The notes under the pieces are model-generated. The model saw only the letters and a program-made list of their open reading frames with translations. It was not told the DNA's origin and did no database searches. DNA of 61,752 bases, filler included, from Trichosphaerium sp. ATCC 40318 (Eukaryota; Protista; Tubulinea): assembly GCA_038496445.1 (NCBI GenBank). It is 3 parts of 3 records of this genome, joined end to end, with 100 filler letters (N's around TTAATTAATTAA, not from the genome) between each part and the next. Parts side by side here need not be neighbours in the genome. Positions count along the whole stretch, not along the records: positions 28,747 to 50,852 come from JALMLS010000190.1; 2 more parts are not named here. One strand, given 5' to 3'. The position numbers and the translations under genes are program-made. Positions 1 through 61,752 of the stretch are shown piece by piece (the first letter of the stretch is position 1; each line of letters starts with the position of its first letter).

Positions 1-1822
1 ATCAGTTGTTGGTGTGGCTGTGGTAGGGGCTGCAGTTGTAGGTGTAGTTGGCATCTATCACAGTTAGAAAGAAAGCTAAAAAATATCAAGCAAGTACCAG
101 TTAGGTGCATCTGTTGTTGTGTGCAGATAGTTGGAGCATCCGTTGTTGGTGCAACAGTTGGCTGTGAAGCAGTGGTTGATGAGCTTGTAGAAGGTGTTTC
201 TGTGACAGAAGTTAAGACAACGTATCATCAACAGTAATCCTTCTGTCTTGAACCTTCTTTTTGTTGGCCTTTGTACTTGGTGCCTCAGTTTTAACAGTGT
301 ACGTTGTACAAAAAGCCTTGGAAGTTTAGTTGGCCCTTTTACAGTTGTAGCTATAGGTGTTTCAGATATTGGAAATTTGTTTGCCAATGAGCGGTGTCTT
401 TTTAACAGCTTACAAGATAACTTTTTGTTAAAACCTATTGTTGGTCAGAAAAACAAGATGTGAGGTTTAAAAAATAGATTACTTACCTACGCATTCCCAC
501 ACAAAACACCTACGAGAACCCTTTTTTGTGTTTACTGTTGCTTCAAGAAGCCACTTGTGATTGCCATTTTTGTTTCTTTCTGCTTCTGTCGCTGTTTGTT
601 TGTTCAATATTTGAACAATTTGAACACCTGCATTTGGCCCAAAAGATTCTATATTCCGTGGCAATTCCATTTGATTTTGGGAAGTAAATGCCAACGCAAC
701 ACTATTGCCAGACACATCTGATTGAATACTCCCGTCACTATCAGCGTCACTATCAGCGTCACTGAAGATATAGTCACTGTTTGATGTTAGTAAGCAATGG
801 AACAACATTTACATACCTGAAACTGTCACTTTCACTTATCAGGTCAATTTGTATTACTTGCCTCTCTGGGCGCAATTTGTACGGTTCTTTACATGATACA
901 GTGTGTTGTGATCCTCTGTAGACAACCACCTGTATTTTCCACATATTATTGTGGGCCCTAGAGGCATTCCCTTTCAATGTGTTAGTTAAAGGCTTTGAAT
1001 ATAGCGTACAAGGATTAGATTCCATGTCATACAATCAATAAACCACCAAGTTCCATTGTTTCACATATGTAGTGAAATGTGGATGCGGTTTAGGCTGCCA
1101 CATCAAAATGTACTGCCTCCCAAGTTCTGCTTATGTAAGTGCAAACGCTAACTGTCTTTACATACCTTCCATGGAGTTTAAAGTCTTAGGTAATTTGGCC
1201 ATGTCCTGAACAACATTGCGATTTGGATACCCTGTAATCAAAGCCGGTAATGTCACACTCTTTATCAAATTAGGGTGTTTTCAAAATAATATAAAGTTAC
1301 ATACCTCAACAGCCTTAAACCCTCCCTCACTGCAAGTCCGACAGTTGTTTGAAACTGAAAGACGTTTATTCAGCCAGTTGCATATTTTTGCTTCAATATC
1401 TTGCCCTCCAAAAATGCACAACTGATGCGACACTCTGTAATCTGGATGTGTCAGAAGCACAGATGGCAATAGGTTATTATGCTCACCTTCACATTTGCAA
1501 CCGCTGTTATAGTTAGAAAATGCATGAAATGAAACACAAACACTTCTAACATAGCTGTGAATTTCACGGACACTAAAATCAGGGCTATATTTTCCACAGC
1601 GATGCTCCTCATAGTTATGTTCTATTTCCTTCCTCCTCTTTGGATATTTTGTGTAGCAATGCTGTAAAAACAACTGAATAAATGTGTTTCTACTTCCATC
1701 TATGTTGTTAGATGTGAGTACTGTCGGGTTGTTGGGAATCACCTAAACTTTCTTAGTACTTGTGTATAGAACAACACATACGCAAATATCACTAACAGAC
1801 TATAAACCAGTGAAAACAGCAT
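1..1822 (-). CDS. 5' part of a secreted mucin-like (PTT-repeat) protein with a Cys-containing N-terminal region; runs off the window start
   Basis: Near-identical reverse complement of 13228-15048; hydrophobic N-terminus MLFSLVYSLLVIF at 1822; multi-exon; PTT repeats begin near 1-180. Exact exon structure not resolved. Confidence 0.6.
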
Positions 1823-2399
1823 CCCAGGGACAGCTGTGATTATTCCAACATGCGTGGGGTTTCAAGTTTCCTACAACTACATTATGTTTGGGTTTCTTCA
1901 AACAGAAAATCACGTGATTGAAATTGAAGAAAAAAAAAAGAGTTCTAGCCACGACAAGAGCTAGTTTTGCTGCGCACAGATATCAAATCTACACTACGCA
2001 CACCATTTGCGTATGCTTCTTCTATTTAACCTGTGTTGGGTGAAAACTATCGCAAATAAATACAACAGCGCTATTAACGCCTGGTAGGTGCTTTTAAAGC
2101 AGGTTGAGGCTGTACTTAATTATTGCTGTATTAAAACATACTGTAAGTATCGTAGCGTGCGCTCATTGCCAAAGATGTAATAATTACTCGTTCGCGTGGA
2201 GAATTATGTTATTTACTCTACAGTGCACAAAAAAAATATGAGTTTTCGGACTTTTACAGAAAACCCTACAACACAATGTGGCCATCTGTTTACCCTCAAA
2301 CGTTCTGTATAGCATCACATTGTGTAAAAATATTCATTGAGACAGTGTGGGGCTCATAAAAAGGACTTGTAGCCTATTCAGCGCACAGAGATATCCCTT

Positions 2400-2854
2400 G
2401 TTAAGTCACAAATATGGATGACAAGGGTGCCAAGGCGCTTAAAGGCCTAAATGCGCTTTAACGCAGTGGCACTCAATCAAAAGGTGTAGTTTCAAGAGCG
2501 AACCATTTTGATCTGTACATATTCCAAAAAAATATTGGGTGCTACTTTGACCTTACATACCAGTATTTTGAATTAGTTGCCAAAGATGTGACTTAATGAT
2601 AAGATTGTCAAACCCTCTACTAGATGTATTATGATGAGGGCATTGGGCTTTCAGGTGTTCATACAATAGACCCTAGCATCAACTTGTATGCTATGCGTGA
2701 AATTGACTTTAGTACCTCGGTAACAGATACAGGGCTACAAGCGCTTGTTGGTGTCCATGCCATTCAGCTTGGTAGTTTCAGGCTTATACTCATAAAGGTA
2801 TTCAAACACGTCTGGTGTTCGTTAGCATTTCCTTTGGCTGTAAAGGCACAATAG
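2400..2854 (+). pseudogene. Degenerate LRR (xGVHTI-type) gene relic
   Basis: Fragments DDKGAKALKGL, DEGIGLSGVHTID and TSVTDTGLQALVGVHAIQL match the repeat consensus of the LRR genes at 20269 and 30370; broken by deletions and frameshifts. Confidence 0.7.
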
Positions 2855-3466
2855 ATGAAAGGACAGTAACATTCACAGTAACTTCAAAACATTGGAAAAC
2901 CGAAGAGAGCACCTTGGTAAATCTTCTGGATCAAGTCAACAGCATGTCATTTAAAGTGGTCGTGCTATTTACATTTGTAAGCCTCTCATCACTTCCCTTT
3001 AAGGGTTCTCAATAAAGTTTAGTAAAATAGTGATCTTAGATTGTATTTATTAAGTATGTAAGTAGCTGATCAGAAAAGCAAAGACTGTCTGTGGAAAATG
3101 AACATCCCTTGATTGGCAACTACATTTTCCTCTAAGGTATACAAATATTTCACAAAGAGGGTTCGCTAAATATCAAGAAAGCAATGTAACGAATAATTAT
3201 TCTTAGCAAACGTGTTATGACGTTTTTTGGTTAAAATGGAAAGCAGGATTTAAAGGTCACCACTCATACTTACTACGCATATGACAGTGTTACAATAATA
3301 TATTTGGTTTTAGGACGTGCAACAATTAGATTAAGAGAAGCCGCGGAATGTCCCGAGGAGGACATCCTTTTTTAAACAACTTTCTCGGCTGACTTTCCTT
3401 TTTAAGAAAGTGTTCCGTCTTTCTCACTTGCCATCATTTCATCATTATCTCAAAACAACAACCCCA

Positions 3467-4411
3467 ATGGCTACTATTCACTACCTCGCTCTATCTGCTC
3501 CATGTCGTATTGCTCATATTGGCGCTCTCGCCACTGGCACTGACGTAACTCTCAAGGTACTCAGCAACAGACAGAAACACCTTGTTTGGCTAATACAGTA
3601 TCTGTTAGCCTGTAGATTTACTTAACGGTGAGCACAAAGAAAAAGCTTACTTGAAAATAAACCCAAAACACCAAGTACCATCTGTGACTGAAGGAGATGT
3701 TGTTGTACGTGACTCAAGTGCTATTCTCAGGTACAACATTAAAGAACGCCGTTTTCTCCAAATATCAGCTTACAAGGTGATTAGGTATTTTAGCATTAAG
3801 AATCCGTCACCAGTTTACCCCATAAACAACTCAGTCGCATTCGCACCAGTACGTCTTATTTAGAAAAACATGACGTTAAAAAACGATTTCAGTCACGTGA
3901 TATCACGTTTTTTATGTGAAACGACAACTTATTGACGGGTTTTTTGTTTCAGATCGACTCTGCATACGAATCTATTCGTAATGATATCTTCAACACTTGT
4001 AACAGCTTCGCTTTTGAGAATTTCTTCGTTTCCAAAGTGTACAAAGCAAGAGACACAGACCCTAAAAAGCTCAAAGAGATCACAGACAAACTAAAAGCAG
4101 AGGTATGCAACATGGTTGTTTTGTTTGTTTGGTAGTTAAATCCAAAGGTACATGTTCCCACACTGACTGTTTTTGAATAGTTGGAGTTCTACGAGAAGAA
4201 CTATTTCAAGAAATCACGATTCTTGGTTGGATACTCAATATCTATGGCCGACTATGCACTGTGCGTTTCTCTGGCTCAAGCTATTGGTACAGGATATAAG
4301 GTAGCTCTCCCTAAAAAGATAGCATCTTTGTATAAAAAAGTAAAGAGGGATCCAGTGTACGAACAAGCACACAAAGATTTCTTTGATTTCGCTAGCACTA
4401 TTGAAGTGTAA
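3467..4411 (+). CDS. Glutathione S-transferase (theta/delta-like), 5 exons
   Basis: Spliced product MATIHYLALSAPCR...VDLLNGEHKEKAYLKINPKHQVPSVTEGDVVVRDSSAILRY...FLVGYSISMADYAL carries GST-N (SxPCR, INPxHxVP, DSxAILRY) and GST-C (SxAD) motifs; GT-AG introns. Confidence 0.9.
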
Positions 4412-5332
4412 CATGACCTTTTAAATAAATCTTATCGAATGTTTTCTCGCCTCCTGTTGAAGTAACAATTGCTTGGTATCCTTTTTCAGGCGCATTCACC
4501 CAAGCGGGTACTCAACGGTTCGTACTTTAGGTTCTGAATACAATGGATGATTGTTCTTACAAGCACATTTTAATTTCACTGGCAGCAACTAGGCGCGCTT
4601 GAAACATGACGCCGCAAACTGTTTTGTTTTTCTTGAGAGCTGTACTAACTTTAATAAGCCACCGCTAAACTTAGAACCTGTTCGCAAACGTTCACTTGCA
4701 GTGCGAAAATAAAGTCCAGAACTTACAGAAAAAAACCGCTAAATTATGGTTTGTGGAAAATAGAGAGAAGAGAATGGTGTAAATTAGACATAGAAGTATA
4801 TCAAACAATTCAGTTCAGCTTCTTCACAAATATTGAATTATCTAAAAATAAAACTAAGCACGTGATTGTTTAGCTTTAAAAAACGCTCGTGACGCCATTT
4901 TCTTAACAGAATCGCCTGAAACGTGAGGTATTAGGACAATTTTTAAGCACGTGGTTACTATTCGTCGATAGCTTTCCAAAACACTTTCATTTTCACTTAC
5001 CACGCGCTGTATTGTATGTCCTGAAGTTTTATTTCCAAAGGTTTACGAAAAAGAGCCAAACTCGGTCTGAAACTACTGTTTGGGGTGTAGGAACATTTTT
5101 CGAACCTCCAAATAACGACATCAAGTGTACAACGAAAAATAGCATTTTCAAGCCATGTTAAGTCTATACAGATTCGGAAACACCAGTTTGCTCATTTATC
5201 GTTGTGCTACCATTACTAAGGGCATAAAATACGAGTATTTCGGAAGCTGACGATTGTAATTAAGCCGTTGTGTAAAAAGATTCATTCAATTTCAAAATAA
5301 TTTATTAACACAACTGCACACGCCACGAAGTA

Positions 5333-7349
5333 ATGACAACGAACAAACTCATATTACTCCTCTCAATATTTATTGCTTTATCAGGTAAATCTCTTTTGCT
5401 GTGCCTAAAAACGTATAGTTTGTCCTCTACGATAGTATAGGCCTACAGAAATTGTGGCCTTTTGTTTTCGGCACAATGCAACATAATCCACAGGAAAAAA
5501 AAAACCGAAACACGTGATCACTAATGTTTTGCGTTAATAGTGAGCCAAAATACGACTATGTCTGTTATAAGCGATTTAGAAGCGACATATATTGATGGTT
5601 CAAGCAGAAAAAGAGGTGAAAACGATGAACCCCAAGGCAGACGTACAACAGTTCGGTTGTCGTCGAACCAAATTGGACTCGTCAGATTTCCAATGATATT
5701 TGGCAGAAACGGTATAATTGTCTTCAAGATATGTCATTTAATTATTTCAAAGGTGGACCTGTGCCAGACGACGCAGAAATTGTGAAAGCAACCTTTACCG
5801 TTACATCGCTTAACAACGCACTTAACGCGGTTTTATTCAAACCTGAGCGGTCTTGGAGTGAAAGTAGCGTCCATTGGCAAAATTACCGAAATTCAATTTC
5901 TACATCTACCGCCAATCGAGTTGCAACTCTGATATATGAAGGTAGTCAAGTTGTAAATGCTGATGTAACATGTACGCAATTTGACGAGACAATACTCTTA
6001 AAATATGTACTTACCCCACGTGTTTAGCTTACCTTAAAGATTTGGTTGATGCTAATTTTATGGATGATTTTGGATGGAGTATAGTGCAACAAGGAGGATC
6101 CTCTAGTTTTTATAGTGAAGATGAATCGAATTCAAATGTTAGACCGTTTCTATCTGTAGAATGGCGTTGTAATGACAACAACGGATGTACAACGGATTCT
6201 AACGCTATGATGAACGGTATGAAAAATCCAAGTTTTTACTGCGTTTAGCTAATCGTTTTAGGTGTTTGTGTTCAACCCACACCTGTGTCATGTGATGATA
6301 CTATTGATTGCACTAACGATATGTGTATGGCTTTGGGACCTTGGAACCAAACGTGCTCGCATACCGAAGTAGATAGCGTTTGCGACCAAGGTCAAAGGCA
6401 CGTTGTGTTTTATGTTTGCTGAAAATGATCACAAAAACTTATACTGAATAGATGTACACTTCAAGGTTGTGTTGGTATACCAACTACAGAAGCTCCAGCA
6501 CTGCCATTAGTACGTTAGGCATTGAGGGTAATTCCACGACTAATAGTTATTTGAAAGTGTGTTGTTGGAAATCTTGTGTGCAGATGCTCTTCTGAAACAG
6601 AATTCGATTGTGATGGCTCTTTCAATGGTACTGTCATTCTACCTCAGTATGAAATTATTTGGACAAGTACGTAAACCAAATCCGTAGTACAAAAGTGACA
6701 TTGAAACGACTAATTGTTGTTGTTTCTTTTAGGTGCTTTTGTAACAACGAACACTTCAATCATTATTTTCGGAACAAATACAACAGTCATCTTGGAAACT
6801 TGTCATGATATTAAAGGTACATTAACACTGTGAATGTGCTTCTAGTATAAGTTGAAGTGCTAATGGTTTGTATCATAGGATCAATCCAGGTTGATTTTCA
6901 ACTTGAGAGAGGAGAAGAGTCTGTACTTGTGAAGCATAATGATGGATGTTCTTTAGATGATGTAGATGTCATTTTCAATGACGGTAATTGCATAAAAGGT
7001 CGAGCAGTACAGCGTGGTACGCAGCAAAAACACAACTAGTTACTTAACACAAATCGACTCATAATTCGTACGCAGGCACCAGTCTTGTTGCTGTGTTTGA
7101 TAACTCGTGCTCTGGGCAGACTGAAGGTAGTAACATATCTGTACCTATGGTTGTTGGTATCATCGTGGCAATTATAGTTGTCATAGGTGCGCTATATAGT
7201 TTTATTGCTTGCTCTGTGAAGTTCTTACTTTCGTTTTAGCAATTCTTGCTTTTGTATTCCTTTATCCTCCCGCCAGAGCCTTTGTAATGCCTTTCTCCAA
7301 GCAAACAATGCGCACTACACCAAAGGAAATTGATGATGACCAATTGTAG
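5333..7349 (+). CDS. Type I membrane protein: signal peptide, DNRLRE/CBM96-like domain, Dictyostelium-type Cys repeats, TM helix, short tail (copy A)
   Basis: Hand-spliced, about 10 exons: MTTNKLILLLSIFIALS; VPDDAEIVKATFTV, WSESSVHW, ADVT, FYSEDESNSNVRPFLSVEW; CNDNNGCTTD and CDDTIDCTNDMC; TM VVGIIVAIIVVIAILAFVFL; TAG at 7347-7349. Confidence 0.8.
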
Positions 7350-7760
7350 ACCAAACATATCGCACCCCATAGCAACCAGCTTAACATGTACATAAAAGAT
7401 AATTCTATTGTTATTTGACCAGAATCACGTTCTTAAATTTGATGGTGAACAACCCTTTTACCGAGAATTCTGAAGCTAGGCAAACTGGATTTTCGATAAA
7501 GAAATCTACGAACTAACAAAACTGACAGGTTCTGGATATTTGTAGTGTTTTATCGTAGGTGTACGAAACTGCAAGAACTGGAGGTAATCACTACTTAGGT
7601 TCTTGACAATATTGTCCTTAGCCTCATTTCGTTTTTTTTCATAGCACAACACCCACTCGCATTGGTTTGTCCGCTTTCGAGGTTAACGTTTTTAAGCTGT
7701 AAAAAGATTCATTCAATTCAATTCAGTACAAGTTATTTACAGTACTGCACGCACGAAGTC

Positions 7761-9790
7761 ATGACAACTAACAAACTCATATTACTCCTCTCAATATTTA
7801 TTACTTTATCAGGTAAATCTCTTTTGCTGTGCCTAAAAACGTATAGTTTGTCCTCTACGATAACATAGGCCGAATAAAATTGGCCAACAAAATTTATTAC
7901 GTTGTTTTCGGCACAAAGTAACATTCGACACCAAAAATATCAAAAAACACGTGATCACTAATGTTTTGCGTTAATAGTGAGCCAAAATACGACTATGTCT
8001 GTTATACATGATTTAGAAGCGACATATATTGACGAGTCAAGGGGCAATAATGCCCACGGCGCACTTGATACAGTTCGGTTGTCGTCGAGGCAAATTGGAC
8101 TCGTCAGATTTCCAATGATATTTGGCACAAACGGTATAATTGTCTTCAAGATATGTCATTTAATTATTTCAAAGGTGGACCTGTACCAGACGACGCAGAA
8201 ATTGTGAAAGCAACCTTTACCGTTACATCACCTGACACCAGATTAAATGCGGGTATTTTCAAGGCGCAAAGCGTTTGGCAAGAAAATGTAGTAAGCTGGG
8301 ATAGATACCGAAGATTTATAAATACGTCTCCCAACAATCAAATTGCAACTCTTATATATGAGAATAGTGAAGTTGTAAATGCTGATGTAACTTGTACGTA
8401 ATTTTATATAACAACTCCCTCTTAAAATAGTACTTACCCCACGTGTTTAGCTTACCTTAAAGATTTGGTAGATTCTAATTTTATGAATGATTTTGGATGG
8501 AGTATAGTGCAACAAGGAGTATCCTCTAGTTTTTATAGTGAAGATGAATCGAATCTAACTGTTAGACCTTTTCTATCTGTAGAATGGCGTTGTAATGACA
8601 ACAACGGATGTACAACGGATTCTAACGCTATGATGAACGGTATGAAAAATCCAAGTTTTTAATGCTTTCGCCTTAATATCGTTTTAGGTGTTTGTGTTCA
8701 ACCCACACCTGTGTTGTGTAATGATACTATTGATTGCACTAACGATATGTGTATGGCTTTGGGTCCTTTGAACTATACATGCTCGCATACCGAGGTAGAT
8801 AGCGCTTGTGATCAAGATCAAAGGCACGTTATACGTTTGGAAGACTATCACAAAAACTTATGCTGGATAGATGTACATTTCAAGGATGTGTTGGTGCACC
8901 AACAACAGAAGCGCCAGGACTACCATTAGTACGTTAGGCGTAGAGGTAATTCTTTAACTAATAGTTAATTTTTAAGTGTACTATTGGTAATCTTGTGTGC
9001 AGATGCTCTTCTGAAACAGAATTCGATTGTGATGGCTCTTTCAATGGTACTGTCGTTCTACCTCAGTTCGAAATTATTTGGAAAAGTATGTAAACCAAAC
9101 CTGTAGTACAGAAATGATTAATTTGTTTCTATTAGATACTTTTGCAACAACAAACACTTCAATCATTATTTTCGGAACAAATACAACAGTCATCTTGGCA
9201 ACTTGTCATGATATTAAAGGTACACTAAATTGTTTTCCTATACAGTATACTAGCACTGTGAATATGCTTACAGCCGTAAGTTGAAGGCTAATGGTTGTAT
9301 CATAGGATCAATTCAAGTTGATTTTCAACTTGAGAGAGGAGAAGAGTCTGTACTTGTGAAGCATAATGATGGATGTTCTTTAGATGATGTAGATGTCATT
9401 TTCAATGACGGTAATTGCATAAAAGGTCGAGCAGTACAGCGTGGTACGCAGCAAAAACACAACTAGATACCTAACACAAATCGACTCATAATTCGTACGC
9501 AGGCACCAGTCTTGTTGCTGTGTTTGATAACTCGTGCTCTGGGCAGACTGGAGGTAGTAACAGTAGCATATCTGTACTTATGGTTGTCGGTATCATTGCA
9601 GCAATTATAGTTGTCATAGGTACTGCTTAATTAGCAAAATTTTAGTCGGTTCTCAATGAAGGTTCTTACATTCGTTTTAGCAATTCTTGCTTTTATATTC
9701 CTTTATCCTCCTGCCAGAGCCTTTGTAATGCCCTTCTCCAGACAAACAAGGCGCACTACCGCAAAAAAGCTTGATAATGAGAAGCTGTAG
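7761..9790 (+). CDS. Tandem paralog (copy B) of the DNRLRE-like type I membrane protein
   Basis: Same exon/intron layout as 5333-7349, offset about 2.43 kb; ends ...KKLDNEKL-TAG. Confidence 0.8.
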
Positions 9791-9899
9791 ATCGAAATAA
9801 CCAGAGTAGTACCTAGCAACTAGCTTACAATATACATAAAAAAATAAAACTCCACAGTATTTTAGTACAATCTAAAAATAATAAAAAAAACAACGCACT

Positions 9900-10437
9900 C
9901 TGTACATTATGCACACATTGTAAATCTTATCTTTGATAGTCTAAATTGGATGTTGTAGTGTATTATCACACTACCTACTTCTCTTGAATTCCTTGAGAGT
10001 AGTGATCGTGACAAATAGTTGAAGAGGAAATACGTGTAGAAGTTCATCATACACTTCATAGATTTTGCCTGTAGGAGAGTAGAAGTTGTGGAGGCGGATC
10101 AGATTTATGATGATGTTCTGGCAATGGTTTTTTTGATAAAGGAAGAATTTCTATTGTGTACTTATCCAGGATCTAGTGTAATTTCATCGCCTGAATACAA
10201 AAAAAAATCATCTGGATTGCCTGCAATTAAGGAGAAACCAAATCTTGCCATGCTAGGGTTACACAGAGCTTTTACACCCTCCTAAATGAGAAATACAGTG
10301 AACTGAGCATATATGGAATGTACATCTTTCTGCATAATAATCCAAGAATGAACAAGCATAAATTCTTGAGATTTATTTCTCTGGAATATGCTGGAACTCT
10401 ACTCGTAGTCACCAAATGTTGTTATCAACATTTCCAT
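9900..10437 (-). pseudogene. Possible degenerate gene of unknown function
   Basis: ATG-initiated frame MENVDNNIW*LRVEFQH...QKD, a GT-AG intron, then EGVKALCNPSMARFGFSLIAG... with internal stops. Confidence 0.25.
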
Positions 10438-10627
10438 TAGAATCTATATTGCAGTTAGTTATACAGTTTGATTCTAGTTTGAGGGCTATAGGCTCCCTCT
10501 TACAGTTGTTTTATTGTGAACAACGTACGACCTTCAATAACCATTTTTTAGTTTTTCTTTCCAAGACTAGGACTTAAAACATAGGATAAAAAAAATGCTG
10601 TGTTTGTTGCTAAAGTGTTAAGGAAAA

Positions 10628-11587
10628 TTATTGTTTATTACTAATAGCACTGGCAAAGTGGAAGAAATCTTTGTGTGCTTTTTTGAACACACGATCCCTA
10701 TTTACTTTTTTGTACAAAGATGCTATCTTTTTAGGAAGAGCTACCTTATATCCTGTACCAATAGCTTGAGCCAGAGAAACGCACAGTGCATAGTCGGCCA
10801 TAGATATTGAGTATCCAACCAAGAATCGTGATTTCTTGAAATAGTTCTTCTCGTAGAACTCCAACTATTCAAAAACAGTGAGTGTGGGAAACATGTACCA
10901 TGGGATTTAACTGTAAACAAACACAAACAACTTTGTGTTGCATACCTCTGCTTTTAGTTTGTCTGTGATCTCTTTGAGCTTTTTAGGATCAGTGTCTCTT
11001 GCTTTGTACACTTTGGAAACAAAGAAATTCTCAAAAGCGAAGCTGTTACAAGTGTTGAAGATATCACTACGAATAGATTCGTATGCAGAGTCGATCTGAA
11101 ACAAAAAACCCGTCAATAAGTTGTCGTTTCACATAAAAAACGTGATATCATGTGACCGAAATCGTTTTTTAACGTCATTTTTTTCTAAATAAGACGTACT
11201 GGTGCGAATGCGACTGAGTTGTTTATGGGGTAAACTGGTGACGGATTCTTAATGCTAAAATACCTAATCGCTTTGGTAAGAGGATATATTTTGCGGAGAA
11301 AACGGCGTTTTTTAATGTTGTACCTGAGAATAGCACTTGAGTCACGTACAACAACATCTCCTTCAGTCACAGATGGTACTTGGTGTTTTGGGTTTATTTT
11401 CAAGTAAGCTTTTTCTTTGTGCTCACCGTTAAGTAAATCTACAGGCTAACAGATACTGTATTAGCCAAACAAGGTGTTTCTGTTTGTTGCTGAGTACCTT
11501 GAGAGTTACGTCAGTGCCAGTGGCGAGAGCGCCAATATGAGCAATACGACATGGAGCAGATAGAGCGAGGTAGTGAATAGTAGCCAT
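10628..11587 (-). CDS. Glutathione S-transferase, inverted paralog of 3467-4411
   Basis: Same exons; differs mainly in the C-terminus (NRDRVFKKAHKDFFHFASAISNKQ). Confidence 0.9.
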
Positions 11588-12194
11588 TGGGTTTGTTGTT
11601 TTTGAGATAATGATGAAATGATGGCAAGTGAGAAAGACGGAACAGTTTCTTAAAAAGGAAAGTCAGCCGAGAAAGTTGTTTAAAAAAGGATGTCCTCCTC
11701 GGGACATTCCGCGGCTTCTCTTAATTGTTGCACATCCTAAAACCAAATATATTATTGTAACACTGTCATATGTGTAGTAAGTATGAGTGGTGACCTTTAA
11801 ATCCTGCTTTCCATTTTAACCAAAAAACGTCATAACACGTTTGCTATGAATAAGTATTTTTCTGCTACCATGATTCCTTAATAGGGACCTTTTTAGCGAA
11901 TACCTTCTTAGTAAAACATTTTGTATACCTTAGAGGAAAATGTGTAAGTCAATCAAGGATGTCATAAGTTATCCAGTTTTCAACAAACGTCTTTGCTTTT
12001 CTGATCAGCTACTTAAAATAGTTAATAAATAGTCCATATAACCTAAAATGTACGCTTATTTATTAGAGTTAATCAGCGTATGAGTAAGCCTTGTATGGAG
12101 CATACATTAATAGTATCACCTTCCAATGATTCTGCAATACCTTGATCTTTCAGAATGCCTATTCAAAAAACAGAAACAGATTAAAGCCTTTCAT

Positions 12195-12650
12195 CTATTG
12201 TGCCTTTACAGCCAAAGGAAATGCTAACGAACACCAGACGTGTTTGAATACCTTTATGAGTATAAGCCTGAAACTACCAAGCTGAATGGCATGGACACCA
12301 ACAAGCGCTTGTAGCCCTGTATCTGTTACCGAGGTACTAAAGTCAATTTCACGCATAGCATACAAGTTGATGCTAGGGTCTATTGTATGAACACCTGAAA
12401 GCCCCAATGCCCTCATCATAATACATCTAGTAGAGGGTTTGACAATCTTATCATTAAGTCACATCTTTGGCAACTAATTCAAAATACTGGTATGTAAGGT
12501 CAAAGTAGCACCCAATATTTTTTTGGAATATGTACAGATCAAAATGGTTCGCTCTTGAAACTACACCTTTTGATTGAGTGCCACTGCGTTAAAGCGCATT
12601 TAGGCCTTTAAGCGCCTTGGCACCCTTGTCATCCATATTTGTGACTTAAC
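12195..12650 (-). pseudogene. Degenerate LRR relic (inverted copy of 2400-2854)
   Basis: Same fragments; one extra G in the attgggg run relative to the left arm. Confidence 0.7.
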
Positions 12651-13227
12651 AAGGGATATCTCTGTGCGCTGAATAGGCTACAAGTCCTTTTTATGAGCCC
12701 CACACTGTCTCAATGAATATTTTTACACAATGTGATGCTATACAGAACGTTTGAGGGTAAACAGATGGCCACATTGTGTTGTAGGGTTTTCTGTAAAAGT
12801 CCGAAAACTCATATTTTTTTTGTGCACTGTAGAGTAAATAACATAATTCTCCACGCGAACGAGTAATTATTACATCTTTGGCAATGAGCGCACGCTACGA
12901 TACTTACAGTATGTTTTAATACAGCAATAATTAAGTACAGCCTCAACCTGCTTTAAAAGCACCTACCAGGCGTTAATAGCGCTGTTGTATTTATTTGCGA
13001 TAGTTTTCACCCAACACAGGTTAAATAGAAGAAGCATACGCAAATGGTGTGCGTAGTGTAGATTTGATATCTGTGCGCAGCAAAACTAGCTCTTGTCGTG
13101 GCTAGAACTCTTTTTTTTTTCTTCAATTTCAATCACGTGATTTTCTGTTTGAAGAAACCCAAACATAATGTAGTTGTAGGAAACTTGAAACCCCACGCAT
13201 GTTGGAATAATCACAGCTGTCCCTGGG

Positions 13228-16200
13228 ATGCTGTTTTCACTGGTTTATAGTCTGTTAGTGATATTTGCGTATGTGTTGTTCTATACACAAGTACTAAGAA
13301 AGTTTAGGTGATTCCCAACAACCCGACAGTACTCACATCTAACAACATAGATGGAAGTAGAAACACATTTATTCAGTTGTTTTTACAGCATTGCTACACA
13401 AAATATCCAAAGAGGAGGAAGGAAATAGAACATAACTATGAGGAGCATCGCTGTGGAAAATATAGCCCTGATTTTAGTGTCCGTGAAATTCACAGCTATG
13501 TTAGAAGTGTTTGTGTTTCATTTCATGCATTTTCTAACTATAACAGCGGTTGCAAATGTGAAGGTGAGCATAATAACCTATTGCCATCTGTGCTTCTGAC
13601 ACATCCAGATTACAGAGTGTCGCATCAGTTGTGCATTTTTGGAGGGCAAGATATTGAAGCAAAAATATGCAACTGGCTGAATAAACGTCTTTCAGTTTCA
13701 AACAACTGTCGGACTTGCAGTGAGGGAGGGTTTAAGGCTGTTGAGGTATGTAACTTTATATTATTTTGAAAACACCCTAATTTGATAAAGAGTGTGACAT
13801 TACCGGCTTTGATTACAGGGTATCCAAATCGCAATGTTGTTCAGGACATGGCCAAATTACCTAAGACTTTAAACTCCATGGAAGGTATGTAAAGACAGTT
13901 AGCGTTTGCACTTACATAAGCAGAACTTGGGAGGCAGTACATTTTGATGTGGCAGCCTAAACCGCATCCACATTTCACTACATATGTGAAACAATGGAAC
14001 TTGGTGGTTTATTGATTGTATGACATGGAATCTAATCCTTGTACGCTATATTCAAAGCCTTTAACTAACACATTGAAAGGGAATGCCTCTAGGGCCCACA
14101 ATAATATGTGGAAAATACAGGTGGTTGTCTACAGAGGATCACAACACACTGTATCATGTAAAGAACCGTACAAATTGCGCCCAGAGAGGCAAGTAATACA
14201 AATTGACCTGATAAGTGAAAGTGACAGTTTCAGGTATGTAAATGTTGTTCCATTGCTTACTAACATCAAACAGTGACTATATCTTCAGTGACGCTGATAG
14301 TGACGCTGATAGTGACGGGAGTATTCAATCAGATGTGTCTGGCAATAGTGTTGCGTTGGCATTTACTTCCCAAAATCAAATGGAATTGCCACGGAATATA
14401 GAATCTTTTGGGCCAAATGCAGGTGTTCAAATTGTTCAAATATTGAACAAACAAACAGCGACAGAAGCAGAAAGAAACAAAAATGGCAATCACAAGTGGC
14501 TTCTTGAAGCAACAGTAAACACAAAAAAGGGTTCTCGTAGGTGTTTTGTGTGGGAATGCGTAGGTAAGTAATCTATTTTTTAAACCTCACATCTTGTTTT
14601 TCTGACCAACAATAGGTTTTAACAAAAAGTTATCTTGTAAGCTGTTAAAAAGACACCGCTCATTGGCAAACAAATTTCCAATATCTGAAACACCTATAGC
14701 TACAACTGTAAAAGGGCCAACTAAACTTCCAAGGCTTTTTGTACAACGTACACTGTTAAAACTGAGGCACCAAGTACAAAGGCCAACAAAAGAAGGTTCA
14801 AGACAGAAGGATTACTGTTGATGATACGTTGTCTTAACTTCTGTCACAGAAACACCTTCTACAAGCTCATCAACCACTGCTTCACAGCCAACTGTTGCAC
14901 CAACAACGGATGCTCCAACTATCTGCACACAACAACAGATGCACCTAACTGGTACTTGCTTGATATTTTTTAGCTTTCTTTCTAACTGTGATAGATGCCA
15001 ACTACACCTACAACTGCAGCCCCTACCACAGCCACACCAACAACTGATGCTCCTACTGCAAGTGCTCCAACAATAGAACCGCTAACAACAGCTTCAACTA
15101 CAGATGCTCCTATCACCAAAACCCAGCTCCAACCACCAATGTACCTACGACTGAAGCTCCAACAACAAAAGCACCAACCACAAGGGCCCCTATAACTGAT
15201 GCTCCTACCACTGTGCCACCTACTACAGACACACCAACGACTGAGACAATAAACTATAGATGCTCCAACCACTGATGCACTGACAGCAGAGGCTACAGCG
15301 AATGCGCCAACTACTGGCACTCCAACAACCAAGGGCCAACAAAAACTGCACCAACCACAGTAACACCTACTACAGATGCACCAACCACCGAAGCCCCAAC
15401 GACTGAGGCTCCTACAACTGTAGCGCCTACTACGGAGGCACCAACAACAGAGGTTCCAACCACTGTAGCGCCTACTACAGAGGCACCAACACCTGAAGCA
15501 TCAACTACAGAGGCTCCTACCACTGTAGCGCCTACTACAGATGCACCTACCACCGAAGCGCCAATGACAGAAGCACCAACAACTGAAGCTCCAACTACAT
15601 TGGCGCCTACTACTGAAGCACCAACAACTGAAGTGCCAACAACAGAAGCACCACCTACAGATGCGCCTACTACTGCGCCAACGACAGAAGCACCAACAAC
15701 TGAGGCTCCTACAACTGGTGCTCGATCGATATAATTTTTACCTTTCTCCTAACAGTGATAGTAGCACCAACTACAGATGCACCTACAACTGCTGCGCCTA
15801 CAACAGATGCTCCAACAACTGAAGCACCAACAACAGAGGTGCCAACAACTGAGGCTCCTAATACAGAGGCACCTACTACGGAACCTCCAACTACCGAGGC
15901 ACCAACAACACAGCATCCAACTACAATGCCACCAATGACATCTCTACCATACAGAAGCGCCAACTACTGTGGCGCCTACCACAGAGACACTGAGGCTCCA
16001 ACTACAGAAGCACCAACTACTGAGGCACCTACCTCTGAAGCTCCTACAACTGTAGCCCCTACTACGGAGGCTCCAACTACAGGCGCTCCTACAACCGAAG
16101 CTCCTACCACAGAGGCGCCTACAACTGAGGCACCAACAACGGATGCACCAACAACCAAAGCCCCAACGACTGAAGCTCCAACTACTGCTGCTCCTACCAC

Positions 16201-18110
16201 GGATGCATCTACAACCGAAGCTCCAACGACAGAAGCACCAACTACAGAGGTTCCAACAACATTGGCGCCAACTACTGAGGCGCCAACATTGGCGCCAACG
16301 ACAGAGGCACCAATAACTGATGCACCAACAACTGAAGCACCTACAACTGTAGCGCCTACCACTGAAGCTCCTACAACTGTAGCACCTACTACATTGGCGC
16401 CTACTACGGAGGTTCCCACGACTGAGGCGCAAACTACAGTAGCTCCTACGACTGAAGCTCCAACCACAGATGCACCTACAACTGAGGCACCAACAACTGA
16501 GGCTCCAACCACTGTAGCGCCTACTACAGATGCACCAACGACTGATGCACCAATGACATGCTCCAATAACAGAAGCCCCAACAACTGAAGCTCCAACAAC
16601 AGAAGCACCAACGACTGAGGCTCCAACTATAGAAGCACCTACAACTGTAGCACCAACAAGTGGTACTTTGTATCTTACTTTCTAAAGCAACTAACTTTCT
16701 TTGTAGATGCTCCTACAACTGAAGCGCCTATGACAGAACCACCAACAACGGAGGCACCAACTATAGAAGCACAACAACTAAAGCTCCAACCACTGAAGCT
16801 CCAACTACATAGGCTCCAACAACGGAGGCTCCAACTACAGAAGCGCCAACTACTGAGGCACCAATAACTGAAGCACCAACAACTGTAGCACCTACTACAG
16901 CAGCTCCAACAACAGAAGCCCCAACAGCTGTTGCGCCAACAACCGAAGCACCAACTACTGAAGCCCCTACTACAGAATCGCCTACAACTGATGCACCAAC
17001 AACAGAGTCACCAACTACAGCTACTCCTACAACAGCAGCACCAACAACTGAAGCTCCTACCACTGCAACCCCTACAACTGTAGCTCCTACAACTGACGCA
17101 CCAACTACAGAGGCTCCTACAACTAACGCTGCAACTATGGAAGCACCAACAACTGATACTCCAACTATTGAAGCACCTACAACTGTAGCGCCAACAAGTG
17201 GTACTTTGTACTTTACTTTCTAAAGCAACTAACTTTCTTTGTAGATGCACCAACTACAGAATCGCCTACAACTGAGGCTCCAACCACAGAGGTTCCTACA
17301 ACTGCTGTGCCAACAACAGAGGCACCGAACACAGAGGCTCCAACAACTGAAGCTCCTACAAGTGAGCACCAACTATAGTAGCTCTTACAACGGAAGCCTC
17401 AACTGCAATGGTACTTGAGTGATTAATTGGACATTACTATCTTTTTCAACTTAACAGTATTAGAACCAACAACCGAAGCTCCAACAACAGATGTGCCAAC
17501 CACAGTAACACCAATTACAGATGCTCCTACAACTGAAGCTCCTACTAAATCTCCAACTACAAAGGCTCAATAAATGGTACTTCCTACTTTACTTTCTAGA
17601 ACTAACTTTATTTACGGAGGCAACTACAATAGTACCTTCAAGTGCTTCATCAACTGCTGAGCTACCTTGTGCAGATGCATCTACAACTGATGCTTGGCTT
17701 CAACTAAATAAACTACACCAAAGACGCCTACTGCATCCAAAGAAGCTGCTTTTACAAGGCACTATTTTTATGGCTACTAAAAAAGCAATTTTGACACGCT
17801 AATTAAGATGATGCCGAAGATGGGTGTATTTATGTATTGTTTTAAGTGTAATTGTATATTTACATACTCGTTGGAGCCCTTTGTACATGGGCACCCAATA
17901 TGGAAAGTGTGTTGGACGTAGTGTAACATTGTCCGAAAATAAAATATGGTTTCTATGAACACGAAAAAAACGCTGCGGATGCTGCTCAAATTTGTTTAAG
18001 ATTGTGTACGAAAATAGGAGCGCTATGGACCAGTTAACATAGTCGCCTGGGTGTGGAGAGCAGGTTTAGACAAGTTTTAGACCAATTACTAAGACTGGCG
18101 ACTATTCAGC
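13228..18110 (+). CDS. Large secreted mucin-like protein with (E/D/V)APTT repeats; frameshifts and a stop within the array (pseudogene or assembly error)
   Basis: Signal-like N-terminus, Cys-containing exons, then well over 100 15-nt PTT(E/D/V)A units split by short introns; frame changes near 15140, 15940 and 16555; TAG in place of GAG near 16810. Confidence 0.65.
14870..17570 (+). repeat. Coding minisatellite, 15-nt unit (CCNACNACNGARGCN)
   Basis: Directly visible tandem units encoding PTTEA/PTTDA/PTTVA. Confidence 0.95.
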
Positions 18111-18458
18111 GCATGGAGATATAGTATGCATCTTGAGTTGGGCTAAAAGGCTAACTAATAACGCCATCAAGTTGAGATTTAAAGAACATGACGTTAAAAA
18201 ATTGACACCTAAAAGAAGTTGAGTATTTTCATCACTTTTTGGCGCTACACTATTTCTTTCTTTGTTCCGCTGTGATCTTACAAAGTTTGGGTACAAGAGG
18301 TTTGAGTACGGACAGCAACAACCAAGTCACGCGATTGATCGTAAAAATCCTTCGAAACGGTTCACAAACTAATAAAAAGCTCACGTGCCCAAAACTACTT
18401 TTTCAGTCTGGAAAAAAGAACAAAGACAAAATGAAGGTGACTTGGGTTTATTGTTAAC

Positions 18459-18854
18459 TCATTTTCTGCATTCCATATCTGCGCACGTAGCATAAGATAG
18501 GAGGCAATCGTAAAGTCCATTTCCATGATCACTACACTTTTTGAATGCTGTAGTGCAAAACTCTAAGCAAGGATCTTTTTCAGTGCGATGTACCCACATT
18601 TCAGGAGGACAGTGGGTTACACAATCTTCATAGGTATCTTTGCATTGACTTATTTCGGTAGTTGGTGCTAGCTGGTTACAATTATCTAGCGCTTGAGCAC
18701 AGTCTTTAGAACATTGTCTACTTGGTTCAACTTTTTGTTGACACTATAGAAAGTAAGCAAAACAGAATTGTGTTGTAATCTCTCTCTTGGTAAATCGTAC
18801 GGAACAGAGTAAAGCAAGAGCAAGAAGGGATAGTAGTAGCGAGAAGAGGTGCAT
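18459..18854 (-). CDS. Small secreted Cys-rich protein (112 aa, 2 exons), absent from the ORF track
   Basis: Exon 1 18854-18801 MHLFSLLLSLLALALLCS; GTACG...ATAG intron 18800-18744; exon 2 open for 95 codons to TGA, with two C-x3-C-x6-C-x9/11-C-x6-C-x3/4-C units. Confidence 0.85.
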
Positions 18855-20268
18855 TTGTTGTAAAATGATTGTTTTTATGAAGCTTCAAAAATAGAGTCAA
18901 GAATGTGAAACAGTTACCGTGAAAATACGTCTCGAGAACTTCCATCTTGAATGCACAGTCATTGTTTAGTTTTGTTTGTGTTGTCAGGTTTAATGGTTCC
19001 ACATAAAAGGTATCAAAACGAGATGGTAACCACTAAAATGGGGTAACTAAAAACATCATACGACAACCGGCATTTACCACAAATACGAACGAAATTGTGG
19101 ATTCTTTGACAAGCAATTTAGAGTATAGGACAGCGACGCAAGATGATATAGAGTGCTATTAGCTTTCGGTCGGGACTACCCGACATACACGAAAAATCAC
19201 GTAGACACAAAAGATCACGTGATCATAAAACGACGTCAATATCTTAAAACGTATTTACACGTGTGATTTTTTTTGTTGTCTTTTTATGCTTCCTCACTCA
19301 TAAACACAGCTAGCCTAAAGAAAAGTGAACTGCTAAAGAAAGTGGGGTTTGTATGCATCAACCAAAGACAGAATTTCAGAAAAAGCTATTCTGTATGTCG
19401 TCAATTTAGCTAATTTGTTAAATAGTTTTTTATGCTTACAAACTCCCCAAAACACGCCAATTCCAACAATCCTAACGTGACGCACGTAAAAGCAATGGAC
19501 AAAAACAAAAACTAGTATCATTACTACAGAAGTTCGGAAGAATTGCAACTGTTTAGAGATCACCAAGGTACGAAAAAAAGTTGCTTATACTATACTATAG
19601 CAAGTACACGTACATAATTTCTAAGAACTTGTAACGTTTGCAAACTGTGAATTATAACCTTTTCACAGACAAATATAAACATAAAAAACCAACTTCTTGT
19701 TCTTCTATTTTTGCCTTTCTTTTTTGGGTTGAAGTAACAATTCACTACGTAAAAAATCTGGTTGGCTGTAAGCTACAGTATACTGTAGGGCAAATGAATT
19801 TAATGGAATTTGACTACAAACCTGAGACATTCCACAGGAGGAGTCGCTGCGTATCAAGCAGAATAGAGTTCTTCTACCTAAAACACTCACTCAAGCTGCA
19901 TGAGCTATAATTTTTGTCCCTGTAGCGGAAGTTCTCTTTACCGCAGTAGATATTAAATATTGCAATAACATGTGGGCACCTGCTAGTGATGATATGCTTG
20001 TATATCAATAAAAACGAGTAATGAAACGTTCCAATTTTCTTCAGAACGAAATATGAGCTCTCAACCTTTTTGGTGCCACATCCTTAACAGCAATCAAGGA
20101 TGCCCTTGGCATCCCACTAGCACATGACAGTAATTGTGTGTAAAGAAATGTATTGAAATTAAAGTAAAGGTGTTAGAGCTAACTGGTCTTCATAAAATTA
20201 ATTGTTCATGTACATGAGTAACAGATGATGGCGTGAAAGCCTTGGCTGTTGCTCATACAATTGGTAGT

Positions 20269-21219
20269 TTAAAAGATTACAATCCTACCAAGAGGCTTGA
20301 TTTTCTTAGGTGTAAGTTGGAAACAAAGGCGTAAATCAATTAAATGAACTCCAGCCAATACTTCTATGCCTTCATCTGTGATGTGCTTATTACCACATAA
20401 AGCAATGGTGTGAACACCAGCCAACGCTTTAATACCTTCATCAGTTATACCTTTACAATGATCTAACACTATTTTATGAACACCAGCCAAAGCCTTAATA
20501 CCTTCATCTGTAATATATTGGCAACGGCTTAAATCAATTGTATGAATGCCAGCCAATGCTTTCACACCATCATCTGTAACTGCAGTGTATGAAATGTCAA
20601 TTGTATGAACACCAGCCAAAGCCTTAATACCTTCATCTGTTATATATTTACAATGGGTTAAATCAATTGTATGAACGCCAGCCAATGCTTTCACACCATC
20701 ATCTGTAACTGCAGTGTATGAAATGTCAATTGTATGAACACCAGCTAATGCTTTAACACCTTCATCTGTAATTAGTGAACACCAACTACAACCAATTTTA
20801 TGTATCCCTGCGAGTTGTTTAACGTGATTGTCAGTCACCATTCCGTAATACTTAAAGGTTATACCAACAAGGACTTAAAAGTTTGTAAAATCAACACTCT
20901 TGCTAACTTTGTACAGTTCTAATGCATAAGCGCCTTGAAGGTACTTTAAATCATCTGTTTTTCTGATTTTGAAATGAATAGAAATTGTCTTTGTCTTTAT
21001 CAGGAATGGAGCTTCCTGAAACAGCTTTTTAAGCTTCTTTTTTGTCTTTATCACAATGTCTCCTCCCCCTTTTTTGTATCCCAAGTGCTGTGTAGCGATA
21101 TTGGATAATAATCGAGAAGTATGTACAACCGAGTGCATAGATAACTCGGGAACAAACTGTAGAATAAGAACAATAATCTCAATGGGAATCTCGTTAAAGA
21201 ATGCGGTGTTTGACTCCAT
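20269..21219 (-). pseudogene. F-box + LRR protein (21-22 aa LAGVHTIDL repeats) with one in-frame TAA
   Basis: ORFs 20875-21219 and 20269-20841 are in the same frame, separated by TAA (20875-20877) and 11 sense codons; F-box-like EIPIEIIVLILQFV...VVHTSRLLSNI; about 9 LRRs. Confidence 0.8.
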
Positions 21220-21564
21220 TTTATTACGTTGTTGTTATGTACGCTTTAGAGGATGTAATGATAGATTGCTAGGAATATCACGGTAATGCGTTTCCACGTG
21301 TTTTCAAATATGACCGACGTTGACATTAAACTCTTTCCGGTAGTAAGTTGAAAAATTATGGATGATAGTAAATTTTTTTAAACAGCCCAGAAACCTCGCA
21401 ATCCACTCTTGCACGTGCATTCAACCCATTCCGATTCCATAAAGGGTCATATAAAAACGCGAGCATCTCAGTAAAAAAACAAAAATTACAAAAAAGAGAA
21501 AAAGAGCAACTTCAACACGTGGAACAACTAAAAACGAAAACTAAGCAACAAACAAAAATATCTC

Positions 21565-22450
21565 TAGCGCTGAATAGTCGCCAGTCTTAGTAATTGGTCT
21601 AAAACTTGTCTGAACCTGCTCTCCACACCCAGGCGACTATATTAACTGGTCCATAGCGCTCCTATTATTTGAGCACTCGCAGCATTTTTTTTGTGTTCAC
21701 AGAACAGAGTTTATTTTCGGACAATGTTACACGCCCAACACTTTCCATATTGGGTACCCATGTACAAAGGACTCTCCAACGAGTATGTAATACACAATTA
21801 CACTTAAAACAATACGTAAATGTTCCATTTGTTGCCTTGTAGTTGGAGATTTAGTAGGGGCCTCAGTGGTTGGAGCATCTGTAGTTGGTGGCCCAGTCGT
21901 TGGTGCGTCTGTAGTAGGTGCTACAGTGGTAGTTGTAGGAGGCTCTGTAGTTGGTGCTGTAGTTGTTGGAGCTTCGGTGGTTGGAGCATCTGCAGTCGGT
22001 GCCTCTGTCGTTGGTGGTTGGTACATCTGTAGTTGGCGGTTCTGTTGTTCTTGGGGTAGCTGTTGTAGGTACTTCAGTGGTTGGAGCTTCAGTACAGTCG
22101 TAGGGCTTTGGTTGGAGAAGCTCTAGTTGGTGCTTCAGTAGTAGGCGGTAGAGTGGTAGGTGCGTCTGTTGTTGGAGACTCTGTACATTTGTTGTTGGCG
22201 GTTCTGTTGTTGTTGGGTAGCTGTTGTAGGTTCTTCAGTTGTTGGTGCTTCAGTTGTTGGAGTAGCTATTGTACAAATCAAGTAAGTTCCCATCGAAAGT
22301 AAATGACAAAGTACCAGTTGTAGGTGCTGATGATACGATGTGATTACTGTGATGTATGGTACCACTTTGAATGCCTTGATTGGGACAATAAGACATGGAA
22401 GAGAAAAAGTAAGGCCAAAGAATGGTTCTGTGATTTGTGTCAAAAACTTT
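21565..22450 (-). pseudogene. Degenerate, shortened mucin-like paralog (PTT repeats plus 3' domain shared with 17830-18110)
   Basis: PTTEA repeats with frameshifts; 21565-21830 is an inverted copy of 17830-18110. Confidence 0.7.
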
Positions 22451-23641
22451 ATACAAAAGTTTTAGAAGGACGTGCTCACTGACCCCAGAAATGTTAGAAA
22501 ACAAGAAAAAAAACATTCTTACAAAGATATTGTAGTACATTGGGCCTCAAACGCAGCAAGGAAAGACGGATATTGATTGACAGACTCACAAATGCAACAA
22601 ATCCAGAGTTTACAAAATATTGACACGCAATTGCAACATTTTTGGGTGCTCCACGTCGTGATAACCTATTCTACATGACTTCTCTCACCATATATTTTCA
22701 GCTATTGAAAAGGATAAATCAGCTGTGTTGGTCAAACACATCACCCTGCAGAGCTAAAAGTGATGCATGCCAAATGACTTGCTAAAACTGACTTTAACGT
22801 GCACACATACAATTTGTGACTATGTTCTTCAAAAGATGCTTTGAGCTATTCAATGCTCCATAATTTTTTGGGTTAATATCTGTAAAGAGATTAAAAACGG
22901 TTTAGTTAGATAGTAGCCATGGTTATGGAAGAATTTTTACGTTTGAACATATATTGTAGTGACAAGTCATTTGATGCTTTCATCTGTACGGTCAACACAA
23001 CATGAACGTTCAAGTTATGAACTCCAGCAAATTTGTTTAACAACACTCATTTGAAAACACTATCAGAACAAATCTCATTTTTGTTTGCTTATGAGCACTG
23101 GCATGTCTTAAAGTGACGTTGCTTGTGAGACTGTTGAAATCAGAACTGTTATTTCATGTCATGTTTAAGCAAGCTTAAAGCCTCAGTTCTGTCACAAGGA
23201 CAACCTTGAAGATTAACCAAGTCTGCAAGTATCAAACTGTACCTGCAGATATGTATATTCTTGGTTTTCTCCACAAACTTGCTTACGACGGACAACGTGA
23301 GTTACGTGTTGTTTATTGTGAAATCCACAATTTTTTAATATGTGCAAATGTTGACTTTTTTGACTCGAGTACTACTATGGGTGATCATACCTTGACTGTA
23401 TTGACTACGTCTACGAGCATGCAGACTTTACAGGTTTCCCTTGTGAGCAGGTTTCATCAACCAGGTACGTAACGCGAACTTGGATTAAAAACAATCACGT
23501 GTACACAAATTAAATCGCGCCGAATCTTTGTAGATAGTCAACACAAACTTAACAAAGCACAAACGGCAAGAGTAGCGTCAGAGGTGTCGAAAATCTAGTT
23601 TACAGCAACTAAAGACAGTTTTTAATCCGAAAGGCGTTAAA

Positions 23642-25876
23642 ATGGATAAATTACCTCCAGAAGTACTTCAGCAGGTATACAACGCTAGTTTGTACAGATT
23701 TATAAACTTGTAAAGGTGTTTAAAGGCATTGAACCACATATTCTTATATCAAGTTGCTCAGTACGTTTTTCTACCACTATACCTTTAAGCTAGAGCATTA
23801 AATAATCACGTGTTTAACTGACAAAAGGTCTGCAAAGAGTGGAACACGCTTATTTCATCTCCATCGACGTGGAAAAAACGGCTAGTAACGTATCACTGTC
23901 TTTCTTTCGAAAAAGGTAAGCGATCAAACAAAGTACGACAACATTAATTTTGTTGTTCCAGTGTCTGCAACGTTAAAGGCTCAAAATGTTTCTTGGGGTA
24001 CCCTTCTTCGTATACTCAAAAGACCTACCCAAGAACTGTTAACTAGATATAAAGAAATATCTAAGGTACTACTTAGTTACTCTCACGTGGGAACTCTATT
24101 AATAGAAAATACCATTAGATACTTTATCATGGTATTAGGGAAAATGAAAATATTGTTTTTCGTGAAGGTTCAATTGACAACATTATTGATAGCCTGGAAG
24201 GGTTGAATATAGATGGTTTGGTATACTTAATATCACATCCAATCAAATTCCCTCAAATAAATGATGTGGAGTCAATGCACTTGAACGTGGAAGAGTTTGA
24301 TACATCAAGTAAGTTTTTATAATTTTTTATTGATGCTAACTGTACAAAAGGTGACTTCTTACCTCTCTTGACTGTATGTTTATTCAAGCTCCCTGGGTTT
24401 TCTACCGACCTATTTTCCGAGTTATCAAAGGTGTACACTTGGGATCCTAAAAGTATATCTGCACACCGGTAAAAACTTGTTTTTTTTTTCTTCTAGCCAC
24501 TGATCTTTCTTCAAGTATTATCCAATTCCTTTGTTACTTGATTTCCAACGCCCCAATTGTTCGTTCCTTAGTAACAAAAGAGCATGAATGGGTTCCAGAA
24601 TTTCTAGAGTTCCTAGAGCGTATGAGTTATGACGATCAATTAAAGATAAAAAATACTTTATCAGCAAGGTTGAAACACAGTGTAAGTAACAAACACATTC
24701 TCACCTGTTTATATGATACTCACCTATTTGAAGAAATCACTTACTGTATTCTGTGATCGTGGAGGTATAATATGTAAGCCATTCAAACGTGTTGTGAAGC
24801 GAAAGAAGTTCAAAAATGAAGTTGAGATGTGGGCAATACCTACAATTGAGGTTGCCAGGGAGTTAACACTCGTTAGTCATGAGATGTACGTCCCATTATA
24901 CACTTTAACAGCCTATCATTGATATATTGTATAGTGCACGTAGTATTAATGTTAGTGCATTATTATCACACACAGGACGTGTTGCTGGGTTTCTTAAAGC
25001 ATTATTACAACAGTACAATAATGTGCGCTTTTGTATCAATTATGTGCACTTGATTATTTTTACTGTTAATGGCTACTAACTTGTTTCTTATGAAAATAGC
25101 TTTGTGACTTTGTAGTTGAGGCCATACTATTGGGAGACAACATTAAAGTCAGAGTATCACGCACTGTGTACTTTATTAATCTTGCTGAAGAATTAGTTTC
25201 CATGGGCAACTTCTTTGGTGCTTTTGCAATAATATCAGGCTTGGAACACGGTTCTATATGTAGACTATGGCAAACATTCAATGTAGTAAGTGTTAACTTT
25301 TCTTTAGACATACTGTACACGTGAAAATTGTGCATGACTTAAATTGTAAACTATTAACTTAAACGTGCTAAGGTAAACAGGAAGAAAAAAATTAAAAAAC
25401 GATTTGATGAACTAATAGCTATATTGTCACCATCCTCGGCATATAAAAAGGTCAGGATACTCACAAGGTAATACGATTTACAATTGTTATTTGATTTATA
25501 TACCCTACCAATCGTGTATTTTTGATTTGAATTAAAAGTTAAAGGCTTTAATTGTTGACTTATTATTTATAGGACGAGGACCAGAGATGGTCTCCCACAA
25601 GTTCCATACATTGGTATGACGCTTACAGATATTATGTTTGTATCTGACGGTGCAAATCCTGACTTTATACGAGGAGCAACAAGTAAAACATGCTACAATG
25701 TTGTAAAGGTGAAACTTTACTACAAAGAAATTGGTGCGTTCTACAAAGCACTTGTTCCATCATACCCTTTTCAAACAATTCCATGCATACGCAATATTAT
25801 AAGTTCTTGGAAGTCAACTATGAGCACAGAAGAAATGTTTGCATTGTCGTTAAAACGAGAACCTAGAAAACAATAA
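23642..25876 (+). CDS. F-box + RasGEF (CDC25-type) protein, multi-exon
   Basis: MDKLPPEVLQQVF...VCKEWNTLISSPSTWK (F-box); IEVARELTLVSHE, YFINLAEELVSMGNFFGAFAIISGL, PQVPYIGMTLTDIMFVSDGANPD and EEMFALSLKREPR are RasGEF catalytic-domain motifs. Confidence 0.88.
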
Positions 25877-26331
25877 CATTCTTCACTTTCAATTACTGAT
25901 GTTAACTTGGTATTGGCTGTGCAAAGCTTTTGAAAGATGTTGTATAACTTGTTCTTTTTAATAAAACGTGTCATCTACATGGTGTTGTATTACCCACTAA
26001 CATTTTTGTCCAAACAATTGGCAAAGTTGGCACTAAGAAAGTGTTTTGTCCTGTTTGTGTTTTTTCTTAATGATTGACCACAGTTCTCATATTAGGATCA
26101 ATGGTTCTCTTTGAAACAAAATGATAAAGGGTTGTGCCTCACTGTTCAACATCTAAAGCGCCAGTACACTAGCCGAACAGTGATCTTTGTGACCAACAAA
26201 AGACAAGTGTTGACTACAATGTAAAGAAATGAAAACAAATTACAGCAGGAACTAAACGTTTATCATCTACCAAGCCATGTATGTTTTGTGGTGTTTAATA
26301 CCCTTTTGAACTAATACATTGTGTTTTACAG

Positions 26332-27228
26332 AATAACACGTGATATTGCGCTATTAGACTTCCCACCAGAGATTTTAGTCAATATTTTATCATTTTTGGA
26401 TAAAACAAGATTCAATGTAGCACAGACGTGTTGGACGCTCTCAAATATCATACATTATCACGTGGGCTATAAGTACATTGAGATAACATCACAAGAAGGA
26501 TTTAAACTAATTTGTAACAGCCCACTAATACACCTAAACAATACAATGATTGCTTTTTCTTTTGGACCCTTTATGGTAACAGACAAGGAACTACAACCAC
26601 TGAAGGGCATATTCAAAATATACAATTTGAAGGTAACCCCTTCATAACAGATAAGGGCTTAGAGTCAATTGCAGGAGTACATACTTTATTGCTTTGGGAG
26701 TGTAGCAACATAACAAATGAAGGACTCAAAGCAATTGCTGGTGTACATACCATAAATATCTACAAATGTCCTCTCATCACTGGCGAAGGATACAAACACC
26801 TTAACGGTGCATATTCAATAAATGTAGGCTTAACAAATATCAATGATGATGGCTTAAAGGGATTAAGTGGTTCTCACTCTATAAATGTTAGCCAGTGTTC
26901 AAGAATAACAGATAAAGGAATATCATATCTTAAAGGTGTTCATGAAATTACTTTGTCAGGTACAAAAGTAACAGATGTTGGCGTGGAGGCATTCATTTCA
27001 GGAAATGGGAATATTTTAAGTAAAATTTATTTGTCTAGAACAAAGATTACAGATAAAGCTCTTAAATACCTCTCTGGCATAAATGAAGTTCATTTGAAGG
27101 ACTGTTATACAATAAACGGTGAAGGCATTAAGTATTTGGCAGGTGCAAAGGTCGTTGATTTGAGGGGCACAAACGTAACAGATGAAGAGATTAAACAGTT
27201 ATGTTCTGTTACAGCACTTTATTACTGA
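26332..27228 (+). pseudogene. F-box + LRR protein with a 1-nt frameshift near 26630
   Basis: LLDFPPEILVNILSFL...VAQTCWTL F-box; the frame shifts at ttgaaggtaacccc into GNPFITDKGLESIAGVHTLLLWEC, followed by about 9 LRRs. Confidence 0.8.
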
Positions 27229-27408
27229 TGGGGTAAGAGTATCATTAAGTGTAATAACCGAATACTCATTGTCCAGAGCCACTTCGTATGTAGTAAGTGC
27301 AAAGGAAGGTACTATTGACGCTTAAAGTAAATCAAAGGGCGTGTTGATGATAAAAGTAATAGCAAGTTCATTATTCTTGTTTATTTTTTCTCTTTTTTTT
27401 TTCTTTTC

Positions 27409-28646
27409 TTAATTTTGTTCTAATTGTACAAGGGAATCTGTTTTAAACAGCAACATTGCTTTATGCAATGCTAATATACGCTGTCTAAGCTCTTGGTTCG
27501 TAAACCATCGTCTTTCTAGGAACGGAAGTAGCTTAAAGTCATAAAGCGACAAAAATCCATAAAACTAACATAATTATCAGTACCAGAGCAAGTAATATTA
27601 ATAAAAGGCAATAGAAGTATCACAACATAATGATGCGTTTGTAATAAAAGGGCACGTGACGACGAAAAAGTTTACAAAAAAAAACAACCAAAAAAAAAGA
27701 GAAAATTCTGAGAAAAAAAATGCTATTGACTTTTTGGACGGTACTTGTTTACATACCTCGCAAATATCATCAACAGTAAGGACTTGTGCTAAAATCCGTT
27801 GGAATAGCTCAGTAAGATCATCTTCAGTCATTGTAAAACCTTCTTTTTTCAACGTTCTCGCAGCATAAGCCAGATCAATCTCTGTTTTAGGCTTTTTTCG
27901 TTCTGCGCTAACAGGTTGGTGCATTGCACGTTGCTTCAGTTAAAAAATTAGAAATGACGAAATAAAAGTCTGAGACTTGGCAAGTTTTTTGTCTCAAAAG
28001 AAAAAGTCAACCACAGTCACTGCAACTACAATAATTTATTGCTAGTGCTCGTACCTTGCAATACCGCTCATAAGAGCGTGTATTCTTCCAGTGATTAATA
28101 CGAATCGCTAAGAGGGTAATAAGGCAAAGACAGTTTAAAATCAAAAAAGAATAAATCAAAAACGCATCAGCAAGTAGTTACCATAGTAGTTTGTTGTAAT
28201 AGTAGACGTCCTAAGCTTTGAGTAATCAATATAATCACTAGGCAACCCAAACGCTGCATCTAATATATCCTGTGTATAACCCTATTTAAAGCAAGCGTAT
28301 AAGAATAAGAAAGAAAGAAAGACATAACTAGAAATTTATTCGAAAAAATCATCTACGCGCACCTGAAACTTCATTCTGAGCCAATACTCATCACAACCTA
28401 AGTCTAAACCCCTCTTAATGTTCTTTATGAACCAAGCATCGGGGTTATCGCGTTTACTGCTTTGTTTACTGCTCTGATTACTTGATTGAGCCGAGTTATC
28501 TCGAGATAACTACAGTCATGTATTAGCAAAAGCATCAATCATGTAGACCTCATTCCGAGTACATACATTCTTCAGTTTTCCCACTGATTTGTTCTTTGCT
28601 CGTCGTATAGCCTTAACAACACCATTGTTTTTACTAGTACTGTTCT
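27409..28646 (-). CDS. Multi-exon protein of unknown function, 5'-truncated by the contig end
   Basis: Open exons with GT-AG boundaries (DAWFIKNIKRGLDLGCDEYWLRMKFQ; EIDLAYAARTLKKEGF...DDICE; last exon ...LVQLEQN-TAA). Confidence 0.55.
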
Positions 28647-28746
28647 NNNNNNNNNNNNNNNNNNNNNNNNNNNNNNNNNNNNNNNNNNNNTTAATTAATT
28701 AANNNNNNNNNNNNNNNNNNNNNNNNNNNNNNNNNNNNNNNNNNNN
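28647..28746. other. Artificial contig-joining linker
   Basis: 44 N + TTAATTAATTAA (stops in all six frames) + 44 N. Confidence 0.97.
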
Positions 28747-29074
28747 GCCCTACTTCAATGCTTCATTGGGCAGTAGGTATCAGACCGTTTAAGGATGACT
28801 TTTGGACAACCAAGCACGTGTTTTTGTAATTCGGTGGCAAATAGGTTAATTTAAATAGGAATCAGCCTGGCTGCAAGTATAGTACCGGTTGCGTAGAACC
28901 AAATACGGAGATGATAACAAATATTGCTGCTATGACTGGAGGTCCTGTTGGTCCATCATATAGATTGGAGCTATGAACAGAGGTAACACTCAAAATCAAC
29001 ATACTTAAAATGATGTTCTAGAACATACAATTAGTCAGCGTCCTATTTTTTTCCGGACCGCCCTATTTTTTCCA

Positions 29075-29597
29075 CGTTTCACCATCTCTAAAAAAAAAAG
29101 CCTCAAAGTATTTGTATCGGTCGGTAAATCAACGTACATGTTTCATCTTCTCTAAACAAAAAATAGTTTAATGTAATTGTAACTGTTACCAGATTGTTCA
29201 CTTGACCAAGTTTAGGTATGTTATAGGTACTCAATGAGCACACTTACTCTTTGTATAGTACCTATTGAACCGATAATAGTCAAGAGCCTTCCTTTTTGCG
29301 TATATATTGGATTTTTCTTGTGAGTCGCGGGCGCTGCAGTCTCCAAGGATTCTAAGAAGACTATCAGCTGGCTTAGAAGCACACCTGACGCTCTTCATTA
29401 AGTCATCAATGACATTAAACCCTGATCAATTGCCTGGAGTAAGCGGTAGAGAAGACTTAATATCAGTTGTACACTGAAGAGGAAGAGATTGAAAGATTGC
29501 TCTAAGCGTAGATGCTAGAATTCTCCTTGCGACTCACGGGAGCTGCGCTCCTGTCGAAGGATTTCAATGAGAATGCAAGCTTTCTTGCTAACATCAT
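29075..29597. repeat. Dispersed repeat, inverted copy at 39678-39990; possible transposon relic
   Basis: ctcaaagtatttgtatcggtcggt...gtacctattgaaccgata is shared in inverted orientation; this copy has about 200 extra nt. Confidence 0.75.
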
Positions 29598-30369
29598 GGG
29601 TGAGAGAAGAAACCAAGAAAACAACTACGCACTGTTCTCCTGTACGGCATGGCATTTATAGCATCTGGTAATGATCCTACGCCAGGCATGGGTTTGTAGA
29701 CGCAGGATTCAGACTGGTTGCTCAATACAACAGCACAATAACCCCAGCCACCATCTCCCCACGTTGTAAGCATTAGGTTTATTTGAAAACTAGAAACATG
29801 TACAAAGAGACAGTCTAGTGTATTGAAGCCAATAGTCAGTTCGGATCAGGCAGAGTTTGAGGACGAGGTGCATTGTTGAACGTTATGACATTTTTGAGTT
29901 TTAAGCTACTTAACGTGTTATTTCACGTGAAGCGTGATTTGTAAAATGAAGAAACAAAGCAGAATGTCTCGGAGTTTTTGTTTTCAAACAAAAGCGAATT
30001 CCTTTAGTTGCAGTGGTACTCTATGAAAAAGCATGATTTAGTTTTAGATGAATACAATCTCACGTTAAAATTTCACAAGCAATTACAGAAAATATTCAAT
30101 TCTACATTGTGGTCTAAGCTAACAACTTAATTAAGCTCGTTTTTAAATATCTGGCACTCTCAAAAGCCAGTTAAGAAAAAAAATCCAGCTCCCAAGAAAC
30201 TTCTACTCACTAGACGCTAGAACTACATGCACTAAATGAGACGGAGGCACTGAATTAGTAATTTGACAAGAAGTATTTTTTTCTGTTTCTTGTCATCAAT
30301 CTCACCAGTAAAATGTTACTGATGTGCCAGTTATACAACTAAGACTAGGGTTGATAAAGTTTATTGTTT

Positions 30370-31491
30370 CTAGTTAACTTCTACATGCGCACCTGAACAA
30401 CGCAATTCAGCGATACATGAATGTGTCACTTTTCCCAGACGTATGAGAGTGATTTTATGAGCTCCTTTAAGAGCAGCAATGCCCTCATTTGTAACATTAA
30501 GATATCCAAGTGTGATGGTATGCACACCAGATAGAGCAGCTATACCTTTGTCTGTAAGATTTAAGGAAAGAATAAAAATTGTATGAACACCAGCCAAAGC
30601 ACTTATTCCATCATCTGTTATCTCGTTGCTCCTACACATCGCATACAAATAAATTGAATGAACGCCTGCAAGTGATTTAAGACCCTCATCTGTCACTGAG
30701 GTACCTCCAAGGTATATTGTATGAACACCTGATAGATGTTTCACACCTTTATCTGTGATTTGAGAGCACAGATAAAGACTTATTTTGTGTACGCCTGAGA
30801 ATGATTCAAGATCTTCATCTCTTACCTTCGTATCGTTTAAATTGATAGAATGAACGCCAGAAAGTACTCCAAAGTTTACGTCGTTGAGGGTTTTACATTT
30901 ATTTAGAGTTATGGTGTGAACTCCTGCCAGTGCTTTGAGACCCTCACGTGTAATTCCAGTACAACGACCAAGGTTTATTTTATGTACTCCAGCAAGCGCT
31001 TTTAGTGTAGAGTCATCAACGCAAAGCCACGCAAGATTTATTGTATGTACGCCAACCAAACTACTCAAACTTTTCTCATCAAGTGGTGTTTCTGAACGAG
31101 GAAGAGCTGATAGATCAAGATGCTTAACACCCTTCAGGTTAACTAAATGCTCCTTTTCTCGTAATTTATAAAATATCATTGTATGTCTTAGAACGCCCTT
31201 GTATTGAGATATCATTGCAGATTGATACGGCTTTGTTATAGTTGCTTGAAGGTAACCAACGTTTTGATGAATTATATCTGAGAAAAGATGATTTAGTTGT
31301 GATAACTTGTATCGAACGTCATCGTGAGAGGTTTGAGTAATAAGTGTTAATAATTCAATAGGAACGTCCAATATTCGTGTTGTTTTAGCGCTAAGGCGAA
31401 AGTAAGTCTTTGTACGTTAAATGGCTATTTTAACCAACATGTTTAATGTGATAGTTGGTTGTCAATAACACCGAACGCACCTCTGTTCCAT
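30370..31491 (-). CDS. F-box-like + LRR protein, intact (11-nt first exon plus one long exon)
   Basis: ATG GAA CAG AG|GTGCGT...TTAG|C gives MEQSAKTTRILDVPIELLTLI...LSQLNHLFSDII, followed by about 11 LxGVHTIxL repeats. Confidence 0.85.
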
Positions 31492-31768
31492 CAATTATGT
31501 TCGTTGTAAAATATGATAGTTATCTATTTGACCACGTGTTTATTAACCGACGTGTGTATTTAATGAATTTAGAAGCCACTAATTAACTGCGAGTCAACAA
31601 CGTTCAATGTTTGTAGCAATCTCTCTAGAGTTTAACTTTACCAACACATTTCAGAACAAGTTCTCTTCAATTTATTTTTAGTTTCAGCAAACACCTTAAG
31701 TCGCATCACACTAACCCTCTAAACAACGTTTACGATCGTAACCACTTGCTCTACGCTAATAAAAAATC

Positions 31769-33151
31769 ATGGCAGAAGAAGGCGCGAAGCGGGAAATACT
31801 GGAATTTAAAAAAAAAGACCTAGATTTCACTGTGACGCTCTGTGACGGCTTAGAAATATTTTGCAAGTCCATATTTCGCAAATACAGCGTTACAATATCA
31901 AATGACGCTCGAGCACGTAAACTTACCAAAGAACGGTGCCCAACCCTCGCACATATCTTCACTATGATGAAACTAGCAATTAAAGATGATGTGCGCCAAT
32001 CGAAGCTAGCAAAGACTTCAACTAAAACCAAATAGACTTCTCGATTTTCCTTAGACGTAAGCACAAGCGAAGGAGTTGTTTTGGAAGTCTCAGAGATCGA
32101 CATCCTTGATATCAAACAATCGCTGTTCCATATTTCTCTGTTACAACAACCCGTCGATACTCAAGTCATAGCAGAAGTAGTGGTTCGTGAAGGAGAATAA
32201 ATATCACGTGATGCTAACAACTTTTTTTTCAAGGTTGCCGATCTTAGAAGCCAACTTGCTGCGTTGAAGGCTAGTCTCTTGGGAGAAAGAACGAAATCTG
32301 AAGGGCTTGAAATTATGGTCAATGACCTAAAGACGAGATTGGCTTCAGAAGAGAATAAATCGCGTGATTTAGTTGCAGCAGTAAACGAATTAAAACTCAG
32401 TTTCGCAGAAGCATCAAAAAAGTCTGAAAAAGACTTTCTAGGTCTTCTCGCAAAGCAAACTGCTCGAGTGGACTCACTTGAACGAACGCTTTCGAATACA
32501 AAGACAGGATTAAGCGCTGTAACACGTTCACAAAAAGCAGCGGATATGAGTATCAAGGCTGTACGAACTAAGGCACTAGCGATTGAAAAGAACCTCACAA
32601 AAGTCGAAGAAATATCTAACAAGGCATTATGGAAGTTTAGTTTGCAAGAAGAATCATACCTGTCACTCTCTGAGCACGACACACGCGTAGAGGGTAACAA
32701 TTATAAGATAGACTCGGATTGCTGGAGGCACGGTGTGGTATATGTAAATGGTAGTTTTGCTTCAGGAGCCCACCATGTTGAAATCAGGTATTCAGTTTAT
32801 GTTACTTAACAATATTAACTGTATTGTAGTGTGAAAGCTTATACAGGAACTAAATTCTATTTGGGAGTAAAGGCGACAGGTTTTGGCGAATCCCATAAAA
32901 AGACATACACTGCCACGAGTAAAGGTGCTCGCGAGCGAGTTACACGTGAGTTGTTTCTAATTTTGTTTGTTGACTTCTCCATAGATGTAATATGTGTTAC
33001 ATTGAATATGTACAAACGAACAGTATCAATCTATTCGAAGGGAAGTAAATCAGAGCCTTTCAAACTTAGTGGTAGTTCATACAAGTTATATTTGAAAATG
33101 AAGGACAGAACAGTTGCACGCTTACTTACTTCTGAATGCTGGTCTGTATGA
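31769..33151 (+). CDS. Coiled-coil protein with a C-terminal SPRY/B30.2-like domain
   Basis: Spliceable exons; heptad-rich middle; SGAHHVEIR...FYLGV...DVICVTLNMYKRTVSIY resembles SPRY strands. Confidence 0.6.
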
Positions 33152-34702
33152 ATCTGTTTTAACAAAATAAATAACCACGTGATACTTAATTTCAACCAAA
33201 CAATGTAATTGCACATTATATGACATAGTACGAGTGCAAAGGGCACCTGTAAGTACTGGACTATTCTAATTGCAAAAAGTCTGGTAAAGTACAGATCTAT
33301 GAAAGAACCTTGCTTAGCCTTACGTGCCTTAAAAAAACCGATTAAAATAAATCTAGCCATTAAGAACTGACATGAGCGCTCCTCAAATACTCGACTTTGC
33401 GATTCATAGACGAGAACTGCCTATTTCTAGAAAAAACACTGCAAAGTCATCAAAACACCGTTCAACGCAGCCAATAGAGAAGGGTTCGCGTCTATATCGT
33501 ATTCTACAACATCCATACGCCTTATGGGTAATACAGCACCACGGGCCAGATCGCTATTCGGAGCAGATTGACACACTCCCAAGTACGACAGAGAAGCATC
33601 ATAACCCAAATTGTACGAATTCTCCTTTACATTACTACACTATTTTTGTGAATACTTCTATTTGAAGCTACTGCGGTCGTTATTACAACCCAAACCACTT
33701 TGGCAGCCAACCACTTGTTTTTCGTTAAACAAAAACCTCTTAACTTACGAAACCGCTAAAAGACGTTGTTACTTATTGTTTGTAGCATCCCATCCATCAT
33801 TGCACTCAAAACTTTAAAAATGATGACACTTGACAGCCTACGTAAACCAAAACGAGAACCTTTACGTACAAGCTCCTTCGATCAACTGCAGAATCCATTG
33901 TAGAACGCCCTAACAAACTAGCGGTTTAAACAAAAACCATGTACAAAATGTAAAAGAGCACAAGCGCAATTAATATTGTATTCTAACGCAAAGCCGCCTA
34001 CTTGTGTAACGCAAACACCGGTTTTGCTTTTTTCTACCACAAACACTCACTGTGGTTGACATATACCATATCATTGCGTTATACCCACATTTTTGCGCGC
34101 AAATAGCGCAACTGTGGGTGCAAAGCAGCCAACTAAATGAAAAACAACATTTACCGCTTTTTTTGGTTGAGGATTAGGAACTATTGCGAAAGCAACTGAA
34201 TATTGTAGACAAGTCTGTTTTCGTACTTGTACGGGCTTGAGTGACAAGTGGTTTCACATACAGTCAAATGATTTCATATTTTCCAAGTTACTTACGCCGC
34301 ATACACCTGCGCTCCCTCAAGGTAACAGCACAATTATTTTAATAACGAGTTTGTGGCTTTTTCTTCAATTCGCTTGAGAAATCATTACAAATATCAAAAC
34401 GCCTTTTCACACCTAACGCCTAGTAATTTTAACTCACAAAACGAGCTTTTTGTCAACAGGCACTTCAATATTCTCAACATTTGGTTTTTCCTGTATTGCA
34501 GTAACTCTTTCACGTCATTTTAAAGCATTTCATAACACTTCAATGACAAGTGAGGGTTGAAACTTTTCCGCCCTTTATTTTTCTTCTTTTACGCCACAAC
34601 ACCTCAAACATCTTTATTCTTTAATGCTCTTATTCTATTGTTCTTATCAATCGTTCAAAAGGTTGTTTTATCACTCAGCCCGCTAAAAAACGTTACAGGG
34701 TG

Positions 34703-37038
34703 ATGGAATGCGTAAACAAGTCCATACGGCACCCTAACTATACTAAAAAGCGCCACAAGTTCGTCAAGGGCGAAAATGTTGAATTCCTTCTAACAGGCGC
34801 AGAGTCGTACCATTCGTTCGCATGGCTATCGGTACGTTATTATATACGAGCAATATAACGAGTTAAATGCGATATTTTTTTTTGGGTTTTTGATTAACTT
34901 CTTTTGTTCGTATTTAAATGTCAATCTATTACCTTATTCGTATTAATTACCTTTCGATTAACCTACAGGCATATTCCAGAATTCATAAAACATCATTTTA
35001 CGCCCAGACTTTTTGTCTGTTTTTTTTTTTTTTTCATTTCGCGCTAAATTCTATAACGACCCGTTTTAACTATCGCATTAAACTATCACCAATAAAATAA
35101 TACCGTTCGCGGTGTTTTAGCCGTATTCTAAGTCTGAAAAAAAAAACAAAACGAAAAAAACCGAAAAATTTTCTCGTCTTTGCCCTTTTGTCGCCTTTGA
35201 GCGTAAAAAATTTCGTTTTCATTATGTGTATCCAATCACCTTAGTACTTTAAGAAAAATTATCACATGAATTTTGCACGTGCTAATGTTTCGTTTTTTTT
35301 TTTGTAGGCAAGAGTACAAGATCTCGGATGTAAGACTGTTATTGGTATTGTTATTCCTTACTACGTCATTGAATGGGGAAAAAATCATGTGACTACTGTT
35401 GAAGAGTGGCAGTTACGAAAACAAAGGCCTAAGGTCTTAGCAAAGGAGTACGTTGATAGATATCAATCAAATAATACTGTGTTAATTAACAAGAACGCAA
35501 TGAACATCATAAACATTTTTTATTCGCTGTTCTTTTTTTTTCTTTCGTTTTTTCTGCGTTGCTGGTCTTGTCTGACGTACTTTTTAGAAAGCAACTTCAT
35601 GCTGGAACATACGTTGAAGTACAGTCTGTTATGGATGGTGTAGAGTATTGGTTTTGCGCAAGGGTAAGGCTCAGTGAACCATTTTTTGTTTTTTCCAAAA
35701 AAAAAAGAGCTTATTCATTTTGTAGGTGCGAGAAAAATGCCCAGAGAGTATGCAGACTGTGCATGTAATATACAGAAATACCTCATGGCAAAACAGCTTT
35801 GATAAGGATAAGGAGCATTATAGAAATTATTTACATATGAACAAGGCTCGTGTATCGATAGGTAAGGTCTTTGTTTTATTATTTTCTATTTTTATTTTGT
35901 TTGCTTTGCATGGTTACTCTTTATTGTGTTACTATTCTTGGTTGCTATCAGCTTATTTGATACTTAGTTGCAACGCACGATTTATTGACACAGATGATTT
36001 GGAAAGAGAATGGTGAGTTTGAGGATGAAATGTTTGAAATAAAACTTAAAAACGGTCAATGTTAGGTCTTAACTTTATCTATAGGTCGCGATATTCCCCG
36101 TAGATTAATATCAGATGAAGAGCACAATATTGAACGCATGTGTACGTATTTTTTACCAAAATATTCGATAAAATAAAAAGGCTGTCACGTGATGTGCGCT
36201 AGCTACACTTAGTTATTTTTAAATATTTTTTTACGTATGTTTGTTAACGTTTTTGTGATAGATAAAGAGTTCCAACAGTGGAACAATCAAGTAGGTATTG
36301 CTCGAGATAAGGTTCGTTATATTTTTCCGAAATAGTGACAACATGAGTCACACAAACTGATTGTTTATTATAGGGTCTCATCGCAGCAGGCTTACCAAGC
36401 ACGGCAGAAGATTTTGAACCTTTGAGGTACGAGGTCAACTCCTGTGAGTAGTTGTGATTAATTTCTTTCTTTAGGGACCAAATTGTAGAGTATGCAGACT
36501 CCCTCCTAAATGCCAGAGAATATGATAGAGCTATAGAACTTATTGGGTTGATAAAGATTTTAGAAGAGCTCATAGAAAGGTCACAACGTGCAGAGAAAGG
36601 TAACGCTTTAGGAAGATTTCTTTTCAACAATTTTATTTTTGTTTCTCACTGCACGTGCTTACAGTGGTTTTTGTAGCGAAATTGATAACGCTTAAAGCAA
36701 CATTAAATGACCTAATACAACACCAAGATGGCCCATCTCACGTAAAAAGGAAGGCACCAGGAGATGATAAGAACCTTTCAATGCGTCTTGATTCTATTTC
36801 TCATGAAAGTAAACGTCCTCGTCTTGATACAACTATAATGGCTCAACCACGTGATACAATGGTAAATGGATATCCAAGTATTGGTATGGGTCAATATACA
36901 AAGCCTGGAAACGCTTATAACCAAAAGACGAACAGTTTATTCCCAAAGTCAAACCCTGTTAATTCAGCTCAAACAAACAAAAAGATTTTTGAAGACTTAC
37001 CTGATCTTGACCCAGGGATTGTTGCAGAGTGCTTTTAA
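34703..37038 (+). CDS. Protein with tandem Tudor/Agenet-like domains
   Basis: FVKGENVEF...WLS|ARVQD...YVIEW...VEEWQLRK and LHAGTYVEV...WFCAR|VRE follow the Agenet/Tudor pattern; basic NLS-like KRK...KRPR in the last exon. Confidence 0.6.
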
Positions 37039-37499
37039 GTTATCCACACACTGACCAAGGAGCATTCAGTATATATGTCATATCTTCTATTTTTTTTCTG
37101 AAGTCGTACAGACGTCTGGCAATCAAAAGAAAAGGAGATTGTGATTAAAAAAAAAACCACAAAAAAAAACACTTGTACAAAAGTTTTATTACATAAAAAA
37201 AAATCGAAAGAGTCATCATTATGAACTTTAAAAACAGTAGTAGCCATTGTGTAAACAAAGGAGTTTATTTATTTGACAGTTACTTGTACGAGTATTGAAC
37301 ACTTATTGGGCACAACAATGTGGATACGACATTCAGATAAATAGCAGGTTTAGAGTAACAATGAAGAACTTCGATTTCAATTGTTGTTGGTTTACGTTGT
37401 GCTCCTACACTTCTACAGATGCTTCTTGCAACGTTTCTGATATGTCATAGAGTGCCTATTGGTTGTGATCTGCTACACTTCGTACAGACGCTCACTGGT

Positions 37500-37632
37500 A
37501 AGAAAAGTATCATTGGTTAAGTTCTTGCTTGATGTAGGCGCGTTATGTGATAAAAAAGATAGATGGGGCAATACACCAAAGGATGACGCTTTACGGCACA
37601 AACATTGTCCTGTAGTATCCGTACTTAACTAA
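37500..37632 (+). pseudogene. Ankyrin repeat fragment
   Basis: LVKFLLDVGALCDKKDRWGNTPKDDALRHKH; no intact upstream frame. Confidence 0.55.
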
Positions 37633-37645
37633 TGTATTTAAGAGG

Positions 37646-38611
37646 TTACACAATTATAGTTTGTTCTTTACCATCAACCCACATTGATTGATACTTTAGT
37701 TTTCCATCTTTATACCAGCCTTTAATATCTCCATGTCTTTTACCATCAACCCACGTGGACTGGCTCTTAAGCTGTCCATTTTCATACCAGCATTTAATAT
37801 CTCCGTGTCTTTTACCATCAACCCACATGGACTGGCGCTTAAGTTGTCCATTTTCATACCATAATTTACATTCACCATGCCGTTTATCATCAACCCACAT
37901 GGACTAGTCCTGAAGTTGTCCATTTTCGTACCATCCTATACTTTCACCAGTTTGTTTACCATTGACCCACATGGATTGGCCTTCAAGTTGTCCATTCTCA
38001 TACCAATCTCTACGTTTGCCATGTTGTTTGTCATTGGCCCACATGAATAGATACTGTAATTGGCCATTCTTAAACCATCCTTTACTTTCACCAGTATGTT
38101 TACCATCAACCCATGAGGCTTGTCGCTCCAGTTGTCCATTGTTATGCCACTTTTTAAATTCACCATGTAGTTTACCATTAACCCACATGGCATGGTATAG
38201 TAGTTGTCCGTTGTCATACCATGCTTTATTTTCACCATGCTGTTTATCATTAACCCACATGGATTGGACCTGAAGTTGTCCACTTTCATACCATGACACA
38301 CACTCACCTTCTTTTTTACCATTGACTTGTGTGTACTGCTCCTTGAGTGATCCATTTGGATACCATTCTTTAATCAACCCATTTACTGTGTATTGATGAG
38401 ACTTCACCTTTCCACTTTTATACCATCTTATCCATATCCCTTTTCTTTGTAATACTTCATTAAAATGAGTATTTGTTGCAGCTCTCTTTGATAGAGTGTG
38501 GAATTTCGTGAATGTTTCAACGTTGAAAGTACAAATATAGGTTTGAAGTTCACATGGAATATCCAATAAAGTCAAAGCATGCAATTCATTGCACAATTTT
38601 CTTTTACACAA
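37646..38611 (-). pseudogene. F-box-like + MORN-variant repeat protein with one in-frame TAG
   Basis: LLDIPCELQTYI N-terminus; about ten 24-aa repeats WYENGQLxxQSMWVNGKxHG; TAG at 37904-37906 sits at the conserved Q position and the frame continues to 37646. Confidence 0.85.
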
Positions 38612-39677
38612 GGGACTAGAATACTACGAAGAAAAAAATGTTAGATAATAGTACAACAATATTATCTTGTGTCAGTCAAGCTAGGCTGCTGGTTTGTTGG
38701 CCTTTACTGTTGTAAGAACTACAAATAAGTAGTTTTGTACTGAGTAAAAAACTGGATTGACTGGTTCGCACTAGTTTTCAAGAAATTTGGCACGTGACGC
38801 GTGATATGTCCTATTTCTAAGAAATCACGTGTTTTTGCGCCGTTTTGTTCTTACAGCATAAATCAAATTAAAAAAAAAACCGAACGGGTAGTTGTGCTTG
38901 TTATTAAAGCATAGCCTCAAAAAACAAAGCTAAGGCGCAGTATGCACATCGTACGTACCATGTGCATAGTGAATAAATACTGCAAATCCTGCCGCTGCCT
39001 TGGAGACTTGTTGCGCCTTCGGAGAAATGTTTTGCTGGTAGCTTACTAGGAACGACTTTTTTTTTTTACCACAATTGTGTAGAAAACTGTCAGCTAGTGT
39101 CTAAGTACAAAGTGCAAACGTACGTAAGTATCGTGAGTACTATTAAAGGCTACCACATGCCGGTAAAGCGACCTAATTGTCACTGACTTGCATTACAAAT
39201 TGACATTTAGAATCACAACAATCGTTAGATCCCTATCGTCCATTGGCTCCTACAAACAACATACACCAGATTGGAGGAGAACCTATCTCTTGGCTTGACC
39301 GCTTGGTCACGAAGCCTGAGACCCTTGTTTTATTAAAAGTCACAGAACCACAATAAAACAATCACCGAAAAACCAAAAACTTTTCCGAGTACATTGTAGT
39401 CATTGCGTAATTGCCTCTAGCCGTTGTTACGCCTCTAGGTTGTTGACTTTGTACGTTAGTTCGCCAACCTCCCTTAGTCTCAAACGTCCGTAAAACCTGG
39501 TTTGTACAGCCATAATCCTTAAATTATCCAGCTGACAATTCATAACAAATTCATTGTGCTGACTTGTATAAGTAACCTGGAAATGTAATATGTATGTAAG
39601 ACTTGACTGAATTCTAACACATCTTAAAGGGTTTTATTTTGGACTGAAAATGAGAACAATAAACATTAGTGAGACGG

Positions 39678-39990
39678 AGATGTTAGCAAGAAAGATTGAG
39701 CTCGCGTTGAAATCCTTTAACAAGAGCGCAGCTCCCGCGAGTCGCAAGAAGAATCTCAACATTTACGCAAAAAGAAAGGCTCTTCTATCGGTTCAATAGG
39801 TACTATACAAAGAATAATTGTGCTCATTGAGTACCTACAACATATCTAAACTTGGTCAAGTGAACAATTTGGAGACAGATACAATTACATTAAACTATTT
39901 TTTTTTTAGAGAAGGTGAAACATGTGCGTTGATTGACCGACCGATACAAATACTTTGAGACTTTTTTTTTTAGAGAGATGGTGAAACGTA
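39678..39990. repeat. Inverted copy of the 29075-29597 repeat
   Basis: Direct sequence match in reverse complement. Confidence 0.75.
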
Positions 39991-40253
39991 CACGTTGGGA
40001 GCTCTTGTACATCCTGATTATATCACTGAGATCATGAAGATGGATGATTACGAAGCATACATATGGGAAAATCGTTACTACCCAATAGTGTAAAGAAGAG
40101 AATTTGAGACAGAAGAGAGCACGAAAGCATTGGACAGTTTTAAACCTATTTCCGTATATGTTAAGAACAAATGTTGATAATCTCAGCTTGGGTTCTTGGG
40201 TACTACCAAGCATAGTACAATTCTGATTGTAATATACTGAACGATCATGCGAG

Positions 40254-41006
40254 TAGAGATGGCAGAAATACCGGTCCGAACCGGTTCCGGACCGAAACGC
40301 AAAGACCGGTCCGTAAACGGTCCAAACGGTCCGCTGTCAAAGGGAGTACCCTTGGAAAATCAGAAAAATAGCCGAAAAAGGAATTTTTGTCAAAGGGTAC
40401 TCCCTTGGATTTTTATCGGTCCAAACGGTCCCTGTCACAAAATCTCAGAACCCTCCATCTATTGACCTACTCACTGTGTGCATGCACATAAGGTGGCTGT
40501 ACACTTTTTGTGGCAGGTTTGAATATCACCACTTTTTTTTTTTCATACCTAAAATAGTTTAGATACTATTATTTCGCGTAAGCAATGCACTTGATAAGTT
40601 GCTCTACGCGCACAAAGTGATAAAAAGATGTTTGGGTGAAAGTGTATGAAAGTATGTAACATCACGTGATTTTGTCCAAATGTCAAAATAACGTCACCAC
40701 AGGCACATTGTGACTCAAAAAAAGTAGCGGTTAGGCCAGCGTGACCTTGTTTTACCGCGCTAAACTTAATTTTGTTAAAACGGGCTGATTGAGGGCTTTC
40801 AACCACTCTATGTGTAGAACTCTCAATTTTAAGGCGTTTCAGGCTACTTTTATTCAAAATAAAGTGAGTGGTGGTTCAAAAAGAAGCCACTTACATTGTT
40901 ATTCACTGAATGAATACTGCTCTTGTTCTAAATCACGGACCGGTTACGGACCGAAAACCGATATATTGAAACCGGACCGGTATCGGACCGGTATTTGCCA
41001 CCTCTA
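40254..41006. mobile_element. Non-autonomous hAT-type DNA transposon (753 bp)
   Basis: TIRs TAGAGATGGCAGAAATACCGGTCCGA / TCGGACCGGTATTTGCCACCTCTA; perfect 8-bp TSD CATGCGAG at 40246-40253 and 41007-41014; subterminal (A)CCGGTCC/GGACCG repeats; no transposase ORF. Confidence 0.93.
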
Positions 41007-41195
41007 CATGCGAGTCGCAGATATGTTCGATGACCGAAACAAGCTCCCAAGAGTAAAAGGAATATCGCAAGAGTGTATCAATGCTTCTTAAACAGGTAAT
41101 ACGAGCAAAATGAAAGGGTTTAACAAATAAACTCCATTGTGTACTTTAACTAAGTTGTTTTTATTTGATTAAAAGCACAGTAAAGTTGTTAGTGA

Positions 41196-41597
41196 CTAAC
41201 AGCTTCCACAAGCAGCTTCGCTCCAGCAACACCATTTATCACTTCTGATGCGAAAGCATAATGGAGATCCAGGGTAGCAGTATGCAGTTGAACCTAAAAA
41301 AGGTAAGTATTTAAGAATCATTCTTTGATTTTTAACATACATTGACCATTCTTTTCACGACCACGTTTACGCCATCCAGGAGGACACCATCCATTTGTAT
41401 CACATGTTTCGCCACACAACAATGGTCCTTGCTAAATGGGGCGTTAGTTAACATACAATGTAAAGTAGCAATAGACATACCTCAGTTGATCTCTTTTCGT
41501 GCATGTCTGGCATTTCTTCAGAGTCTTTAGATTGGGTTGTCAAGGCAATTGGTATCAACGCCAAAGTCACCAATAAAAATAATGTTGTTGTGTTCAT
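41196..41597 (-). CDS. Prepro Cys-rich secreted peptide (10 Cys), copy 1, 3 exons
   Basis: MNTTTLFLLVTLALIPIALTTQSKDSEEMPDMHEKR-STE|QGPLLCGETCDTNGWCPPGWRKRGREKNGQ|CSTAYCYPGSPLCFRIRSDKWCCWSEAACGSC-TAG with GT-AG introns. Confidence 0.88.
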
Positions 41598-41944
41598 TTG
41601 TTGTTTGTTTGAAGAAGAGGTTGGTTGTTGGTTGTTGTTTTGTATTTTGGTTTGAATGCACTTAGCAATCCAGTTTAAGTTAAGTCAGATTATTCACTGA
41701 AATAAAGTATCGTAAGTCGTTTACCTCATTTCTTTCGCTAAATCTTTTATCCATAATCTCTTTGGTATCAATACAGAGAACAGAAACAGGGTTTTAAAAC
41801 AGTATTAGACAGCATAACAAAGCTTCAACCCAATAACATATTAATAATTTACCGTAAATTTCACGTGAAATGGGAGACTTAAATTATATTGATATCTTAT
41901 TATAAATACAAACCATAACAAAAACAACCACACCTCATAGAACA

Positions 41945-42344
41945 ATGAAAACAACTTTTCTTTTTGCTTTTGTACTCATGGCATTAACTGTTGCCTTGGC
42001 GGTCCAATCTAAAGACTCTGAAGAAATGCCAGATATGCACAAAAAGAGATCAACTGAGGTGTGTCGACCCCTACTTCTACATTGTATGTTAACATGCCAT
42101 CTAGCAAGGACCATTATTGTGTGGCGAAACATGTGATACAAATGGATGGTGTCCTCCTGGATGGCGTAAACGCGGCCGTGAAAAGAATGGTCAATGTATG
42201 TTAAAAATCAAAGAGTAGCAAACTTCTTAGTACTTACCTTTATTAGGTTCAACTGCATACTGCTACCCTGGATCTCCATTATGCTTTCGCATCAGAAGTG
42301 ATAAATGGTGTTGCTGGAGCGAAGCTGCTTGTGGAAGTTGCTAA
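41945..42344 (+). CDS. Prepro Cys-rich secreted peptide (100 aa, 10 Cys), copy 2, 3 exons
   Basis: MKTTFLFAFVLMALTVALAVQSKDSEEMPDMHKKR followed by the same 65-aa mature peptide; TAA at 42342-42344. Confidence 0.88.
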
Positions 42345-42826
42345 TATAGCAAAGTCATACTTGTTATACCAATCACGTTGTCTATCATAAACCTGTTTAT
42401 TAAAAACATCAAACATTTCTCTCGTTGTTTTTTTGTTCCCCTCACCATTTTGAATTACATCACTTGAATTTTAACCACTAACAATAGAGAATTTTTCTCT
42501 AAGCAGTTGAAGAAAAAGTAAAAAATGTGTCAGTGACACAGCAGTCAGCTACTCACCTGAAACTGCCGTATGCGATAGGTTAAGGTTTGTATTTCAAGGG
42601 GAAGATCTTAACAGAGATGCACAATAAGTACATTATATGCAATTATCATAGGAAATATGTGCCTTGCTCTTTTCAGCAAAAAAGGAACTTTTAATGCCTT
42701 ATTTAAGAGCAGCAACACCTTTTTCTGTCAAATGAATGGGCCAGATCTGCTTAAACAGTAATGTACTACTTATCCCTGATATGAGGCCGCAAACAACGCC
42801 GTTTAGAAAACAATTTTGTTCACTAT

Positions 42827-42925
42827 CTTATGCAACATCCCAAACAGCCAAAAATGATGCATACATACTACACGTGCATGTTGAATACAATACATCATTT
42901 CTGGCTGTTTGGGATGTTGCATAAG
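42827..42925. repeat. 99-nt hairpin with a 33-bp stem (tiny MITE or pre-miRNA-like)
   Basis: cttatgcaacatcccaaacagccaaaaatgatg ... catcatttctggctgtttgggatgttgcataag; one mismatch. Confidence 0.85.
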
Positions 42926-43379
42926 TTAGAAAGAGGAAAAAAACTGTAAACATTTTTGGAAAAAGTGCACTACAACAAATGAAAAGCGGTTAACTCGGTT
43001 TTATATCGCTAATCAAGATCAATAAGCTGAACTTGACGTTTTTTGCGGAGCCACGACTAACGTTTTAGTGTGCACAATCATGTTCGATGCACTACTACTC
43101 TTTATACACTTTCAAGGTATAAATGATGAACAAAAATAACCTAGCTAGAAGATTTTCACATTTTACAATAACGTCATACCATAAAAACAGTAAAACGTAT
43201 TTATTTTTTCTCACGGCTACAGGTTTATATTAAGCTCTCATACTTACTGTGTAGATTCAAAGCATGCAGTGCTTACACCGCAGCACATTCAACTGCTTAG
43301 CGAAAAATTCTCTACTGTTGTACTTTTTCCGTTTAGACCTTGGAAAAGCTGATGTATTGTATGTTTCATTCAAGTTTTA

Positions 43380-44010
43380 CTAATATTTTCTGGAAAGTGA
43401 GTTTTTAGCACTTTTAGCAGATCTACCAAGATCTGACACTTCTGTCAAATGGTGTAGATCTATCAGAATGTGAACTATTTGTGTTACAATGTTGTCCTTC
43501 ATGTATGCCTTAGGTACCTTACATGAGGCAAATGGCAAATATAAGGAGTGGTATAAAATGGTAAACCCAAGATACAACAGGCATGGGTAATGGGTAAAAA
43601 AACGGGAAAGAGGAAAACATGGTTTGACAATGGACAGATCAAATTTGAATGTAATATGATTGATAGAAAGCTAATGTGGGTCAATGGTAAACAACACGGT
43701 CTGGCCAAAGCGTGGCATGATAATGGGCAACTTAGCGTGGAATGTATCTGGATTAATTGTAAAAGCATGGCATGAAAGTGGACAACTTGAAGTACAATTA
43801 ATGTGGGTCAACGGTAAACAACACGGTCTGGCCAAAGCGTGGCATAATAATGGACAACTTGAGTCACAATCAATGTGGAGTGATTCCAAATTAAACGGTG
43901 AGGCCACAAGATGGTATGAGAATGGGCAAATTGAAATACAATGTATGTTTAATAATGGCAAAGAAGTTGTTGAGACAAAAGAGTGGCACGAAAATGGTGA
44001 ATGTAAATAG
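43380..44010 (+). pseudogene. MORN-variant repeat gene, frameshifted
   Basis: WHDNGQL, WHESGQLEVQLMWVNGKQHGLAKA and WYENGQIE repeats distributed over several frames. Confidence 0.8.
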
Positions 44011-44343
44011 AGTCGTCTATCACATGACCAATCATAGAATTTATTTACACCTGGCGCTACATACGACCTCCTTTAGTAAGCTTATTTATCCAATTGCAAA
44101 GTAAATATTTACTACCATCCAACTTACATTAAACCTCATTTTATTACAGCATCTCAACAAGCAAAGGTAGATTTTACATATGAAGGAATCAACGCAGTGT
44201 ACATACAGTCATGCTACCACTTATAAGGTAACAGACAATGGTATCAAGGCGTACATGAGATTTATCCATGCTACCACTTACAAAGGTGACAGATGAAGGT
44301 ATCAAGGCACATATTAACTTATTAATAACAGTATTTCCATCAA

Positions 44344-47300
44344 TTATGCAATCAGCATAGTTTTTATTATTGTTTGGATAACAGGATTATGACAACTAAT
44401 ATCAAGGCTTTGATTTCGAATCTTATCTGATAAGAGCTTATTCATCTTTTTACGCAACTTGTTCATAAGCACAGCTAAAAAACTAGTTAAAAAACTGTGT
44501 TTTTTCAAAAAGAAATTCGATTGGCGGGATGTGCATAAAACAATTAACAAAATAAATAGCTCAAGTAGGTTTGTTATATACATGTAAAAAAACTCCAAGG
44601 AACAAAAATTCCTGAGCACAAACATCACGTGATGTTGAATTGTAGGAAACATTTTTTGAACCAAAAAAAAGATTTTTTTGTTTCTGTCCGTACCCATTTT
44701 CCCAGGTAACTGAAAACTCATCCACTTATCAACATATACAGTTGGTTTAGAGTCGTTCCCATTTATTCTCACATCAACATTTTTACCAAAGAGTAATAAT
44801 GGAAATGGAGAAATCATAGTAGTGCCATGAATGAAAACTTTCGATGTTTTTACTTTTTCTGTAAAAACAAACCAAGTTGTTGGAAAGTCCTTCAGGGAGA
44901 AATTGACAGAAGATGGATGAATAAATACACTCTCACGATTAGCTAGTTCATATCTCCATGCTCTCTTAACGTCTATAAAAAGAGAGCAGTTAGAGAAGAG
45001 TAAACCACAAAAAGATGCTTACTGTCCCTATTTCTGACTTTCGCTTGAGCAACATTTGGGTATAATCCAGCAACAAGAATAGCTTTAATGAGTTCAATAT
45101 TGTCACCATTCTCATTATCTCTTTCGTCACCTGATCCAAAACCTGCTTCTCTAACAAGGTTCCTACAATTTGATACGTTAAGAGTTGAGCTTGATTATAA
45201 TTCGTTTTTGTTGGTTCATAGACCGATGACAAGTGCTAACGTACTTGAACTCTCGCTTCAATTTAGTAATAGTGTCAAGTGTTGTTTTAGATAAGTAATG
45301 ATCTCTACAGAACCTTGATCGATCTTTTGCTCTTGTTTCCCTTTTGAACAAATGTCAGCAATCGCAAACAAAACAACACTGACGACAATAAAGCGGAGAA
45401 TTCAAAAAGCTTAACCACTCACATGTACTCTTCATAGGCATGAAGGTTTGCTATTAAGTCAGAGTTTGATCCACCAGAGATGTTTTTCTTCTCAGCGTTG
45501 GCTTGATCTCTGTAAAAAAGTTAATTATATTGAGAACCAAAAAAAAAAGAAAAGACACGTATACCTTTCATCAAAATTACTAACAAAAGGTGTACGAAGT
45601 GTCAACGATGCACATATAGTCAATACAGAGTCTAAACATCCAAATATCGATGCGAATAACATCATCTTTCCCATTTGTGCTTCAACCTAAACCCGTCTTT
45701 AAGAAAAAATCATGAATCCGGTTTGATTATAGTACGGGTAGTTTAGCAAGATGTATGCCAAGTGGTGATAAATTTTCAGCTTCATCCATAGCGCCTATTC
45801 CTATTAAGGAATGTTTTGAATGTTGAATCGCAGAATCAGGAGGTTTTTCAAGTGCTCTCGATAAAAAGTTGCTAAAAAAAAGCTGTTAGAGGTATCAACC
45901 TTTACCTTTTTATGAAATAACAGACTTTGAATAGTCCAAACAACACGGCTATTGAACGACAACAATAAAGTCGTGTTCAAGTAAAATAACTAAAAGAATA
46001 ACTTACTCGATTCTTCCAAGTTTAAGCAGACGGATTTGCAAACACAGCTCATCCAATGGTACACGTTTGATCTCAGGTACTTCATATTCGGCCAAGCGAC
46101 TCATTTGGATCTCTGTAACAAGATGGAAACAGAAACCAGGCTTGACACGACCTGCACGACCACGACTATAAAAAAATAAGAAAAAGAACTCTGTTATGAT
46201 CTATACCGTTGTCGTGCTGATGCTTGAGAGGCGTAAACCTCTTGAAGAGAAGCCAGTCTAGACTTTGAATCCCATGTCTTTTGTTTAGCTTTACATGTGT
46301 TGATAACAAAGACAACATCATCAATTGTTACAGATGTTTCTGCAATGTTTGTTGAAATGACGATTTTTCGTACACCACGTGCTGGGCGCCTAAATATCTT
46401 GTTTTGGTCCTCTGAATATTACGCATTAGTATTGTTATAAAGTAAAAAAGAAACATACCTGTTGATAGCGAAGAATGGAGAGGATAAACATCAACTCTAT
46501 TGGTTCGAAAGAAACTTTCATCTAAAATATCATGGTAGAGTTTTCTAATCTCCGCCATACCAGGCATAAAGATGAGTATCTATAATGCAGTGAGTGAGCA
46601 CATTAAAATTGTTCAATTTGTAACATACGGCTCCTTCTTCGTATTGAGAGCAGATGTGCTTCACAAGTTGAACAATGAGGTGGTTGTTAATAATTTTGGG
46701 ATCAAGAGCCTCTAGAGCTCTTACAACGCTACTAGAGTATTTCTGCTGATACATTTCTGCTTCCCTTTATTATAAATCAATTAATAATCAATAAGGATAA
46801 AGATGAGAAGAAAAACGTACTCTTGTTTTAGAGTTTTTGGCTTCTTTCGAAGAACAAACTTGTTTGTAAGCTGTTTTGTGTTATATTTTGTTTTAAATAG
46901 AATGTCTTCCAGAAAATATTCTTGAACAGGATGAGTAAACCCAGGAATCTCGATTTGTGGGCATTTGAAGTATGAAGCAAATAAATCAGCATTAACCTAA
47001 GAAATACGAAATAAATGAGATAATAAGAAAAAATTAAGAAAGAGATAAGGAGTTCATACAGTGGCTGACATAAGAATAATCTTCAGGTCTTTTCTTTGCT
47101 TGATAAGCTCTTTCAATATAATCAACAAAAAATCACTACAGAGAACAATCAGAAGAGGTTCTGAGGTTTTTCATAGAAGGGTTGTTTTTTTTTAGTACCA
47201 GTTTAAGTCACGCTCATGAACTTCATCTAGGATTACATGTGATACGCCATGTAGAAATCTATCGTTCTGTAAACGGCGTAACATTACACCAGTTGTACAG

Positions 47301-49949
47301 AAGAGCACCTGTGTCTTCGCACTTCGCTTTGTTTCCAACCTGCAATAAAAATCAAAATCTATTACACTCGATTTCTAATACCTTATACTATAACCCACTT
47401 GGTTACCAACCTTTTCTCCTCGTTCAGCGGCCACCCTCTCAGCCACAGCAATTGCAGACAGTCGCCTTGGTTGTGTACAAATGATATTACACTCAGAACC
47501 ACGTCCTTCGTTTATGTACTTGTCAAGAATAACTTGACCAACCTGAGTAGTTTTACCGCAACCAGTTGACCCTATATAAACGGTAAATAACATTCAAAGG
47601 TGTAAATAAATGGACAAAAACGAAATAAAGCGATGAAGCTTACCAGAGAGGAGAACAACTTGATTATTACTAACAATTTCGATGATTTCATCTTTCATTT
47701 TGTAAGTTGGTAGCTTTGTCCTAAGTAGTGACTTAATGCTTCTGTACGCTAAGAAAGTGGAAGGGTACCTGATACGTTGCATTGATTGATATTTTTTATT
47801 ATTCTTCTGCTTATCTTGAAGGTCATCTAAAAGCCTTTCTGAATCTTCTTTTTGATGTTCTAGTTGTCTCTTTGTTTTGACACGTTCATAGTAAATTGGC
47901 TTCACTTCAGGTTCTGATACTACTACAGGCTTTGGTTTTGGCGTAACGAAAGCCTTCTATGGGTAGTAAGAAATTAAAATAGTTGTGGTTGATTTGTCTT
48001 ACCTTTTCGTTTTTGGCTTGCTCTTCTTGTAGTCGTGCTTGAGTTCTTTCAATAAAAAAGTTCTTTGATGCAGCTTTACCACCTCTATTACCAGATCCAC
48101 GACCTCTATTAGAACCGCGACCTACACCACCTGTATTGTTACCACCACGGCCTCTACCTCTGTTATTTGATCCTCTTCCTTTTCCGCGTCCGCGTCCACC
48201 TCGTCCTCTATTGTTTCTACCTCTTCCTCTACCATTTCTTCTTCCTCTTCCTTTGTTGTTGTAGTTATCTTCTTGACCTTTAGTCAAGGCATTGGGCTCC
48301 AGAGACTTGACTTGATCAGGAACGTTGTCTTGTACCCAACTTATAATTTCAAACAACATTGGAGAACCAATTAAGTCAGCGGCTTCTGGCAATCTTTTTG
48401 TTAATAGCTCTGATAGTACTAGGCTCAAGTTCTCTAAGAAATATTAAATAACATAGTATTGTTGGGGTATACATACTCGTTCACAAAAGCCATGAATGGG
48501 AGAACATTAGGGTAAGCACTTGTAGGTGGAATGTGAATTTCAAAAACACTTTTGTTTGGAATGTTGTCTAGTTTCATCTAGGGACACTAAGACCTTCATC
48601 TTTATGTTTATAAGTACCTCCATAGTTACTAGATTATCAGTACACGTAAGGCCTTCTTCAAAAATATCATTGAGACTCTCTATTTCCTCTTGTTTGTTCT
48701 CTTTCTGCTCCTATTTTTTCTTTAGTAAATTGTTGCTGTTCTTTTTTTTTCTTACTTCCTCATCTACGGATCCCTCAATCTCTTCAATATCTGATGGGAA
48801 GAATGTTTCCATAACGGCATACATAGCTTTTTGCTTGTCTTTATCACACTCAAGTAGAATTTTTTCAACTTTAGGCTCTGGTACACCATATTTTGAGCTT
48901 AACCTAAAATGAATCAATAAGTTTTCTTTTCTCCTAGACACCATCCACTTACATGCGAACATAATTATTAAGTTCAAATCCCAAACCACCCTTGCTTTCT
49001 GGGAGAATAACTTCTACCTAATAAAAGACCTGATTAGATAAGAAGTTGACTTAAATAAAACTTGCCTGCGTGGAAAGATTTGTGGACTTGAATTTCCTGG
49101 GTAACTCTGTCTCATCAAGATTGAGGCATAACCACCCAATAGCTTCATTAACATCGCCATTATTATTGCTTAATCCAAGTATAGCCTAAATCATTCATAA
49201 GAATAAATCACGTGGGGTTAAACGCCATACCTGTGTCTGAGTAAATCCCATACTTTTTATTCTGCCAATAGCTCTATTATCTTTTGTAGCATTGTAATTA
49301 CTGTCGCCTTCTTCGCTAGTTTCATCATCGCTCTAATGTTATCCTATAAATACCGTTTCCCTTCCGTTAAGGGGTTAACCATACCAAGTTCTTTAACATA
49401 TCTAAAAGCAAGAAAATGAGACAAGAAGAAAATAAGAAAAGGTCAAAAAAAATTATGTAAATTACCCATAATCATATCTTCGTTTTTTGAAGAGAAAGTA
49501 ACGTTCTCTGCGTTTGAAGGTCCTTTACGAAAAATATCTCGTCTCGCGGAAGGTTTTTTAGGTCCTCTTGGGCCTTTTCTACCTTTTTGAGTATTGTTAG
49601 TTACAAATAAATTAAAAAGGGCTTTAAAGCAATACCTTCAACGGCTACATCGCCGTAATCGTCCTAAAACGTATTTATGATAAAATTATAAGTTACTTGT
49701 TATTACCTGATGCTGTGAAGGATTCCATGGGCGTTGTTGTGAAGAAGCTTATACGTTTAGACACTTTAAGAATATTATACAGTACCTGCAGCCAATTTCG
49801 CCGCCTTCTTTTTTTCTACCGCTGTAAGCTATATATTTAATATTTCTAAGCGTACTCGCGCTTCCTGGTGGATTTGTCTTTTTGTTTTGACGCTTATTTG
49901 AGGCATTCTTCCTAAACTTCGCTTTCATGCGCTTTTTCTTTGGCGGCAT
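44344..49949 (-). CDS. DHX57: DExH-box RNA helicase, DHX57/DHX36/DHX29 group (UBA-like, RWD, helicase core, HA2, OB)
   Basis: [80 protein letters not shown]; [12 protein letters not shown] and an RWD-like segment (YPNVLP; [13 protein letters not shown]) favour DHX57. Confidence 0.88.
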
Positions 49950-50291
49950 GATGATTGTATACAAGACGGTGTTTTTTGAGCTCGATGTAGATATGAAACA
50001 GTCAAAGTGAGTACAACGAGTTTCAACTAAGATACTTGCAACGTTTACCAATAGAAAGTCAGACTGAGCAGAAATAAACCGCCACAGACTCAATCGCAAA
50101 TTTACGCGTATTGGGTGCTTGAAGCACGTGAAATCTCTAAAAATCACTAACACTATGCGTTGTACCAAGTTATACAAGCGCACTAGGAATTGGGATAGAA
50201 TGATAACTGCAAGTTCACCTATTACGTGAAATTGTTTACCTCTTGAATACAAAGTACAATAGAATCTTAACAATTTATTGTAACAGCAACG

Positions 50292-50852
50292 CTACTCTTC
50301 AGCACGAAACTTAACTGGACTATTGCTGATATGCGTATCACCAATCTTGATATCGACTTCATATCTTCCTTTCTTAGGAAGCATAACATCAACACGGTAT
50401 CTACCATTATTGAAATCTATCACGAAAAAAATTAGAAAATAAAGAAAGAATAGTAATAAATCAAACAGAAAATAAAACACAGCCATACCGAGCAGTTCAG
50501 GTTCGGTAAGTACAGGTCCGGCTACTTCAACATCAAAGTTATCACCTCCAGCAGTGCACTTGTTTCCAGAAGAATCTTTGGCCTAATAAACAGGTCAGAC
50601 TTTCAGGTCTAAACCACAAAAAAAAATAAAATAGTACATCAATGAGTATTGTAAGTTTCTTTCCAACTTTAGGATCACCCTTCATGTTTGCTACAGTCGT
50701 AGCTGGAGAAGCAACTATTCAACAAGTTATACCAAGTAGAGACGAGGTTTTTTACATACCTCCAGCGACAGTAATAAGAGTCTCTTCTTTGAGCACGTTT
50801 TGTCCTTTGTAAACAATACCAAGTTGGTATTGACCAATTCTACTTCCTTGGT
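50292..50852 (-). CDS. Filamin/ABP-120-type Ig repeat protein, 3' end (5' lost at contig end)
   Basis: AKDSSGNKCTAGGDNFDVEVAGP...DFNNGRYRVDVMLPKKGRYEVDIKIGDTHISNSPVK fits the filamin repeat consensus. Confidence 0.85.
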
Positions 50853-50952
50853 NNNNNNNNNNNNNNNNNNNNNNNNNNNNNNNNNNNNNNNNNNNNTTAA
50901 TTAATTAANNNNNNNNNNNNNNNNNNNNNNNNNNNNNNNNNNNNNNNNNNNN
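50853..50952. other. Artificial contig-joining linker
   Basis: 44 N + TTAATTAATTAA + 44 N. Confidence 0.97.
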
Positions 50953-51936
50953 TTTGGAGCGTTTATTCTCTTGTAGGAGTATGATTGCTGTTTTGATTAC
51001 GATTTCCAGGAGATACCAGATAACTCAACACTACATGATTTTACGAACGCGTGATTTTGAGAAACAAGTCTCCTACGGAAGAAAAACCTAATAAGTTTTT
51101 TTTTCAAACCCGATGTACTTTAATTAATAATAACTCAGTAACATAACGCCTAGTTCAATGGATTTTAACTGCAATGACGGCAAAATATAGTAAATTCTAC
51201 AAATTAATTTCTCCTCGGGGCGTGATGTACACGTTTTAGGACGAAACGACACAAATCATATTTTTTGCTTGACGACTTGACATTTATCCCTCGATAACAT
51301 TGCGTTATGGATGATAATTGGTACTCCTGTTTACGAGAATGTTTTGCTTCTAGTGACGGCGTTGATCTTTTTTATTCAATCATTCAATGTATAGCATCTT
51401 AATCAATCGGGAGACTTGGAATAAGGAGAGTTGTACATCTCTTTTCTTGTTGTTGACTATTAGGTAGTTTTTCTTTTTTAGAATATTCCATGTTCGCGAA
51501 AATCTCCTTGTTGTCATCATAACCCATCATTATGTTATTTAATAACACCTAATGAAGGTGTATTTACCAATACGGAGTTACGGAATGCACTCACTAGCGC
51601 TTTTTGGGATTTATGAGTTCGTTTTGCTAATAATTACAACTAACTTGCGCGAGAATTCTAACAGAGAATTCATGTTTTCTTCGTGTGTTTTGGTGTCTTT
51701 CACTAGAAACTTCGAAGGTGTTCGCTTTAACCCTGCATAGTTCCAAAAACACGTAGGTTTTTTCCACGACAATTTAAAGTAATTCAATATCAGGTGACGC
51801 AGTACGAAGCAGCGCTAGTTAAATTCGGAGATAATATTCGGACATTTTGATTTTAAGTGAGACTTTAATGTGATTTTTTCACTACACATCTTAACTGCAT
51901 GCGCCTTTATATTAATACTAAACTGCAAACGCAGCC

Positions 51937-52906
51937 ATGGCTCACGGTTCTGCAAGTAAGCATGCTCTTGTACGCATAGCAATGATGGGACCTCAATCAT
52001 GCGGAAAGACGGCGCTAGTTTCAATGCTAACTACAGGAAACTTTGTAGAGACTTATGGTAAGCACAAGCCTTTTGCTTCTTTTCTTTAACGTTTTTCCCG
52101 CTGGCCACGTTTTGAAGTTATTCTTTGATTTCTTGGTCTTCCTCGAGTCTCACTCTTTTTCGTATAGAGCCTACCATTGAAGACAATCATCACTCAAGCG
52201 TTAAAATACGAAAAAAAGATCAAAAAGTTCTTATCATTGATACAGCTGGCTCGGAGAGTTCCAAAACTATGAAACAACAATGGGCAAGCCAAGCTCAGGG
52301 TATTGTGCTAGTATACGTACGTATTTGCTTTAAAGTGTCAGCAAAACCTGCAAAAAAAAATTCACATGTGTATCACGTGATACACAAAAAAAGTTTCGGT
52401 TGTTTTTTTTGCTTGTTTTTCTCTTTCAAGTTCTTACGTTTTTTTTCGTTTAGGATGTTACTAGTAGAAGTTCTTTTGAGGCTATAGACGATGAAAGAAA
52501 ACTTATCCTACAAGCAAGAAGAACAAAGAAATTCAGGATTATTCTCATTGGAAATAAAATTGATAAAACAGTAAGACGAGTTGTTACAACAGCAGAAGGA
52601 AGGCTTTACGCAAAAAAAAACAATATGAAGTTCTTTGAAACTAGTGCTCGGTTCAATACGAATGTGACTAGTCCTTTTGAAGAGGTAGTAAAGTATGTAC
52701 TGAAGCACGATAAAGGAGGTAGAACAACAAAGTCAAAGTCAGCAAGACCACATTCTTTACAGAAAGGAAAAAGTTTTAACGGAACAGAGGGAAGGATAAA
52801 AAGGGCTCAGAGCGTATCTGCTAGACCTCATAAACTTAAAAAAGGCTCCAGTTTTTCAAGGATGTCTTTCAGACGACTTGTTTCATCTAAAAGGATGGAT
52901 GAATGA
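51937..52906 (+). CDS. Atypical Ras-family small GTPase, 3 exons
   Basis: G1 GPQSCGKT, G2 YEPTIED, G3 DTAGS, G4 NKID, G5 ETSAR; basic C-terminal extension; no CAAX. Confidence 0.92.
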
Positions 52907-53300
52907 AGCATATTGTAAACTTTTCTCAGGATAATTATAAAATAATAAACAACTTGTACACTAGAAAAAAAAAGCCTTCACGCTCCTAGGAGTTGATCAC
53001 TGTCGTTTTAGAAAACAAACGCCGAGTATATTAGTAAACGTTGAAAGAGCGAAACTATGTTTTTTTGGATTCCACGTAAGGCTATTTATCTGAGCAACGC
53101 GTGTCTCAATCGTATAAGGTTTACATAGCCGGAACCTTGCAAATAGTTTTTTGAGTAGCTTTGATTTTATTTTCCTTGTATGATGGGCCACACTGCCTTG
53201 ATGGGTGGTAGCGAATACTCTCACCGAACTAAATTGCAGAGATTTAAGTCATCTAATCCACTAACCTACATGTAATGTCGGTTCAATTACCAACGGTTCT

Positions 53301-55318
53301 GTAAAAAACGAAAGCGAACTCTGTGTTATATCTAGATTACCATTAGAATGCCTGTGGATGATTTGGTGGCATATATGGCCTTACAGCCATACAATCCAGT
53401 TAACGTACGTAACAAATCTATTTTAGAGCGCAAAAGCTTATTCCGGTAGTCTGGTTTGTAAAGAATGGTATGAAGCTATTAAACGCGACAGTTTCTGGCA
53501 CAGCTTGATGCCAATTGGATTTAAGCTTGAACCAGCCAGCACGTGGAAGAAAAGAGTAAGAAACCATCAAATACGCGTCTTAATGAGTTTAATAACAACT
53601 CAAAGTGCATGGAAATGTCAGGAGCGCTACACTGGGAAAGGCACGTGGTCACCACGATACAAGAAAAAAAAGCAAAATGCGTAAAACTTGTCCAAAATCA
53701 CGTGTTTTTCTTACTCTTTTAACGCGATATAGTTGCTTTCAAGATTCTAAAATTATTAAGCGGAATAATTGTATTCCAGGATGTATTACAGAGATCCATC
53801 AGGACGGATTTGGTGCAGTAATTATACTTCAAAAGTACAACGAAGTTAGTGAACTGCATATTTTTAAAGAAGGCGAAATAGAAGTTTTTGAAAAAAACAT
53901 TGACGACATAGTAGTCACGTACCTAAACCGTAAGTACATCATATACTACAATGATACATTATAAAGACTTTACAGAACAGTTAGCTTCTCATCACATACA
54001 GTCAACGTACACACATAGTGGAGTTGACTAGCCATCGTACAGCTTTTTTTTTGTGTGTTTTTTTTGCTAACTAAAATGTAGCTTATACAAAAGAACTGAC
54101 AATAGCCAAGAAGAATAGAAAAACAAACGGAAATATCCACCTCTTCAGATTAGGAAATATCAAAGAACCCTTTAGGAGGTTAAATACAAACATTGGATTG
54201 GGTTCCAACTCCATTAATGCACTGAATAAGCGCCTTTATTCAATAATCGTGAACCATAAGTGTGTTGTGGTACGTCTATCAATATCGGTGCGACATTTAA
54301 CAGTTAAATACCAAAAAAAGGTTTTGAGGGTGACACAAGAGAGAAACACAGATACAAGTTTTTTAATTTTATATTTTCCTTTCATTGAAGAAGAAGGTCC
54401 AATGTATGTTGCTTTTTTCTTTCAATATTAATCTTAATCACTACCTTATTGTCACAAAAGTCCATTACAAGGTGTTATAATCAACAGATACGGGATGGAG
54501 TATACTGTATCCAACTCTTTGACAACAATGATTCTTTTTTCATCTTAGAAGAAATGCACAGAAAAAAGATCATACAAAGGGTTTCTCTTGGTTCTAGTGA
54601 TGGACTGAGAAAACAATGTTTAAACAAGCCTCGCGTCCATTGAGAAAAGCTACTTTACTTCGTTCTTGTTCTGGACATTCTCATTTCTTGTTGTATCAGA
54701 AATCGTTTGCTGGAGTGACTAGACTTTCAGTAGCAAGTGTTGATTTGAATAACTATGGCGAAGCCACAGACATACTATTTCTTCCACAACCGCACAATAG
54801 TGTCACTGAATATAACGCAAATAGAGGTATGTACTCATGCACTCGTTTTTAAAAAAGATACAGCACACTGTACAGAAAATTGACACAATGCATGTATGCT
54901 GTTTTTTTTTTCATTTTCTTTTGTTACGAAAAAGTTGAAGTAGCACGTGTATTTGACAAGTTTTATGTTTGCTCATTTATATTTTGTTGTAGATACCTTA
55001 TTAATATGTACGCACTATTCAGTTCAACTCTTTCACGTAAACACCAAAAACTGTTTGTTTAAATGTGGAATATCACAAGGTGTACTTGTTCCTATGTTTT
55101 GTCACGTGGATGTTGACAATCAACTTATTATTATCTCTGGTGTCCAAGAATGTATTGTATTAAATACATTTGGTAACAAGATATTATCATTCAGGCATAG
55201 TGATCCATTGAAGTGTATAAAACAATTAAACAATACAATTGTATATTACTCGAAACAGGAAGTATCATCAGATGTTACAAAGCAGCAGGTTTTCAGAACA
55301 CTTAAAATAAAACTGTAG
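53301..55318 (+). CDS. F-box protein with a beta-rich (possibly propeller) C-terminal region; start uncertain
   Basis: LPLECLWMIWWHIW...LT|LVCKEWYEAIKRDSFW F-box split by a GT-AG intron; further open exons to TAG at 55318. Confidence 0.7.
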
Positions 55319-55851
55319 AAATAAATGATAGCTCTGTCATAGTTTCCCAGATAACACACATAACTTATTAGCTGAATGACGGATTTGACTGAAACGCTAT
55401 TTATTTTAACGTTAAGCCTACTTTTAAAAGGGCACTTGACAGATTACAAGTACCTATATTTATATGCATTGGTATATTTTCGTTCATCAAGACACCATAC
55501 TCTTGGTTATGTATTGGTTTTTCTTTGTTCTTTGTCAAACATGGCTTGGTTATGACACTTGTACGTAGTTTTACTATTGGTCCAAGAGGTACAAGTACTT
55601 GGAAAGATATGGGAAGGCCTACAAACAAAATATGTAGAGAAAAATACTTGACTTTTTGGCGTAAGTGGTTTCAGATAACCTGCTTCTTATAATTTTTAAT
55701 AACAGATACACGTCCGTGTTTAAAACAACCACCAGGCAGTATTCACCCAGAAACAAAAAACTCATAGACTACAGGAGATGAACAAACTTAAGTATTTATT
55801 CAGCAACTTTTTTTATCATAAAAGGGTGACAAGCACTGGTTTGGGAGGATC

Positions 55852-56245
55852 TTAGCAACTTCCGCATGCTGCTTCACTCCAGCAACACCATTTATCACTT
55901 CTGATACGGAAACATAATAGAGATCCTGGGTAACAGTATGCAGTTGAGCCTTGAATAAACAATTGTTAGTACCAACATAAACAATTGTATGTTACTCGTA
56001 CATTGACCACGCTTTTTGTGACCGTGTTTATGCCATCCAGGAGAACACCATCCATTTGTGTCACAGGTTTAACCACAGAGTAATGGTCCTTGCTAAAGAA
56101 ACGGTGTGAACAAGAATTCTATGAGGTGGTAACAAAAAGGTTTACCTCAGTTGCTTTTAGCTCTTTCATTGAGTTCATGAGATTGGACCGCCAAGGCGAA
56201 AGTTTAAGCGGCAAGTACAAAGACAATAAGAGTAGTTGTTTTCAT
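55852..56245 (-). pseudogene. Third copy of the 10-Cys prepropeptide, disabled
   Basis: Same 3-exon layout with all 10 Cys kept, but TAA at codon 14, a +1 shift before intron 1, and GAA>TAA in exon 2. Confidence 0.85.
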
Positions 56246-56699
56246 CAGGGTTTACGTTCAAGAATTAGTGAGGTGTTGTTTAGGTTGGATAGTTTTGAGT
56301 TTGTGATGACTATAATCAAGATCAAACACCCAATACTCAATGTTGTCGTTGAACATCATGATAACTTATTTATTATGAATAGTTCCTACAAAGACTGGAC
56401 ATCAAGAATGTAAGTACAAATGTGCCAAAATGGTGAATTGGACAAGCAAGAATGTGAGTATGGCTTTACAGCAATGCATTGTTGATTATCAAGTGATAGC
56501 GTCCAATATTTTGTTGGAATCTGATTGTTGTAGATCCAACAACAAGGCTACCTATCAAGCTACACTTTGGCGGACACATTAGCCAATACAAAGTGCAAAT
56601 AACAGGCTCTCCAACTCAAAGCTGACAAATTTGATGATTGCCTGTTTGATTGTTACCTCCAATGATGTGAATATTATTACTCGACAAAGGGGCTAAAAA

Positions 56700-57012
56700 T
56701 AAATCATTGGTGCACTGAGGACACAAAAAGGCGAGTACATATAATATTAGCTTTCCTTGGAACATACGTTGTGACCTATATTCACAAGGGAAGTGGAGAA
56801 CCATTGTGGGTGATAAAGGTATACGTTACATCACACAGATCCCGCAAAGGCTGTACAGTGGACACAGGGGATTATATATCTATTTCTACAATTCCCAAGA
56901 GGAGATGGAAGATAAATACACGCACTATAGGCAAGGAAAGACATATACCCAAGGAAAAAAGAGAAAAATTGAACTTAAGGAGCAGCTAAATATGAAAAAA
57001 ACACAAACTTAA
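56700..57012 (+). pseudogene. Frameshifted inverted paralog of the C-terminal domain of 58442-59790
   Basis: TYIHKGSGEPLWVIKVYVTSHRSRKGCTVDTGDYI / YFYNSQEEME versus TFVHKPSAQAVKWITIYVTTCRARAGCTVDTNDYIYFYDSEEQMQ. Confidence 0.7.
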
Positions 57013-58441
57013 AGGAAAAAAACAAGATAGTTTGAGCAACATTGCTGTCTGCAATTGTGTATGTTAAAACGTTTATTATGTAGAAATCAACCCCTTAATA
57101 AAATAAGATTTGTTATGCGTGAAAGCTAGGTTCTCAATACACCTGTTGCATATGCACGTGCTATCATAGAACTTAGTTCTGCAATCAATTCACCAAAACA
57201 TTAAACAGCAAAGTCACAACATGCTTTTTTTTGACTATTATCTGAAAAAAACTGGATATTTCCGTTGTTCAGTGTAGAAAGAGTTGCAATTTCACCTCTT
57301 GCTTAAAACTTCACTGCTAGTGCTCTAATTGCTAAAATGGTACTTTATGTGTAGTGTACACAACTTTAACTCAGTTTCTCCTAGTGATGTTCCAAACGAA
57401 TAGAATACGAATCTATTGAATGAAGATGTGGAACATTTCAAGTGTTTGGTTGGACTGAACAAGACTGTCAATATCAAAGGACACAATAGAAAACAACAAC
57501 AACAATGGCGAGTAGCAATCAAAACATCCTCTCACCCTCTTCTTGTAAAAAATTATTTCTTTATTTTTCCTTCAAACACATTTGCAATTCACACAAGTAT
57601 TCTTAAAAGTAGAATAAATCCGCTCGTGTGGCTACGCTAGAGCCACCAAAGACTGAGCGTCTTTCCTCCCAAGCGCGCCTCCCTTATATTGACAACTTGT
57701 CAGTTGTCCAATCTAACACCAAAACGTAAAAAGTTGGAAATAGTCAACAAAATTCCGATTCGGTTCAGAGAAGAGCGACTACTCATGTTTTTAAATGCAT
57801 AGCTCTACACATAGAGTGGTTGAAAGCCCTATTAAAATGAGTTTAGGATATCTACATTTTAGCGGTAAAACTAAGTCACAGTAGGCCTAACCGACACTAT
57901 TGTTGTGAAATTGTGCCAGTGGTGACGTTTTTTTGACAATTCAAGCCTATCTTGAGCGCGCCACGTGATCTTTTTTTTTGACGTCTAAAAACCACTTTTT
58001 AGTCCATGCCTAGAAATAGCCATCACTTGAGGTAAAACATATTTTGACATAATTTTTTGTAGTTTGATCTGTTCAGTCACTGTATTAAAAAAAAGTCTCA
58101 GCCGTTGTGAGGATGTAAAGAAATGGTTTTAGGACAGTAAGAAGGATGTAATTTGTGCCGTTTTGTATCACCATAAAAGCGAGAGAAGATATTCTAATTA
58201 CTAGCAAATACCAGTATCACTAAATAGTTCTGACAGCTATTGACACAGTACAAAATCTTTATTGTTACATGCAAAGTTTGAAATCTAAGAAAGTTCATCA
58301 CTCAATCGTCTACTTGCCTTCTGAAAGAAGCACTCATCGTTATTTTTTATCAGGCAAAGGCGTACTTATCCTTCTTTTTTTTACCACCCTATTTTCTTGT
58401 TTTCTACTTGTGTCAGCAATGATAACAAGAGAAAAAAGTTC

Positions 58442-59790
58442 TTACGTATTATTTGAATGTCGTTTTTGAGGTTTCTTTTGTTTTTCTATGTTTCTTTTCT
58501 TTTTTTTTTCTATTTCGTACTGGGCTTGCATTTGTTCTTCAGAATCGTAGAAATATATATAGTCGTTTGTGTCCACAGTACACCCTGCTCTTGCTCTACA
58601 TGTTGTAACGTATATCGTGATCCACTTGACCGCTTGTGCACTTGGTTTATGCACAAAGGTAGCTTTGTATTTACCAGGAAAGGCAAAAGCAAGTATTATG
58701 TCATATTTGCTCTTTTCAGGGCAAGAGTGATTTATCATCAACCCTTTATTGGCATACTTTTCGTTTAGTTCCTCGGAGCTCTCTCCACAGCCAAAGGAGA
58801 TCTTGTCAAACGAATTCCTTGACAGCTTTGGAGTGCCTGTTATATCAACCCTGTACTCTTTCATGGGCTTATTAAATATGAGTTTGAGTGGTTTTCTTTT
58901 CTTTGGGTCAAGAGCAACTGACTTCCAAAATAATGAAGGTGTCTAGAACGTATTTTATAATGGAATTGCGTATGGTATTTAACTCACCTTCACCCTTAGT
59001 TGCGTTACCATTATTGCCAGTATGTACTGCCCTACGCTATACATATAATCTTCACCTGATGTGCTGTTAATTTTTGTTGATGCGTGGCTCTGTATGTGTG
59101 TTTGTTTCGTTTTCTTGGAGGCTGTCAACAGTTCTTTTGATGTTTGCATTAGCAACCGTTCTTCAGCCAAACTTCTAACACCAAAATGTTCGTTTGGTGT
59201 CAAATCACTTCTCGTCACGTGATTTTCAATACCATATGCTCTACTTTGCAAACTGGAAAAGTACTTATGGATTTGTATGTTTTCATTGTGGTAAATCTTA
59301 GCTATTGTGGCCGCTGTAAGATGCGTTTTCGTTCGAGCATTAATATTAGCGCCTGCAACTATTTTAGCGTCTAACAACGAAACTTAGTCGAAAAAATGCC
59401 GTGCCTTGTTTTATGAGGTAACGAATGATATCCATGTTTCCTTTTGATGCTGCTATGTGTAGCGGGGTCTCACCGGCTTTATTAGTAAGGTTAACATCAA
59501 TCCTTGTACAAAGCCGTTCAACTAATTTCAAATTGTTGTTTGAAACCGCCACGTGTAATAGAGTATCTCCATCTGGTGTTATGTCAAGAAAGAGCAATTA
59601 TCGGTGGCTGTAGACGTACGCTGCGTTTGTACATCCTGAAGTTGATTCGTAGGGTCATTTATAGCGTCTCGCATTACTTTGCTGTCTTCGTGGACTGCAT
59701 GAAACAATAGTTTGCTGTATGAAGTCTTAAATACGTTAGAATCTCAAAATTTGCATATAGGATTACCAAACTATCCGTCGTTTCAGTCAT
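58442..59790 (-). CDS. Ankyrin-repeat protein with an unknown C-terminal domain and Lys-rich tail
   Basis: GDTLLHVAVSNNNLKLVERL, GETPLHIAASKGNMDIIRYLIKQGANINAR; spliceable exons down to the 58442-58864 ORF. Confidence 0.75.
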
Positions 59791-59929
59791 TTAGATTTAA
59801 CCATTTTTTGGTATTTGGATTATTTATTAAGAAATGTTCGATTTAAGGTTCTCTAAGTTCTTACTCTGTTTGACCATTGGCAGCAAGTGTAATAATACTT
59901 AGTTTGTGCAGTATTTTTGTCTGGTTACC

Positions 59930-60160
59930 CCTTTCACATAGCCTAGTAAACTGATTTGGTATCACCCTGATGCAAATGTCAATGGTACAGATAATCGTGG
60001 ACAAACAGCTTTAGACGTTGCTGGCAAGATGATGCAAATAAAATGATGTTCTAACACTTCCAGCATGCCGTGGAGACCATGATACTGTTAAATTACTTCA
60101 AAGCACAAGTGAATATTAACCTTACTAACAATAACGGACACACTCCTTTATACCAATCAG
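59930..60160 (+). pseudogene. Ankyrin repeat relic
   Basis: HPDANVNGTDNRGQTALDVA and NINLTNNNGHTPLY fragments in broken frames. Confidence 0.6.
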
Positions 60161-60751
60161 ACACTCTCATTGTACCAATGTATGTTCTAATACTATACAG
60201 CAAACGTTAAGTTGTTCGAACTTGTTCGAAAATTCTATTGTTTCAACCATATTTACCTCAGTGCCCTTCGCGGCCGTATAACAATAGTTAAAGCTGAAAA
60301 GTTACACAAAATTTTTTCGAACGAACAGCCAACTTGTTCGCTCGCGCAAACAATTTTATGTGCCAATGGAAGCCAAGTTGGTAGTTGTTCGAAAAAGGAT
60401 TGACATTAGTTTGATGAAACAAGAGACTACCTATTGTAACAGATTCTACGTAAAACGAAAGTTCGTGTAAATTCAATTCCTTTGGTAGTTTTTTATTGCT
60501 TTTACAAAATAAATGATTTTGTGTTCAATTTAATACAATAACGAAAGTGAGCGTGCCATGGCAAAATGGTGGAGTGGTGGAAAGAGGCTGTGTGTTTTCC
60601 AACACCTCTAATATTTCACATACTAACTATAAATATTAAAAGTTATATAGAATAGCAATTTATGCTCCAACAAATTCTAGTATGTGCAGTCTCATTATTC
60701 GACTCTTCAACGCATGTGATTAAATTATCAGTTTCTTTATGCTGCACAAGG

Positions 60752-61752
60752 TCATATTGAGAGCTGATCTTGGTGGTATAACTCACAGTAAGCAGGGAGA
60801 TCATATTCCAAAAATGCCGCGATTTTGAGTGGTGTTAGACAGTACTCGGTTGTAACTGTAGTCGATGCACCTGTTGATAAAGTCAACATTGAAAAGCGCT
60901 AATAAAGCGAACTAGTTTATTTTCGCACCACTAGCCAGCAAGAATTTAATAACATCAGCATTTTTTGTTGCCACAGCATAGAATAGAGGAGTAGCGCCTC
61001 TGCGATTAGTAGCTTCGAGAAATGCTCCATCTGAAAGAAGAGTCCTTACGTTTTCTACAGTACCATAGGCTGCTGCAAAGTGAAGTGCGGTCTCTCCATC
61101 TAGCTATGTTTAGTCATGTATAAATACGATAAACGCACTTTGACTTTGATTGAATAGCCCCAGGATACTGAAAGTATATTCAAATGAGAAATTACTATGG
61201 AGAGAAATGCGTGCCTCCTCAACACAACCTATGCCATGTGAACATGATATGAATAACATATTTTGATCACGTTTATTTGTGGTGCTGAAGGGTATTTGTG
61301 ATGGTGGTGCAATGTAGTGGACTTCTATTTCATTCGAGTACCCATTCACTTGTTTCAAAATTAGTACATTTGCTCATCAGAAACACAATTACTTACAACA
61401 CAATACTCTCACCCTTTTCACTGTTGGACTATACTCGACTGGCATATTTATGCCTGTAATAACTGTAGCGGCTTTATTCAAAACTGATTGAAGTTCGAGG
61501 TCCGAAATTAAAATCTTGCATGGCCCCACTATTCTTTTCCCGGAGATCATAGCACCTTAAAAGTAGAATTATCCAAAGAAGTATCGTCTAACTTACTTGT
61601 CACGTGCTGTCCGAGTATTATTTGTGGGTGCGAAATACAATCAATACGAGGCGGAAGTAGTGATTTGCCTTGAATGTGTTAAATGCGATAAAGTCGTAGT
61701 TGATAACAAATCACTAACCTATCCACGCATGCGCTGTAACATTCATTGAAAC
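60752..61752 (-). CDS. Ankyrin-repeat protein, 3' part (continues beyond the window; stop position uncertain)
   Basis: DGETALHFAAAYGTVENVRTLLSDGAFLEATNRRGATPLFYAVATKNADVIKFLLASG, with upstream open exons. Confidence 0.7.

Follow-up and report, generated by a model that had tools for sequence, protein, structure and literature searches.

A Head-to-Head Pair of Spliced and Transcribed Genes in the Amoeba Trichosphaerium sp. Encodes a Predicted Ten-Cysteine Prepropeptide Rated as a Lineage-Restricted Orphan

Introduction

The genome of Trichosphaerium sp. ATCC 40318 (assembly GCA_038496445.1) carries two divergently oriented three-exon genes, here called A and B, which are spliced and transcribed and whose predicted products share one and the same mature peptide with ten cysteines. 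On the strength of profile and sequence searches, this peptide is rated as a lineage-restricted orphan family without a detectable relative outside its own lineage, and the differences between the two copies point to strong purifying selection on its mature part. Secreted disulfide-rich peptides are a main source of antimicrobials, toxins, inhibitors, and signals, and to our knowledge almost none is known from free-living lobose amoebae. The pair described here means that such peptide genes exist in this setting, are transcribed, and appear strongly constrained, and it offers a concrete target of 65 residues. If its fold is new, it would add a scaffold to the disulfide-rich peptide repertoire, and if the peptide is antimicrobial, it would represent a new class of effector in amoebal feeding and defense.

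In the sections below, we describe the organization and expression of the two genes, the predicted precursor and its variants, the divergence of the copies, their genomic surroundings, and the search for relatives, and we then weigh the possible roles of the peptide and compare it with known systems.

Gene Organization, Splicing, and Transcription

The two genes lie within the window, by which we mean the whole stretch of 61,752 nucleotides that was analyzed, on the piece of about 22 kb derived from record JALMLS010000190.1 (positions 28747-50852). Gene A occupies 41196-41597 on the minus strand and gene B 41945-42344 on the plus strand, with 347 bp between the two start codons, in agreement with the original prediction of a head-to-head pair of three-exon genes about 350 bp apart. 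That prediction had also held the genes to be hidden from the ORF track, and the ORF list indeed shows fragments of them and nothing more; small multi-exon genes such as these escape ORF-based annotation.

In gene A, exon 1 (41481-41597, minus strand) carries the ATG, the signal peptide, the propiece, the KR site, and mature residues 1-3, and its junction to exon 2 is seen in contigs. It is followed by intron 1 (41432-41480; 49 nt, GT..AG, with a CTAAC-like branch motif), by exon 2 (41341-41431), which encodes mature residues 4-33, ends on the first base of the codon for Cys34, and is represented in contigs of runs X1, X2, X6, and X7, by the phase 1 intron 2 (41294-41340; 47 nt, GT..AG), and by exon 3 (41196-41293), which holds the remainder of the mature peptide and a TAG stop. 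A putative polyadenylation signal, recognized by its motif AATAAA, stands 31 nt after the stop (41160-41165, minus strand). Gene B mirrors this arrangement on the plus strand: exon 1 (41945-42058) comprises the ATG, the signal peptide with its candidate ALA/VQS cut, the propiece, KKR, and mature residues 1-3, and is separated by intron 1 (42059-42104; 46 nt, GT..AG) from exon 2 (42105-42195), which is in turn separated by the phase 1 intron 2 (42196-42246; 51 nt, GT..AG) from exon 3 (42247-42344), ending with a TAA stop. Here the putative polyadenylation motif is ATTAAA (42399-42404, plus strand), 55 nt after the stop. Both gene models come from manual splicing within 40900-42700, and the terminal exon of A and the second and third exons of B are also represented in contigs. 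All four introns are of the GT..AG type and measure 46-51 nt; three of the four begin with GTATGT, all four end with TAG, and CTAAC-, TTAAC-like, or ACTTAC motifs lie about 10-15 nt upstream of the acceptors. In-frame stops are present upstream of both ATGs. The spacer between the start codons (41598-41944), whose halves bear no similarity to each other, is the presumed site of both promoters, and a TATAAAT motif lies at 41901-41907, 44 nt upstream of the ATG of gene B.

Evidence for splicing was drawn from the contigs of four runs (X1, X2, X6, and X7) placed on 41000-42600, with each run accounting for at most one tenth of the sampled words of this stretch. Runs X1, X6, and X7 are recorded as '?' or as a guess, and their transcriptome nature is read from their exon-limited, intron-less contigs. 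Two contigs of X1 and one of X6 skip a 47-nt segment with CT..AC ends at 41294-41340, that is, intron 2 of gene A, and one X1 contig skips exactly the 49 nt of its intron 1, whereas the single contig of the DNA-like run X2 (41257-41434) retains intron 2. For gene B, contigs of X1 and X6 stop at 42058, the end of exon 1. At loose contig ends (41433 and 42103, in X1, X6, and X7, with X1 and X7 contributing at 42103), sequence of the exon 1 type is spliced to exon 2 through the TAG acceptor of the gene models. Contigs of X6 and X7 link exon 2 with exon 3 by apparent opposite-strand joints at 41341/42247, 41339/42249, and 41291/42196; in each of these junctions, the two halves align best to opposite arms of the inverted pair, and the first and last bear on intron 2 of gene B. 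The spacer at 41702-41971 and the outer flanks have zero contig coverage in X1, X6, and X7, and one X6 contig extends from exon 1 of gene A to 41680, which gives the A-type transcript a 5' untranslated region of at least about 80 nt.

Because intron-less, exon-limited contigs occur in X1, X6, and X7 and the intron is kept in X2, the two genes are spliced and transcribed. The exons are joined exactly at the predicted sites, as the original prediction had asked RNA data to confirm, and the alternative AAG acceptor that it had named as a possible refutation is used by none of the X1, X6, and X7 contigs. Transcripts of the A/B type were assembled in all four listed very small runs of one study and in two other small runs; their assembly from several such runs is consistent with an abundant message, contig depth being no measure of the expression level.

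The Precursor and the Mature Peptide

The precursors comprise 101 residues in A and 100 in B. Both begin with a hydrophobic leader, whose core reaches a 12-residue Kyte-Doolittle mean of 2.78-2.88 and which is followed by small residues at positions -3 and -1; candidate cleavage sites obeying the -3/-1 rule are ALA|VQS in B and ALT|TQS in A, as judged by this heuristic. By hydropathy and the same heuristic, both precursors thus possess the N-terminal signal peptide typical of dibasic-processed prepropeptides. Downstream of the leader, both continue with QSKDSEEMPDMH and then E/K-K-R, giving a propiece of about 16 residues with Lys-Arg at its end, and Lys-Arg directly precedes the mature domain in A, in B, and in every variant whose junction of exon 1 with exon 2 could be read. 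The layout of signal peptide, propiece, KR, and ten-cysteine peptide that had been proposed is therefore present in both genes. The propiece had been described as acidic, which is right in sign and too strong in degree: it is mildly so, with a net charge, KR included, of about -2.5 in A and about -0.2 in B.

The mature part, identical in A and B over its 65 residues, contains ten Cys, four Trp, two Tyr, eight Gly, and five Pro, and its cysteines are spaced C-x3-C-x5-C-x14-C-x4-C-x6-C-x8-CC-x5-C-x2-C; in length, identity, Cys and Trp content, and spacing, the translations match what had been foreseen. Its computed mass is about 7.2 kDa and its computed net charge about +2.

Divergence of the Two Copies

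Global alignment of the two arms reveals a sharply bounded block of similarity. Identity is at random level in the 5' flank (39%) and the 3' flank (43%) and rises to 77% in exon 1, where the first approximately 60 nt, encoding the signal peptide, are strongly diverged and the propiece part is nearly identical. It amounts to 80% and 83% in the introns, with indels, to 96.7% in exon 2, and to 96.9% in exon 3, and the similarity stops at the stop codon. The signal peptides and introns have thus diverged, as had been noted from the outset.

Within this block, the 65 mature codons differ at exactly five positions, all of them synonymously (pS 0.125, pN 0), precisely as the original prediction had counted. 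Five changes occurring at random would all be synonymous with a probability of 3.6e-4. Of 155 replacement sites none has changed, against 5 of 40 synonymous sites (Fisher P = 3e-4) and 17 of 92 intron sites (P = 2e-8), and divergence at synonymous sites is statistically indistinguishable from that of the introns (12.5% versus 17-20%, P = 0.46). The conclusion of strong purifying selection on the mature part, read from these substitution patterns, stands. It is not the whole explanation of the identity for which it had been invoked: because similarity falls off abruptly within the signal peptide and again at the stop codon, the near-identity of the copies also reflects gene conversion or partial duplication. 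The block from propiece to stop would have a more recent common history than its surroundings, acquired through arm-to-arm gene conversion or through partial duplication, after which it would have drifted by 12-20% at neutral-type sites while selection acted against any amino-acid change. Read in this manner, the locus would illustrate, neatly and on a small scale, how selection and gene conversion work together on an inverted gene pair.

Variant Transcripts

The contigs also hold variants of the two window copies. Contig differences were translated and combined per contig, with those away from contig ends being considered, so that the view of the variants is a partial one. Synonymous changes are found at Cys46, Phe47, Asn16, Asp14, and Ala61, and Arg24 is retained through a two-base change from CGT to AGA; synonymous change affects six codon positions, against two replacements, T15E and D52S. 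Cysteine is kept wherever it is seen in the variant transcripts of X1, X6, and X7, and so is the reading frame. The junctions between propiece and mature part read EKR|STE, EKR|ATE, and ERAKR|ATE, with KR constant and the residues before it varying. The type marked by T15E and the AGA codon for Arg24 is present in X1, X6, and X7, and in X1 it co-occurs with near-identical contigs (at least 99%); the family therefore has at least one more expressed member, an older one, which probably resides in the same organism.

Genomic Surroundings

The draft genome of Trichosphaerium sp. has been reported to have 37.69% GC, 8.7 introns per gene, a mean intron of 75 bp, and a mean exon of 154 bp, with other published amoebozoan genomes showing clearly different GC or intron statistics; it carries many genes derived from giant viruses, in which F-box and MORN domains are the most frequent, and the deposited data on the organism include single-cell transcriptomes. 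The piece studied here (28747-50852) has 37.0% GC, and its genes consist of short exons separated by many introns, which measure 42-70 nt. An Rfam scan of the piece gave no match.

The peptide pair is flanked, in inverted orientation, by genes with MORN_2 (YwqK-like) repeats at 37649-38623 (minus strand) and 43557-44007 (plus strand), the left of which has an F-box-like start. Both shift frame (at about 37904 and within 43675-43772, respectively), as a very short intron or decay would produce. The language-model neighbors of the larger MORN gene are giant-virus F-box/MORN proteins, and the best sequence relatives of the MORN protein are at most 43% identical and mostly metagenomic, the few named ones being bacterial. 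The pair may belong to a larger palindrome that includes these flanking genes; between them, only the repeat units cross-match.

Farther along, a helicase gene at about 44800-49330 (minus strand), which served as a sample of the splice signals of this genome, combines UBA-like sequence, a weak match to RWD that stays below threshold, a linker rich in RGG, and DEAH-box-like motifs; judged by eye, it is DHX57/YLR419W-like, with exons of 100-520 nt and introns of 42-70 nt. Near the end of the piece, 50295-50718 (minus strand) encodes a C-terminal filamin/ABP280 repeat (Pfam E = 1.6e-6) in a gene truncated by the piece end. On the other side, a 333-residue RNI-type LRR_6 ORF at 30370-31371 (minus strand) has a recurring GVHxIxL unit and an F-box-like N-terminus and is without an ATG, an upstream exon being likely, and a coiled-coil ORF at 32264-33151 (plus strand) is followed by ORFs without Pfam match that may together form one multi-exon gene.

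Several repeats accompany these genes. At 42823-42929 lies a near-perfect hairpin whose arms, each of 40 nt, are 93% complementary and enclose a loop of 27 nt. Around it, inverted repeats of 32 nt (42480-42511 and 43288-43319) delimit a segment that may represent a small non-autonomous transposon; contig coverage from X6 is present at 42458-42565. Inverted repeat copies about 10 kb apart (29085-29275 versus 39786-39976, 93%; 29497-29595 versus 39679-39777, 80%) are dispersed at about 29 kb and about 39 kb and are probably fragments of mobile elements. The stretches 40186-40444 and 40925-41000 are rich in CGGACCGGT-type units, with an exact 11-nt tandem at 40973-40994.

Search for Relatives

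The Cys spacing had initially been described as unrecognized, and it matches no described family in the Pfam, word-based, HMMER, or PDB-sequence searches made here. With the whole precursor as query, hmmscan found no family in Pfam-A at E <= 10, and a word-based search of 5.8 billion proteins yielded no relative of it. The best matches in a PDB sequence search were an MBD domain (E = 0.52) and an aerolysin N-terminal domain (E = 1.3), in neither of which a cysteine was aligned, and neither is significant. A strong match to a described family, which would have overturned the idea of novelty, was thus found by neither profile nor sequence searches. Three matches (P0001, P0002, and P0003) emerged when 1.84 billion representatives were scanned exhaustively with HMMER, and they were rejected as homologues: they are tandem-repeat proteins whose individual repeats reach just 10-25 bits, their significance arises by summing, and the Cys pattern is absent. 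Their likeness to the peptide is short and local, at the CPxG-aromatic...NG..C loop, and the contigs of P0001 and P0003 have bacterial-type genes around the matches.

At the DNA level, a degenerate pattern for YCYPG-x11-WCCW, which recovers both window copies as a control, is absent from the metagenome and prokaryotic genome contigs, and a peptide-pattern search of viral contigs found none. A tblastn of the precursor against the rest of the 22-kb piece (28747-50852) gave no further copy, an exact look-up in public assemblies had neither the precursor nor a neighboring ORF on record, and a full-text literature search for the peptide motif strings returned no mention. Orphan Cys-rich genes are common in protist genomes; for genes of this size, the support behind the present pair is unusually good.

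Possible Roles of the Peptide

In the model that we propose, the precursor would enter the secretory pathway and lose its leader after Ala19 in B and around residues 20-21 in A. Kexin/furin-type convertases cut after KR, an established substrate rule, and such an enzyme would cut after the conserved KR to release a mature peptide, whose ten Cys would form five disulfides and keep it in a compact, stable domain. A second KR in the conserved basic loop (WRKR|GREK) may allow a further cut, which would yield a two-chain, disulfide-linked form. Its target would be a conserved component of the microbial surface, to which it would bind either extracellularly or within food vacuoles. Considering the layout, the apparently abundant message, and the lifestyle of a bacterivorous or algivorous, microbe-eating amoeba, we tentatively suggest an abundantly made defense or antimicrobial peptide, a role that we regard as the likeliest of those considered without calling it probable. 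Its weakly cationic character (+2), which sets it apart from many membrane-active peptides, counts against an antimicrobial role. Moreover, many arms-race families of antimicrobials and toxins show the opposite of the pattern found here, in which the mature part is conserved and the signal peptide changes fast, and a ligand or a structural binder would fit this pattern equally well. Because the mature part is invariant and its charge weak, there is room for roles other than defense.

Among these, a signaling ligand, such as a secreted pheromone, a gamete-recognition peptide, or a growth-factor-like peptide with a conserved receptor, seems unlikely, though deserving of serious consideration. 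The complete conservation of the mature part and the very few replacements in the variant transcripts would suit a ligand, as would the modest net charge and a prepro and dibasic layout such as that of peptide hormones and ciliate pheromones; the life stages of Trichosphaerium are, in addition, poorly understood, its life cycle being complex and possibly sexual. Transcripts in every listed small run suggest, on the contrary, constitutive and abundant rather than stage-restricted expression, and there is no receptor candidate nearby. Less likely again is a binder of carbohydrates or of the cell coat, in which an aromatic-, Gly/Pro-rich, disulfide-locked module of hevein- or tachycitin-like kind would attach to prey walls or to the fibrous test that Trichosphaerium bears. 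The four Trp, two Tyr, eight Gly, and five Pro among the 65 residues would fit such a module, apparently abundant expression is in keeping with it, and the local C-x(n)-CC-x5-C with flanking Trp resembles hevein-type motifs, but the chitin-binding Pfam families are silent at E <= 10, the overall Cys spacing is different, and the repeats or multidomain architecture frequent in coat proteins are missing. The sexual cycle of Trichosphaerium has never been seen in culture, and a more far-reaching proposal, namely that the peptide founds a new five-disulfide fold family of one amoebozoan lineage and is an extracellular recognition signal for life stages or gametes, possibly in two-chain form through the internal KR, rather than a defensin-like killer, is one to which we attach a small probability, below that of a carbohydrate binder.

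We consider it improbable that the five-disulfide scaffold presents its RKRGREK loop to an enzyme or channel, as a protease inhibitor or as a toxin against predators or competitors would. Many inhibitors and toxins are built on ten-Cys scaffolds of 55-75 residues, and the basic loop is conserved, Arg24 surviving a two-base codon change; against this, the peptide matches no TIL, WAP, Kazal, Kunitz, antistasin, or toxin model and no PDB sequence, and diversifying selection has left no sign. Most improbable of all is that the identity of the mature parts is a mere trace of recent conversion or duplication in lineage-specific ORFs with little or no function. The restriction of similarity to the block from propiece to stop between flanks at random level would agree with this, and so would the lack of homologues in any search. 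Neutral-type sites within the shared block are, however, 12-20% diverged while 0 of 155 replacement sites have changed; the divergent transcripts of X1, X6, and X7 keep the Cys codons, the KR, and the frame, with mostly synonymous changes; and the splice sites of both introns are intact in a product that is transcribed.

Comparison with Known Systems

The original prediction had likened the gene products to beta-defensin-fold antimicrobials and toxins, and this part of it found no support: at E <= 10, Pfam gives no match to a defensin or toxin model, and the spacing before the CC pair falls outside the beta-defensin and big-defensin ranges. With the prepropeptides of defensins (beta-, big, and plectasin-like CS-alpha/beta), the precursors have in common a signal peptide, a short propiece, a basic cleavage site, and a small disulfide-rich cationic peptide, and a CC pair near the C-terminus recalls the beta-defensins in particular. 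Defensins have, however, 6-8 Cys in 35-50 residues, compared with ten in 65 and a net charge of just +2 here. Beta-defensins and big defensins follow a pattern of six Cys, about C-x4-8-C-x3-5-C-x9-13-C-x4-7-CC, from which the present peptide departs with its ten Cys and its C-x4-C-x6-C-x8-CC, two gaps of which lie beyond these ranges, and the precursor matches none of Defensin_beta, Defensin_beta_2, and Defensin_big in Pfam at E <= 10. The fold typical of these defensins is an antiparallel beta-sheet of three strands with disulfides 1-5, 2-4, and 3-6. In the CS-alpha/beta signature, a helical CxxxC pairs with a CxC located on a strand; the CxxxC element is present here (mature Cys9-Cys13), whereas CxC occurs nowhere in the peptide, and again no Pfam model matches.

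The carbohydrate-binding modules of hevein/CBM18 and tachycitin are likewise small, rich in Gly and aromatic residues, and held by 4-5 disulfides, with CC-x5-C beside Trp; PF00187 (hevein/CBM18) nevertheless gives no match at E <= 10, and of its C-x8-C-x4-CC-x5-C-x6-C-x(n)-C-x3-C, only CC-x5-C is common to both. Among inhibitors, the TIL, WAP, and antistasin Pfam models do not match at E <= 10, and no PDB sequence does so below E = 0.5. As far as sequence comparison can tell, the peptide is thus not a demonstrable member of the beta-, big, or CS-alpha/beta defensins, of the hevein-type binders, or of the WAP/TIL/antistasin inhibitors.

Amoebapores, naegleriapores, and other saposin-like antimicrobial proteins resemble it in its proposed role, being small secreted or vacuolar proteins of amoebae directed against ingested microbes, but they have six Cys in an all-helical saposin fold that Pfam recognizes, whereas no model matches the Gly- and Pro-rich peptide with its ten Cys. 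The water-borne Euplotes pheromones share with it a protist origin, a prepro form, secretion, disulfide richness with ten Cys in some species, and lineage specificity without known wider homologues; they differ in being helical bundles that are encoded on nanochromosomes and vary among mating types, whereas the two copies here encode one and the same peptide. No similarity to these pheromones was detected at the sequence level, and the genome considered here uses TAA and TAG as stops. What the products of genes A and B do belong to, as far as can be read from their translations, is the general class of prepro, dibasic-processed, disulfide-rich secreted peptides, a class that denotes a kind of molecule and not a homologous family.
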